This document shows positions 1-64,000 of a stretch of 64,000 bases of DNA, in pieces. Source of the stretch: Colwellia sp. (GTDB lineage: Bacteria; Pseudomonadota; Gammaproteobacteria; Enterobacterales; Alteromonadaceae). The notes beneath the pieces were generated by a model. That model had not been told where the DNA came from and made no database searches. It saw only the letters and a program-made list of their open reading frames with translations. Numbering within the stretch: position 1 is the stretch's first letter; each line of letters opens with the position of its first letter. A program made the position numbers and the translations under genes. The DNA is taken from NCBI GenBank assembly GCA_047633255.1, contig JBLIEW010000009.1, positions 39,056 through 103,055 of the forward strand, given 5' to 3'.

Positions 1-515
1 CCATAAACGAGTAAAGGCTGAATATCACCAGCAGAATTTTGTGGTGTCCCCCACTTGTTTTGACAAAAGGTAGTTAACCAAGCAAGGCTATTTTGAATAA
101 GTGCATCCGCTAACAAAGATAAACGCGCTAATGACTGCTCAAGAGAAATATTGAGTACTAAATCAGCCACCGCAATATTAACCATTTGCTCTAAACGAAA
201 GCGCCTCAAAATTCGATGTAGTTGCTCTTCACTTTGACACCCTATTAACAAATCACTTAATAAGCTTGCATAAGGCGGTACTGTTTTTTGGTAGACATCT
301 TTATTTACAAATAAATTCAACACCAACTCTGGTGCTTGCAATGCACTGGTTAAAATAAAATCACTCAAGGTAATAGCCAATGAAAACTGTTCAAGCTGTT
401 CAGGTGTTAGCGCCTGATAACCTTCAGGGTGCTGTTGACTGAATTGTTGCCAACTTTTCTGTTTTTGTTGGATTAATAACGGGGATAAATAGGTAGATAA
501 TGGGGATGAAGACAC
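1..515 (-). CDS. glnE: Glutamine synthetase adenylyltransferase GlnE, 5' part (runs off the left edge)
   Basis: Not in ORF track. Manual translation from GTG at 515 (AAAGGA upstream) is open to the edge: ...LHRILRRFRLEQMVNIAVADL...WGTP...QPLLVYG, matching the GlnE segment before MGKLGG. Confidence 0.85.
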   Translation of the reverse strand, partial: MSSSPLSTYLSPLLIQQKQKSWQQFSQQHPEGYQALTPEQLEQFSLAITLSDFILTSALQAPELVLNLFVNKDVYQKTVPPYASLLSDLLIGCQSEEQLHRILRRFRLEQMVNIAVADLVLNISLEQSLARLSLLADALIQNSLAWLTTFCQNKWGTPQNSAGDIQPLLVY

Positions 516-586
516 AAGCAGTCCTTTTATTACTTAAAATAGATCTATCAAGATAGTATAATCAGGGCAATGTAATTTGAACAATA

Positions 587-600
587 GACATAATATGTCA
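587..600. promoter_or_regulatory. Palindromic operator copy 1, GACATA-A-TATGTC(A)
   Basis: Perfect palindrome 587-599 upstream of the lipoprotein gene; same motif as 4564-4582 and 4601-4617. Confidence 0.7.
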
Positions 601-759
601 TTAATGTTACTAATACCTTGCACTATTCACTATCTGTCACCCTCGACGTTTATTAATCGAGAATAGTGTGTTTAAATAGTAAAATTCAAACGTAATGAAT
701 GACAGGAAAAACTCCCTGACGAGAGTTTACTGAATAGATACTATTAACATAGCATTTTT

Positions 760-1788
760 ATGGAGATGATAGCAGAAATGCAAAGGCTAAAAGACTCTTT
801 TATCAAACAATTTTTTAATAAAATGTGTACTAGTTCAATATTAGTGCTCTCTATTTTATTGTTATCCGCTTGTGGCGATCCCGTTAAAGAGCAAGCGATG
901 CAGCAACTCCCCATAACAGAGAAAAGAGTGACTCAACTGGGTGAGGCGTTAACTAATGGGGAGGTGCGCAATGCTAAGTTAATTTATCAATATGCCGATA
1001 AAGTATCAAAACTCAAGCCGAGTTTAAGTGCCTTGACTGATCAATTTAGTAAAGATGCAAGTACACAAGGTCCGATGTATCGTGCCCTACTAGATAGAAT
1101 TAATACCGCAAAAAACCAACCGCAGATGTTTGCTTCAAGCCAAGCACTTTATGACGAATTACTCAATATTTATCAAGCGGCTGATCCCGTCCTTTACTCT
1201 GATGCATTAAGTGATCCCTTAAATGTATTAGCTGACATGTCTGACGGTCAATTACCTAGAGTCAATTCTTTATCTAAATCACAATCTCAACAAGCCAATA
1301 ATGCACAAGATTTTGGTACGGGTGAACAGCTTATTGGCAACCCAAGCTATGGTAATTGGCAAACAGGCAGTAATGGTATGTCATTTTGGGCATGGTACGG
1401 TATGTATTCTATGATGGGAAATATGCTTGGTCGCCCTGCGTATTATAGTGACTGGGGACGCAATAGAAACTATAGCTATTACAATGATTACGGCAGAACT
1501 CGCTATAGTTCACCTAGCCAGCTAAATAAACAAACCCAACTTGATCAACGCACTAAAAAATCCTTTGCAAGTAAAGGACAAAAATTTAACAGCCCATACA
1601 GTAAAAACCGAACTGGCTCATCTAGTTTATCTTCCAAAAGCAAAACGGCACAATCTAGCGCTAATCGTTTTCGAAGTAATACCGCCAAAAAAAGCAGCTA
1701 TGCGAGTAAATCTAGTACTACTAGAAAAAACTCTAGCTTTAGAAACTCTAACACCAATACATCACGTAGTTTTCGACGTGGTAAGTAA
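760..1788 (+). CDS. Putative lipoprotein with Ser/Lys/Arg-rich low-complexity C-terminal tail
   Basis: Hydrophobic stretch plus lipobox LLLSA-C38 (true start may be M7 or M22); aromatic motif YGNWQ...FWAWYGMY; basic tail ending RSFRRGK. Confidence 0.75.
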   Translation: MEMIAEMQRLKDSFIKQFFNKMCTSSILVLSILLLSACGDPVKEQAMQQLPITEKRVTQLGEALTNGEVRNAKLIYQYADKVSKLKPSLSALTDQFSKDASTQGPMYRALLDRINTAKNQPQMFASSQALYDELLNIYQAADPVLYSDALSDPLNVLADMSDGQLPRVNSLSKSQSQQANNAQDFGTGEQLIGNPSYGNWQTGSNGMSFWAWYGMYSMMGNMLGRPAYYSDWGRNRNYSYYNDYGRTRYSSPSQLNKQTQLDQRTKKSFASKGQKFNSPYSKNRTGSSSLSSKSKTAQSSANRFRSNTAKKSSYASKSSTTRKNSSFRNSNTNTSRSFRRGK

Positions 1789-1809
1789 CAAGAAATAGGA
1801 TAGATAGTT

Positions 1810-2712
1810 ATGAACACATTGATAGACCTCGTTGGTGTTAATCAAGAATTACTGGTTTATTTAGCCATAGATATCACTATTGCTATCATGCTTTTAGGTG
1901 CTATGCGCTTTTTATTAGGCTTAACAAGCAAAGTAAATAGTACAGAAGAATTAGCTCATAAAGATAATTTTGCTTTTGGTGTCAGTGTTGCCGGTAGTAC
2001 TTTAGCTTTAGGCATAGTATTAACCGGGGCGATCACCGGAGAAAATGCACCAAGTTATACCATGGAAATCATCGGTATGTTGGCCTACGGCACCTATGGA
2101 TTGATATTGATTAAAGTCGGACGTATCATTCAAGATAAGGTCGCTTTACAGCACTTAAATAAAACAGAATTAATAAAAGATCAAAACCTCACCATCGGTA
2201 TTATTGACGCTGCTGGTGCCATTGCGACAGCGATTATTATTCGTGCGGTATTACTCTGGGTAGATGGTTTAGATATTTCAACCTTCATCGCCATTACCAG
2301 TGGCTTTATTGTTGCGCAAGCTGTATTAGTTTTAGTGACTCGTATTAGAGAAAGAAAATTCGCTAAAAATAATCAAGAAGGTAGCCTACAGGAGGCGTTG
2401 AGTGATGGGCATTTAGCACTTGCTATTCGTTATAGTGGACAAGTGATTAGTACTGCCCTTGCAGTAACCGCAGCAAGTCACTTCCTTGTTTATAGCCCCG
2501 ACACCTTGGTAGTTAATTTACTGGGCTGGTTAATTTTCGGTATCATAATGACACTATTGGTTGCACTGTTAACTTCAATAGCAAAACGTATTGTGCTTTG
2601 GGGAATTAACCTAGTAGAAGAAGTAGATCAGCAACATAATATTGGCGTCGCCAGTATTGAAATGGCCACGAGTATTTCAATCGCCTTGATCTTGACTGCA
2701 TTAATGGCATAA
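1810..2712 (+). CDS. DUF350 (YjfL-like) membrane protein, two repeats
   Basis: Multi-TM protein; DNFAFGVSVAG and NIGVASIEMA motifs resemble DUF350; context matches yjf-type PspA loci. Confidence 0.75.
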   Translation: MNTLIDLVGVNQELLVYLAIDITIAIMLLGAMRFLLGLTSKVNSTEELAHKDNFAFGVSVAGSTLALGIVLTGAITGENAPSYTMEIIGMLAYGTYGLILIKVGRIIQDKVALQHLNKTELIKDQNLTIGIIDAAGAIATAIIIRAVLLWVDGLDISTFIAITSGFIVAQAVLVLVTRIRERKFAKNNQEGSLQEALSDGHLALAIRYSGQVISTALAVTAASHFLVYSPDTLVVNLLGWLIFGIIMTLLVALLTSIAKRIVLWGINLVEEVDQQHNIGVASIEMATSISIALILTALMA

Positions 2713-2726
2713 AGCAAAACCTACCC

Positions 2727-2760
2727 TTTGGGTTTAGAGTGACTTAACTCTAAACCCAAA
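2727..2760. repeat. 14-bp perfect inverted repeat (intra-operon hairpin)
   Basis: TTTGGGTTTAGAGT-gactta-ACTCTAAACCCAAA; no downstream U-tract on either strand. Confidence 0.8.
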
Positions 2761-2802
2761 AATAGTAACCAATAACTCGTAACTACAGAATATATAGCTT
2801 TT

Positions 2803-4506
2803 ATGCCCTCAAAAAATTCCCGCCTTATTGACGACACCTTACTAATTTTAACTATGGCGGTCCTAGCCGGTTGTGGTTTAATTTACGAATATCTTCTTTC
2901 TCATTACGCTGGCCGTGTACTTGGCGTAATGGAAAGCACCATCTATACCATGATAGGTTTAATGATAGTATCAATGGGCGTAGGTGCTTTTGCCGCGCGT
3001 AAAGTGCGTTGTGCCTTCAATGGCTTTGTCTATTTAGAATTATTAATTGCGTTACTCGGTGCCAGTGCAATTTTAATCATTGGTGGCCTCATTGCCATCA
3101 CTCAAATATTACCGCACATAATTGCCGATATGTTTGCCCTGCCTCCTGATATGCTTCCTAAAGGAGGGATATTTAAGCAATTAAGTTTTATCGCTATCAA
3201 AAGTCCTTATTTTTTTGGTGTGGTATTAGGTTTTCTTATTGGCATGGAAATTCCACTCATTGCCAGAATTCGTGAAGAAATACACGGTCAACACCTCGAA
3301 AATAATCTAGGTACCATTTATGGTGCAGACTATATTGGTGCCGGCATTGGTGCTGCTATTTGGGTGATTTTTTTACTCAGCATAGATATCAGTAAAGCGG
3401 CTGCATTAACGGCTAGCTTAAACCTGATCGCGGGCGCTTTTTTTATTCTACGCTATTGGCATAAACTAACCTGGCGTAAAACCTTTCTTGGTTTACATCT
3501 AATATTAGCCTTGATTATCATATTGATGTTTAAGTACGGTAATCATTGGTTAAATCAAATGAATAGCCTGCTGTATTTAGACAAAGTAGTACACGTTCAA
3601 AAAACGAATTATCAGCAACTTACTTTCACTGAACGCTATTTAGGTGTTAGCGCTGACGAAACAGAAGCTAGCATCATCAATTTTTATATTAATGGCCGTT
3701 TACAGTTCTCATCTATTGATGAACATATTTATCATGACTACCTAGTAGCACCTGTCTTAGCGGGTTCAGCTCGTCATGATAATATACTTATTATTGGTGG
3801 TGGCGATGGCTTAGCACTGCGAGATGTATTGAGATATGGGCCAAAAGCGGTGACCTTGATTGACTTAGATAGCGAGTTAATTGATATATTTCAAACGCCA
3901 GAAAAACATCTCAATGCCAACTTAGCTAGAAAAATAAGCTACTTAAATAAAAATAGTTTACAAGATAAACGAGTCACTATTTTTCGTAGCGATGCTTTTA
4001 TAACTATTAATAAACTGCTTAAAGAAGGACAAGTATTTGATGCTATTATTGTCGATCTTCCTGATCCTAGCCATCCCGATCTCAATAAACTGTATACCGT
4101 TAATTTTTACGCTAGGTTAAAACAACTACTATCCGGAGATGGCTTAATTGCCATTCAGTCAACCAGCCCTTACCATGCAAAAGATTCATTTATCTCTATT
4201 GGCAAAACATTACGTGCTGCAAACTTTGCCCATGTGCAACAATATCATGACAATGTACCAAGCTTTGGCGAATGGGGCTGGACTATTGGAGCAAAAATAG
4301 GGAAAAGCCCACTAGCCAGACTAAATAATTTAAAACAGTTGCCGGTAAAGCATAGTTGGCTCAATATAGACATATTGAAATCAGCTTTTATTTTCCCTAA
4401 TGATTTCTATAGCGATAAAGAAAGCATAGATATCAATATTTTAGGTAGCCATACGCTTTATCAATTACACCAAAAAGCATGGCAAACTCAGCAAGGGATT
4501 AATTAA
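2803..4506 (+). CDS. Membrane-anchored polyamine aminopropyltransferase (spermidine synthase-like)
   Basis: N-terminal TM domain (AGCGLIYE, YGADYIGA); C-terminal LQFSSIDEHIYH, ILIIGGGDG and IIVDLPDP motifs. Confidence 0.85.
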   Translation: MPSKNSRLIDDTLLILTMAVLAGCGLIYEYLLSHYAGRVLGVMESTIYTMIGLMIVSMGVGAFAARKVRCAFNGFVYLELLIALLGASAILIIGGLIAITQILPHIIADMFALPPDMLPKGGIFKQLSFIAIKSPYFFGVVLGFLIGMEIPLIARIREEIHGQHLENNLGTIYGADYIGAGIGAAIWVIFLLSIDISKAAALTASLNLIAGAFFILRYWHKLTWRKTFLGLHLILALIIILMFKYGNHWLNQMNSLLYLDKVVHVQKTNYQQLTFTERYLGVSADETEASIINFYINGRLQFSSIDEHIYHDYLVAPVLAGSARHDNILIIGGGDGLALRDVLRYGPKAVTLIDLDSELIDIFQTPEKHLNANLARKISYLNKNSLQDKRVTIFRSDAFITINKLLKEGQVFDAIIVDLPDPSHPDLNKLYTVNFYARLKQLLSGDGLIAIQSTSPYHAKDSFISIGKTLRAANFAHVQQYHDNVPSFGEWGWTIGAKIGKSPLARLNNLKQLPVKHSWLNIDILKSAFIFPNDFYSDKESIDINILGSHTLYQLHQKAWQTQQGIN

Positions 4507-4563
4507 ATAAATTACATATAATCAGTGTTAAGATTAAGAAAAGAAGCCTTAAGTAAAAAAACA

Positions 4564-4617
4564 CTTGACATAATATGTCAAGATGCTAAATTTAACCCCG
4601 ATGACATATTATGTCAT
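4564..4617 (+). promoter_or_regulatory. Sigma70-type promoter overlapped by two palindromic operators
   Basis: TTGACA 4565-4570, 16 nt, TG-C-TAAATT 4584-4592; perfect palindromes CTTGACATAATATGTCAAG (4564-4582) and ATGACATATTATGTCAT (4601-4617). Confidence 0.75.
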
Positions 4618-4646
4618 TTGTATATTTTGATAAGGATAGGAAGTAC

Positions 4647-5060
4647 ATGAATATTCATACTATAGCCGATCATTTAAACAGCTTGGCCGATAACTCTGAA
4701 ACAGGAATGGACTTTGACTGTCAACCAATATCTGGTGAAGTCGATGTACTGCAAATAACGCTTTTGGGTCGAGAAGAATTACCCATCTTTTTATCAGTAA
4801 CCGATGACCAAGTTTTGTGTATTAGTTATCTGTGGGGAGCTGATGAAGTAAAAACTGACTGTGTAAATACTATGCACGAAAGCATGTTGGAAATGAACAT
4901 CCCCATGCCATTATCATCTTTTTCAAAAATTGGTGATAAATATGTAGTTTTTGGTGCCTTATCTATCAATTCAACCTTTGAAGATATTGAGCATGAACTG
5001 GCTGTATTAAGTAATAACGCCATAGAAGTAATTGATGATATGAGTGACTACTTACTGTAA
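4647..5060 (+). CDS. YjfI/DUF2170-like protein
   Basis: Acidic ~137 aa protein with MPLSSFSKIGDKYVVFGALS motif directly upstream of the PspA-family gene; start moved to ATG 4647 (AGGATAGGA upstream). Confidence 0.7.
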   Translation: MNIHTIADHLNSLADNSETGMDFDCQPISGEVDVLQITLLGREELPIFLSVTDDQVLCISYLWGADEVKTDCVNTMHESMLEMNIPMPLSSFSKIGDKYVVFGALSINSTFEDIEHELAVLSNNAIEVIDDMSDYLL

Positions 5061-5121
5061 ACCGTAATCTATTACGACACAGAAAATCAAGCGTAAATAT
5101 CATCTTATTAGGAGAGAAAAA

Positions 5122-5811
5122 ATGAGTATATTTAAAAAGATTATGACCGCGATTCGTGGTGGTGCCTCTGAAGCTGGCGAAGCAATTATTGATGCCAATG
5201 CGACCCGAATTTTTGAACAAGAAATTCGAGATGCAGAAAATCACCTAACCAAAGCTAAACGCGATTTAACTGGCGTAATGGCTGAGCAAATGTCTGCAAA
5301 TCGTGAAGTGACCCGTTTACAGCGCGAAATATCTGAGCATGAAGGTTATGTTGCTCAAGCCTTAGAAAAAGGCGATGAAACATTAGCGCTTGCCGTTGCT
5401 GAAAAAATCTCTATCTTAGAGACTGATTTAGCTGCCCAAGAACAAGCACTTAATAGTTTTAGTGGCAATGCGGATAGGCTTAAAGAATTAGTAAAGAAAA
5501 GTGAGCGCCAAGTAACCGAGCATAAACGTCAGCTATCTATGGTAAAAACCACAGAAAGCGTACAAAAAGCGACGTCTGCGATTACGGATAATTTTTCATC
5601 AAGTAATTCAAAATTGTTAAGTGCTAAAGATTCGTTAGAGCGTATCAAAGCCAAACAACAGAAGTTTGATGATAAAATGAAAGCAGCTGAAATACTTGAA
5701 TCTGAGAACTCTGATTCATCATTAACCGCACAGTTAAAAGCTGCGGGTATAGGCTCGCAAGAAAACAGCGCCAACTCAGTACTTGATCGCATTAAAGCGA
5801 AACAGAAGTAA
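5122..5811 (+). CDS. PspA/IM30 family protein (YjfJ-like)
   Basis: MSIFKKIMTAIRGGASEAGEAIID N-terminus, IFEQEIRDAE, long coiled coils, C-terminal SVLDRIK. Confidence 0.88.
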   Translation: MSIFKKIMTAIRGGASEAGEAIIDANATRIFEQEIRDAENHLTKAKRDLTGVMAEQMSANREVTRLQREISEHEGYVAQALEKGDETLALAVAEKISILETDLAAQEQALNSFSGNADRLKELVKKSERQVTEHKRQLSMVKTTESVQKATSAITDNFSSSNSKLLSAKDSLERIKAKQQKFDDKMKAAEILESENSDSSLTAQLKAAGIGSQENSANSVLDRIKAKQK

Positions 5812-5832
5812 TTAACATAGTGAGCTATTCAA

Positions 5833-5865
5833 TCGCGAGTTATCCCTAACTCGCGACTGTTTTTT
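5833..5865 (+). terminator. Rho-independent terminator-like hairpin after the PspA-family gene
   Basis: TCGCGAGTTA-tccc-TAACTCGCGA followed by ctgTTTTTT. Confidence 0.65.
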
Positions 5866-5907
5866 GCCATTATTAATACCAATAGTAATAATTCGTAAAT
5901 AGAGATA

Positions 5908-6552
5908 ATGATGAGTTTTTTTAAGAAAATATTTAACAAAGAAGCACAAACTCAACGGAAATTAACTCACGTTAACCAACTTTTAGTGGGTGATATTATT
6001 GTATTAACAGATAGTTTTGCACTACCTCAAGTATTACAAGGTCAACAGTTTCAAGTGACCGCGGTTAATAGCTATGAATACGAACAAAATACACAAACTG
6101 AATGGTCGTTGCAGGGTAATGATGAACTCGCTATATTTTTATCTTTAGAAATTGATGACACCACCGAGCTAAAGTTTTCATTAAAAATCGAACATGAAGA
6201 TGTTGAATCGTTATTCGATCTAGATGACTTTTCACAAATATTTGATGAACCCGGTGAAGCCTTTTTAAACCGCCAAGCTGATAATGACGTCACTTCAACT
6301 TGGAGTAGTGAACAATACCAGCAAAACATTTTTGCAAAAGTGGGTTACTTTCATCGAAAAGATCATCGCAGTGAAGAGCTCTCAGCCTATGAAGGTGAAG
6401 GCTCTGGTGAACAACTTGAACTATACACATTATATAATGAAGATCAAAGTAAAGGCGTAGATGTTGAAGTGTGGCAAGATGGTGATACTGATGTGTTTTT
6501 AACCTTATTTAGACCCTTAACTGATATTATTGATATGTACCCGGCGAGTTAG
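5908..6552 (+). CDS. Acidic conserved hypothetical protein (YjfK/DUF2491- or DUF4178-like)
   Basis: 214-aa ORF with RBS; very acidic, beta-rich; position after PspA homologue. Family label inferred from context. Confidence 0.55.
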   Translation: MMSFFKKIFNKEAQTQRKLTHVNQLLVGDIIVLTDSFALPQVLQGQQFQVTAVNSYEYEQNTQTEWSLQGNDELAIFLSLEIDDTTELKFSLKIEHEDVESLFDLDDFSQIFDEPGEAFLNRQADNDVTSTWSSEQYQQNIFAKVGYFHRKDHRSEELSAYEGEGSGEQLELYTLYNEDQSKGVDVEVWQDGDTDVFLTLFRPLTDIIDMYPAS

Positions 6553-6567
6553 GAACTAGGAAATAAT

Positions 6568-6933
6568 ATGACAAAAGCTAATACTTCATCTATCCCGACA
6601 ATAAAAGATAGAAAAATCCCTGATAAATGGCAGTCTTCGGTCAAAGCAATAAAAGCGGTACAAGTTGCATTTGATATGGATGAAAAAATTCAGTTATATA
6701 TTAGAAAACAAGCACTTGACGCAGGACTTAGCCCATCAGATCAAATTCGTGATATTTTAGGGTTACCCATTAATAAACGGCCAAAACGCCCTCGGCTAAC
6801 TGTCAGTTTAGCACTAAGTGATTATCAGTTATTAGCGGATAAATATGGTTTAGAGGCTAAACAACAACTTGATATCAAGAGAAAGTTAATGGAAGAGCTC
6901 ATTGAATCGGTCAACCTAAGTGACAACAAATAA
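6568..6933 (+). CDS. Putative tandem ribbon-helix-helix DNA-binding protein
   Basis: AVQVAFDM..IRKQALDAGLSPSDQIRDIL and RPRLTVSL..LLADKYGL both fit the CopG-type RHH pattern. Confidence 0.65.
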   Translation: MTKANTSSIPTIKDRKIPDKWQSSVKAIKAVQVAFDMDEKIQLYIRKQALDAGLSPSDQIRDILGLPINKRPKRPRLTVSLALSDYQLLADKYGLEAKQQLDIKRKLMEELIESVNLSDNK

Positions 6934-7018
6934 ACACCTTAAAATTGATTTTTGTAAAACAATGTAGGTGTGTCATACTCTGATTGAACATCAAAAACAC
7001 AACACTAGGGATATCACT

Positions 7019-7294
7019 ATGTTAAAACAAAAATCACTTATAAAAAACATGCTTACTGTTAGTTTTGCATTAGGCTTAACTGCTTGTGCAAATACTGAAG
7101 GCTTAGAGGCCAGCATTGCCAGTTTATCAAATAAAGTTGACACATTATCAAGCGAAGTTTCAGCGCTTAGTTCACAGCAGCAAGCGACGAGCGAAGAAGC
7201 CAAAGCAACTAAAATGGTAGCAGAGCAAGCTGTTGAAAATGCCGCGAAAGCCAATGAGCGCATTGACAATGTTGTTGCTTCTTATAAAAAGTAA
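7019..7294 (+). CDS. lpp: Major outer-membrane lipoprotein Lpp/OprI family
   Basis: Lipobox LTA-C, Ala-rich heptad coiled coil, C-terminal ANERIDNVVASYKK; start at ATG 7019. Confidence 0.85.
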   Translation: MLKQKSLIKNMLTVSFALGLTACANTEGLEASIASLSNKVDTLSSEVSALSSQQQATSEEAKATKMVAEQAVENAAKANERIDNVVASYKK

Positions 7295-7298
7295 GTAA

Positions 7299-8213
7299 CT
7301 ACAGCCCTAAATCAACAATTATCCCCTGGGGTTTATCAAACATAGGGGTTAATTGCTGCCATAAAATCTCATCTTTACCAACAAAGCTTTTTACCGCTGA
7401 CGTAATGATACTTTTCTGAACAACATTTTCGACAGTTAATGGTGAATGTACTTCAATATAACGTCTACCACCACTTTCATAAGACATTTTTATCGGCTGT
7501 TCAATAATACGTACCTTAGTATTTAATGGGATATTTTCAAACAACCATTTAATGTCGTCGTCAAACATACGAATACAACCTGAACTCGCACGCATGCCAA
7601 TACCAAAACGCTGATTAGTACCATGAATTAAATATTCACTTTTTCCTAATCTCAAAGCATATTTACCAAAGGGATTATTGGGGCCTGCAGCAATTTCTTT
7701 TAACATTTCTTTACCGTGTTCTGCAAAATATCGCTGACGCATAGCGATTGTTGGCCGCCAAGTTGGATCTTTTCTTTTACTGCTAATATAGCTCGTTGCT
7801 TTTGGCGTAGCCAAACCTTCTCTACCAATACCAACAGGGAATACATGTACTTTATTTTTTTGTGGTAAAAAATAATACAAACGTAATTCAGGTAAATTAA
7901 TGACAATACCTTCACGTTTTACATAAGGCAATAACATCGCGCTAGGAATAACAATGTCACTATCAAGTTCGGGTAGAAAGGGATCAATATCAGGATTTGC
8001 TGCCATTAGTGCGAGAAAGCCAACATTATACTGCTCTGCAATCTTTTGAAAATAATCTCCTTTTTTAACTTTATGGTTTTGATCAACCCCGATAAGTCGA
8101 AAGTCTTTTGCTGGTAAATCATATTCTGTGGCATAAGTTAACTGGCTAGCTAAAAAAAAAGAGAGCAAGACAAAATAAGTTATATGATTTAAAAGCTTAT
8201 TATAGATAGACAC
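7299..8213 (-). CDS. L,D-transpeptidase (ErfK/YbiS/YcfS/YnhG family) with LysM-like domain
   Basis: INLPELRLYYF, PVGIG, YLIHGT..SSGCIRM catalytic His/Cys motif. Confidence 0.9.
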   Translation of the reverse strand: MSIYNKLLNHITYFVLLSFFLASQLTYATEYDLPAKDFRLIGVDQNHKVKKGDYFQKIAEQYNVGFLALMAANPDIDPFLPELDSDIVIPSAMLLPYVKREGIVINLPELRLYYFLPQKNKVHVFPVGIGREGLATPKATSYISSKRKDPTWRPTIAMRQRYFAEHGKEMLKEIAAGPNNPFGKYALRLGKSEYLIHGTNQRFGIGMRASSGCIRMFDDDIKWLFENIPLNTKVRIIEQPIKMSYESGGRRYIEVHSPLTVENVVQKSIITSAVKSFVGKDEILWQQLTPMFDKPQGIIVDLGL

Positions 8214-8872
8214 TACGAGCCGTCTCTTTGATGATATAAAGCATAACCTCGAGCCGCTTTACTTAACTTACCCGGCTTCATTTGAACAACGGTCACTAAC
8301 TGTTCTGCTAAGGCAAATAACGCTTGCTCATCGCCGCTAACTAATTCTATTTCCAGTTCATTTATCGCCAGTGTATCAACATTAGAATCGATAGAAATTT
8401 CACCTCGATCAAGCGCTAATTCAATAACACTACTTTCTTGAGTAATTAACCACGTTTGACGAAAAAAGTTTGTATTAAAAATCACCTGCATACTTTTTTG
8501 TAGTATTAGTACATCAACATGTTCTGGCCAAATATGCTCTGGAAATAAGGATAAGTCTAAGTGGTTACCTTCAAGAGCAACATTGTATTCTGGCCTCTGG
8601 TGCAAACAACCAACCACTTTCCCTGCGGTTTTAATTGTTTGTTCATAAGCTTGGTCAACTCCTCTTATCCTTAGTCCTATATCCATTTTTCTTAGCGCTA
8701 AGTCGTTATTATCAAAATAGCTATTGCTGAGCTGCTTTTTATCCAGTGTAAAAGTAATATTTTGTGCGTTTAGCAGTGCGGTAATTTTATCAACTACTAA
8801 ATCATTATCGTTATGATTTGCTGGTATTAGGTATTTAAGTTCTATCTCTGTGGTCATTTTAGTAAGCTTCAA
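8213..8872 (-). CDS. CYTH-domain protein (YgiF-like triphosphatase domain)
   Basis: EIELKY, YFD..L..GLRIR, EQTIKT, ELELEL-like INELEIEL, KAARGY motifs. Confidence 0.85.
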   Translation of the reverse strand: MKLTKMTTEIELKYLIPANHNDNDLVVDKITALLNAQNITFTLDKKQLSNSYFDNNDLALRKMDIGLRIRGVDQAYEQTIKTAGKVVGCLHQRPEYNVALEGNHLDLSLFPEHIWPEHVDVLILQKSMQVIFNTNFFRQTWLITQESSVIELALDRGEISIDSNVDTLAINELEIELVSGDEQALFALAEQLVTVVQMKPGKLSKAARGYALYHQRDGS

Positions 8873-9001
8873 TTTGATTAGGTGATTTGATCGTTAACAG
8901 CATACACGCTGTTAGACTAGATACTCAATCTTAACTTGCTATCAAAGCGCCAAACACATAACATCTGAGTTTAAATAGTTTATTTATCCAGTGGTTGTTT
9001 C

Positions 9002-9640
9002 ATGAAAGTTTCTTCTCAGACCGTAAAACAAAAATTTAGACAAATACTTGTCAGCTTTACCATTTTACTTTGTGCAGTTATATCTGCTCAAGCACAAGCA
9101 CAAGAAAATAGTTCATCAAAAAATAAACAAGGTTATATTATTGATGAACTATCGATATACATGCACACAGGTCCTGGTACAAATTACCGCATATTAGGCA
9201 CAATTAATGCCGGTTCAGAGATAAAAACAACCGGTAAATCAGAGAAAGGCTATAGTGAAATTATTGATGATAAAAATCGCAATACCTGGGTAGAAACAAA
9301 ATACCTCACCACTAAACCTGGTTTGCGTTATATTGTTGCAGAGCTTAATGGCAAAATAGCCAATAGTAGTGATTACACTAGTCAGCTTGACGGTGAGGTT
9401 AATCAATTAAGAAGTTCTGTGGAAATACTGACTAAAGATAAAAATGAACTGTTAACTCAATTAAAACAAGCTGAACAACAACTTAAAATGACCCTGAGTA
9501 AAGTGAAAGATCAAGATACCAAAATTCTAACGCAACGTTTTTATAATGGCGCAATAGTCTTAGTTATCGGTTTATTTTTAGGCTTGATTGTACCCAGAAT
9601 TTTTGCTCGCCGTAAAAGCTCAATGGACAGTTGGAGCTAG
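9002..9640 (+). CDS. ygiM: SH3-domain inner-membrane protein (YgiM-like)
   Basis: Signal peptide, YMHTGPGTNYRILG SH3 motif, coiled coil, C-terminal TM and basic tail. Confidence 0.75.
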   Translation: MKVSSQTVKQKFRQILVSFTILLCAVISAQAQAQENSSSKNKQGYIIDELSIYMHTGPGTNYRILGTINAGSEIKTTGKSEKGYSEIIDDKNRNTWVETKYLTTKPGLRYIVAELNGKIANSSDYTSQLDGEVNQLRSSVEILTKDKNELLTQLKQAEQQLKMTLSKVKDQDTKILTQRFYNGAIVLVIGLFLGLIVPRIFARRKSSMDSWS

Positions 9641-9650
9641 TAAGAGCTTG

Positions 9651-10745
9651 ATGAAAATATTAGTCATTCCAAATAGAGGGCGTTCATACAACGCTGTTCG
9701 TCCCGAAGCTGAATGTTATATTGGTTTAGCGAAATTAGGGCATGATATTACTATCATGACCTGCATGACCAACGCCTACATTGAAGAATATAAAAAATTC
9801 AATATAACGATCATTGAATTAGCGTCACTTAAAAAATACAGTGGGGCGGTAATTAAGCAAATTCATCAGTATATCAAACAGCATGATATTGATATTGTCT
9901 ATGCAACTGAATCAAAAGGTATTCCTAACGCCGCTTTTGGTTGTATTGGTACCAGGGCAAAAATGATCGCTTATCGTGGCACCTCGGGCGGCATGTATAA
10001 AACCGATCTCAGTAATTATCTTTGCATGCTTCACCCAAGAATTAATGGCGTAATTTGTGTTTCTAGTGCCGTTACCATTAATGTAAAAAGCAAAGTCAGG
10101 AAGTCAATAAGAGCTAATGTAAAAACTATTTATAAAGGCCACGATTTGAATTGGTATCAAGACCCTGCTGTTGATTTAACAACACTTGGCAGTAATGATG
10201 AACAATTCAATATATTGTGTGTTGGTAGCCCAAGACCTCATAAGGGAACGCATATATTACTTGATGCTGCCAAAGAGCTTAGTGATATTAAAGAATTGAA
10301 AATAATTTTAGTTGGTGACAAATTACAGCGTGAGCCTTTTATTACTCAAATACAAAACTCGGGTATGAGCGAGCGTATCATTTTAACCGGGTTTCGTAAT
10401 GATGTTCCCGCGATAGCCAAAGCCTGTGACCTTTTAATCCTCCCCTCCCTAAGTAAAGAAGGATTAACAAGAACCGTATTAGAGTCATTATCTAATGGTA
10501 CCCCTGTGGTATCTTCAGCCAATGATGGTGTAGTTGAGACTATTGAAAATGGCTTTAATGGTTATCTTGTACCCATTGGTAACGCCTCAGCCATTGCAGA
10601 TAAAATTAGAATGCTTTATCAAGATAGAAAAACATTGGCAAAGCTTGCTAATAATGCAACCGCAATCATCAAAGATAAAATGTCTCACCACAAAACAGTT
10701 ACTATTATGGAGCAGTACTTTAAAGAGGTAATATTAGCTAAATAA
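9651..10745 (+). CDS. Glycosyltransferase family 4
   Basis: GT-B motifs KGTHILL, GFRNDV, LILPS..EGL..LESL..GTPVV; start at ATG 9651 (MKILVI). Confidence 0.85.
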   Translation: MKILVIPNRGRSYNAVRPEAECYIGLAKLGHDITIMTCMTNAYIEEYKKFNITIIELASLKKYSGAVIKQIHQYIKQHDIDIVYATESKGIPNAAFGCIGTRAKMIAYRGTSGGMYKTDLSNYLCMLHPRINGVICVSSAVTINVKSKVRKSIRANVKTIYKGHDLNWYQDPAVDLTTLGSNDEQFNILCVGSPRPHKGTHILLDAAKELSDIKELKIILVGDKLQREPFITQIQNSGMSERIILTGFRNDVPAIAKACDLLILPSLSKEGLTRTVLESLSNGTPVVSSANDGVVETIENGFNGYLVPIGNASAIADKIRMLYQDRKTLAKLANNATAIIKDKMSHHKTVTIMEQYFKEVILAK

Positions 10746-10785
10746 TAAAATATAACAACGAGTTCCCCCTGACACTTGTAAGGAT

Positions 10786-11829
10786 CTAAAACCACCAATA
10801 ATTTAATTTCTTACGCATTTTAAGGCGTCTCAATAAATTAAGTGGTTTGCTTTTTTTCGCTACATTATCTCCCTCTAATAGCTCATCAGCAGCTGATAAT
10901 ACTCGTTGCGCGGATAATCCATCAACATAAGGATGAGTATTACTAATAAAGCATTCAACTTTAGCTTTTAACTCAACAGGATAAGAAAGTGCATATTCAA
11001 TGCTTTCTTCTAATTTATTTTCATCATGAATATTAACCATATAATTTTTAGGTGAAATATTATTAAAAGTAACAACTGGCTTATTCAACATTAAGAACAT
11101 CATTAATACAGATGAGGTATCACACACCATTACATCTGCTTGTTGTAATAAGGGAATAACATTGTCAGTTTCAATAAAGGATAAGTTTTCACTTTCAAGG
11201 CGTTTATATTGCTCAACGACATCTTTTGGCATTTTAGGATGAAACTGTATCAGCCATTGCCATTTGTCATTTTGACTTAAACGTTTGACTGTTTCAAATA
11301 AATGAGGTGCACAAGTCAATGCTCTAGAGAAAGTAGAACACATTAAAATTGTTGGCTTAGTGTTTTTACTAACCTTGGTTAAATCAAATAAAGGATCTAA
11401 AGCTGGCCAACCTGTTTGCTTTACTGAAAAGTGTTGATGTTGCTCTGCAAGCTCAATAAAAGGTAAGGTAGTATTTGGCCCTTGGGTACAATATAAATCA
11501 AAACATCCCCGAATATTAAAGTGATCTTCAAAACCACGTCTATTTAATTTTCCAGAATTAAATCCATGAAACACACCCACTTTAATTCCTGAAATAAAAT
11601 CAGGCACAACATTTCCCGGAATAAATACCACATCGGCTTGGTATTGTTGCACTGCGCTTACAGAATTAAGCCGTACTTCATTTGCCAATAAATAACTCGC
11701 ATTCACTTCTTTGCCCTCTAAAAACCAAGCAGCTTGATCACCTCTGGCTAAAATAATATTTTGCAGAGGCCGTAAAATAGCATAAGAGTAATTTTGAGAA
11801 ATATAAAACAAATAACGTTTTGCAGACAT
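10786..11829 (-). CDS. CDP-glycerol glycerophosphotransferase (TagB/TagF-like) family protein
   Basis: VFHG, TGWPALDPL, QFHPKM, ADVMVCDTSSV motifs. Confidence 0.75.
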   Translation of the reverse strand: MSAKRYLFYISQNYSYAILRPLQNIILARGDQAAWFLEGKEVNASYLLANEVRLNSVSAVQQYQADVVFIPGNVVPDFISGIKVGVFHGFNSGKLNRRGFEDHFNIRGCFDLYCTQGPNTTLPFIELAEQHQHFSVKQTGWPALDPLFDLTKVSKNTKPTILMCSTFSRALTCAPHLFETVKRLSQNDKWQWLIQFHPKMPKDVVEQYKRLESENLSFIETDNVIPLLQQADVMVCDTSSVLMMFLMLNKPVVTFNNISPKNYMVNIHDENKLEESIEYALSYPVELKAKVECFISNTHPYVDGLSAQRVLSAADELLEGDNVAKKSKPLNLLRRLKMRKKLNYWWF

Positions 11830-11866
11830 GAAACATTCAACTTATCGAATAAAATAAAGACATTTC

Positions 11867-11914
11867 ATACCAATTGAAGTAATTAATTAGTCAATTCATT
11901 ACTTCAATTGGTAT
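11867..11914. repeat. 17-bp perfect inverted repeat in divergent intergenic region
   Basis: ATACCAATTGAAGTAAT (11867-11883), 14-nt spacer, ATTACTTCAATTGGTAT (11898-11914). Confidence 0.85.
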
Positions 11915-12043
11915 TGATTCTCACCATTTTACCCTATATAACAACGATGAAAACACGTATAATTTAGTTTTTCTGCATTAACATATACTTTTCTTGATAA
12001 AATCAGATGGAATTGTAAAACTATTGAATGGATATTTCCTAGC

Positions 12044-13555
12044 ATGTTATCTTCTAAATCACTCTTAACAGCCCTAATTTTAACCGCAGGTATCACCTTA
12101 AGCACACATTCTCTAGCTGAACCTTGGATAGACGCGTCAGACATTTACTTAAAAGCTAACATTCAACTACTTGCTGATACTGGCCATATCATTACGCCAG
12201 TAACCACTTATCCACTAATGTGGCATGATATTATTCGTGATATAAAAAAAATCGAGCTCACTAATTTAAGTTCAAATCAGCAAAGTGCTTATCATTATAT
12301 TAATCATCAATTTAAGCTAGCCAATCGTAACCAAACGCGTTTAAAAGCCCAAGTTGGCATTGAAAACAAACGTTTTACTAGCTTTGGTGATCAAGTTAGC
12401 GATAAAAACAGTTTCAGTGTCCATTCAAGTATATTGTTCGAAAATTTTGCGGTTAAGTTTGCACCGAGTTATACGCAGAACCCTGTTGATGGCGATAATA
12501 CTCGTTTTGATGAAAGCTACATTGCTGCATTTGTTGGTAATTGGGTAGTTTCTTTTGGTCGTCAAAATCGTTGGTATGGTCCAACGTGGGATACAAGCTT
12601 AAGTTTAACCAATAATGCTCGCCCAATTACTGCACTGGCGATTTCACGGAAATCAGCCGAACCGTTTATTGTACCTTTTACTGAATTTTCTATCCCCTGG
12701 ACAGTTACTAGTTTTATGGGCCGAATGGATGATGAGCGTGTAATTAAAAACACTTTACTGTGGGGGTTTAGACTAAATTTAAAACCGTTTGAAAATTTAG
12801 AATTTGGTATGACTCGCTTAGCACAATGGGGAGGCGCTGGCCGCTCTCAAAGTTTATCAACTTTTGGTGATATACTTCTTGGTAAAAGCAACTGCGGTAT
12901 TGACGATGTAGTTTGTGATGGGAATACTAAAAACCCTGCCAATCAACAAGCAGGCTATGACTTACGTTACAGTTTTAACTTATTTAATACACCAATGAGT
13001 TTTTACGGACAAAAATTTGCCGAAGATGGTAGTGAGGGCGCATTTAACTATATTACAAAAGCACAACCACAAGTTGGCTTTGACGCACATTTAGCGCTTT
13101 TTGGTAAGCCAAGTACGGTTTTTATCGAATTAGCCGATAGCTTAGCTGATTGTGGAGAAAGAGATAATATTGGTGATTGCTATTACGAGCACTCAAGTTA
13201 TGCCACAGGGATGCGTTATAATGGCCGTACTGTTGGCAGCACTTATGAAAATGATGCGAAAACTTATGTGCTAGGTGCAATTTCCCAACTTGGCATAAAT
13301 ACTCGACTCACCACAAAAGTACGGTATTTAGACCTCAATTATGATAATAGTGACAAAGCTCCTGACAATCCTATCATTGGTAATACAGTAACTAGCATTG
13401 CTGAACAAGTTTGGATGATATCAAGCAGTGTTTTGCATGATTATAAAAACTGGCGTTTTACGTTAGCAGCAGAGGTAAGCCATTCAACTTTTGATAATGA
13501 CATTAGTAATGAAACAGATGTAAATGCGTCTTTTATGGTTGAATATAACCTGTAA
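12044..13555 (+). CDS. wzi: Capsule assembly Wzi family outer-membrane protein
   Basis: Signal peptide, LLADTGHIITPVTTYPLMW, GRQNRWYGP, LSLTNNARP, NQQAGYD motifs. Confidence 0.85.
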   Translation: MLSSKSLLTALILTAGITLSTHSLAEPWIDASDIYLKANIQLLADTGHIITPVTTYPLMWHDIIRDIKKIELTNLSSNQQSAYHYINHQFKLANRNQTRLKAQVGIENKRFTSFGDQVSDKNSFSVHSSILFENFAVKFAPSYTQNPVDGDNTRFDESYIAAFVGNWVVSFGRQNRWYGPTWDTSLSLTNNARPITALAISRKSAEPFIVPFTEFSIPWTVTSFMGRMDDERVIKNTLLWGFRLNLKPFENLEFGMTRLAQWGGAGRSQSLSTFGDILLGKSNCGIDDVVCDGNTKNPANQQAGYDLRYSFNLFNTPMSFYGQKFAEDGSEGAFNYITKAQPQVGFDAHLALFGKPSTVFIELADSLADCGERDNIGDCYYEHSSYATGMRYNGRTVGSTYENDAKTYVLGAISQLGINTRLTTKVRYLDLNYDNSDKAPDNPIIGNTVTSIAEQVWMISSSVLHDYKNWRFTLAAEVSHSTFDNDISNETDVNASFMVEYNL

Positions 13556-13603
13556 TATTAGGCGATATATAACTATTTTATCTAGGACTTAATAATATTT
13601 CAT

Positions 13604-13633
13604 TTGACAGTGTTAGAGTATATGCGCTATTAA
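13604..13633 (+). promoter_or_regulatory. Putative sigma70 promoter of leu operon
   Basis: TTGACA 13604-13609, 18 nt, TATTAA 13628-13633, about 40 nt before the leader ORF. Confidence 0.5.
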
Positions 13634-13674
13634 TAGACACATGATAATTTTTTGAACAAGTTTTAACTAATAAG

Positions 13675-13737
13675 ATGATTAAGCCAATTAAGCACAACAC
13701 ACTCAACCTCTTCCTCGCACTCATAATGCGCGGTTAG
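13675..13737 (+). CDS. leuL: leu operon leader peptide MIKPIKHNTLNLFLALIMRG
   Basis: Not in ORF track; 20 codons with four Leu (all CTC), upstream of a terminator and leuA. Confidence 0.8.
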   Translation: MIKPIKHNTLNLFLALIMRG

Positions 13738-13796
13738 GTTTTATTGCTTATTTAATTACTTCATTTATTAGAGATAAAAAATAAGATATTCAAATG

Positions 13797-13826
13797 AAAC
13801 CTGCGCTAACTAACGCGGGTTTTTTT
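13797..13826 (+). terminator. leu attenuator terminator
   Basis: AAACCTGCG-ctaactaa-CGCGGGTTT then T-run; leader end (GCGCGGTTAGGTTT) can pair with the 5' arm as antiterminator. Confidence 0.8.
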
Positions 13827-13894
13827 ACGTCTATGCGTTTGTTAGTTTTAGCAACTATTAGTAAACAACAACTAGGCATATAAAGGATAAGCAC

Positions 13895-15463
13895 ATGAGT
13901 AATAAAGCAGCATCAAATGACAATGTCATTATTTTTGACACCACCTTACGCGATGGCGAGCAAGCACTTAACGCTAGCTTATCAGTACATGAAAAATTAC
14001 AAATAGCCCTATCACTTGAACGTTTAGGCGTTGATATTATGGAAGTTGGTTTTCCTGTATCGTCACCCGGTGACTTTGAGTCTGTACAGCAAATTGCCCG
14101 TACAATTAAAAATGCCCGCGTTTGTGGTTTAGCGCGCGCCGTTGAAGCGGATATTGATGCCTGCGCACAAGCATTAAAAGTCGCTGATCAATTTCGCATC
14201 CATACTTTTATTTCTACGTCCGATGTTCATGTACAGCAAAAACTGAAAAAAGAGTTTGCTGATGTGCAAGCAATGGCTGTGCACGCGGTAAAATATGCAC
14301 GTAGGTTTACTGATGATGTAGAATTTTCTTGTGAAGATGCAGGTCGTACACCCATTGATAATTTATGTCGTATGGTTGAAGCCGCCATTGATGCTGGCGC
14401 AACGACCGTAAATATTCCAGATACAGTCGGTTACACTTTACCATTTGAATTTCAGGGCATTATTACCGACTTATTTAACCGCGTACCTAATATTGATAAA
14501 GCGATTATTTCAGTACACTGTCATAACGACTTAGGGTTGGCGGTAGCGAACTCGATGGCAGCCGTACAAGCGGGTGCTCGACAAATTGAATGTACTATTA
14601 ATGGTATTGGTGAGCGTGCGGGTAATTGTTCTTTAGAAGAAGTCGCAATGATCATGCAAACTCGACAAGCGTTATTAGGCGTAAATACGCATATTAATCA
14701 TCAAGAGATTGCGCGTACCTCTAAGTTGGTTAGTACGCTATGCAATATGCCTGTGCAATTAAATAAAGCGATTGTTGGCGGTAATGCCTTTAGCCACTCA
14801 TCAGGTATTCATCAAGACGGCATGTTAAAAGCCAGCAATACTTATGAAATAATGACGCCTGAAAGTGTCGGCATTGCTAAAACCAAATTAAACCTAACCT
14901 CACGCAGTGGTCGACATGTAATTAAACATCGCATGGAAAGTTTAGGTTATAAAGAGAATGATTATGATATCGAAGAACTTTACGCTGACTTTTTAGCGTT
15001 AGCTGATAAAAAAGGCCAAGTATTCGATGATGATTTAGAAGCCTTGGTATTTAAATTACAACAAAAAGATTTGAAAGATTATTACCGCTTGGAAAATATA
15101 AAAGTGCAATGTGGTGATGGTGATTTTGCTACTGCGAGTATTAAATTAATCTCTGGTGATGAAACCGAAAGTAAAATTCACGCCGCTACAGGTAATGGAC
15201 CCGTTGATGCTTTATATCAAGCAATTAAGCAAATTGCTGACATTGATTTTGACGTAAGTGATTATAAAATATCAAATAAAGGTTCAGGTGAAGATGGTTT
15301 AGGTCAAGCCGATTTAGTTATTACGTGGCAAGGTCGAAACTTCCACGGTTACGGTTTAGAAACCGATGTAATTGAAGCATCAGGACAAGCACTTATTCAT
15401 GCTTTAAATAGTATCCGCCGCGCTATGACCATTGCACAATTGAAACAAACAAAAGCAAGCTAG
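13895..15463 (+). CDS. leuA: 2-isopropylmalate synthase
   Basis: [35 protein letters not shown]. Confidence 0.97.
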
Positions 15464-15491
15464 AAATAAGCCAAAAAACATAACAAATTAG

Positions 15492-16664
<1,173 letters not shown>

Positions 16665-16665
16665 C

Positions 16666-18090
16666 ATGACAACCGATACTGCACCGCAAACATTATATGA
16701 AAAATTATGGCAAACGCATTTAGTAGAAGAAAAAGCAAGTGAAACACCCTTGCTTTACGTTGACCGTCATTTGATTCACGAAGTGACCTCACCGCAAGCC
16801 TTTGCCAATTTACGTTTTCATAATCGCCCTGTACGTCACCCTGAACGTACAATAGCGACAATGGATCACAATATTTCAACTCGCTCTATCAAAATAGATG
16901 CCGCAGGTGAAGGTGCTGCTAATCAATTACGCGCGCTAGAAAAAAATTGTAAAGACTTTGGCATTGAACTATTTGGTATGGGTCATAAAAACCAAGGTAT
17001 TGCTCATGTTATGGGCCCTGAACTTGGTTTAACGTTACCTGGCACTATCATTGTTTGTGGCGATTCTCATACCGCCACTCACGGCGCATTTGGTGCATTA
17101 GCATTTGGTATTGGTACGTCTGAAGTTGAACATGTTTTTGCGACGCAAACCTTGCGTCAAACTAAAGCTAAAACCATGAAGATAGAAGTAAAAGGCCATG
17201 TGGGCAAAGGCATTAGCGCAAAAGATATTATTCTTGCCATTATAGGTAAAACTGGCAGCGCTGGCGCTACTGGCTTCGTAGTTGAATATTGCGGTGAAGC
17301 GATTGAAGCATTAAGCATGGAAGAGCGCATGACGGTATGTAACATGAGTATCGAATTTGGCGCTAAAGCTGGCTTAGTTGCGCCTGATCAAACCACTTTT
17401 GATTATGTTGAAGGTAGAGAATACACACCAAAAGCTGATGTTTGGCAACAAGCGATTAATGACTGGAAACAGCTAAAATCAGATGATGACGCCGTATTTG
17501 ATAGTATTATAACACTTGAAGCGAAAGACATTAAAGCGCAGGTAACTTGGGGGACTAACCCAGGACAAGTTACCAGTATCGATGGAATTGTTCCTTCACC
17601 TGATGATTTTAATGACCCAACAGAGAAAGAGTCATGTATCAGCGCTTTAGCTTATATGGACTTGGTTGCCGGTACTAAAATTACTGATATTAGCGTTAAC
17701 AAAGTTTTTATCGGTTCTTGTACTAACTCACGTATTGAAGATCTTAGAGCGGCAGCAAGTGTTGTTAAAGATTACACCGCCAAAGGCCAACGTGTGCAAA
17801 GCTCAATAGATGCGATTATTGTCCCTGGCTCATATAGAGTTAAAGCACAAGCCGAGAATGAAGGTTTAGATAAAACATTTACTGATGCCGGTTTTGAATG
17901 GCGCCTACCCGGTTGCTCTATGTGTTTAGGCATGAATGACGATGTGCTAGAAGAAGGTGATCGTTGTGCCTCAACCAGTAATCGTAACTTTGAAGGTCGA
18001 CAAGGGCGCGGAAGTCGTACTCACTTAGTTAGCCCAGAGATGGCAGCAGCAGCAGCAATCGCAGGTCACTTTGTTGATTTAAATAAATAA
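16666..18090 (+). CDS. leuC: 3-isopropylmalate dehydratase large subunit
   Basis: [42 protein letters not shown]; start at ATG 16666. Confidence 0.97.
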
Positions 18091-18096
18091 AAGAAC

Positions 18097-18172
18097 CGTC
18101 ATTCCGGTTGTATCTTAAACCGAAATCTCGATTTAAAAACTGCATCCCCGATTAAGACACATCGAGGATGAC
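18097..18172. repeat. CGTC-tagged palindromic (REP-like) element between leuC and leuD
   Basis: Starts CGTCATTCCGG, ends GAGGATGAC (terminal inverted GTCAT..CC/GG..ATGAC) with two internal hairpins. Confidence 0.6.
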
Positions 18173-18196
18173 AAGCAAATAATTAAAGGTTCCATC

Positions 18197-18808
18197 ATGG
18201 AAAAATTTACCACACATACTGGCTTAGTTGTGCCATTAGATATCGCTAATGTCGATACCGATCAAATCATTCCAAAGCAATTTTTACAAAAAACTGAACG
18301 TGTTGGTTTTGGTGTGCATTTATTTCACGATAGACGCTATCTTGACCACAATGGCACAGAGCCAAACCCTGAGTTTATTTTAAATAAAGCTGAATATAAA
18401 AATACCAGTATTTTACTTACCCGTGAAAATTTTGGCTGTGGTTCAAGTCGTGAACATGCGCCATGGGCATTAGAAGAGTTTGGTTTTAAAGTTATAATTT
18501 CATCAAGCTTTGCTGATATTTTTTACGGTAATTGCATTAATATTGGTCTTTTACCTATTCAATTAAGTGAAGATGAAATTGAACAGTTATTCACTCAATC
18601 ACAAGATGCAAAGCTCACATTAACAGTTGATTTAACTAACAATAGTGTTTCTTTTGTTAACGAAACGGGCACTACAATCACGTTTACTTTTAAACTAGGT
18701 GAATTTCACAAATACTGCCTAGAAGAAGGCGTTGATAGTGTTGGTTGGACATTAAACAAGCTAGAAACCATCGAAGCTTTTGAAAATAAAATGCCAAGCT
18801 GGCAATAA
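18197..18808 (+). CDS. leuD: 3-isopropylmalate dehydratase small subunit
   Basis: NVDTDQIIPKQFL, NFGCGSSREHAPWAL, SFADIFYGN. Confidence 0.97.
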   Translation: MEKFTTHTGLVVPLDIANVDTDQIIPKQFLQKTERVGFGVHLFHDRRYLDHNGTEPNPEFILNKAEYKNTSILLTRENFGCGSSREHAPWALEEFGFKVIISSSFADIFYGNCINIGLLPIQLSEDEIEQLFTQSQDAKLTLTVDLTNNSVSFVNETGTTITFTFKLGEFHKYCLEEGVDSVGWTLNKLETIEAFENKMPSWQ

Positions 18809-18891
18809 ATAAGAAACACTGGATAACTAATATCTAGTGTTGAGTTACGAGTTGTCCTTCGGCTGCTCGTGCCTCGCCTTATCACTAACAC

Positions 18892-20466
18892 CTACCAATT
18901 AGTCAGCGCTGGTAAACTAAACTTTTCGCCGCGGTACGTTAAAATAATTTGTTGTGGCAATATTTTACTCAATTGTAGTTCAGGCGTGATCATATCCCCT
19001 TGATATCGATCTCTGCCATTTACATTTACCCAACCTTCACCGTTTGACGCATAAATATGCTGCTCAAAGCTTAACTTAGGCACACCATTTTGTACCCAGG
19101 CAGGCATTTGTGTTAGTGCTTTAATTTCGCCGTCAACGTTACTCATGGCTTTATCTTGCTGTAAAGGAATAGACTTATCTTTAGTTTCATCCATTGCGGC
19201 TTGAAAACGCGCTAATAGGTCCTCAGAAACGCCTTCAACCGCTTCAATTTGGTAGTTATCATCTACTTTATCTGTGTGTGTATCAGTTTTATTCAGATCA
19301 GCTGAAACCACTTTTTGTTCACGCTCTTTTTTAACGATAACGTCTGTGACTGGAGCGACAACCACCTTACTTGGACTAATAATCTCATGACTGGAATTCG
19401 AAGGTATTAATTTCTCTTCTGGTACATTATCTAACTTTTCTTGTTGTACCTGCTGTAACTTTTCTGGCTTAGTCGCAACCGTGACTTCTTGTTTTGCTAT
19501 TTTATTTGGTAGCTCGCTGCTTAACACTAACAACGGCTCTTTTTGTCCAAGCCAAAAGCCAATAATCAACACGACAAAGAGCATGCTAGTTATCAAGACT
19601 GCTTGCAACGTTTTATGCTGGTACCAAATAGGCGGTAAAAAATCATCTCCTAGTGCGTTACTCGCTGCTTTATAAATTATTTTTTTATCAATCACAGCAT
19701 TATTACTATTGTATGCCTCCATCAAAGCACTATGGCAAATCAGATTTATTAACCTTGGAATACCCTGCGACAATTGATGGATCGCAGCAAGAGCACTTTT
19801 ATTAAAAAGTGCTCTATGACAGTCGGCCACCGACAAACGGTGCTTTATATACAAAGCTAATTCAGGTTTATCAAGCGGTAATAAGTGATAACGCGCGGTA
19901 ATGCGTTGCGCTAATTGTCGTAAATCACGACGTTTCAACAGCTGTTGTAATTCTGGCTGCCCAATGAGGATCACTTGTAATAATTTTTTGGTGTCTGTTT
20001 CTAAATTAGTTAACAGCCGTAATTGTTCTAATACTTGCGGCTCTAAATGCTGTGCTTCATCAATAATCAAGACAGTATTGATATCATCAGCATGATTCTT
20101 TAGTAATTTTTCAGAAATTTTATCAGTTAATGTTTTTAACGTGGCACCGGTTTTACGATAACGAATTTTTAGTTGATCACAAATGGTTGCGAGTAATTCT
20201 TGGCTTGATAGCGTCGGATTCAAAATGAATGCTAATTGTGTGTTTTCAGGTAAGTCAGCCATTAAACAACGACTCACGGTGGTTTTACCTGTGCCTACTT
20301 CACCTGTTAGTAAAACAAAACCGCCATTACTACTACCACTAAAGCAACCTAAGCCATAGGTTAAATGTGTTAACGCTTCACGATGTCGATCACTCATAAA
20401 TAAGTATTTAGGATCGGGGGCGATTGAAAAAGGTAACTCACTTAACGAAAAAAAGTTTGTATACAT
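18892..20466 (-). CDS. ExeA/GspA-type AAA ATPase fused to a C-terminal GspB (T2SSB) domain
   Basis: PFSIAPDPKYLF, GEVGTGKTT, IIDEAQHL, LIGQPEL; TM helix; C-terminal LSFEQHIYAS..WVNVNG..QGDMI..IILTYRG. Confidence 0.8.
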   Translation of the reverse strand: MYTNFFSLSELPFSIAPDPKYLFMSDRHREALTHLTYGLGCFSGSSNGGFVLLTGEVGTGKTTVSRCLMADLPENTQLAFILNPTLSSQELLATICDQLKIRYRKTGATLKTLTDKISEKLLKNHADDINTVLIIDEAQHLEPQVLEQLRLLTNLETDTKKLLQVILIGQPELQQLLKRRDLRQLAQRITARYHLLPLDKPELALYIKHRLSVADCHRALFNKSALAAIHQLSQGIPRLINLICHSALMEAYNSNNAVIDKKIIYKAASNALGDDFLPPIWYQHKTLQAVLITSMLFVVLIIGFWLGQKEPLLVLSSELPNKIAKQEVTVATKPEKLQQVQQEKLDNVPEEKLIPSNSSHEIISPSKVVVAPVTDVIVKKEREQKVVSADLNKTDTHTDKVDDNYQIEAVEGVSEDLLARFQAAMDETKDKSIPLQQDKAMSNVDGEIKALTQMPAWVQNGVPKLSFEQHIYASNGEGWVNVNGRDRYQGDMITPELQLSKILPQQIILTYRGEKFSLPALTNW

Positions 20467-20624
20467 AAAACAGCGTTATTACTCAAAGGTAAAGTTGAAA
20501 AATTGCATTAATGAAACTAACCTTTTGCAGTAGGTATGTCTACGAATTACGCTCATACTTAATCAAAATTGTGATAAACTTGATTAATTTTAGCACATGT
20601 TTTAGCGAATGCTTGAGGGCTCTA

Positions 20625-21962
20625 TTGTCAACTAACACCACTCACCCATTAACAGACACATCAACTCTTGATATTTATCTTGTGGGTGGCGCTGTCCGTG
20701 ACAAACTATTAAATCGAACAGTAAAAGATAACGATTATTTAGTTGTTGGCGCGACAGTCGAACAAATGTTGTCGTTAGGTTTTATCCAAGTAGGCAAAGA
20801 TTTCCCTGTTTTTTTACACCCAAAAACCAAACAAGAATACGCGCTAGCTCGCACTGAACGTAAACAAGGCCAAGGCTACACAGGTTTTGATTGTTATGCC
20901 GCACCTGATGTAACGATTGAACAAGATTTGTTACGACGCGACCTTACCGTTAACGCTATAGCAATGAGTGAAAACGGTACACTTATCGATCCCTACCATG
21001 GTCAAAAAGACTTAGAAAATAGAGTTTTGCGCCATGTAAGTAATGCTTTTATTGAAGATCCCTTAAGGGTATTACGTGTCGCCCGATTCGCTGCTCGTTA
21101 TCACAACGAGGGGTTTACCATCGCAGACGAAACAATGGCCTTAATGACACAAATTAGTCTTAGCGGTGAACTGGCTACCTTAAGCGCAGAGCGTGTTTGG
21201 CAAGAAATGCAGCGTGCCCTGTCTGAAGGCAACGATGAAAAAAGTGATGAAGGCGGAGTTGAAGATAACGCCAATGAACAACATCCAGAAATATTCTTTG
21301 AAGTGTTACATCAATGCCAAGCATTGAAAGCACTATGGCCTGAACTTGATATTTTATGGGGAGTTCCTAACCCCGCAGAATGGCATCCTGAAATTTGTAG
21401 TGGTGTTCATACCATGATGGTATTACAACAAGCGGTTTTACTTACCACTAATAATAAAAACAAAACAGCTATTCGCTTTGCCGCTTTATGCCATGACCTT
21501 GGTAAAGGCTTAACCGCAGACGATCTTTTGCCTAGTCATCGCGGACATGAAAAGTCTGGTCTGCCCTTAGTAGAGAAAATTTCAAAACAACTTAGAGTAC
21601 CTAATTACTGCAAACAATTAGCCTTAAAAGTATGTGAGCACCATTTGCATTGTCATAAAGCTTTTCAACTAAAAGCTAGCACCTTGCTACGAATTTTTAA
21701 TCAGTTAGATGTTTGGCGGAAACCTCAAGAGTTTGATGATTTTCTTATCGCTTGTAAAAGTGATTTTCTTGGCCGCCTTGGTTTTGAAAATAAACCTTAC
21801 CCACAAGAGCAATACTTAAAAGACACTGCGCAAGCAGCAACGATGGTCAATGCTAAAGAGTTTGTTGAACAAGGTCTACAAGGAATAGCAATAAAAGAAG
21901 CAATGGAAAAAGCACGCTTACAGGCCATTAAAAAAATAAAACAGCAATATCAAATAGAGTAA
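20625..21962 (+). CDS. cca: Multifunctional CCA tRNA nucleotidyltransferase with HD domain
   Basis: YLVGGAVRD, EYALARTE, DLLRRDLTVNA, EDPLRVLRVARF, LCHDLGKG; likely start TTG 20625 after GAGGG. Confidence 0.95.
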   Translation: MSTNTTHPLTDTSTLDIYLVGGAVRDKLLNRTVKDNDYLVVGATVEQMLSLGFIQVGKDFPVFLHPKTKQEYALARTERKQGQGYTGFDCYAAPDVTIEQDLLRRDLTVNAIAMSENGTLIDPYHGQKDLENRVLRHVSNAFIEDPLRVLRVARFAARYHNEGFTIADETMALMTQISLSGELATLSAERVWQEMQRALSEGNDEKSDEGGVEDNANEQHPEIFFEVLHQCQALKALWPELDILWGVPNPAEWHPEICSGVHTMMVLQQAVLLTTNNKNKTAIRFAALCHDLGKGLTADDLLPSHRGHEKSGLPLVEKISKQLRVPNYCKQLALKVCEHHLHCHKAFQLKASTLLRIFNQLDVWRKPQEFDDFLIACKSDFLGRLGFENKPYPQEQYLKDTAQAATMVNAKEFVEQGLQGIAIKEAMEKARLQAIKKIKQQYQIE

Positions 21963-22047
21963 CCGTTCATCGCCAATGCCAAGATAATCATGACCCTTGA
22001 AATATAAAAGTAATCAATTGAGCACTATATTCACTTTTGCAACCTTT

Positions 22048-22069
22048 CTGACTGTAAAAAACCTGACAC
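22048..22069 (+). repeat. Direct repeat, left copy (CTGACTGTAAAAAACCTGACAC)
   Basis: Near-identical to 24578-24600. Confidence 0.75.
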
Positions 22070-22081
22070 TTAAATATATTT

Positions 22082-22520
22082 ATTTCCGCTTTAGCGCAGC
22101 AAGGGAACATTGGCACTAACATTTATTAATGCCAAGAACTAAACCTGTTGGGATTTTGGTTAATCGTCGCTTTTGCCAATTGCTGACCTAAATCAGTCAT
22201 CAAAATTAGGCTGCTTTATGTTCACTTTGATACGAATATAGCGGACGTTAGCATTTGAGAATTCAAACTGAAAATAGTTGTATGTTTTGATCTACAGCGG
22301 ACATGGCTGAATAAACACATTACGTTAAAAGCTTCCTGATAGCAGTCGTTCAGCATAGATGAACAAAGCTGTTTCTTGTCGATGATTTTGTACCAATACC
22401 TGTTAAGTCTTACTGGGAACAAAGCCACCATTACCGCCAGTCACTTCTGAATTATTAACGGTCACTTAGTGCGCAAAGTTGACGTAACCATTTGAAAAGC
22501 TTAATGTCAGTTTTTAGCGA
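22082..22520. repeat. Stack of about 8 degenerate ~30-bp palindromic sites (consensus about ATGTCNGCT-N8-11-AGCNGACRT)
   Basis: Copies at 22082, 22162, 22218, ~22275-22304, ~22325-22350, 22405, 22457 and 22503; aligned by eye. Confidence 0.6.
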
Positions 22521-22582
22521 TTTTAAATTGTTGGATAGTTTAACCAAACCAATATTTTTGACTAGTTTTAACGGAAAATTGA

Positions 22583-23032
22583 ATGAAACCTTTACAAGGT
22601 AAAGTTGCTCTTGTCACAGGAGCAAGTCGTGGTATAGGAAAAGGGATTGCCCTTAGCTTGGGTGAAGCTGGGGCAACAGTATACATTACAGGAAGAACAG
22701 TCAAGAAAGGTAAATCCGCTTCATGTCTTTCTGGAACAATACATCAAACAGTTGAAGAAGTTCGTAAATTGGGTGGCAAATGTATCGCTATTCAATGTGA
22801 TCACCGTATTGATTCTGAAGTGAAGGCGGTGTTTAGACGAATTAGTGCAGAGAATAATAATCTTAATATTTTGGTTAATAATGTTTGGGCCGGTTACGAA
22901 CATTACACTGATGGTACTGAGTTTTGGAATGAAAAAGAATTTTGGACTTTACCAACTTCACGATGGGATTCTATGTTCCAGTCAGGGCCAACTAGCGGAA
23001 TAATTTGGTTTTTCTTCGTAGGTTTTTTTTAA
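22583..23032 (+). pseudogene. Truncated SDR oxidoreductase (DHRS1-like), N-terminal half only
   Basis: VTGASRGIG, ILVNNVW; homology appears to end at WDSMFQSG (~22987); no YxxxK catalytic motif. Confidence 0.8.
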
Positions 23033-23891
23033 TCTTTACTCGATGTTTTTGAAAAACTTTATCAAGATTCTGTAAACTCCAAAGTATAAAATAATAACTA
23101 ACAATTCTTTTGCGTTTAGTGCTATTTTTCTTTGTAGGATTTCTTTGTAGGTAGCTATAATACCTTTCTAACTCTTTTCGTTTTCGGCTTTGTTTGGCAA
23201 ACTCATCAGTATTGATTTTATCTGAAATAAAGTTTACAACGAGTGCTTTTAAGTAACCTATATGACTAATAGATTCAATTACTTGGTGGCCAACACCATA
23301 GAATTTTAAATAATTTGTTTTACTTGGGTAATTTAATGCGCACTCTTTGTCAGCGGAACAAAAGGGATCGTAAATCAGTGTTATTTCACCATCAAAGCTA
23401 TTGCAATAATTAAAGTCATATTTGGTATCAATTCTTTTAGGTGTTACTTTTGGTGTGATGAGAAGTAACCTGTCTAAATGTAATTGTTCAGCATAATGGG
23501 AAGCGGCATATGCTCCCATGCTCGCTCCATAACCTAAGCGCTCTGGGAAAATTTTTAAATGCCGTGATAATTCTGCAATATGCACTTGGCTTGATTCATT
23601 TAGAAACCAGTGTGCATCTTCAACAGCAGAAAAAGCGATGATATTGATTTGCATTTTCTTAAAAAATTCAAATGCCCAAGCAGATCTGCCTTTTATAACC
23701 TCACTCTGACTAAGTACATAACCCGCAGGAGAAAATGTTATCATGATGGGCTGTTCATAAGAAAAAATATGATACTCGACAAGTAGCTTGTCTAAAGATA
23801 GTCGTGTCGAATTATTAAGAGCTAGCATAATTATTAAGTCTAAATTGACTGTGAGTATAAGTAATATAAACACCCTATCCGATATAATCAA
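22992..23891 (-). CDS. AT-rich alpha/beta-hydrolase-fold hypothetical protein
   Basis: YGASMGAY nucleophile elbow, later IYDP and GVGH; true start uncertain (TTG 23891, ATG 23828 or later). Confidence 0.6.
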   Translation of the reverse strand: MIISDRVFILLILTVNLDLIIMLALNNSTRLSLDKLLVEYHIFSYEQPIMITFSPAGYVLSQSEVIKGRSAWAFEFFKKMQINIIAFSAVEDAHWFLNESSQVHIAELSRHLKIFPERLGYGASMGAYAASHYAEQLHLDRLLLITPKVTPKRIDTKYDFNYCNSFDGEITLIYDPFCSADKECALNYPSKTNYLKFYGVGHQVIESISHIGYLKALVVNFISDKINTDEFAKQSRKRKELERYYSYLQRNPTKKNSTKRKRIVSYYFILWSLQNLDKVFQKHRVKIKKNLRRKTKLFR

Positions 23892-23918
23892 TCCATAATG
23901 TGAACGAAAAAAATCTCC

Positions 23919-24263
23919 TTATAGCGATGACATCAAACCAATAAGCAAAGCCGCATTGTCTGCCATACGTCTAGCACCACAGCTTGGACAAAAACCGCGT
24001 TTCTTGCAGCTAAAAACCACTAGCCGTTCGTGATGACAATGCTCGCATTGCACCCGTAAGAAAACATGTTCAAGGCGACCACATGTTAGAAATGCTTCGA
24101 ATTCCGCCTGTACATAGGACGGCAATGGCGTACCTTGTGCCGCAAGCAGCGATTGAAATTCGTCATAGTGACGTTCAACAAGTTGATAAAGTAGTGTTTG
24201 CTCAGGTTGATGGCGTTGGTATTTGAAGCGTTCACCGTTGCTGGCTGTCCCTGCCTGCTGCAT
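23919..24263 (-). mobile_element. IS91/ISCR-family transposase remnant (N-terminal zinc-binding domain only)
   Basis: YQRHQPEQTLLYQLVE..CGRLE..FLRVQCEHC..FSCKKRGFCPSCGARRMA, typical of ISCR2/ISVsa3-like Tnp; breaks after AALLI, no HUH domain. Confidence 0.88.
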
Positions 24264-24306
24264 TTTAGTTTCTTTTGTTCACATTCCCTAGTGATGCATT
24301 AAGTGT

Positions 24307-24328
24307 AGACTATATTGTGGCATAGTCT
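24307..24328. repeat. 7-bp hairpin upstream of the transposase remnant (candidate terIS)
   Basis: AGACTAT-attgtggc-ATAGTCT; the terIS role is inferred from position only. Confidence 0.45.
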
Positions 24329-24346
24329 CTTCAGCGACTAATAACA

Positions 24347-24502
24347 AATGACTGTAATGAGCTTAAACCTGCCTCACAGACATGCTATATATTTTGGTTA
24401 GTATTTCGCTGTATATCATCATGGTTTTGCTAATGCTTAATCTCAGCTATTGGCTAGTAGCCGAAGTATCAATTAACTCACTCATAGCTTCCGCTAGCGC
24501 AC
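24347..24502. repeat. Second stack of degenerate palindromic sites
   Basis: AATGACTGTA-ATGAGCTTAA-ACCTGCC (24347), AATCTCAGCT-ATTGGCTAGT-AGCCGAAGT (24439), GCTTCCGCTAGCGCAC (24487). Confidence 0.55.
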
Positions 24503-24577
24503 TTTCTTGACAAAAAATAATACACAAACTTTTTTTATTAATTAAGCTAATTATAAGGTCAGTAATATGCCCTTTAG

Positions 24578-24600
24578 CTGACTGTAAAAAATTCTGACAC
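24578..24600 (+). repeat. Direct repeat, right copy (CTGACTGTAAAAAATTCTGACAC)
   Basis: Near-identical to 22048-22069. Confidence 0.75.
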
Positions 24601-24781
24601 GTTGAAAAACTTATGTAATGCGCACAAACTGCTCTAAAACATTATCGAACTCAATAATTTTTGATTAAGCCTCAATCTTATATTTTCAAGTTAAATTTAG
24701 CTCAAGAACCGTGGGTATCACTTGTCTTTCTAGCTGAGATAGCCTCACTAATAATATCTATTCACACTATAGTATTTAAAC

Positions 24782-24819
24782 AATCAGTGACAAACTAAAT
24801 GAATTGATTGTCACTGATT
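24782..24819 (-). terminator. 12-bp inverted repeat downstream of putA
   Basis: AATCAGTGACAA-N14-TTGTCACTGATT, just past the putA stop. Confidence 0.55.
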
Positions 24820-24836
24820 ATAAAGGATATTTTTAC

Positions 24837-27800
24837 CTACCCTTCCTCTTCTTCCACTAGCGTCATTAATGACGTATTTCCACCCGATGCGGTGGTATCA
24901 ATACTAATAGTTTTTTCTGTTAGTAATCGTTGAATTAGCTTGTCAAAGTACTCAGAAGTAATCACAGGTAATATTGCACCATTACGCTGTGATAATTTTT
25001 CACTCATATAATGTTTTCTGTCACAATTACTATCCACCACGACGCCCGCTAAAGCAGGGTCTGCCAACATAGTTTCCAAATGACTTAATTTGGCCACTTG
25101 AAATACGCCTTTATCAGCACCGGTCGATATAAATTTATCTCTAAACGCTAGCGCCTCTTCATAAAATAAATCATAAACAACTGCTATCACGCTATTACCC
25201 GTCGCTAACGCAGTCACTAATGAAATCACCCAAAAATGGAAACTAACTTTTTCATCGGCAAAACAGATTATTACACCTCTGTTTTCCAAATAAATAATAT
25301 TTGATTCACCAGTAGGACCGGGTAAAACTTTAGGCTTTTTAAGGCGCTTTTCAATATTAATTAACTGACCACGAGCCGCCGCTAAAGTACGATTTAAATC
25401 ATCGGCTAAATCATCTACAATTTCCACATGAGCAATTTTTGCTAATAATTGGCGAACACAAGAAATACGCGTATTCAGCTCAGTTACACGCCAAGTTTTT
25501 TCTGCTTTATCTGCCTGATTCATTAACAGTTCAGCTTCTTGCTTAGCGACAATATCGCCGGTTAACGCAATCGCTTGCGAAGGTAAAAAATTAAATTCAT
25601 CTTCATTGGGTGTCGCTTTTTCTTTTACTAAACGTGTTAGGTAATTTGGTCCACCGGCTTTAGGGCCAGTACCCGAAAGTCCTCGGCCACCAAAAGGTTG
25701 CACGCCTACGATAGCGCCTATCATATTACGATTTATGTACACATTACCCGCACGTGAGAGCTTAGCTAATTCTATGGCTCTGTGTTCAATACGCGTATGG
25801 ATACCCATTGTTAAACCAAATCCTGTGCCATTAACTTTTTCAATGACTTGTTCAATTTCATTGCCTTTGAAACGAACAACATGGACGCAAGGGCCAAATA
25901 CTTCTTTAGTTAATACATCAATATCGCTGATTTCGTACAAGCGCGGGGCAAAGAAGAAGTGACCCTCTTGGGCATCACTTTTGTCACCAAATAAAGCACA
26001 CTGATACAATAACTTACCATTTTTTTCCATATAGTCGCTGTGAGCGTTAAGGGCATCAAGCGCTTTTTGATCGATTACAGGGCCAATATCAGTACTTAAT
26101 TTTGACGGATCACCAATATATAACTCAGCTAAGGCACCTTTAAGCATGGTAATGACTGTATCGGCAATATCTTCTTGTAGGAAGAGTACTCTTAATGCTG
26201 AACACCGTTGACCGGCTGATTGAAAGCCCGATGAGATAACATCATCTACTACCTGTTCAGGTAAAGCAGTTGAGTCAACTATCATGCAGTTTTGACCACC
26301 AGTTTCTGCAATAAGTGGTACTTGATCACCACCACGCTCCACTAAGGTTTGTGAAATTCGGGTTCCAGTTTCAGTAGAGCCAGTAAACATTACCGCTGAA
26401 ACGCGCTCATCTGGCACAATAACTTTACCAACAACACTTCCTTGGGCAATAACTGCTTGCACTACATCTTGAGGTAAACCCACTGATTGCATAAGTTCAA
26501 TAGCGCGTAATGCAATTAACCCTGTTTGTTCTGCTGGTTTTGCTATGACCGTATTACCGGTAACAATAGCCGCTGCCACTTGCCCTAAAAATATTGCCAA
26601 CGGGAAATTCCATGGGCTAATACATAACACTACACCGCGGGCTTCTATGCGTTCATCGTCACTTAATTCAATAGCACGCGCAGCATAATATCGACAAAAA
26701 TCAACCGCTTCTCGTACTTCATCAATACCATCTTGCGCAATTTTCCCCGCTTCTTTAATACAAAGAGCAATTAGCTCATTCATATGACGCTCTAAAATAT
26801 CGCCAATACGGCAGAGCAAATCGGCTCGCTCATTCACTGGTGTTTCGGACCATGAAACAAAGGCACTCTCAGCTTTGTCTATCATAATTCGCATATCATC
26901 TTCAGAGTGATGATAATGAAAGCCTATTATTTCACTATGATTAGCGGGATTTTTTACCGCATCGGCGCCCTCAGGCACTTCATTTTTATTAAGTAAATGG
27001 CCAACAAACCAGGTATCTAACGCTGATTTCAATGGTGTAATTTCATTAATATCAGATAAATCTATTCCCTTAGAGTTATCTCTACTTGCTAAGCCATCAC
27101 TACCGTTAAGCTTATTTTCATTACGGTACAGATCAATGGGCATAATAATTTGCCCATTATATTTTTTCTTCAAACGCTGTGTTTTCTCTACCGGATCTTC
27201 AAGTAACGACTCTACCGGTTGCGATTCATCTACAATGGCATTAACAAATGACGAGTTCGCACCGTTTTCTAATAATCGACGTACTAGGTAAGCAAGTAAA
27301 CCTTCATGATGCCCTACAGGCGCGTAAATGCGGCACTGGATACCATTACCAGAAACAATTTGATCATATAATGAATCACCCATTCCATGTAAACACTGAA
27401 ATTCATAACCTTGCTTATCATCACCTGCTAGCTCAACGATCGTGGCAGCGGTATAAGCATTATGAGTAGCGAACTGCGGATAAATACTGTCGCGATAATC
27501 GAGTAGTTTATTAGCGCAAGCATGGTAAGAAACATCCGTTGATGATTTTCGAGTAAATACTGGAAAGTGTGTCATACCGTCTTTCTGAGCATTTTTAATC
27601 TCTGTGTCCCAATAAGCGCCTTTTACTAGACGCACCATCATACGACGGTTAGTTCGCAGCGTTAGTTCTCTAAGCCATTCAACAACAAACATTGCCCGCT
27701 TTTGATACGCTTGCAGTGCCATACCAAAGCCTTGCCAATCGCCTAAATCACTATCTGTAAAGACCGCTTCAATAATATCAAGAGAGATATCTAAGCGTTC

Positions 27801-28694
27801 AGACTCTTCTGCGTCGACGGTTAGGCCAATATTGTATTCCTTAGCTTGCATACATAAGGCTTTTAATTTGGGGACAATTTCGTCCATTACCCGTGACTTA
27901 TTCGTAAATTCATAACGTGGGTGAATAGCCGAGAGCTTTACTGAAATGCCAGGGACTCGACGGGGATCATTTTTACCTGATGCTAGGGCCACCTCACCGA
28001 TAGATTTAATAGCACCTTCGTAGGCTTTAAAGTATTGTTCTGCATCCGCCATATTACGAGCGCCTTCGCCAAGCATGTCATAAGAATATACGTACCCTTG
28101 TTGCTCTTTAGTTGCCGCACGTTTAGTCGCATCCTCAATGGTTTCTCCCATCACAAACTGTTTGCCCATAATTTTCATGGCATAGTTCATCGACTTTCTA
28201 ATAACCGGCTCACCCAGTCGGCCAATAGTTTTTTTCAATAAACCAAATTTATCTTGTTTACGTTTGTCGACATAATCCACCATAGATCCAGTTATCAATA
28301 GCCCCCATGAAGAAGCATTAACAAAGAGAGACTCACTTGAGCCTAAATGTGTACTCCATTGACCTTGAGAGATTTTATCGCGTATTAACGCATCTTGTGT
28401 GTGCTTATCAGGCACACGTAATAAAGCTTCAGCTAAACACATTAATACCACGCCTTCTTCTGAAGACAGTGAATATTCATTTAATAAGGCATCAATAGCA
28501 CCATTGCCTGACTGATCATGACGAATTTGTAGCACTATCCTACGGGCACGATCCCAAGCACGACTTCGAGCACTAACATTTACTTCTGCAAACGGCAGAA
28601 TATGATCCACAGCAATATTTTCATCAATACGATAAAATTCACGAATTTTTTGACGAATTGGGCAATCAGTAATTAACGAGTTAGTAAAAAGCAT
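24837..28694 (-). CDS. putA: Bifunctional proline dehydrogenase / P5C dehydrogenase PutA (no N-terminal RHH)
   Basis: SYDMLGE, ISVKLSA, VRLVKGAYWD, QFATHN, RRLLENGANSSF, ETGGQN, AGQRCSALR. Confidence 0.97.
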   Translation of the reverse strand: MLFTNSLITDCPIRQKIREFYRIDENIAVDHILPFAEVNVSARSRAWDRARRIVLQIRHDQSGNGAIDALLNEYSLSSEEGVVLMCLAEALLRVPDKHTQDALIRDKISQGQWSTHLGSSESLFVNASSWGLLITGSMVDYVDKRKQDKFGLLKKTIGRLGEPVIRKSMNYAMKIMGKQFVMGETIEDATKRAATKEQQGYVYSYDMLGEGARNMADAEQYFKAYEGAIKSIGEVALASGKNDPRRVPGISVKLSAIHPRYEFTNKSRVMDEIVPKLKALCMQAKEYNIGLTVDAEESERLDISLDIIEAVFTDSDLGDWQGFGMALQAYQKRAMFVVEWLRELTLRTNRRMMVRLVKGAYWDTEIKNAQKDGMTHFPVFTRKSSTDVSYHACANKLLDYRDSIYPQFATHNAYTAATIVELAGDDKQGYEFQCLHGMGDSLYDQIVSGNGIQCRIYAPVGHHEGLLAYLVRRLLENGANSSFVNAIVDESQPVESLLEDPVEKTQRLKKKYNGQIIMPIDLYRNENKLNGSDGLASRDNSKGIDLSDINEITPLKSALDTWFVGHLLNKNEVPEGADAVKNPANHSEIIGFHYHHSEDDMRIMIDKAESAFVSWSETPVNERADLLCRIGDILERHMNELIALCIKEAGKIAQDGIDEVREAVDFCRYYAARAIELSDDERIEARGVVLCISPWNFPLAIFLGQVAAAIVTGNTVIAKPAEQTGLIALRAIELMQSVGLPQDVVQAVIAQGSVVGKVIVPDERVSAVMFTGSTETGTRISQTLVERGGDQVPLIAETGGQNCMIVDSTALPEQVVDDVISSGFQSAGQRCSALRVLFLQEDIADTVITMLKGALAELYIGDPSKLSTDIGPVIDQKALDALNAHSDYMEKNGKLLYQCALFGDKSDAQEGHFFFAPRLYEISDIDVLTKEVFGPCVHVVRFKGNEIEQVIEKVNGTGFGLTMGIHTRIEHRAIELAKLSRAGNVYINRNMIGAIVGVQPFGGRGLSGTGPKAGGPNYLTRLVKEKATPNEDEFNFLPSQAIALTGDIVAKQEAELLMNQADKAEKTWRVTELNTRISCVRQLLAKIAHVEIVDDLADDLNRTLAAARGQLINIEKRLKKPKVLPGPTGESNIIYLENRGVIICFADEKVSFHFWVISLVTALATGNSVIAVVYDLFYEEALAFRDKFISTGADKGVFQVAKLSHLETMLADPALAGVVVDSNCDRKHYMSEKLSQRNGAILPVITSEYFDKLIQRLLTEKTISIDTTASGGNTSLMTLVEEEEG

Positions 28695-28840
28695 GGAGAA
28701 TCCTCAAAAGTGCAAACTAAGACTATCTTTAGTTATTATAGTTAGCGTTATTTTAATTAATAAGTTCGGGGGGGATTCTAATGTGAAGACAACAGAATGT
28801 GCTGTTTATTTTTCGATTTTTGCCATATTAAAAATGGAAA

Positions 28841-28882
28841 AACCATAATTAACAATAGAAAAATCTATTATTAGTTATGGTT
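28841..28882 (-). terminator. Imperfect hairpin downstream of murA
   Basis: AACCATAA...TTATGGTT with inner pairing; A-run to the left gives a U-run on the minus strand. Confidence 0.5.
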
Positions 28883-28914
28883 GTACTATTTTCGATAAAT
28901 TGCTGAACAGATAC

Positions 28915-30198
<1,284 letters not shown>

Positions 30199-30259
30199 TT
30201 ACTTCTTACTTATAATAAATGAATAAAATTAATTGACTATCGACCAGTATTGCATGTCT

Positions 30260-30340
30260 TTACCTATTAAACAATTTGTCAGGCTGCCACTGTGCTGTAA
30301 TAAAGGTTATTGCGTTTATTACCAGCACGTATGAATACTG
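30260..30340 (-). pseudogene. Diverged duplicate of the ibaG 3' end
   Basis: Encodes ..ITFITAQWQPDKLFNR* versus ibaG ..KTFTTAQWKRDKLFNQ*; no credible start. Confidence 0.7.
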
Positions 30341-30361
30341 TTTACTATATTCATACGTGCT
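30324..30361. repeat. 14-bp perfect inverted repeat
   Basis: AGCACGTATGAATA, short loop, TATTCATACGTGCT. Confidence 0.8.
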
Positions 30362-30388
30362 TAATAATAGTAGTAGCTAGTGTAATGA

Positions 30389-30640
30389 CTATTGATTAAA
30401 CAATTTATCACGCTTCCACTGTGCTGTAGTGAAGGTTTTTACGGTCACAGCATGAATACTGCCATCTTTAATCGCGCCGGTTAACGCAGAAAATACCACT
30501 TGTTGACGTTTAACACGTGATAAGTCAGCAAACATATCAGCTACTGCTATAACACTGCATTGTGAACCATCAAACTTTACTTGAAGTTCATCAAGCGTTA
30601 GTGCGTCGTTAATTAGTTGTTCAATATCTTGTACTTCCAA
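30389..30640 (-). CDS. ibaG: BolA family protein IbaG
   Basis: SRVKRQQVV, IHAVTVKTFT; position between mlaB and murA. Confidence 0.9.
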   Translation of the reverse strand: MEVQDIEQLINDALTLDELQVKFDGSQCSVIAVADMFADLSRVKRQQVVFSALTGAIKDGSIHAVTVKTFTTAQWKRDKLFNQ

Positions 30641-30698
30641 GAGTAGTTCCTCTATCTGGTTAGTTACATTAAGCGAATTAATTAATCACTTAATCTTA

Positions 30699-30995
30699 TT
30701 ATTTAACAGGCAAAAAGCCTGCAACGCCGCTTAAGCGAATGAGTTTATCTAATTTAGTTGGTATATTAGCAAAAGATAAATCACAGTTATCAATACTTGC
30801 TTGTTCTAATAAATAAAAAAGCCAAGCTAATCCGGCCGTATCAATACGTGTGATTTGTGCTAAATCAAGTGTAGTTGATGAGGATGAAAATAACGCTTTA
30901 ATGCTTTTTTTTGTTATTTGCATAATAGAATGTCGAGTTAACTCACCACTAAATTCGGTTCCCGTAGAAGAGATATTTAAGGTTATTTTATCCAT
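30699..30995 (-). CDS. mlaB: STAS-domain subunit MlaB
   Basis: LDLAQITRIDTAGLAWL; position in mla operon. Confidence 0.88.
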   Translation of the reverse strand: MDKITLNISSTGTEFSGELTRHSIMQITKKSIKALFSSSSTTLDLAQITRIDTAGLAWLFYLLEQASIDNCDLSFANIPTKLDKLIRLSGVAGFLPVK

Positions 30996-31010
30996 ACGTT
31001 CAAATGCCCC

Positions 31011-31766
31011 TTAATCCGACTTATTTGCGGCTGAATTAGTTTTAAACACTATATCACGGTCACTTTTTTCCTTCAGTAATTCGGTCACATAAGGTAGTCC
31101 CTTTTGACGAATTACACCGCCTAATTCAGCTTGTTTACTGTCAAGTAAACTAACCCCCTCAGCGATCATATCAAATGCTTTCCACTCATTAGTTTTTCTA
31201 TCTTTACGTACTTTAAAAGAGACATCTATATCATCTCTTCCTTGCATAAGGACACGGGTATTTACCGCAACAATTCTTTTATCACTGAAGTTCCTTGCCG
31301 GCGAAAATTCAACAGGTTGGCCATCGTATAAGGTAAACACTTGCGCATACGAGGTCACTAAATAATCTCGAAATACTGGCACAAAGTTTTTACGCTCTTC
31401 CGCAGTCGTTTTCTTTAAATGCTTACCAATCACTTTAAATGCAGAGTATTTATAATTGATATAGGGCATTAGCTCTTCTCGAACGATGCCTTTGAGCATG
31501 TTTGGATTAGCTTTAATTGCTTGCTGTTCATCAGCAAAACGTTTAAACGTTTTACCGGCAACTGTTTTAATCATTAAATAAGGATCTTTCTTATCAACAT
31601 AAATACGATCAGTACTTGTTGATGACGGCGTTATATCCTCTGATAGTTGATCGTCTTGTGCTGCATCATGCGCATAAAGGCTAACGCTGAATAAGCTCGC
31701 CACTATAGTTAATATCAATAATGATGGCTTAACTAACTTTATCTTATTTAAATACTTCATTTTCAT
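31011..31766 (-). CDS. mlaC: Phospholipid-binding protein MlaC
   Basis: Signal peptide, WKAFDMIAEGVSLL; position in mla operon. Confidence 0.88.
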   Translation of the reverse strand: MKMKYLNKIKLVKPSLLILTIVASLFSVSLYAHDAAQDDQLSEDITPSSTSTDRIYVDKKDPYLMIKTVAGKTFKRFADEQQAIKANPNMLKGIVREELMPYINYKYSAFKVIGKHLKKTTAEERKNFVPVFRDYLVTSYAQVFTLYDGQPVEFSPARNFSDKRIVAVNTRVLMQGRDDIDVSFKVRKDRKTNEWKAFDMIAEGVSLLDSKQAELGGVIRQKGLPYVTELLKEKSDRDIVFKTNSAANKSD

Positions 31767-31768
31767 TA

Positions 31769-32239
31769 CTAATCACCGCTCCCTTGGCTAAATAAAAACT
31801 GTCCTATTAATTCTTCCAGTACTAAAGCTGGCTTAGTATCTTCAATAAAATCATCTGGCTGTAAAATTTCCAATGAGTCATCCATAAAGCCTGGTTGTAA
31901 GCCAATGTATTGTTCGCCCAGTAAGCCTGCAGTTAAAATAGCCACTGATGTTGCTTCTGAAAAACGGTTATATTTGCTATAAATTTTCATAGTAACCACG
32001 GGCGTATAATATTCGTCATCAAGCGATATATTACTAACACGACCAACAACGACACCGCCAACCTTTATTGGTGAACGTACTTTTAAACCCCCAATATTAT
32101 CAAATTTGGCAAATAGATTATAACTTTCTCCACCACCTGAAATACCGCTATTCGCTACTTTCAGTGACAGCATAAGTAACGCTGCAATACCTAAAGCAAC
32201 AAAAAAACCTACCATTAACTCTACTTTTTTTGACATCAT
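31769..32239 (-). CDS. mlaD: MCE protein MlaD
   Basis: ELMVGFFV, FDNIGGLKVRSP, TAGLLGEQY; start ATG 32239 after GGAG. Confidence 0.93.
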   Translation of the reverse strand: MMSKKVELMVGFFVALGIAALLMLSLKVANSGISGGGESYNLFAKFDNIGGLKVRSPIKVGGVVVGRVSNISLDDEYYTPVVTMKIYSKYNRFSEATSVAILTAGLLGEQYIGLQPGFMDDSLEILQPDDFIEDTKPALVLEELIGQFLFSQGSGD

Positions 32240-32339
32240 GTCTTTCTCCAAACGCCTTATCAATTGTCTAAAATTCGAAGCGGTTAACACTAGCTCGGAA
32301 CTATTAATTCAAATCCATTATCTTATATTTATTTTATAT

Positions 32340-33116
32340 TTATCTTGCAAACATTAATGCCGTTAAAATAAAATCTAATGCTAATACTAATAATGATGAT
32401 TGTACCACGGTTGAGGTAGTCGCCCGCGAAATTCCTTCAGAAGTAGGTACACAATCATAACCTTTATATACGGCAATCCAAGTCACTACAAAAGCAAAAA
32501 TAATACTTTTAATAATGCCGTTTAAAATATCTTTATTGAAGTCTACTTGATTTTGCATAACAGACCAAAATGTTCCTGCATCAACACCTAACCAATCAAC
32601 CCCCACCAAGTGTGCACCCAGAATACCTACTGCAGAAAAAATAGCAGCCAATAAGGGTAAGCTAATAAAACCAGCCCAAAAACGTGGGGCTATAATGCGG
32701 CGTAGAGGATCAACAGCCATCATTTCTAAACTAGACAATTGCTCTGTTGCTTTCATTAAACCAATTTCAGCCGTTAGTGCTGATCCCGCCCTACCCGCAA
32801 ATAATAATGCCGAGACTACGGGTCCTAATTCACGTAATAAAGATAATGCTACCATAGGGCCTAAACTCGCTTCAGCGCCATAATCAACTAATATAGTGTA
32901 GCCCTGCAATGCTAGCACCATACCAATAAAACCACCTGAAACCACGATGATAACCAATGACATTACACCAACATTATAAAGTTGCTGTAATAATAACGGG
33001 ATACCTTTGCGAGGGTTTGGCTTATGCAACAAAGCAGAAAGCAACAAAATAACTGCGCGTCCTAAACCGTTAAGCAGCTCTAGGGTATTTCGGCCTAATA
33101 ATTGTAACTGCAACAT
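32340..33116 (-). CDS. mlaE: Mla permease MlaE
   Basis: [30 protein letters not shown]. Confidence 0.95.
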
Positions 33117-33955
33117 TATACTTTTCCCCGCTTATGTGCGGTAGGTAATAATTTAATGAGTTCATTTTGATAACTCGGTGCCGGATAATGAAATGGCACA
33201 GGCCCGTCAGCCTCGCCGTCCACAAACTGCTTCACCAGTGGCGATTTATCTTGTCTTATCTGATCAGGCGTACCATGACCAATGATTTTTTGTTCTGCAA
33301 TAATATAAATATAGTCGGCAATACTCATCACTTCAGGCACATCATGTGAAACGACAACAGATGTTACCCCTAATGCATCACTTAGAGAACGAATTAAACG
33401 AACAATTACCCCCATTGAAATAGGATCTTGGCCGGCAAAAGGTTCATCATACAAAATTAACTCAGGATCAAGTGCAATAGCACGGGCTAGCGCTACACGG
33501 CGCGCCATTCCCCCAGAAAGTTCGGTGGGTTGTAGATCTCGTGCACCACGCAATCCTACCGCTTCTAATTTCATTAATACTATTTTTTCAATAATTTTTT
33601 CAGGTAGCTTACTGTGTTCTCGAATAGGAAATGCGATGTTGTCAAAAACACTCATATCGGTAAAAAGAGCGCCACTTTGAAAGAGCATACTCATACGTTT
33701 GCGTGTTTCATATAAATCATTACGAGACAAACTAGGAATATCTTTACCTGAAAATAAAATTTTACCACTATCAGGTTTAATTTGTCCGCCGATTAAACGT
33801 AATAGTGTTGTTTTGCCAATACCACTTGGCCCCATAATTCCAGTCACTTTTCCAACGGGAATAGATAAACTAATATCATTATAAATAACGCGTTCGCCTC
33901 GCTTAAAAGTGAGGTTTTCAATTTCAATTAGGTTTTTTAGCACTGGTACTGTCAT
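33116..33955 (-). CDS. mlaF: Mla ATPase MlaF
   Basis: [27 protein letters not shown]. Confidence 0.95.
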
Positions 33956-34305
33956 TTTATAACATCAATGTCGTTGGTTAATTTACTACTAGTAAGGATT
34001 ACAGAAAGCCTTACTTCTGAATAACAAGCGATTTTACCTGAGCACTCATCATTGTTCACTAAAAATTAATAATTAAAAGTAAAAAAATTGTCAGATAATG
34101 TAAGAGAGCGACTTTTTTACGTTTTTCTTTCCACTAATGAATAAAATTACAACAAACTCAAACTATTTTCTCTTTGAAGGCATTAATTACTTTGTTTTTC
34201 CTTCTCAAACAGCGACAATTTAACTTGTTGTGCCAAATAACTTAAGATTCCTCATATTTTATACTAGGGTCTTTTAATCTTTTGGTATATTAATTGGAGT
34301 TATAG

Positions 34306-35289
34306 ATGTTAGAACACGTTATTATTTTATTAATTGCCCTTGTAGTGCTTGTTTGGAGTGCTGATAAGTTTGTTTTAGGGGCTTCCTCTTTAGCAAGAAA
34401 TATTGGCGTTTCTCCAATGATTATTGGTTTAACTATCGTTGCTATGGGATCATCCGCCCCAGAAATGATGGTAGCCGCAGCGGCCTCACTGCAAGGTAAC
34501 CCTGATACAGCTATAGGTAATGCCATTGGCTCTAATATTACCAATATAGCCTTAGTACTTGGGCTGACCGTTTTGATAAAGCCTCTGGTTGTTTCCTCAT
34601 CCACGATTAGACAAGAACTGCCCCTGTTACTCATATTAACACTACTTACCTACTGGATGCTTTCTGACAATTTCTTTAGCTTTCTTGAAGGTCTGATATT
34701 AATGATTGGTTTTTTTACTTTTATTTCCGTTTTTTTAATTAAAGCATTAAGGCAGAGAAAAGATAACCTTGACGACCCTATGATAACTGAAGCTGAGCAA
34801 GGTGTGCCAGAAGCAACCAGTACCATTAAATCTATTTTTTGGCTTATTGCCGGTATTAGCTTGCTGGTTTCAAGTGCACATTTCCTGGTTGATTCCGCTA
34901 TATTTATCGCTAAAGCCTATGGTATTAGCGATTTAGTCATCGGTTTAACGGTTATTGCCTTAGGGACGAGTTTACCCGAATTAGCGGCATGTATTGCCAG
35001 TGTCATAAAAAAAGAAGACGATTTAGCCATGGGTAATATTGTCGGTTCTAATGTTTTTAATATATTAGCGGTATTGCCTTTCGCCGGTTTAATCGCCCCA
35101 GGAGAGATAAATCCCGAAGCTTCCTTTCGCGATGTCCCTATTCTAATTGCAATTACAGGCTTACTACTTCTATTATGTTTTAGTCGAAAATCTGGATGCT
35201 TTAGACTAACTCGCGCAAAAGGCGCACTCTTATTGATAAGCTTTATTGCTTATCAAATATTACTTTTTAGCCAGACAACTTTTAGCTAA
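34306..35289 (+). CDS. yrbG: Calcium/sodium antiporter (YrbG-like)
   Basis: GSSAPE, GTSLPE, GSN alpha-repeats; position before kdsD. Confidence 0.88.
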   Translation: MLEHVIILLIALVVLVWSADKFVLGASSLARNIGVSPMIIGLTIVAMGSSAPEMMVAAAASLQGNPDTAIGNAIGSNITNIALVLGLTVLIKPLVVSSSTIRQELPLLLILTLLTYWMLSDNFFSFLEGLILMIGFFTFISVFLIKALRQRKDNLDDPMITEAEQGVPEATSTIKSIFWLIAGISLLVSSAHFLVDSAIFIAKAYGISDLVIGLTVIALGTSLPELAACIASVIKKEDDLAMGNIVGSNVFNILAVLPFAGLIAPGEINPEASFRDVPILIAITGLLLLLCFSRKSGCFRLTRAKGALLLISFIAYQILLFSQTTFS

Positions 35290-35299
35290 GAGAAATATC

Positions 35300-36265
35300 A
35301 TGAAAAATTTTAAACAACTTGCCATCAACGTTATTAACATTGAACAACAAGCTATTATTGAGTTATTACAATATATTGACGACAGTTTTGAGAAAGCCTG
35401 CCAGTTAATGTTTAACTGTAAAGGTCGCGTAATCGTTATTGGTATGGGTAAATCTGGCCATATCGGCGGTAAAATAGCAGCCACATTGGCCAGCACCGGT
35501 ACTCCCGCGTTTTTTGTTCACCCAGGCGAAGCGAGTCATGGTGATTTAGGGATGATCACTAAAGATGACGTGGTGCTAACTATTTCGAACTCCGGTGAAA
35601 CCAGTGAAGTGTTAGCTATTATTCCTGTTATTAAACGCATTGGCGCTAAACTAATTTCGATGACAGGAAATACTACTTCTACCTTAGCTAAACTAGCTGA
35701 CACCCATGTTTGTGTTAAAGTATCCACTGAGGCGTGTCCATTAGGATTAGCGCCCACGTCAAGTACTACAGCCTCTCTTGTTATGGGTGATGCGCTTGCG
35801 GTTGCTCTACTTAATGCCCGAGACTTTACCGCCGATGACTTTGCTTTATCACACCCTGGAGGTAGCTTAGGTAAACGCTTATTATTATGCTTGAACGATA
35901 TTATGCATCAAGGTGAACGCTTACCTATGGTAAATGAGCGAGCACTAATCAAAGAGGCGCTAGTAGAAATGTCACTTAAAGGCTTAGGTATGACTGCGAT
36001 TGTTAATGATAATAAAGAATTGGTCGGTTTATTCACCGATGGTGACTTACGCCGTATTTTAGATGAGCGAATTGATATTCATCAAGACCTGATTTCTTCT
36101 GTTATGACAAGCTCACCCATGGTCGCGCAAGGTAATATGTTAGCAGCACAAGCACTGAACATAATGGAAGAAAATAAAATTAATGGTTTAATTATTGTTG
36201 ATGAACAACAACACCCCATTGGTGCAATGAATATGCATGATCTACTTCGCTCAGGAGTACTTTAA
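35300..36265 (+). CDS. kdsD: Arabinose-5-phosphate isomerase KdsD
   Basis: GMGKSGHIG, HPGEASHGDLG, SHPGG, CBS pair; start ATG 35300. Confidence 0.95.
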   Translation: MKNFKQLAINVINIEQQAIIELLQYIDDSFEKACQLMFNCKGRVIVIGMGKSGHIGGKIAATLASTGTPAFFVHPGEASHGDLGMITKDDVVLTISNSGETSEVLAIIPVIKRIGAKLISMTGNTTSTLAKLADTHVCVKVSTEACPLGLAPTSSTTASLVMGDALAVALLNARDFTADDFALSHPGGSLGKRLLLCLNDIMHQGERLPMVNERALIKEALVEMSLKGLGMTAIVNDNKELVGLFTDGDLRRILDERIDIHQDLISSVMTSSPMVAQGNMLAAQALNIMEENKINGLIIVDEQQHPIGAMNMHDLLRSGVL

Positions 36266-36834
36266 TGAACAACCTAATTAATACTAGCTCAAACACTTTA
36301 TACGGTATGGTGAACGAAAACATACTAGTTAATGCTAAAAAAATAAAACTTTTAGTGTGTGATGTAGACGGCGTTTTTTCCGATGGCAGAATCTACTTAG
36401 GCAATGACGGCGAAGAATTAAAAGCATTTCATACCAAAGACGGCTTTGGCATAAAAGCACTTGGCAGTAGTGGTGTCGCTGTCGCGATTATTACTGGCCG
36501 ACGCTCAGCCATTGTTGCCAAACGTATGGCCGCTCTTAATGTTGAACACATCATTCAAGGGCAAGAAGACAAGCTCCCCGCTTTACTTACTTTAGCAAAA
36601 GAGCTTGAACTAACTATTGACGAAATCGCCTACATTGGTGATGACATGCCAGACTTACCTTGTATTATACAAGTGGGTTTAGGTATTGCCGTACACGACG
36701 CACACCCAATGGTGTTAGCAAAAGCCGATTACACTACCTTTACTAAAGGAGGTTTTGGTGCAGTCAGAGAAGTGTGTGATTTAATTATGCAATGTCAAAA
36801 TTCACTTGATAGTGCAACAGGCGCCAGTATATGA
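36265..36834 (+). CDS. kdsC: KDO-8-phosphate phosphatase KdsC
   Basis: DVDGVFSDG, KDGFGI, YIGDD, GGFGAVRE. Confidence 0.95.
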   Translation: MNNLINTSSNTLYGMVNENILVNAKKIKLLVCDVDGVFSDGRIYLGNDGEELKAFHTKDGFGIKALGSSGVAVAIITGRRSAIVAKRMAALNVEHIIQGQEDKLPALLTLAKELELTIDEIAYIGDDMPDLPCIIQVGLGIAVHDAHPMVLAKADYTTFTKGGFGAVREVCDLIMQCQNSLDSATGASI

Positions 36835-37430
36835 CAAGACTGAATTTTTTAGCTTTATTAACGCTATTATTAGGCGGCATGGCCTATGCTATTATGGAAT
36901 GGCGTAACACCCAAATAATTCCCGGCGAAAGTATTGAAAAAGAATTAACGCCCGATTTTATAGCGGAAGCACTAAAAAGTAATATTTATACTCAATTAGG
37001 GCAACTATCCCACTCAGTTGTCGCTGATCGAATGGAGCATTACGCTAAACTTGAAGTGACCCATTTTGAGTTACCAAATTACATTTTATATCCAACAAGT
37101 AGCATTAAGTCAAAAAAGTCTTCGATTGAAAAGCAAAATTATCCATGGAAACTTAGTGCAAAAGAGGCAACACTGTATAAAAACAATAGGGTTATTTTGA
37201 ATCATCGCGTACACTTAAGCGCTACCGATGAAAATAGTCTGATACAAGAAATACATTGTAAATATTTAGAGTTAGATTTAAATACTAATATTATCAGTTC
37301 AGATCAAACAGTGATGGTGCAAGGGAAAGACTTCACAATGTATGGCTCGGGCTTGATAATTGACTTAAACACCAAACAAATGACACTGACTGAGCATGTA
37401 CGCACCATTTATAAAAAAGATAATAGCTAA
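36831..37430 (+). CDS. lptC: LPS export protein LptC
   Basis: N-terminal TM plus beta-jellyroll-like sequence; position. Confidence 0.85.
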   Translation: MTRLNFLALLTLLLGGMAYAIMEWRNTQIIPGESIEKELTPDFIAEALKSNIYTQLGQLSHSVVADRMEHYAKLEVTHFELPNYILYPTSSIKSKKSSIEKQNYPWKLSAKEATLYKNNRVILNHRVHLSATDENSLIQEIHCKYLELDLNTNIISSDQTVMVQGKDFTMYGSGLIIDLNTKQMTLTEHVRTIYKKDNS

Positions 37431-38010
37431 TCCCTTAATGATAATAAAAAAATTCACTATCGGCCTACTGCTTACCTCGCTAATCTTAGGCTTAACATCA
37501 CCTGCCAATGCGGCAAAAAAAGATCTTAACCAAGAAATAACCATTAAGTCTAAACGTCAGTCTGCTGACTTAAAAAACAAAATAGCCAGCTATTTAGATG
37601 ATGTTAGCATCACCCAAGGCTCTATTTCCATTGTTGCCGATATCGTTCAAGTTTATAGTAATGTGGATGATGAAACAGGTAAGAAGTTTGACACGTATCT
37701 GGCAAAAGGCCAGCCGGCTATTTTTAAACAACAATTAGAAGATGGCAGTTTAATTAGCTTACAAGCCAATGAAATAAAATATCAACCCGAACAATATATT
37801 ATTACCGTGTCAGGAAATGCTCAGGTAAAACAAGCCGGCAGTAAAATGAATGGTGATATCATCACTTACAACACCTTAAACGAAAAGTTAGAGGGACAAA
37901 GTAATAATGATGAACACGTTACCACTATTTTACAACCTGCCCAAATAAAAGCCCAACAAGATAACTCTAAACTTAAAAAAAAGAAAGCGAATGACAGTAA
38001 CAACAAATAA
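37396..38010 (+). CDS. lptA: LPS export periplasmic protein LptA
   Basis: Signal peptide, [18 protein letters not shown]; overlaps lptC end as in enterics. Confidence 0.88.
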
Positions 38011-38773
38011 CCCAGATCCTACGATCATCAATAACGATAACTTGTCAAAATCAACGTTAATTGCGCAAGGTTTATCAAAATCGTATAAAAGTAAAAAAGT
38101 GGTTAAAAGTGTTAGTTTATCGGTTAGCGCTGGCCAAATAGTGGGCTTATTAGGGCCAAATGGTGCAGGTAAAACAACTTCTTTTTATATGATTGTTGGG
38201 CTGGTACCCAACGATGATGGCAAAATAATACTTAATAATGAAGATGTGACACTTGCCCCTATGCACGAACGTGCTCGTAAAGGTATCGGCTATTTACCAC
38301 AAGAAGCCTCAATATTTAGAAAACTGACTGTTACCGACAATATCATGGCTATTTTGCAAACACGAAAAAGCCTTAATGAACAAGACAGACAAGAAAAGCT
38401 AGAACACCTTTTAGAAGAGTTTAATATCAGCCATATCAAAGACAACTTAGGTATGAGTTTATCTGGTGGTGAAAGACGGCGAGTAGAAATAGCCCGAGCA
38501 CTTGCCGCAGAGCCGCAATTTATATTACTTGATGAACCCTTTGCGGGTGTTGATCCCATTTCGGTTGGTGATATCAAAAAAATAATTATTCAACTTAAAG
38601 AGCGTGGTATAGGTATACTGATAACTGATCATAACGTACGTGAAACGCTTGATGTGTGTGAGCATGCTTATATAGTAAGCCATGGCGAAATCATAGCTGA
38701 AGGTGATTCTAATCAAATTCTTGCCAATCAAAAGGTAAGAGATGTATACCTCGGTGAACAATTCAAGTTATAG
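37991..38773 (+). CDS. lptB: LPS export ATPase LptB
   Basis: [36 protein letters not shown]. Confidence 0.95.
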
Positions 38774-38877
38774 TTAACACAGACAAGGGCAACTTCAGCT
38801 ATGCTTACAGCTAACAATTATAAATAAGCAAGCAAAGTTAATCAGCGTAATAAACGAATAGGATGTACATAAGGTAG

Positions 38878-40392
38878 ATGCGACCAACTCTGCAACTCCG
38901 TATAGGACAACAACTGACCATGACGCCGCAACTGCAACAAGCGATTAAGCTTTTGCAGTTATCAACGTTAGAACTGCAACAAGAAATTCAAGAAGTTCTT
39001 GAAAGTAACCCGTTGCTTGAAGTTAACGAAGACCAAACGTCTGATTCAGATAATAATTCTGCCGATAACCTAGAAGAGGCTTTTTCAGCAACCGTAACGG
39101 ATACGCCAAAAGAAGTCACTGATGGTTCAGAAGATGCCACTGCATCCATTGATGAAATAAGCACTACTGAAGCAATGGAAAAAAATGACATCCCTGAAGA
39201 GTTAAACATCGACACAACTTGGGAAGATAGCTATAGCGCAGGGGTATCTAATACCGGTGCAGTCAGTAGCCCAAGTGAAGATTATACCTACCAAGGTGAA
39301 ACTAGCGATTCCATTCAAGATCACTTATTGTGGCAGATGGAATTAACACCGTTCTCTGACACCGACAGAACCATCGCCATAGCTATAATTGAAGCCGTTG
39401 ATGATGCTGGTTACCTTACCGTTTCATCTGAAGATATTTTAGAAAGTGTCGGTATTGAAAATCTTGAACTAGATGAAGTAGAAGCGGTATTAAAACGGAT
39501 TAATGTCTTTGACCCTGTCGGTGTTGCCGCGCCATCTATTGCGGCTTGCTTGTTAATTCAGCTAAATCAATTTGACTTAAACACACCTTTCTTAAAAGAA
39601 AGTAAATTAATAATCAGCGAACATATTGATTTACTGGGTAATCGTGATTACCGTCAGCTTATGCGTAAAACACGTCTTAAAGAAGATCAATTACGCGAAG
39701 TAATGCGTTTAATTCAAAGTTTAAATCCTCGTCCAGGCGATACCGTCATTAAAGGCGACGATCAATATGTCATTCCCGATGTTACCGTTGAAAAGAAAAA
39801 TGGTCGTTGGATTGTAGAATTAAATTCAGACACAGCGCCGAAGCTGTCGATCAATCAGCAATACGCGGCAATGACAAAAACAACCAAATCCTCCAGCGGT
39901 GACGGACAGTTTATTCGAGCCAACTTGCAAGAAGCTAAGTGGTTTATAAAAAGCTTAGAGTCACGTAACGATACCTTACTAAAAGTATCTAATTGCATTG
40001 TACAACGCCAACAAGGCTTTTTAGAACATGGCGCAGAAGCAATGCGCCCTATGGTACTCAATGATATTGCAGAAGCGGTAGATATGCATGAGTCGACCAT
40101 ATCACGGGTAACAACTCAAAAATATATGCATACACCTAGAGGAATTTTTGAATTAAAATATTTCTTCTCAAGTCATGTCAGTACAGAGAATGGTGGAGAA
40201 TGTTCATCCACTGCGATCCGATCGCTGATTAAAAAACTCATTTTAGCGGAAATACCTGCTAAACCGCTAAGTGATAGTAAAATGGCCTCATTGTTGGCCG
40301 AGCAGGGAATTAATGTTGCTAGACGTACCATAGCCAAATATCGTGAATCTTTGTCTATTCCGCCGTCTAATCAACGTAAGAGTTTACTCTAA
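38878..40392 (+). CDS. rpoN: RNA polymerase sigma-54
   Basis: [21 protein letters not shown], RpoN box [10 protein letters not shown]. Confidence 0.97.
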
Positions 40393-40430
40393 AACTCACT
40401 ATCCGTATTTACCTTATAAGGAACATGTAT

Positions 40431-40718
40431 ATGCAAATTAATCTTACCGGACACCATGTAGACGTTACTTCATCATTACACGAATACGTTGATACTAAAT
40501 TTGCCAAACTAGAGCGACATTTCGATCATATCAATAATGTGCACGTCGTCTTAACCGTAGAAAAATTAGACCAAAAAGCTGAAGCAACTGTTCATATGAA
40601 TGGCACTGAAATCTTTGCCTCTTCAACCAACACTGATATGTACGCTTCTATTGATACCTTAGTCGATAAACTAGATCGCCAGGTACTCAAGTACAAAGGC
40701 AAAATCTCTCAACACTAA
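40431..40718 (+). CDS. hpf: Ribosome hibernation promoting factor
   Basis: MQINLTGHHVDVT, DMYASID; start at 40431 by RBS spacing. Confidence 0.93.
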   Translation: MQINLTGHHVDVTSSLHEYVDTKFAKLERHFDHINNVHVVLTVEKLDQKAEATVHMNGTEIFASSTNTDMYASIDTLVDKLDRQVLKYKGKISQH

Positions 40719-40744
40719 CACCATAGAAAACACCATAGAAAATT

Positions 40745-41203
40745 ATGACACTACAAGATATCCTAACACTTGACTGCACACAGTGTGCAGTCCCTGCTAG
40801 CAGCAAAAAACGTATTCTTGAACAAATCTGTCTATTAGCCGCCGAAAAAATGGGCAACTGTAGTGCAAGTGATTTATTAGATAGCATACTTAATAGAGAA
40901 AAAATGGGTAGCACCGGCATAGGTAATGGTATTGCCATACCCCATGGTAGATTAAGTAACACCAATAAAGCGATGGCGGTCTTATTAACCACTGAACAAG
41001 CGATTGATTTTGACGCGATAGATAACAAAGCTGTTGATATTTTTATTTGTTTATTTGTTCCTCAAGATAGCACCCAAGAGCACCTAAATACGTTGCAGAG
41101 TATAGCGCAATTATTCAGTGATCGAAAAACAGCAAAGCAAGTACGTAAATGTACGAACAACCTCCAATTATTTGATTTAATACAACAAAAAAAATCAAGT
41201 TAA
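40745..41203 (+). CDS. ptsN: PTS EIIA-Ntr
   Basis: REKMGSTGIGNGIAIPHGR. Confidence 0.93.
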   Translation: MTLQDILTLDCTQCAVPASSKKRILEQICLLAAEKMGNCSASDLLDSILNREKMGSTGIGNGIAIPHGRLSNTNKAMAVLLTTEQAIDFDAIDNKAVDIFICLFVPQDSTQEHLNTLQSIAQLFSDRKTAKQVRKCTNNLQLFDLIQQKKSS

Positions 41204-41274
41204 AACACACAGTGACGAAGTGATAATCTAGCATGGCTCGAAACTATTAACTTGCGACTCGGAAAATTAAATAC

Positions 41275-42141
41275 ATGAAACTTATTATTGTTAGTGGTCG
41301 CTCGGGCTCAGGTAAATCAGTCGCGTTAAGAGTATTAGAAGATTTAGGCTATTACTGCGTAGACAACATACCTATTAACTTATTACCGGCATTAACTCAT
41401 ACCGTTATTAATGACTATGAAAATGTTGCTGTAAGCTTAGATGTACGTAATCTTCCAAAAGATCCTCAAGATATTCCTGAAATTATTGAATATCTACCTA
41501 GTGCTGTGGACGTTACCACGCTTTATTTAGATGCCAATGATAACGATCTTATTCGCCGATTTAGTGAAACTCGTCGTTTACATCCGTTAATCAAAAAAAA
41601 TATAGCACTTGATCAAGCGATTGCGTTAGAGAAAGAATTATTAGTGCCTATTTCAGTCAACGCTGATTTGTATATTAATACCAGCCAATTAAGCCCACAT
41701 CAATTAGCTGATTTAGTCAGAGAGCGTATTTTAGGTAAGAAAACGGGTGCTATGGTTTTAGTATTCGAATCATTTGGCTTCAAACATGGTATACCTGCCG
41801 ATGCAGATTATGTTTTTGATGCGCGTTTTTTACCAAATCCGTTTTGGGAAAAAGAGCTCAAACCTTATACCGGCTTAGAACAGCCAGTAAAAGATTTCTT
41901 AGCTAGCCAACCCATAGTCACCAAATTTATTTGGCAAATTAATAGCTTTATGATGACTTGGTTACCCCATTTAGAACGTAATAATCGTAGTTATGTCACC
42001 ATTGCTATTGGTTGTACTGGTGGTAAACATAGATCAGTTTATATCGCCGAGTTGTTAGCAAATAACTTTCGTAAAGAGCAAAAAGACGTACAAACACATC
42101 ATCGAGATATTGAAAAATCAAAACAGTTACCCACACTATGA
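41275..42141 (+). CDS. rapZ: RNase adapter protein RapZ
   Basis: SGRSGSGKS, FSETRRLHPL, GCTGGKHRS. Confidence 0.95.
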   Translation: MKLIIVSGRSGSGKSVALRVLEDLGYYCVDNIPINLLPALTHTVINDYENVAVSLDVRNLPKDPQDIPEIIEYLPSAVDVTTLYLDANDNDLIRRFSETRRLHPLIKKNIALDQAIALEKELLVPISVNADLYINTSQLSPHQLADLVRERILGKKTGAMVLVFESFGFKHGIPADADYVFDARFLPNPFWEKELKPYTGLEQPVKDFLASQPIVTKFIWQINSFMMTWLPHLERNNRSYVTIAIGCTGGKHRSVYIAELLANNFRKEQKDVQTHHRDIEKSKQLPTL

Positions 42142-42452
42142 CTATAAAAAAAATTAATAATGCGGTCAATAATAGCCCCATTATAGTGAGTAAAGAATTA
42201 ACCATTATTAACAAGTTAGGCCTGCATGCGCGTGCCGCCAGTAAACTCGCACAGCTTTGCCAACAATTTACCGCGACTATCCACTTACAGCTGGAAGAAA
42301 AAGAAGCAGATGCTAACAGTATAATGGCTATTATGCTTCTAGCGGGTGGACAAGGGAAAACAGTAAAAGTCACCGCGCAAGGCGTTGATGCCCCGCAAGC
42401 ATTACAAGCAATTAGTCAGTTAATTTCTGATAAATTTGACGAAGGACAGTAG
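42138..42452 (+). CDS. npr: Phosphocarrier protein NPr (PtsO)
   Basis: NKLGLHARAA HPr motif; last gene of the rpoN operon. Confidence 0.88.
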   Translation: MTIKKINNAVNNSPIIVSKELTIINKLGLHARAASKLAQLCQQFTATIHLQLEEKEADANSIMAIMLLAGGQGKTVKVTAQGVDAPQALQAISQLISDKFDEGQ

Positions 42453-42571
42453 CGATAAAGTAACAAAAAATGCTGCTATAACCACTAAGTTACGATAAAC
42501 TTAAACTTAGACCTTAAGCTAATATTAATTAGCCACTTCTCATGTAAACACAGCCAATTTACCTAACATTT

Positions 42572-43930
42572 ATGTCTGAAACTATAGAACAAGAAAATAT
42601 TCATCAAACACTGCATCAAGTGAATCAGGCACTTGATAGCGGTATGTTTGTTTATGTCCGTAAATTATTACAAGGCATGTCAGCTTATGACCTTGCCTTA
42701 ATTCTTGAATCTTCAACCGCTAGAAGCCGTCCTATTTTATGGCAACTCATCGATGTAGAATATCACGGTGAAGTACTAGAAGAGTTGAATGAAGAAGTAC
42801 GTAAAGGTATCTTACAAAGCATGCGACCAGAGAAACTGGCCGCCGTTGCTGAAGGTATGGATATCGATGATATTGCTGAAGTATTACGTACTCTACCCGA
42901 TGCTGTTTACCGTAAAGTACTCAATTCAATGGACTCGCAGGATAGAAGTCGAGTAGAAGCCGCACTGTCTTATGATGAAGACACTGCGGGTGGTATCATG
43001 AATACTGATACCATTACTTTACGCCCTGAAGTGAGTGTTGATATGGTAATACGTTACTTACGTTTAAAAGGCCAATTACCCGAAGCCACTGACTCTTTTT
43101 ATGTGGTTGACAAAAATAATTTTTTTATTGGTGCTGTATCACTGGCAGCCATCATTACCGCTCAACCAAACATTATTATTTCAACCCTAATTAATGCAGA
43201 GATAGAAGCCGTTCAAGCCGATATGGATGAACAAGAAGTAGCACAGTTATTTGAACGCCATGATTGGTTTTCAGCGCCTATAATTGATCACAGCGGTCAC
43301 TTACTTGGCCGTATAACCATAGATGATGTTATTGATATTATTCGTGAAAATGCCGAACACTCGATGATGAGTATGGCCGGTTTAGATGATGAAGCAGATA
43401 CCTTTGCGCCAGTTATAAAAAGTACCAAACAACGCTCCTTATGGCTAGGTGTAAACCTGATCACGGCTTTATTAGCGGTGGCAGTTACCAGTATGTTTGA
43501 AGATATTTTTCAGCAATTAGCCATTTTAGCGGTGTTAAACTCACTGGTGCCAAGTATGGGTGGCGTTGCGGGTAATCAAACTTTAACATTGGTTATCCGT
43601 GGTATGGCACTTGGCCATGTGGGTGACAGTAACGCTAGGGCATTACTCAACAAAGAAATCGCTATTGGCTTTCTTAATGGGGTAATTTGGGCACTATTAA
43701 TAGCCACGTTTGTTTCCATTTGGAAGCAAGATTTAATGTTAGGCGGCGTAATAGCTATTGCTATGCTAATGAACATGACCGCTGCAGGCTTAGCAGGGGT
43801 ATCGATACCGTTAATGTTAAAACGCCTTAATATTGACCCGGCCTTAGCCGGTAGTGTTATTATCACGACGGTTACTGATGTAGTTGGTATTTTTGCCTTT
43901 TTAGGTACCGCGACCCTTCTATTAACTTAG
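42572..43930 (+). CDS. mgtE: Magnesium transporter MgtE
   Basis: CBS pair, GRITIDD, SMGGVAGNQ, IDPALAG, TTVTD. Confidence 0.95.
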   Translation: MSETIEQENIHQTLHQVNQALDSGMFVYVRKLLQGMSAYDLALILESSTARSRPILWQLIDVEYHGEVLEELNEEVRKGILQSMRPEKLAAVAEGMDIDDIAEVLRTLPDAVYRKVLNSMDSQDRSRVEAALSYDEDTAGGIMNTDTITLRPEVSVDMVIRYLRLKGQLPEATDSFYVVDKNNFFIGAVSLAAIITAQPNIIISTLINAEIEAVQADMDEQEVAQLFERHDWFSAPIIDHSGHLLGRITIDDVIDIIRENAEHSMMSMAGLDDEADTFAPVIKSTKQRSLWLGVNLITALLAVAVTSMFEDIFQQLAILAVLNSLVPSMGGVAGNQTLTLVIRGMALGHVGDSNARALLNKEIAIGFLNGVIWALLIATFVSIWKQDLMLGGVIAIAMLMNMTAAGLAGVSIPLMLKRLNIDPALAGSVIITTVTDVVGIFAFLGTATLLLT

Positions 43931-44039
43931 CGAATCAGCGGTTAACGATTAGCAATAGCTAGTAGCGAGTTTAAAACAAAGTAAAGGTATCTTAGAACTT
44001 AGCTTAATAACTCGTCACTAACCAATAGAGTAGGCTATT

Positions 44040-45419
44040 CTATTGCCCTGCTATTTGCATTTCATCAATCAATATCGAACCCGTTGCAATACTACCGTGC
44101 TTGTCAAAATCTGAGCCAACCGCAACAATACCTTTAAACATTTGCGATAAATTACCGGCAATAGTTATTTCACTTACCGGGTAAGCCAACTCACCATTTT
44201 CTACCCAAAAACCTGCCGCACCACGAGAATAATCGCCATTGACAACATTAACACCTTGGCCCATTAGTTCGGTAACTAATAGCCCAGTACCTAAGGTTTT
44301 TAACATGGCATCAAAATCGGCATCTTCACACCCTTTAGTTTGAGAATTTTTATCTTTAACTAGCCAATTGTGAATACCGCCAGCATGACCTGTTGTGGTA
44401 AGCCCTAACTTGCGTGCTGAATAACTGGTTAATAAATAAGTTTGTAAGGCACCATCAATGATAATATCCCTATCTTGAGTCAGTATCCCTTCACTATCAA
44501 AAGCACTACTTGCTAACGCTTTTTTGATATGAGGACGCTCTTGAATAGTTAAAAAATCAGGGAAGATATCTTTTCCTATCGCATCAAGTAAAAAGGAAGA
44601 TTTACGGTATAAATTACCACCACTAATTGCGGCAATAAAATGTCCCCAAAGCGTATTAGCAATATCAGCGCGAAACAATACCGGTACTTTTTGAGTGGAT
44701 AACTTTTGTGGATTTAAACGTGAAAGAACCTCGCTAGCCGCTTTTTTCCCAATGTTAATACCGCTATCTAATAAGGTGAAATCACGATTAACGTCATAAG
44801 CGTAATCACGCTCCATTTCATCATCACTTCCCGCAATAACTACACAGCTTAAACTATGGCGAGAGCTTGGGTAACCCACTAACTGTCCATTACTGTTACC
44901 GTAGACTTTAAAACCTGAAAAACAATCTAAATTAGCCCCATCAGAGTTGGTGATACGACTATCACTGTCTAATGCGCTTTGTTCACATTCTTTTGCAATT
45001 TCTATCGCTTGCTCTGTACTCATGTCTTTAGGATGGTATAAATCTAAATCTATTGGATTCATCGCTAATAACGCTTTATCAGCTAAACCTGAACAATCAT
45101 CAACTGAGGTATACTTAGCGATATTAACAGCCGCTTCTACTGCTTGTACTAGCGCTTTTTCTGATAAATCAGCGGTGGATGCGCTGCCTTTTCGTCCTTG
45201 TTGGTAAACCGTAATACCTAAAGCGCCGTCATTGGTAAATTCTACATTCTCAACCTCACCAAGACGAGTACCTACACTTAGCCCTTGTTGGCGACTCATG
45301 GCGACTTCTGCACCATCCGCTCCTAATGATTTAGCTAATTCAAGTACTTGCGCGACTCTTGCTTTGACTTGATCAAGTTGTTCGATTAATGGATCACTAA
45401 ATTGTTTTTTTTGGCTCAT
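44040..45419 (-). CDS. pmbA: Metalloprotease subunit PmbA (TldE)
   Basis: GRKGSASTAD, LYRKSSFL, GDYSRGAAGFWVENG. Confidence 0.93.
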   Translation of the reverse strand: MSQKKQFSDPLIEQLDQVKARVAQVLELAKSLGADGAEVAMSRQQGLSVGTRLGEVENVEFTNDGALGITVYQQGRKGSASTADLSEKALVQAVEAAVNIAKYTSVDDCSGLADKALLAMNPIDLDLYHPKDMSTEQAIEIAKECEQSALDSDSRITNSDGANLDCFSGFKVYGNSNGQLVGYPSSRHSLSCVVIAGSDDEMERDYAYDVNRDFTLLDSGINIGKKAASEVLSRLNPQKLSTQKVPVLFRADIANTLWGHFIAAISGGNLYRKSSFLLDAIGKDIFPDFLTIQERPHIKKALASSAFDSEGILTQDRDIIIDGALQTYLLTSYSARKLGLTTTGHAGGIHNWLVKDKNSQTKGCEDADFDAMLKTLGTGLLVTELMGQGVNVVNGDYSRGAAGFWVENGELAYPVSEITIAGNLSQMFKGIVAVGSDFDKHGSIATGSILIDEMQIAGQ

Positions 45420-45515
45420 AGTTTTTTGTCTACTTCGGCTTTTAAAATATCAACTTTATTAATTTTTACGTATAATGAAGACATTAATTTAAATTAACTT
45501 ATATTAACAACTATT

Positions 45516-46040
45516 ATGCCCCAGTCAGCCAACGATATCGACGACTTATCATCGGAAATAGACCAAGAATTGAAGAGTAAAACCGAAATTAAAAGAGAAA
45601 TGCATCAATTGCAGGATTTTGGTCAAAAATTAATAGAGATGTCTAAACATCAGCGTAGCCGCTTACCATTATCCGAAGATCTTAAATACGCGATGATTGT
45701 GGCTGATAAAATTAGAAATAAGAATGAAGCACTACGCCGCCATATTCGTCATATAGCTAAAATATTGCTAGAAACCGACCTTGCCCCTATTCATCAAGCT
45801 CTCGATGTCATGGCAAATAAACATCAGCAAGAAACAGCTAAATTTATCCGTTTAGAAAACTTAAGAGATGAATTAATTGAACAAGGTAATGAGGCTATTG
45901 AAGCATTACTTACTGAGTTTGAACAGATGGAACGACAAAAACTGAAACAGTTAGTGCGTCATGCCGCTAAAGAGAAAAAGGCAGAAAAACTAGGTAAGCA
46001 TTACCGTAATTTATTCGATTACCTTAAGGAGAATAGTTAA
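45516..46040 (+). CDS. yjgA: Ribosome-associated protein YjgA (DarP)
   Basis: SKTEIKREM..LQDFG, LENLRDELI; divergent from pmbA. Confidence 0.88.
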   Translation: MPQSANDIDDLSSEIDQELKSKTEIKREMHQLQDFGQKLIEMSKHQRSRLPLSEDLKYAMIVADKIRNKNEALRRHIRHIAKILLETDLAPIHQALDVMANKHQQETAKFIRLENLRDELIEQGNEAIEALLTEFEQMERQKLKQLVRHAAKEKKAEKLGKHYRNLFDYLKENS

Positions 46041-46103
46041 CCCTTCGACTGCTTCACGCTCAGGACAGACGGACATTCCCGTTCATCCTGAGCCTGTCGA
46101 AGG
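46041..46103. repeat. Imperfect palindromic REP-like element between convergent yjgA and tldD
   Basis: CCTTCGAC..GCTCAGGA paired with TCCTGAGC..GTCGAAGG. Confidence 0.65.
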
Positions 46104-46109
46104 ACATGC

Positions 46110-47564
46110 TTATTGTGTTCCACCAATGGTCATTTCATCAACTTTTAATGTCGGTTGACCAACACCAACAGGCACACTTTGACCATCCTTTCCACACACG
46201 CCAACACCCGCATCTAGCCTAAGATCGTTACCCACCATAGACACTTTTTTCATTGCCTCTGGACCGCTACCAATTAAAGTAGCCCCTTTAATGGGTGTAG
46301 TGATTTGGCCGTCTTCAATCAAATACGCTTCTGAACTAGTAAAAACGAATTTTCCTGACGTAATATCTACTTGCCCACCAGCAAAATTTGGCGCATAAAT
46401 GCCTTTCTTCACCGATTTAATAATATCTTCAGGGCTAGACTCTCCTGCAAGCATATAAGTATTAGTCATACGTGGCATAGGCAAGTGGGCATAAGATTCA
46501 CGACGACCATTCCCTGTTGGTTTAACGCCCATTAATTGTGCATTATGCTTATCTTGCATGTAGCCTTTTAAAATGCCTTTTTCAATCAAGACATTATATT
46601 GCCCTGGTGTACCTTCATCATCAATACTAATTGAACCACGACGATTTACCATCGTGCCATCATCAACAATAGTACAAAGTGAGGAAGCAACTTGTTGACC
46701 AATTTTTCCTGAAAAAGCTGAAGAACCTTTACGATTAAAGTCACCCTCTAAGCCATGACCAACCGCTTCATGTAATAACACGCCCGGCCAACCCGCGCCC
46801 AGTACCACAGGAAAAGTTCCCGCAGGTGCATCAACGGCAACTAAATTAACCAAGGCTTGACGAACCGCTTCTTCAGCATAAGTTAAATAACGCGCTTTTG
46901 CTTGTCCAGAGGCATTATGTTCTAATTCAAAGAAGTAACTATAATCCGTTCTAGCACCGCCGCCGGCACTGGCACGTTCACGCTTACCATTTTCTTCCAC
47001 TAATACTGAACAGTTCAAACGCACTAGCGGGCGAATATCAGTGCCATAGGTGCCGTCACTAGCCGCCACTAATATTTTTTCATGCACACCAGATAAGCTA
47101 ACAATAACCTGACTTACTCGACTATCAACTTGTCTAGCATGTGCTTCAACTTGATGTAATAAATCTATTTTTTGTTCTTGTGTTAAACTACCCAGTGGTT
47201 CAACTGTTTGATAAATTTTTATTGGTGACTGACGTTTAAATGCTTGAACTTGTGCGCCTTTACCACTATCAGCTATCCCTTTAGCAGCATCGGCCGCTTG
47301 TTGAAGCGCTAATGGAGATATATCGTCAGAATAAGCAAAACCTGTTTTCTCACCAGAGATTGCTCGTACGCCAACCCCTCTCTCCATATTGTATGAGCCT
47401 TCTTTAACGATGCCATCTTCAAGCATCCAAGATTCATGTTGGCTAGACTGAAAATATAAATCAGCAAAATTGACTTGTCTTCCCATCATGCTATTTAATG
47501 TTTTAGATAAAATAGCATCATCGATGTGGCTATCGGCTAACAGGGTTTGCTCAACATTATTCAT
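46110..47564 (-). CDS. tldD: Metalloprotease TldD
   Basis: [34 protein letters not shown]. Confidence 0.96.
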
Positions 47565-47590
47565 TTAACACTCGATATATAATTGGATAT

Positions 47591-48445
47591 TTAATTGGAT
47601 ATTAAAGCATGCTTTAGGGGCATACTTGTTCGTATTCTTTGTATTTCTAGGGGAACAAAATCGCTAGTAATAATACCTTCACCTTGATCAAGGCAGGCTA
47701 ATATTTCTCCCCAAGGGCTAATGATCATTGAATGTCCCCATGTTTCTCGACCGTTAGCATGCACACCTTCTTGGCCTGCTGCAATAATGTAAACTTGATT
47801 TTCAATCGCTCTTGCTTGCAACAATGTTTGCCAATGTACCTTACCCGTGACACGGGTAAATGCGCTAGGTACAGTAATAATATCTGCGCCTAATTCGCTA
47901 AGCTTTTGATACAATAACGGGAAACGAAGATCAAAACATACCGACAAACCTATAGTTGCCAATGGTGTTTTGGCGACACAAACCTTAGTACCAGCTTGAG
48001 TATAACGGGATTCGTAGTAAGTCTTTTCATTATCTTCAACATTTACATCAAACAAATGAATTTTATCATAACGTGTTATCAGTTCGCCAAGGGAATTAAA
48101 AGCACAGCTGGTATTGGTAAACTTATCACCACCTTTCGTTATAATAGGAATGCTACCGCCAATCAGGGTAACTTTATATTGCTTGGCTAACTGACTTAAC
48201 GATACTTGCAGTTCACTATTACCTTCTGAATTGACTTTTGAATGACTTTTTGATTGTTGAGCGAGTGATAACTGTGCCTGGTCACTGGCACCAAAAAACA
48301 AGCAACACTCCGGCAACACAACAATATGTTCAATGTCAGCATTATTCGGTGTTTGTGTTAATTTTTCTAACTGCTTAGCAATAGCCTGAATATTTTGCTC
48401 AACATTTGGCGTAGAGTTAAGTTGAATCGCACTAAGTTTAACCAT
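47591..48445 (-). CDS. Carbon-nitrogen hydrolase (Nit1-like)
   Basis: LPEC, YDKIHLFD, VCFDLRFP catalytic motifs; start ATG 48445 (or GTG 48457). Confidence 0.9.
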   Translation of the reverse strand: MVKLSAIQLNSTPNVEQNIQAIAKQLEKLTQTPNNADIEHIVVLPECCLFFGASDQAQLSLAQQSKSHSKVNSEGNSELQVSLSQLAKQYKVTLIGGSIPIITKGGDKFTNTSCAFNSLGELITRYDKIHLFDVNVEDNEKTYYESRYTQAGTKVCVAKTPLATIGLSVCFDLRFPLLYQKLSELGADIITVPSAFTRVTGKVHWQTLLQARAIENQVYIIAAGQEGVHANGRETWGHSMIISPWGEILACLDQGEGIITSDFVPLEIQRIRTSMPLKHALISN

Positions 48446-51400
48446 TGTTTTGTTCACCTTGATGACTTTGTTTAAACGGCTTCTGTTTATCAGCTTTCAA
48501 TTTATTATATTGCAAAGGGGGCGAATACTGTTCAATCAAATTTTGATTAACATCATACTCTTGTTGAGTATTGCTTTTTTCGGTGTCGGCATTGCTTTTT
48601 TCACTATTGTCAGCAAACGTTGGTGGTGTAGAGCGGCCAACACTGACATCTCTACTTTTACGATTAACTTCTTTAAAATCAGGTTCGCTAACACTACCCG
48701 TAAGCTCAAAATTAAATTCAGAAACCACTTGAGAAGTAATCACTTGATCAATGGCTACTCCAGCTAAAAACACCACTGGATTTAGGGTCGCGATCCAAGC
48801 TAATACGGGTAGACTCGAGGTAAGATTAGGCTTATATGACATTTTATAATCAAGGGTATTAGTAGCAAAACTGGTATTACCTTTAATATATAAATTACCT
48901 GCCGTACCATTCATACGGGTGTTATTTGTGTACAACACCCCCTCATCTACACGATAATCACCTTTAATTTCCTTATAAAACATACCGTCACTGAAAATAT
49001 CTCGAAAATCTAAGGTTAACTTTCTCACGATAGACTGCAAACTTAACACAGAAAATATACGTGCTTTATCGCTAACTTCAGCTAAATAACCATCATCAAT
49101 TTTAGCATTAAGTGCCCCATTAAGATTGTTAAAACTAAAATCATGTGGGCCACCTTGCCAATTAAGATCAACATTTAATTTCCCCCCACTATCACGAATA
49201 ATAGAGCCATAACCTAACTGTTCTAATTCATATTCAATATCTTTTAAAGACAATTCACCCGTAATGCTAGTTGTGTTTACTTTGTCATTTTTTTGCCATT
49301 GCCCCGTTAAGCTAAACTGAGCTTGCTCACATTTAGCGTTAAAATGCTCAATTTCAATAACATCTTGCCCACGGCGCGTTAAAGATAGATTCACTTGCCC
49401 TAAATTTAATTTATCAATTTGACAACGATCACAGTGCAAATTAATTTTTGGCATATTATCAAAGACATTATCATCGCTTACTGACGAAGCAGTTGCATAC
49501 GAATCAGTTGCCAGCGGAGTGGTTTCTGGCGAAGTAATAGGCTCTTCCGTATCTGTCGCCATATTATTATCAATATTGGTTGTTAAATGAATGAAATCAG
49601 CATTAATATCAATTCCCTGCTCTATCCAGTCGGGATAAAATTTGATTCGGCTGCGGGTCTCTTTAGCATTGAGCTGTAATAGCCACCAGTTCTTTTCATC
49701 TAATAAGTTAAAAGAAGCATTATTAAATTTTTGCCCTAACAGATTTAATTGCGTTATGGTTCCTCTAATACGTTCAGGTGTTGAAAACAAAGGAAGTGAG
49801 TTTTCTCCAAGCCCATTAGCACCTTTAGGATCATTAACGGCAGTAACCGTATCAATAATATCGCTGATCAAGGGTTGCCATACGTTAAAATCTGCTTGTG
49901 CAAGTTTAGTGGTGATATGAAAACCATTTGTAGGTAAAAGCATCTGTTCATTACCTAAAACAATATGGGCCCGAGAAAAATGACTAGTCTCATGTTCTAA
50001 CACACCAAAAAAACTTAATTGATCGCCATATGAGGCATTAAACGTTGAGTGCTCTAACTGACCCACTACAGCAATTTTTAGTGGTACTTTGATTTGCTCA
50101 GCTTTGTTGTATGGTTCTGGAAGATTCAGTGCGATTTGTTGCAAATTTGAGTCAATATTGAATTGATATGAAAAACCACCGTTATGATGTTGATAAAGTG
50201 ATAAGTCACCTTGAAACGTTAATTGACCATCAAAATATTTTTTCAAACGCGGTTTAATATGTTGTTTCCAAGCACCAGCTTGCCAATCAGCTGTTATCGT
50301 AATATTAGTATCATAATAATCAGCTTTATCTAATCCTTTCACCACTAATTTTAAGGGTAAACCTTGCCAATTTAGCGATAAATTTTTAGTCGATAATGTT
50401 TCATTCTCAAAACTCAATTGGCCCGTTACTTCACTAAAATTCATCTGCGGTGTTTTCAAGGCAATGTAATTATCAGCAAAGTTAATTAGACCACTAGCAA
50501 GACTTTTTTCGGTTGCATTCAACGGTAAATTCAAATGGAATTCGCCATTAACATCACCACTCACCTGTAATTGTTCTAAAACAGTACCGACACTATTTTT
50601 TAATGGACTTTGATTCATTAAATTGGCAACACTGCTCGCAGGAGATGGTTTAATTAAGGTATCTACTAAGAGTATTCGTTCATTGGCTAAATCATCAATA
50701 GCGGCTTGCACGCCATTGACATCAAGCCCTGCTAAATTTCCTGACCGGCCAGTAATTAGCATACTGTTATTAGTGAAATTCAAGTTTGCTGAAAAAGAGT
50801 TTATTGACGGCCACTGATCATCAAATTCAAAAGTCGCGTCTTCTAATTCTGCATCGACAACAAAAATGCCCTCATTATCATTAAAAGGAAAACTAGCTAG
50901 AGGTCCATTTAATAATACTTGTGCTTGGGTAACTTTGCCGTCAATTAACGCATTATTAAGATAAGTGACTAAATTATTACTCATCGAGGTTAATGGATAA
51001 TAATGTCCTATTTTACTAACATCAACATCGGTTATATTTGCTAGTAATGACAGACGAGCATCAGTGTCTTTAAACGATTCGATTGCTAAATTGCCTGTTA
51101 AATTTAGCTCACTTGAGCTTAAATTGATATCGTTAACCGTCAATTGCCAACCTTGCTCAACAAAAGATAAATCGACGCTCGCATTAAGTGATTGGTAGCG
51201 GATGGGCGCAACAAAATGATGGCTAAAGTCTAATGCACCTTCTGTTGCTGCTAATTCAAAATGCAGATCCTGATCGGTATAGCTTAATTGCCCTGAAAGA
51301 TTTTCTATACCTGGAATGCCCTCACTATACTGAGTTGATGCGATAGAAAAGTTAGCTAATGCTTTTATTTCATCTGCTGCCTTTTTGAAATATATTTCAC

Positions 51401-52553
51401 TCGCCTGACCACGAATAGCTAATTCAGACAAAATCTCACGCACCCCCTGAGTACTGATAAATAATGGGGAGACTTGGCTAATTAAGGCAAGATCAAATGC
51501 CGATAAATAAATTGAAATATCATCTGCTGTTTTGTTCAGCTGTAAAGTATAGGCCTGTTTTACTTGTTGGTTAAATTGTAATAAAAGTGGCGTGCTGTAA
51601 AGTTTAAAACTTTCGGCTTCTTTGCCTTTAACTAATAATAACTGCCCTTCACTTAGCGCTAAATTATGTTCTTTACCTGCGACTTGCCAACTAATGTGGT
51701 TTTCATGTAAAGCCACTTGTAATCGTTCAATGCTACCGGCATTTACTTTTAACCAAGCAGAAAAGCCAATATCAGCTTTAGTGTTATCATTATCAAGCAC
51801 TAAAACACTATCAAGCCAAGGTGTAACGTCCAGATGATTGGCTTCGACATATATTGCACCGGTTAACTCATCAACGGTAGAACCACTGATATCTATCTGT
51901 AAACTTAAGTTATTGCTGCTTAATTCGTTAACAATAATGGTACCTTGCGCTTGATGTTGATCGCCATCATTTAGCCAGTGTAAATTATTGATATGAAAAT
52001 CACGTTCAACCGCATCGTTATTGATCGATATTTGACTATTTAGTAAGGAAAAACGATTAATTCGATTCAAAAAAATAGCTGATATTCTCTGAAAATCACT
52101 CGGTTTTTCGTTTACCTCTGAGCTAGGATTTATCTGTGATGTATCGGGATTGGTTTTATCCTGAGAATTCAACGCATTTTGTTCAATATTGACTATGGCG
52201 CCATCTAAGATCAAATTACTTGAAATCAATTGTTGAGTAGTTATTGTAGCCCAAAAATCCACTTGCATCTCTATATGCTCAATAGTGATTTGAGCATTTT
52301 CAGTATCAATTAGTGTTACTTGGTTAGCAATTAACGTTGGACCAGAGCCTCGCCAACTCATTCCTAAACCACCAATAACAAGATTTGTTTGATTGTTATT
52401 GTTTATATAATGTTGAAAATCTTGACGATAGTTTTCAACATAAGGTAGGAGTAGACGAAAAGCGCTAATTAGCACAGCCAAACAAACCAACATAATAGCG
52501 AGTATTTTGTATAGACGGTTTAGCCAACGATTAGAAGCGCTTGTAATCGACAT
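48438..52553 (-). CDS. yhdP: AsmA-like protein YhdP
   Basis: 1371 aa, N-terminal TM, C-terminal LTLDFRDIFSDG; position between rng and nit/tldD. Confidence 0.9.
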   Translation of the reverse strand: MSITSASNRWLNRLYKILAIMLVCLAVLISAFRLLLPYVENYRQDFQHYINNNNQTNLVIGGLGMSWRGSGPTLIANQVTLIDTENAQITIEHIEMQVDFWATITTQQLISSNLILDGAIVNIEQNALNSQDKTNPDTSQINPSSEVNEKPSDFQRISAIFLNRINRFSLLNSQISINNDAVERDFHINNLHWLNDGDQHQAQGTIIVNELSSNNLSLQIDISGSTVDELTGAIYVEANHLDVTPWLDSVLVLDNDNTKADIGFSAWLKVNAGSIERLQVALHENHISWQVAGKEHNLALSEGQLLLVKGKEAESFKLYSTPLLLQFNQQVKQAYTLQLNKTADDISIYLSAFDLALISQVSPLFISTQGVREILSELAIRGQASEIYFKKAADEIKALANFSIASTQYSEGIPGIENLSGQLSYTDQDLHFELAATEGALDFSHHFVAPIRYQSLNASVDLSFVEQGWQLTVNDINLSSSELNLTGNLAIESFKDTDARLSLLANITDVDVSKIGHYYPLTSMSNNLVTYLNNALIDGKVTQAQVLLNGPLASFPFNDNEGIFVVDAELEDATFEFDDQWPSINSFSANLNFTNNSMLITGRSGNLAGLDVNGVQAAIDDLANERILLVDTLIKPSPASSVANLMNQSPLKNSVGTVLEQLQVSGDVNGEFHLNLPLNATEKSLASGLINFADNYIALKTPQMNFSEVTGQLSFENETLSTKNLSLNWQGLPLKLVVKGLDKADYYDTNITITADWQAGAWKQHIKPRLKKYFDGQLTFQGDLSLYQHHNGGFSYQFNIDSNLQQIALNLPEPYNKAEQIKVPLKIAVVGQLEHSTFNASYGDQLSFFGVLEHETSHFSRAHIVLGNEQMLLPTNGFHITTKLAQADFNVWQPLISDIIDTVTAVNDPKGANGLGENSLPLFSTPERIRGTITQLNLLGQKFNNASFNLLDEKNWWLLQLNAKETRSRIKFYPDWIEQGIDINADFIHLTTNIDNNMATDTEEPITSPETTPLATDSYATASSVSDDNVFDNMPKINLHCDRCQIDKLNLGQVNLSLTRRGQDVIEIEHFNAKCEQAQFSLTGQWQKNDKVNTTSITGELSLKDIEYELEQLGYGSIIRDSGGKLNVDLNWQGGPHDFSFNNLNGALNAKIDDGYLAEVSDKARIFSVLSLQSIVRKLTLDFRDIFSDGMFYKEIKGDYRVDEGVLYTNNTRMNGTAGNLYIKGNTSFATNTLDYKMSYKPNLTSSLPVLAWIATLNPVVFLAGVAIDQVITSQVVSEFNFELTGSVSEPDFKEVNRKSRDVSVGRSTPPTFADNSEKSNADTEKSNTQQEYDVNQNLIEQYSPPLQYNKLKADKQKPFKQSHQGEQNNG

Positions 52554-52627
52554 TTGTAATTATTTTCCTAAAATATGTAGTTTAATACCAATGACGCTAC
52601 AAGATGCAGTTTCAGAGCGGGTATAGA

Positions 52628-54085
52628 CTACATCATCACCACGTCAAACTGCTCTTGAGAATACATGGTTTCTGTTTTTACTTTAATTGATTTACCAATA
52701 AACACCTCAACTTCGGCAAGGCTATGAAATTCATCATTGACAAGAAAGTCATTAACTAAAGACGACGCATAAACAATAAACTGATCAGCATCGTGAGCAC
52801 GGTTCACTCGCACAATTTCACGCAAGATTTCAAAACAGACCGTTTCAACCGTTTTTAAATTCCCGCGCCCAGTGCAAACAGGACACTCTCCACACAATAC
52901 ATGCTCTAAACTTTCACGAGTTCGCTTGCGTGTCATTTCCACTAAACCTAGTGAAGAAAAGCCTTGCACACTAAATTTAACATTATCTCGAGACATGGCC
53001 ATTTCTAAGCTACTTAACACGCGGCGTTTATGATCTTCGTCGTGCATATCAATAAAATCGACAATGATGATGCCGCCTAAGTTTCTTAACCTGAGCTGTC
53101 TAGCAATAGCTTGTGTTGCTTCAACATTTGTACTAAAAATTGTATCTTCAAGGTTACGATGACCAACAAAAGCTCCCGTATTAATATCAACAGTCGTCAT
53201 AGCTTCGGTTTGATCAATAATCAAATACCCGCCCGATTTCAATTCAATTTTACGATGTAAAGCGCGTTGTATTTCTACCTCAACTGAAAACAAATCAAAA
53301 ATAGGACGTTCACCCGGATAGTATTCCATTACCTGTGTTAATTCAGGTACAAATTCTTCGGTAAAAATCACTAATTGATCATAGGTCAGTTTAGAGTCAA
53401 TGCGAATACGCTCAAAATCAACACCGACAAAATCGCGCAATACGCGCAAAGATAAGGATAAATCTTGATATAACGGCCTATCAACTTGTTTACGTTGTTT
53501 ACGCTCTTGTACTTTTTTCCACACACGACGTAAAAACTCCGCATCGTGTTTAAGCTCTTGTTCACCTGCGCCTTCACCTGCCGTTCGTACAATAAAGCCC
53601 TGATGCTCATCACAATAAGGGCTAACTATATCTTTTAAGCGCTTACGCTCTTTTGCATCTTCAATGCGCTGAGAGATGCCCGCGTGAGTAGCATGTGGCA
53701 TTAAGACTAGATAACGTGAGGCAATAGTTATATCGGTGGTTAAACGCGCACCTTTTGATCCCAGTGGATCTTTCACAACTTGTACCATTATATGCTGACC
53801 TTCATGGACTAAAGCCCGAATATCAGGAACTTGCTGTGTTTCTTCTTTTAAAATGAGTTTCGAATTAATGTCTGATGCGTGCAGGAAAGCGGCTTTATCT
53901 AAACCAATATCAATAAAAGCAGCTTGCATGCCCGGTAAAACTCGAATAACTTTACCTAAATATATGTTTCCTACAATGCCACGCTTTGCTTCACGCTCAA
54001 TATGAACTTCTTGCAAAGAGCCATGCTCAATTAAGGCGACCCGAGTCTCACTGGGAGTTACATTGATTAATAATTCACTACTCAT
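52628..54085 (-). CDS. rng: Ribonuclease G
   Basis: GNIYLGKV, MQAAFIDIG, TTVDINTG, GGIIIVDFIDM. Confidence 0.96.
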   Translation of the reverse strand: MSSELLINVTPSETRVALIEHGSLQEVHIEREAKRGIVGNIYLGKVIRVLPGMQAAFIDIGLDKAAFLHASDINSKLILKEETQQVPDIRALVHEGQHIMVQVVKDPLGSKGARLTTDITIASRYLVLMPHATHAGISQRIEDAKERKRLKDIVSPYCDEHQGFIVRTAGEGAGEQELKHDAEFLRRVWKKVQERKQRKQVDRPLYQDLSLSLRVLRDFVGVDFERIRIDSKLTYDQLVIFTEEFVPELTQVMEYYPGERPIFDLFSVEVEIQRALHRKIELKSGGYLIIDQTEAMTTVDINTGAFVGHRNLEDTIFSTNVEATQAIARQLRLRNLGGIIIVDFIDMHDEDHKRRVLSSLEMAMSRDNVKFSVQGFSSLGLVEMTRKRTRESLEHVLCGECPVCTGRGNLKTVETVCFEILREIVRVNRAHDADQFIVYASSLVNDFLVNDEFHSLAEVEVFIGKSIKVKTETMYSQEQFDVVMM

Positions 54086-54209
54086 ATTGCTTTTGATCCT
54101 TGCTATTTTTTATAGCTTATTGGTATTTTAGTACTAATACTAATCTTACTAGATAGGTAACCATTTCTAATGGGTAAAATAAATCACCTAATTAATGAAA
54201 CGGGTATAA

Positions 54210-54827
54210 TTAACTATTATCTTGAATAGTAGTTGGTAAACCTAATTTAGCTAATAACTGTGCTGTTTCATATAAAGGCAAACCAACCACCGCGGAATAG
54301 CTACCATTAATGGTAGTAACAAATTGGCCACCTAATCCTTGAATAGCATAAGATCCCGCTTTGTCACAAGGCTCTCCTGTTTGCCAATAGCGTTTAATTT
54401 CACTTAACGTTAACGCTTTAAACTGTACTTGCGTCTCAACTATCTTGCTGTGTACATTAGTGGTATCTACTGCTGAATAGCCAGCTACCGCAATGGCGGT
54501 TAGCACTTGATGCTGGTTATTTGCAAGGCGCAATAATGTTTCAATACATTCAGCTTCATTTGCTGGTTTACCTAATATTATGCCATCAATAACCACGCAG
54601 GTATCAGCGCCTAGCACTAACGATTGCTTTTTTTGTTCCTGCGCTAAGCTGTGAAAAATAGCAAGCGCCTTTTCTTGAGCTAGTCGCAATACATAGTCTT
54701 TAGCATTTTCATGATCACATACTGATTCATCAATATCTGCCACTAACGTGCTAAATTGATACCCTAATTGCTCTAAGAGCGTTTTTCGTCTAGGTGACTG
54801 CGAAGCAAGAATAAGTTGTTTCATCAT
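54210..54827 (-). CDS. maf: Maf-family nucleoside triphosphate pyrophosphatase (YhdE-like)
   Basis: LILASQSPRR, GADT, DKAGSYAIQG, VVGLPL. Confidence 0.92.
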   Translation of the reverse strand: MMKQLILASQSPRRKTLLEQLGYQFSTLVADIDESVCDHENAKDYVLRLAQEKALAIFHSLAQEQKKQSLVLGADTCVVIDGIILGKPANEAECIETLLRLANNQHQVLTAIAVAGYSAVDTTNVHSKIVETQVQFKALTLSEIKRYWQTGEPCDKAGSYAIQGLGGQFVTTINGSYSAVVGLPLYETAQLLAKLGLPTTIQDNS

Positions 54828-54842
54828 TTATATATTCGCGGC

Positions 54843-55322
54843 TTATTTAATAGAAAAATTTCGACGTACTCTACGTAATAAATAAAATACCCAAGGCCAT
54901 AAAACAATCGTTGTTATCACGGGATATAAATAACTGGTTAGAAACACAACATCAATTAAAAATCGTTGCAACCAAAAAACGACCAAATGGTACAAAGCGG
55001 CTAGTACACCAGTGATCAGTGCTTGTTGCCAAATGGAAAAGTTACGTATTTTTTGATGATTTCCGATAATAATATAGATTGATATTGCCATAGCCGCAGC
55101 ATGGACACCTAACACTGATCCCAAAAGCACATCCAATAAAAACCCCATCACCCATGCTGTGATAATATTCACGCGCCCTGGTAACGCCATACACCAATAC
55201 ATTAAAACAATAAGCACCCAATCAGGGCGAAAAGCATCCGCATTCAATGGCATCGGCATTATGCTTGCCATTAAGGCAATTAATAACGTGAAAAGAATAA
55301 TCACACCGTTATGAGCAAACAT
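54843..55322 (-). CDS. mreD: Rod shape-determining protein MreD
   Basis: RPDWVL, GFLLDVLLGSVLG; position. Confidence 0.93.
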   Translation of the reverse strand: MFAHNGVIILFTLLIALMASIMPMPLNADAFRPDWVLIVLMYWCMALPGRVNIITAWVMGFLLDVLLGSVLGVHAAAMAISIYIIIGNHQKIRNFSIWQQALITGVLAALYHLVVFWLQRFLIDVVFLTSYLYPVITTIVLWPWVFYLLRRVRRNFSIK

Positions 55323-56221
55323 TAATTAGCAGCCTTTACTTGGACTTTTACACTTGTTGGTGATTGCTTCTCACGTATTTTAGGTGCGAAAATATTTTGA
55401 GGTTCTTTTTCTGACAATAATAATAAATAACGTAACCGATCTATTTGAGCTATTGGTGTACTAAATATTTGAACAAACTCTCTAGACTCATTATTGTTAA
55501 CAAAGGAGACTTTGGCCACCGGATACCCTTCTGGATATTTGCCACCTAAACCTGAGGTAACCAATAAATCACCTATTTTTATGTCTGCACTTTGTGGCAC
55601 AAAATTATGAATTAATCTGTCTATCTGACCACTGCCAGAGGCAAGTAACCTTAAGCCATTACGCTGAACCCTAACCGGTACAGCATGTGATATATCCGTA
55701 ATGAGTATCACCCGAGAACTCGCCTGCCCTACGTGTAATATTTGCCCAACAATACCAAGTGCATCAAGCACAGGTTGCCCTTCATAAACACCATCGCCAG
55801 CACCGCGATTAATGACTATTTGATCGCTGTAAGGGTCACTATCTACAGAGAGAACTTCTGCCACCATTTTTTTTATTTCATTGCGCAAAGGCGAAGCAAG
55901 TAAAGATCGTAACCGGTCATTTTCTTGCTTTAGGATATCAAGTTGCATCGCTTCTTCATGATAATCAAGTTCATTTAAACGATATTGTTGATTTTCAATC
56001 ATTAACTGTTGGCGAGTAGTAAGGTTTGTTGATGCCCATGTCATTAACTGCTTTGGGGTATTAGCCAAATATTGCAATGGACTGACTAATGATTGCAAAT
56101 AACCACGTACGGATTCAAAACTAGCCATTTTATGGTCGAAAAAAATCAATAAGGCAGAACAAAACAGCACCAAGACAAGTCGGTGCTGTGGGGATGGACC
56201 ATGTTTAAAGATTGGGTTCAT
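55322..56221 (-). CDS. mreC: Rod shape-determining protein MreC
   Basis: ENDRLRSLL, INRGAGDG, TSGLGGKYPEGYPV. Confidence 0.95.
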   Translation of the reverse strand: MNPIFKHGPSPQHRLVLVLFCSALLIFFDHKMASFESVRGYLQSLVSPLQYLANTPKQLMTWASTNLTTRQQLMIENQQYRLNELDYHEEAMQLDILKQENDRLRSLLASPLRNEIKKMVAEVLSVDSDPYSDQIVINRGAGDGVYEGQPVLDALGIVGQILHVGQASSRVILITDISHAVPVRVQRNGLRLLASGSGQIDRLIHNFVPQSADIKIGDLLVTSGLGGKYPEGYPVAKVSFVNNNESREFVQIFSTPIAQIDRLRYLLLLSEKEPQNIFAPKIREKQSPTSVKVQVKAAN

Positions 56222-56408
56222 AGAAAACCAGTTATGGGTTGATAACTTCTAATTATAAATTACTTTCATCTATTTTCTCTTCTTGTTAATCACTAGTTTA
56301 TTCGCCGAAATTTAGTTCAAGTACAAGGCAAAGGCACGGAGTTGACGTTAGTCAATGAGTACTTTTAACGCCGTAATTAAGCTAAATGGCAAAGAATAAA
56401 TAGTAATT

Positions 56409-57560
<1,152 letters not shown>

Positions 57561-57713
57561 CTATTGTGTGTGTTGCTTTTAATAGATATTTGTACTAATT
57601 ATCCGCTTGTCGTTTGATAATTCGTTCTGGGGATACCACGATATAAGAAAAAGTGGCTGTAGCCGTTAGAAATTCACTTTGAAATATTAAACAATTATCA
57701 AATTTTTGATAAT

Positions 57714-57735
57714 AAAAAACCCCGCTATTGCGAGG
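57714..57735 (-). terminator. Rho-independent terminator of the PEP-CTERM gene
   Basis: Minus strand CCTCGC-aata-GCGGGG then TTTTTT. Confidence 0.7.
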
Positions 57736-57769
57736 CTGTCCGAGTATCCTAAGCTTGACGAAGAGCAAT

Positions 57770-58384
57770 TTAGCTAAATAATCTCTTTTTACTGACTAAA
57801 GCAATTAAGCCAAGGGAAAAAATCATTAGGGTTGAAGGCTCTGGAACGGGTGTTGATGTATTCGTTTTACGTACGTAAAAAGTTTCAAAGTTAGCACCCG
57901 CAATGCCCACTCCATCAATACCTGATAGCAGCAAAGAACTACTAGTTGTTTGGCGATTATAATCGGATAAATTAGCTTTATTAATAAATTCAGTTAGCAC
58001 ACCCTTAATTGGGATAGTTTCTCTCGTAACAATATCATCAAAAATACTGTTCCAAAAAGATACTGCTTGAATGTAAGTTCCATCTTTATTATCAAAGTCA
58101 TCTAAAACGAAGTTAGCAAATAATATATCAAGGTCATTTTCAGTAGCGTAGTCCCAACCTTGATGTAAGTCCGGTGCATATAATCTATTAGTAGTAACCA
58201 AACTTGGATCTCCCCAATATTCAGTATTAACAATAGAGGCCCAAGCAAAGTCAATTGTAATACCATCACCAACATAAGTGACATAATTAGCTGAGGTTAA
58301 TGGATCTGTGATAAGGGTTGCATTAGAAGTATTAGATAAAACTAATGACGTTATAAAAATAAATATTACTGTAAACTTATTCAT
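57770..58384 (-). CDS. PEP-CTERM sorting-signal protein
   Basis: N-terminal signal peptide; C-terminal VPEPSTLMIFSLGLIALVSKKR. Confidence 0.92.
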   Translation of the reverse strand: MNKFTVIFIFITSLVLSNTSNATLITDPLTSANYVTYVGDGITIDFAWASIVNTEYWGDPSLVTTNRLYAPDLHQGWDYATENDLDILFANFVLDDFDNKDGTYIQAVSFWNSIFDDIVTRETIPIKGVLTEFINKANLSDYNRQTTSSSLLLSGIDGVGIAGANFETFYVRKTNTSTPVPEPSTLMIFSLGLIALVSKKRLFS

Positions 58385-58432
58385 TTACTACTCCGAAAAA
58401 ATGAAAGACCACATTACAATCAATAATTAACA

Positions 58433-58450
58433 ATGCACAATTTAAGCCAA
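58433..58450 (-). promoter_or_regulatory. Sigma54 (-24/-12) promoter
   Basis: Minus strand TTGGCTTAAATTGTGCAT = GG-N10-GC, about 50 nt before the PEP-CTERM start. Confidence 0.7.
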
Positions 58451-58511
58451 TAAATTATTATGCCTTATTTACAGCAACTTATGATTTATGATTTTTATTT
58501 TAAAATTGGAA

Positions 58512-58528
58512 TGTAAAAAAAACAGACA
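58512..58528. promoter_or_regulatory. Enhancer-binding box TGT-N11-ACA (PEP-CTERM/PrsR-type)
   Basis: TGTAAAAAAAACAGACA, about 62 nt upstream of the sigma54 element. Confidence 0.6.
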
Positions 58529-58548
58529 TTAAATCCCAACAAAAAGCA

Positions 58549-58983
58549 CTATAAAATTCTAGCGCTAATTTCAATTTGTCTTGAGGTAAAAACATCAGCA
58601 ACATTACATTGTCCTGTACTCGTAATGGTATAATAAATAACTCCATTAACTGTTGCCTCTTCGGTACAACCAACATTTATCGCTTTACAGTTTTCTAGCC
58701 CTTCAATAGATGAAAAATCATATTCAACATCACCTAAACACACACCATTATTGGGTAATAGAGGAAACAGTTCACTCATTTTTTTTTGTGCTCCTGATTT
58801 TGCTGCTTGAAATGCTCTTGTTCCTATGACTTCATAAGCGATAGTTTCTGCATTAGAACTAGTCATCCTAACAAGAGCCGCTCCCAATAGCGTAATGACA
58901 ACAATAATAAAAATAGCAATAACGAGTGCACTACCCTTCTGCTTATTTAAAGTTCTATTAGTTACTAATAGTTTATGGAACAT
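58549..58983 (-). CDS. mshP: MSHA minor pilin MshP
   Basis: KGSALVIAIFII..LGAALVR, RAFQAA; position. Confidence 0.8.
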   Translation of the reverse strand: MFHKLLVTNRTLNKQKGSALVIAIFIIVVITLLGAALVRMTSSNAETIAYEVIGTRAFQAAKSGAQKKMSELFPLLPNNGVCLGDVEYDFSSIEGLENCKAINVGCTEEATVNGVIYYTITSTGQCNVADVFTSRQIEISARIL

Positions 58984-59719
58984 TTAACACCTGTACTTCA
59001 TTATTGAAAGTAACTTGCTCACTGTTTTTCTCAAAACGAAAATGTACTTGCACCATGGCGTTACGCTGTAAAGTTGAGGCTATAACATCGAAAGGGTTAG
59101 TATTATAAATATCTTGCGCCATGATTGTTCCGTTTCTAGTTAACACATTATTTTGTAGGCAATATTTTACGCTTCCATTGACAAAATACATTCTTTGAGT
59201 GGGTGAGTCTTCTGCAAATACCACATCATTCTCTAAAGTAATAACCCACTCATCTCCTGTGGCTACAATGCTATCAACGCTATGTACTTTATCATTATTA
59301 CTAGAAATAAGAGGATAAACATCATCAGGTACTAGTGGATAAACTATTACACGCCAATTACTATCAAAAGCTTCATCAAACTTGATAACATTAATATTAT
59401 CTCTAGCAGTTTCAGGTGCTACAGGTATATCTGTGTAAATAGTGCTTTCAATGATAGGGGTAAATTCTAAACATTGATTTGAGCTTGTTAACCTTAAACT
59501 ATTAGGTAGTGCATTCCTAAGCTCACGATTTAAACGTTCAATAGCAAATCTTGCTGATGACACTAATTGATCTCTGGCAGTAGTTTCAGTATAAATTTGT
59601 GTTCCAAAATTTATAAAGGTACTCGTTGCCACCGCTAAGACTCCTAAAATAATAATAACAACTATCAGCTCAATCAGGCTAAAACCAGATAATTTATTCT
59701 GCATTAAATGCTTCATCAA
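58973..59719 (-). CDS. mshO: MSHA minor pilin MshO
   Basis: GFSLIELI prepilin, ERLNRELRNALPNS, C-terminal VLNVP. Confidence 0.85.
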   Translation of the reverse strand: MMKHLMQNKLSGFSLIELIVVIIILGVLAVATSTFINFGTQIYTETTARDQLVSSARFAIERLNRELRNALPNSLRLTSSNQCLEFTPIIESTIYTDIPVAPETARDNINVIKFDEAFDSNWRVIVYPLVPDDVYPLISSNNDKVHSVDSIVATGDEWVITLENDVVFAEDSPTQRMYFVNGSVKYCLQNNVLTRNGTIMAQDIYNTNPFDVIASTLQRNAMVQVHFRFEKNSEQVTFNNEVQVLNVP

Positions 59720-60309
59720 AAATTAGCTCTATAAGTTGAAAAATGCATTGAAAAATCAGTCGGTGTAATGATAGTTATTGTAATTAACTTAGCTATTGAT
59801 TTATCTATTACTGGATCAGTATTACAAACGCCATCATAATCAGCATCATTACATACGTTAATAGTCATGGCATAACCAAAATATAAATCTAATGGAAGCC
59901 CTTGTGAATTTACAACTTCGCCTGGGTTGTAAACCAAGTTATTGTAATCATCCACATCATCAAACGTGGCTCTAGTTTCAGTTATACCACCCAAAACAGT
60001 TTCAGGCCCCATATCGGTAGAACAATTAGGTGCACCAGTTTCTCCACATCGAAGTTGACCACCGGCCATGTCTGAATTGTCATCAAAAGCTTTGTTTTGA
60101 ATTTCATTGAGCATAGATTGCGCTAACTCTGCCGCCTTCACTTGGTGCAACTGCTCTGCGCTTTGTTGTGCTACTGGAAAAATCAGAGAAGTAAGTACAG
60201 AGAAAGAAATAGCTAAAATAACGATGCCAACAATAGTTTCAATTAAAGTAAAACCTTTATGACGTTGGCGAGAACAAGAATGACTAAATTGCATAAATAT
60301 AGCCCTCAT
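59716..60309 (-). CDS. mshD: MSHA minor pilin MshD
   Basis: GFTLIETIVG, AAELAQSMLNEI, FDDVDDY, C-terminal YRANF. Confidence 0.85.
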   Translation of the reverse strand: MRAIFMQFSHSCSRQRHKGFTLIETIVGIVILAISFSVLTSLIFPVAQQSAEQLHQVKAAELAQSMLNEIQNKAFDDNSDMAGGQLRCGETGAPNCSTDMGPETVLGGITETRATFDDVDDYNNLVYNPGEVVNSQGLPLDLYFGYAMTINVCNDADYDGVCNTDPVIDKSIAKLITITIITPTDFSMHFSTYRANF

Positions 60310-60787
60310 TATTTATTTTAAGAGATAATGTACTTTCGCCTGCCACTGTTAATGTTATTTCACATGGCGTAATGGCAGCGCAGCCTATAGGCTTTCCTAA
60401 TGAAGAAAATGAGAAACCAGATAGCGCTTCAGACACTGTGAAATTAATATTGTGGTTATCACTGATATAAACTGTTGTGGATTCTCCTGAATACCCAACC
60501 TCACATGTAGCAGCATTGGGAGTTGTTGCTAACAATCCAATACTGGAGGAAGCCACCTGAATCAATTGGCATTTACCGCTATCGGTTTGCTGCATTGTAC
60601 GAAGTTGAATAGCTCTAAGCTTAATGATTAACTCATCACGGTATGTATATTCTTCAAAACCTTTAGAAGATAAAATTTTCGGCACAACTGTCGCTGCCAT
60701 TATTGATATTATGATAATAACAATAATTAGCTCTATTACAGTAAATCCTCTATTTTTATTTACAATTAACAATTTAGAATGATTCAT
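60284..60787 (-). CDS. mshC: MSHA minor pilin MshC
   Basis: GFTVIELIIV, LRAIQLRTMQ, FSSLGKP, INNEGYI. Confidence 0.8.
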   Translation of the reverse strand: MNHSKLLIVNKNRGFTVIELIIVIIIISIMAATVVPKILSSKGFEEYTYRDELIIKLRAIQLRTMQQTDSGKCQLIQVASSSIGLLATTPNAATCEVGYSGESTTVYISDNHNINFTVSEALSGFSFSSLGKPIGCAAITPCEITLTVAGESTLSLKINNEGYIYAI

Positions 60788-60805
60788 AATGAGGCTATCA
60801 TCATT

Positions 60806-61282
60806 TTAATAACATGGATTTGAGCCAATTTCAGGTTGAAGACCAACACCTTTAGGAGCTGTATAAAAGGTTACACAGTCTTGGAAAGTACTAGTAGGCA
60901 CATCATCTTCAGCAAGATAGACGATTATAGAGCCACTTACAGTTGCTGTAAAGGCAAAAGCTGATGAGTCCAAATCAAGTAATTTATCTCTCCATTCACT
61001 TATAGATGCATTTGGGTGACCATATATTATTGAAATAACAACACCACTGGCTATTTCTAGCGTAGGACTAGTTGAAGGTAGAGCTTTATGATTCCCCTTA
61101 ACAATAGACTTTCCATATACAAGCGCAGAAGCACCCTGCATAGCAGCTTTAACCCCCTCTAATGTTGCGGTTTTCGCATCCGCTTTTAAGTTAATATATT
61201 TAGGCACTGCAGTTACCGCTAATATACCTAAAATAACAATAACTACCACTAATTCAATTAAGGTAAAACCTTTATTATTCAT
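60806..61282 (-). CDS. mshA: MSHA-type major pilin
   Basis: KG-FTLIELVVVIVILGILAVTAVPKY, ATLEGVKAAM, YGHP, C-terminal Cys pair. Confidence 0.8.
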   Translation of the reverse strand: MNNKGFTLIELVVVIVILGILAVTAVPKYINLKADAKTATLEGVKAAMQGASALVYGKSIVKGNHKALPSTSPTLEIASGVVISIIYGHPNASISEWRDKLLDLDSSAFAFTATVSGSIIVYLAEDDVPTSTFQDCVTFYTAPKGVGLQPEIGSNPCY

Positions 61283-61317
61283 GAGACATTCTCTAATGCT
61301 AAAACTTTAATTATTGA

Positions 61318-61337
61318 AGATATAATCCGTTATATCT
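61318..61337. promoter_or_regulatory. Perfect 8-4-8 palindrome between divergent mshA and PglL-like genes
   Basis: AGATATAA-tccg-TTATATCT. Confidence 0.45.
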
Positions 61338-61373
61338 CTGATATGATACCTTACAATATTTTATCAATAAAGG

Positions 61374-63119
61374 GTGAGTTATTGTTTGTTTCACACTCAT
61401 AAACAAACCAATTTACTTCAATTAATTAAACCTATGTGGTCACTTTTTTCTTTTTTCAAATTTTTTCTTGTAAGCTATTTTTTAGTCGGTATGCATATTG
61501 TTTTAGATACTCCCGGTGGTACGGGGTTGTATTTATCATTCAATATTATTGCTTGGTTGTTTGTCGTGATATTAGTTGCCCTGGGTCTTTGGCAGATTAC
61601 ATTAAATAAAAAAATAGCTTATAGCAAAATGTTAGTGTGGCTATCTATTGGTTGTATTTGCTTATATGTACCAATGTTCTATTCTTTTGAATTTACTGAT
61701 CATGCCATCCCTAGGCTTTTAGCACTAACAGGCGGTTTGCTGTTACTATTTTGTTTATATCAATTCCCGATTACTAAATCTGATAAGTACCAGCTACTTA
61801 TGCTTGTACTAATTGCTGTAGCATTGGAGTCTTGTTTAGGCTTAGCGCAATATTTTTTCTTTACGGAAGGTTTTTGGGGCGGTTATAAAGTAGGTGTGAG
61901 TAGGCCACATGGTGTATTTTTACAACCCAATGTGATGGCAAGCTTTATGGCAACTGGCTTGGCTATTGCCCTTTTCCTCTCAATTCAAGTCACATTAATC
62001 AACTCTAGATTATCTACCCCCTTGAAAGGGATTATATACTTCACTTTATTTTCCACTAGCTTTTTACTTGTGGTACTCCAATCAAGAACAGGACACTTAA
62101 GTGCCATTCTAGTATTGGCTCTTATCACCCCTTATTTATATCAAATGAATCGTAAACAACTATTTATTAATGTTATTGTCATTTTTTTAGCCCTAGTTAC
62201 CGCGATGATAAGCTTTCAAGTCTCTGATGTGGCTAAGCGCGGTGGTAAAAATTACCAGTCTGTTGGTTCACGAAACGTTATCTTTGAAGTAAGTACAGAT
62301 ATGGTAAAAACCAAACCCCTGTTTGGTTATGGCTATGGTAGCTTTGAACGAAGCTTTATAGATCACTTTAATCAATATGCAATAAAACACCCTGAAGTAG
62401 GTAATACCATAAAACGCTTATCACACCCACATAATGAAGTGCTCTTTTGGCTAATTGAAGGAGGGATAATAGCGTTATTAGCTTTTATGTTATTCACTAA
62501 AGCTTACATTTCAACTTGGCTTAAAATTAGTAGACTCAAAGCCTTAGCTTTATTTGCCTTACTACTACCTATTTTATTACACAGCCAACTGGAGTTTCCT
62601 TTCTATAGCTCGGTAAGTCACTTTATAATTTTTATCTTGCTACTCTGGTTGACCGATACTGAAAACTCAAAAAACAGCTTATCGTTTGACTGCACTAATA
62701 CCTTCTTAATACGCTTTATTTCGCTATTGATTCCAGCGATTTTTGTGCCTTTTTTAGCAACAAGTTTACAGACTGCCAATATTTTGGTTGAGTATGAAAA
62801 AAATGGCTATCAATCAATAGAAAAACTTGAAGACATTATCAATCCTATTGCTTGGCAAAATAGATTAGATACTGCCGTTTATGCGCATATTTTAGTGTCC
62901 GGGCTAACAGAAAAAAATAGCGATAAATTAGAACATTACATTGTCTGGGCTCTGCAAAGAATAAAACACATGCCCAGAGAAAGCGTGTATAAAAATCTCC
63001 TTCTAGCGCTTAGCATCTTAAACAAAGATATCGAGTATCAACGGTTGCTTAGGGAAGCTAAACAAACATATCCTCAACAAAATAATTGGCAAAACAACAT
63101 TTTATCACCAAAAAAGTAA
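61374..63119 (+). CDS. PglL-like O-oligosaccharyltransferase / O-antigen ligase family (Wzy_C)
   Basis: Many TMs; RPHGVFLQPNVMASF, GYGYGSF, HPHNE..W..EGG, LHSQLEFPFY. Confidence 0.8.
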   Translation: MSYCLFHTHKQTNLLQLIKPMWSLFSFFKFFLVSYFLVGMHIVLDTPGGTGLYLSFNIIAWLFVVILVALGLWQITLNKKIAYSKMLVWLSIGCICLYVPMFYSFEFTDHAIPRLLALTGGLLLLFCLYQFPITKSDKYQLLMLVLIAVALESCLGLAQYFFFTEGFWGGYKVGVSRPHGVFLQPNVMASFMATGLAIALFLSIQVTLINSRLSTPLKGIIYFTLFSTSFLLVVLQSRTGHLSAILVLALITPYLYQMNRKQLFINVIVIFLALVTAMISFQVSDVAKRGGKNYQSVGSRNVIFEVSTDMVKTKPLFGYGYGSFERSFIDHFNQYAIKHPEVGNTIKRLSHPHNEVLFWLIEGGIIALLAFMLFTKAYISTWLKISRLKALALFALLLPILLHSQLEFPFYSSVSHFIIFILLLWLTDTENSKNSLSFDCTNTFLIRFISLLIPAIFVPFLATSLQTANILVEYEKNGYQSIEKLEDIINPIAWQNRLDTAVYAHILVSGLTEKNSDKLEHYIVWALQRIKHMPRESVYKNLLLALSILNKDIEYQRLLREAKQTYPQQNNWQNNILSPKK

Positions 63120-63147
63120 ATTTTTCTGGTGATAGTTAGGCATATTC

Positions 63148-63197
63148 CCATTACCAATCAAGAGGCATGTTCGAGAGTGTACTTTGAATGGTAATGG
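63148..63197. terminator. Imperfect hairpin between convergent genes
   Basis: CCATTACCA...TGGTAATGG 9-bp arms. Confidence 0.4.
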
Positions 63198-63222
63198 TCC
63201 TAAAACTAAGCTTTACTATCAA

Positions 63223-64000
63223 TTAAACACAGTATTTAAAGTCACTATCGTCTAATAAAGATAATGAATCTCCAACTATATCGTCAGAATTTAACGCGGC
63301 TAACAACTCAAAACCTTGTTGGCGTTGTGCTTTATTTAAGGCTTTGTAAGGTAAGCGGAAATTAGGTGATACGGCATCCGTCATCATCATCGCAGTATTA
63401 ATGCCGATAGGGTTTGGTTCACAAAACAACCATTGTATTAAGCCTTGCAAGCTATCATTAAGCTCAGTATTTTTATTATCCATTAATTGCCGCATCAAAC
63501 CTGGGACAATATTAGAAGTAACAGAAATAACACCGTGAGAGCCATGTAAATGACGGCCATCATGACATTGATCATCATTACCTGACCAACAAGCAATTCC
63601 TTGCTTTTCATAATGCGCTATACGCTCGTTACCACCACACTCTTTCATACCAATGAAGTTTTTATGTTTAGATAGTGGCTCAATGATATCAGGGGTAAGA
63701 TCTTGACCCGATCTTCCCGGAACATTGTAAATAAATGCAGGGCCAATATCTAATGTACGCGTCAAATGTTCAATAACACCTGCCGTTGATGTTCTCCCAT
63801 AATAAGGGTTAATTTGTAACGTAGCATCCATTCCAGCAGCAAAGCCATTTTCCGTTGCTTTTATCGCTTCACTCGTATTATTGCTACCGGTATTGCCAAT
63901 AATTAGCAACTTGTCACCAAACTTATGTACGCTATGAGCGATTAAAATTAAATGCTCTTCCCATGATAATAAGTGTCCTTCACCGGTAGTGCCACCGACA
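63223..64000 (-). CDS. dapA: 4-hydroxy-tetrahydrodipicolinate synthase, plant-like; 5' end beyond the right edge
   Basis: Frame is open to the edge: GGTTGEGHLLSWEEH, IGNTGSN, INPYYG, IYNVPGR, GMKEC, EPNPIGINTA. Confidence 0.85.
   Translation of the reverse strand, partial: VGGTTGEGHLLSWEEHLILIAHSVHKFGDKLLIIGNTGSNNTSEAIKATENGFAAGMDATLQINPYYGRTSTAGVIEHLTRTLDIGPAFIYNVPGRSGQDLTPDIIEPLSKHKNFIGMKECGGNERIAHYEKQGIACWSGNDDQCHDGRHLHGSHGVISVTSNIVPGLMRQLMDNKNTELNDSLQGLIQWLFCEPNPIGINTAMMMTDAVSPNFRLPYKALNKAQRQQGFELLAALNSDDIVGDSLSLLDDSDFKYCV

Follow-up and report, generated by a model that had tools for sequence, protein, structure and literature searches.

A recombination scar between a truncated SDR gene and an intact, predicted hydrolase gene in an islet with an ISCR-like remnant on a Colwellia chromosome

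The attC sites of integron cassettes are imperfect palindromes of about 60–140 nt that form a hairpin as single strands and carry the core sites R″ (RYYYAAC) and R′ (GTTRRRY). In ISCR elements, variable genes are located downstream of the oriIS end, separated from it by spacers of 0–1211 bp, and outward promoters belong to this layout (PMC6218425; PMC13393415). For ISCR elements, transposition still lacks an experimental demonstration (PMC6218425). Members of the IS91 family use GTTC/CTTG targets, do not generate a target duplication, and can carry flanking DNA along up to surrogate ends (PMC13181058).

The locus analyzed here belongs to a 64,000-nt stretch of a Colwellia sp. contig (JBLIEW010000009.1), which is termed the window in the following. 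Between the convergent genes cca (20511–21962) and putA (28694–24837) lies a spacer of 2.87 kb, and within it an islet of about 2.3 kb that is a mosaic of three unrelated pieces: the front part of a gene for a short-chain dehydrogenase (SDR), a hydrolase gene, and an ISCR-like element. The features of the region are as follows.

22048–22070, plus strand: motif A (CTGACTGTAAAAAACCTGACAC), left copy, followed by TTCCGCTTTAGCGCA (22084–22098)
22242–22440, no strand: non-coding sequence, conserved and multi-copy, at the left of the segment shared across species (metagenome contigs)
22583–22987, plus strand: 5′ 135 codons (405 nt) of a DHRS1-like SDR gene, apparent pseudogene (Pfam adh_short, alignments)
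22973–23003, no strand: joint of SDR fragment and hydrolase gene (3′ end) (sequence, SDR and hydrolase alignments)
22988–22991, no strand: CCAA, assignable to neither parent; filler or native 3′ flank of the hydrolase gene (homology limits on both sides)
22992–23828, minus strand: predicted alpha/beta-hydrolase-fold gene, intact, 278 aa, stop included (35 homologues, alignment, structure model)
23829–23852, minus strand: spacer of 24 nt from the ISCR right end to the hydrolase ATG, beginning with ACAGTCA (comparison with L017)
23853–23942, minus strand: right (oriIS-side) terminal 90 nt of the ISCR-like element (87% identical to L017 5607–5696)
23939–23942, minus strand: internal deletion joint of the ISCR-like element (4-nt microhomology ATTG)
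23940–24263, minus strand: first 108 codons of an ISCR/IS91 transposase gene, Zn-binding domain (Pfam PF14319, NCBIfam)
24264–24364, minus strand: left (terIS-side) end of the ISCR-like element, GCTCATTACAGTCA... (boundary common to Paraglaciecola L012/L013 and X4 contigs)
24365–24506, minus strand: dispersed repeat of Colwelliaceae, about 110–150 nt, ending in TTCCGCTAGCGCAC (24489–24502) (copies of relatives)
24578–24600, plus strand: motif A, right copy (motif search)

The locus shares several properties with ISCR elements. Its two ends differ from each other, the left one having a subterminal palindrome; a cargo gene of unrelated origin follows oriIS within a few bases on the same strand; and the cargo is bounded on its far side by a truncated gene. 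The transposase, of which 108 codons with the N-terminal Zn-binding domain remain after loss of the catalytic domain, would likewise be of the HUH rolling-circle type. Imperfect direct repeats bracketing element and cargo are reminiscent of the duplicated 3′-CS around ISCR1 in complex class 1 integrons. In contrast to ISCR elements, the element in the window is dead, since 1.28 kb of its transposase gene are deleted, and the cargo, which the structure model places near esterases and O-acetyltransferases, is not a resistance gene and resides on the chromosome of a marine psychrophile without integron context. What is new here is that a marine chromosome holds such a dead relative of the ISCRs next to a cargo gene unrelated to resistance. 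If the link between element and gene is true, this cold-marine Colwellia, in which a non-resistance cargo occupies the classical downstream position of an ISCR-like rolling-circle element, would show the gene-capture layout of antibiotic-resistance loci in a natural, non-clinical setting.

The SDR open reading frame starts at 22583 and was called as 149 codons with a stop at 23032, its tail consisting of antisense hydrolase sequence. It has thousands of SDR relatives, several of which are named DHRS1-like in their sources. Pfam adh_short matched over profile positions 1–88 of 195, which is the Rossmann half only. Compared to classical DHRS1-like SDRs, whose full-length homologues have about 260 aa, the fragment thus has no complete Rossmann fold and lacks the catalytic Ser-Tyr-Lys region. 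In an alignment with 14 homologues, M131, F132, and G135 were invariant and homology ended after G135 (GGG, 22985–22987), where the homologues continue with G-[V/A/I]-R-A-H-Y and the window with P-T-S-G-I-I-W. At the DNA level, homology to the 82%-identical full-length homologue L007 (81.5% over 411 nt) stops at 22986/22987. A tblastn search with three full-length SDRs did not find the 3′ half of the gene anywhere in the 64-kb window. Between the window and four strain variants (L133, L155–L157), the fragment differed by five nonsynonymous changes, one nonsense change, which is carried by one strain lineage, and no synonymous change; it looks like a dead pseudogene by these counts, which are small. 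SDR relatives adjoin genes for GH16 glycoside hydrolases, a TonB-dependent receptor, and an MFS transporter (L007, L135). A second truncated SDR, P0039, also of 149 aa, was considered as evidence for a common breakpoint and was ruled out, as it is a frameshifted full-length gene; the truncated SDR P0061 is cut at another place than the SDR in the window.

On the other side of the joint, DNA homology to the locus of the nearest hydrolase family member (P0002, 76% aa identity, locus L004) extends exactly to the hydrolase stop codon, whose TAG is the complement of 22992–22994. The C-termini, ...RRKTELLR* in P0002 and ...RRKTKLFR* in the window, indicate by alignment that this TAG is the native stop of the gene. 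At the gene end, the orthologue has CTTCGCTAA where the window has TTCCGCTAG, and unrelated DNA follows. Only the four bases CCAA therefore separate SDR homology from hydrolase homology within the 31 bases of the joint (ATGTTCCAGTCAGGGCCAACTAGCGGAATAA), which was base-for-base identical in independent assemblies (ENA, Logan, TARA; several samples). The original prediction of a hybrid junction, with the SDR gene cut at the GGG ending at 22987 and the stop codon of the opposite gene inside the right arm of a site-like sequence, is borne out in these respects by the alignment of full-length DHRS1-like homologues and by the native hydrolase stop 4 nt away. The joint is a real scar between the front half of an SDR gene and an intact, convergent hydrolase gene; it is a recombination scar and not a recombination site, real but ordinary. 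CTAG was ruled out as a rare signal at the joint because the window holds 156 copies. Neither alternative joints nor circular forms were present among the metagenome contigs, which cannot show rare forms.

The hydrolase gene has its ATG at 23828 and belongs to a small family of 35 clusters from marine gammaproteobacteria. None of the Pfam and NCBIfam models matched the 278-aa protein. In 16 aligned sequences, G-A-S-M-G, corresponding to a GxSxG nucleophile elbow, an Asp, and G-V-G-H were invariant; the C-terminal tail is basic and helical. A search with the AlphaFold model (pLDDT 87.5) by Foldseek yielded 264 PDB matches with E ≤ 0.001, and the top 50 were all alpha/beta-hydrolase-fold proteins with a probability of 1.0; carboxyl and feruloyl esterases and the capsule O-acetyltransferase CsaC were among the proteins matched. 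Judged from the conserved residues and the model, the protein has an alpha/beta-hydrolase fold, and its activity is possibly that of a polysaccharide O-acetyl esterase or transferase. Most relatives belong to clusters for polysaccharide synthesis; those in Moritella and L011 are located inside clusters for polysaccharides or nonulosonic acids. In the closest relative (L004), about 3 kb separate the gene from cca, and the vicinity contains neither SDR nor IS91. The C-termini and the neighbours of other homologues are different; near-identical copies all have the flanks of the window. Among the same strain variants, the gene showed four nonsynonymous, five synonymous, and no nonsense changes, and its length stays at 278 aa. 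These substitution counts are small and suggest that the hydrolase is under purifying selection. The proposal that the cargo encodes an alpha/beta-hydrolase-fold protein associated with a mobile element thus held, the element being of the ISCR/IS91 type and not an integron.

The transposase fragment was called as an open reading frame of 114 aa (24263–23919, minus strand). It matched Pfam PF14319 (Zn_Tnp_IS91) with an E-value of 1e-15, and its best NCBIfam model was ISCR clade Ia (E 8e-42, positions 19–119 of 509, 143 bits). A full-length relative with a catalytic domain is present in a Colwellia MAG (L017) and scored 408 bits with this model. With both scores falling well short of the curated cut-off (925), the element is a relative and not a member of the named ISCRs. 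The window matches L017 in two pieces, 23939–24466 (left end plus 108 codons, 85%) and 23853–23942 (last 90 nt, 87%), and at the ATTG joint between them the transposase gene has lost about 1282 bp. The oriIS end (...ACTTATACTC at 23853) was confirmed by L017 and by X4 contigs with different flanks, and the left end (GCTCATT(A/G)CAGTC near 24364) is common to L012, L013, L017, and the X4 contigs; a subterminal palindrome, AGACTATGCCACAATATAGTCT, is located there at 24306–24327. In the two right flanks that are readable in full, CTCA/ACAG in the window and CTCC/CGAG in L017, no target duplication was seen. With four nonsynonymous, no nonsense, and no synonymous changes among the strain variants, which are small counts, the transposase fragment looks dead. 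The motif at 24489 was ruled out as terminus of the element because Paraglaciecola copies and the X4 contigs place the core left end about 130 nt further inward; the stretch of 110–150 nt in between occurs without ISCR in Pseudocolwellia. A clean insertion of the L017 unit into an IS1182-family gene was rejected as well: in uninterrupted copies only the left flank continues the gene, so that these copies do not fix the exact ends of the unit.

The hydrolase gene begins 24 nt beyond the oriIS end on the same strand as the element and thus sits in the typical downstream cargo position of an ISCR. What lies beyond oriIS varies, with a GGDEF-type gene in L017 and other flanks in the X4 copies. We infer that the element may have had a role in bringing the hydrolase gene by co-mobilisation; this would require a model of circle formation plus recombination, since the gene is on the oriIS side and is not carried by simple one-ended transposition. 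The retained 90 nt contain TTGATT-17-TATATT directed toward the hydrolase gene and conserved in L017, promoter-like matches in this region being not above chance; the oriIS end may hold an outward promoter for the hydrolase gene.

According to the original prediction, the hydrolase gene is an integron-like cassette whose palindromic site, TTCCGCT...AGCGGAA, holds the stop codon and which entered the SDR gene by site-specific recombination at a secondary site. As a single gene, promoter-poor and with very short flanks, that has its stop codon at the segment edge, the hydrolase gene does resemble a cassette, the breakpoint with the stop codon in the right arm is where it was predicted, similar motifs are present at 22084 and 24489, and a tyrosine integrase adjoins a homologous A/T module in the metagenomic contig L144. 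Moreover, AGCGGA is the most islet-enriched of 2080 strand-collapsed hexamers (7 of 20 copies in 22040–24600, p 8e-6, about 0.02 after correction). Against this stands the composition of the arms. The left one, TTCCAGT, is indeed conserved SDR coding sequence (F-Q-S), and L007 has TTTCAAT at this place; the right one, AGCGGAA, overlaps the end of the hydrolase gene (F-R-stop) as stated, but the different gene end of the orthologue argues against a role as a site. The arms match at 5/7 positions across an 11-nt spacer, which is chance level: as at least 5/7 matches occur by chance in about 1.3% of placements, several such pairs are expected near any point. A perfect TTCCGCT-N(0–30)-AGCGGAA occurs nowhere in the 64-kb window. 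Folded as single-stranded DNA, the 46-nt joint stretch was no better than shuffled sequence (z +1.4 and +0.5 for the two strands), and the same holds true for the motifs at 22084 and 24489. Also, the conserved GCGCAC of the genuine module motif is absent at the joint, and the 24489 copy is not palindromic in relatives.

Other components of an integron did not turn up, either. The neighbour table, which covers about 10 kb to the left and right, listed no integrase or other tyrosine recombinase and no attI, IntI, or cassette array, and Phage_integrase had no hit in the 10 scanned open reading frames of about 290–385 aa in the window. As regards R′/R″ cores, the GTTGGCC after the stop is R′-like in 6/7 positions and has no partner, and the GTT/AAC geometry for recombination by IntI at a secondary site, as read from the sequence, fits neither strand. 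Other copies of the hydrolase gene were predicted to end in the same site; the nearest one ends differently and continues into unrelated DNA, and the remaining homologues share neither C-termini nor neighbours. We therefore regard cassette insertion as hardly credible, and the local palindromes should not be taken for recombination sites on the strength of this joint. Still far less credible is an assembly chimera. Multi-copy repeats, at which short-read contigs break, do flank the islet, but the joint is spanned, with identical sequence and even depth and in two species backgrounds, by contigs of six or more independent assemblies or runs.

In our view, the joint probably arose by illegitimate recombination in an ISCR-associated mosaic, its endpoint being held by selection for the hydrolase and the block spreading afterwards via flanking repeats. 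We infer for the joining step that the SDR/hydrolase joint, as the far edge of the ISCR cargo segment, would have been made by non-homologous or microhomology joining or by a deletion. An endpoint just outside the stop codon would have been kept because the hydrolase gene is the sole piece under selection, and the apparent palindrome would be the chance product of two coding ends. That illegitimate deletion operates in the islet is shown directly by the ATTG deletion in the ISCR-like element. The locus also has the appearance of pseudogene remnants and deletion scars in bacterial islets: the catalytic half is gone, nonsynonymous and nonsense changes have occurred, an unrelated gene abuts, and a second, microhomology-associated deletion is nearby. 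It differs from usual scars by an endpoint that is unusually tight to the stop of the neighbour and by a scarred block that is nearly unchanged in two species. Several observations do not sit easily with illegitimate joining. Four nucleotides past the stop is tighter than a single random deletion usually gives. AGCGGA and CAGTCA, the second most islet-enriched hexamer (8 of 36 copies, p 7e-5), both lie within 10 nt of the joint and of several other segment boundaries, and one or the other is found at ≤ 10 nt from most of these. The CTAGCGGAATAATTTGGT at the joint agrees in 17 of 18 bases with the left end of the L017 ISCR unit, which also abuts a truncated gene; this hit scores 14, compared to 13 for the best background hit in the window and 12 for the following one. 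GTTC, a target tetranucleotide of IS91-family members, follows the breakpoint in two SDR homologues. Finally, the hydrolase gene is on the oriIS side, beyond the reach of simple one-ended transposition.

The joint could also be the boundary of an IS91/ISCR rolling-circle event, in which an ISCR-driven unit with a surrogate terminus at the hydrolase stop was inserted at a GTTC in the SDR gene (GGG|GTTCG...) or ended next to it, and the remainder of the element together with the 3′ half of the SDR gene was later lost or rearranged. We consider this unlikely, although it would account for part of the above observations. An ISCR remnant is present in the same islet, and the IS91 family is described as using GTTC/CTTG targets without duplication and as carrying adjacent DNA up to surrogate ends (PMC13181058). 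Directly after the breakpoint codon, the homologues read GGA GTTC GA (L007) and GGC GTT(T)C GC (L154). The L017 unit abuts a truncated IS1182-family transposase gene as ...GCTGTCTA|AGCGGAATAAGTTGG (...CTA|AGCGGAATAAGTTGG), similar to CTAGCGGAATAATTTGG in the window. The terIS end, the bases directly following oriIS, and both A motifs carry ACAGTCA, in each case on the strand of the element; of TTACAGTCA, the window has three copies, likewise on this strand, one at the left end of the ISCR-like element and one in each A motif. On the other hand, oriIS and not terIS faces the hydrolase gene, which is the wrong orientation for a simple version of this event, so that additional lost copies or rearrangements must be assumed. 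The bases resembling L017 are native hydrolase codons (T-K-L-F-R-stop, compared to T-E-L-L-R-stop in the orthologue), the similarity score of 14 barely exceeds the background of 13, the CAGTCAG at the joint is on the strand opposite to the element-associated copies, and transposition has not been demonstrated experimentally for any ISCR (PMC6218425). An inversion between the 9-bp inverted repeats CTAGCGGAA (22992–23000) and TTCCGCTAG (24489–24497), which would restore the canonical order SDR|terIS-ISCR-oriIS|hydrolase, was rejected because the order repeat-TTCC..GCGCAC-preA-motif A is contiguous in the ISCR-free contigs L144, L150, and L151; a 9-mer match is expected by chance in the window (E about 5).

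The cca-putA spacer of relatives has a length of 222 bp, 667 bp, 2.5 kb (including a gene for an EndA-like nuclease), or 9.8 kb, and in contigs of abundant relatives from run X13 the cca end is followed directly by the putA end. These variable lengths and direct joins characterize the spacer as a hypervariable hot spot. The C-terminus of PutA is 75–88% identical to that of Colwellia genomes and MAGs. The strain variants L133 and L155–L157 are 98.7% identical to the window, without indels in the islet core. The same identity of 98.7% was found in runs X7 and X9, where the islet (22441–24480) is on one contig, but the sole cca of these runs is only 86% identical to the window (186 differences in 1351 nt) and putA about 82%. 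X7 contained no cca or putA with at least 90% likeness to the window. The depths of the cca and islet contigs agreed in both runs, with 68 and 80 in X7 and 5.8 and 5.1 in X9, respectively. The difference between islet and cca indicates that the block including the joint was exchanged as a unit between two Colwellia species after the joint had formed. High identity begins at about 22242 and ends at 24506, just past TTCCGCTAGCGCACTTT; beyond this position the X7 contig reads GAAGTCATC... and the window CTTGAC.... The whole block (about 22242–24506) moved in this exchange, probably by recombination through the dispersed repeat modules at its flanks, and a block of mostly dead DNA with one selected gene passed nearly unchanged between two species. 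In the metagenomes, the depth of 22070–22470 and 24348–24481 was 3–11 times the local depth. The conserved 190-nt block has a weak consensus structure (-8 kcal/mol).

The cca-putA spacer appears as a recombination hot spot built from dispersed repeat modules. Motif A has the form CTGACTGTAAAAAA-N1-2-CTGACAC and was present in 12 contigs of a metagenome scan. In the window, its two copies together with about 40 nt after each form an imperfect direct repeat of about 60 nt that brackets 22071–24577. In L144, L150, L151, and L153, the contiguous order is [110-150-nt repeat]-TTCC..GCGCAC-preA-A-N14-TTCCGCT(T)AGCGCAC, and a tyrosine integrase, a DDE transposase, an IS3-type transposase, or a resolvase is encoded beside it. 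By this order, the motifs at 22084 and 24489 are parts of a dispersed intergenic module. The half of these motifs that is conserved across relatives is GCGCAC, the 24489 copy reading GTCAGCAATGCGCAC or TTCCCCTTTGCACAC elsewhere, and the joint has the variable half TTCCGCTAG only. Folding of the 270-nt module gave z +1.2 and no attC-like or RNA structure; Rfam yielded nothing relevant and no tRNA genes were found. A dif/Xer-like site in the GTGCGC motifs was rejected, as no XerD arm is present by the dif consensus.

The TTCCGCT(N)AGCGCAC motifs, motif A, and the 110-150-nt repeat might be working sites of an undescribed module-shuffling system of Colwelliaceae, an idea to which we give little credence. 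The integrases and resolvases beside the motifs in relatives would then act in trans and join intergenic modules and single genes; the hydrolase stop would once have been in a full motif, and the SDR joint would be a half-site product at a secondary site. This is close to the original prediction, with the difference that a new system would take the place of an integron. In Pseudocolwellia, two direct copies of a 110-nt part of the repeat flank a 6-kb islet that carries genes for an SMC-like ATPase and a DUF4365 protein.

Contigs from metagenome runs were compared with the cca-putA region (window 20600-26400). In runs X7 and X9, one organism carried an islet 98.7% identical to that of the window, whereas its cca and putA genes were only 86% and ~82% identical, respectively. 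Because the islet is so much more similar than the flanking genes and the depths of the islet and cca contigs matched in both samples, the sequence comparison suggests that the islet block was recently transferred between species. Run X13 contained relatives in which cca and putA are joined directly. The features considered here are listed below.

Features in the window and in compared loci
22048-22100 and 24572-24625: motif A (CTGACTGTAAAAAA-N1-2-CTGACAC) with the sequence after it
22242-22440: non-coding block of ~190 nt, conserved in other Colwellia
22992-23828, - strand: alpha/beta-hydrolase-fold protein of 278 aa
24365-24497: Colwelliaceae repeat of ~110-150 nt; also at 477-613 and 6487-6584 of locus L137
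3540-5700 of locus L017 (Colwellia sp. DT_21 MAG): full-length but frameshifted copy of the ISCR-like element, joined to part of the 110-150-nt repeat

The region 22071-24577 is bracketed by an imperfect direct repeat of ~60 nt, which consists of motif A plus the sequence after it. Exact motif A was present in 12 metagenome contigs, and in several of these it lies in a conserved module adjoining integrase, resolvase or transposase genes. When all 2080 hexamers were ranked by enrichment in the islet (22040-24600), the top two were AGCGGA, with 7 of its 20 window copies there, and CAGTCA, with 8 of 36. The only three window copies of TTACAGTCA (22049, 24349 and 24579) are all located within the same interval on the - strand.

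In the ISCR-like element of the window, ~1282 bp of the transposase gene were deleted at ATTG (23939-23942), a 4-nt microhomology; 108 native codons of the gene remain, together with the element's final 90 nt. The left end of the element carries the fused Colwelliaceae repeat both here and in L017. The L017 copy adjoins an IS1182-family transposase gene, which is cut at ...GCTGTCTA|AGCGGAA and whose continuation was absent from the opposite side of the ISCR-like element. Pseudocolwellia sp. AS88 has this Colwelliaceae repeat twice, in direct orientation and with no ISCR, on either side of a 6-kb islet; this islet encodes an SMC/AAA ATPase (872 aa) and a DUF4365 protein and looks defence-like.

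The block at 22242-22440 showed 74-78% conservation in other Colwellia (L124, where it lies beside cca, and L149). Its metagenome depth was 3-11 times the local depth, and it is therefore a dispersed repeat. An Rfam search with this block gave no match, and its consensus structure is weak (-8 kcal/mol).

The 278-aa protein, an alpha/beta-hydrolase core followed by a basic helical tail of ~70 aa, belongs to a small family without a Pfam or NCBIfam model; relatives are found in polysaccharide and nonulosonic-acid clusters. Its fold resembles those of many esterases and also that of the capsule O-acetyltransferase CsaC. Damaged SDR copies of the same family as the islet fragment also occur elsewhere: one is truncated after ~112 codons in a TonB-receptor/MFS/GH16 locus (L135, 5001-5402), and another is frameshifted (L154, 607-1400), possibly owing to long-read errors.
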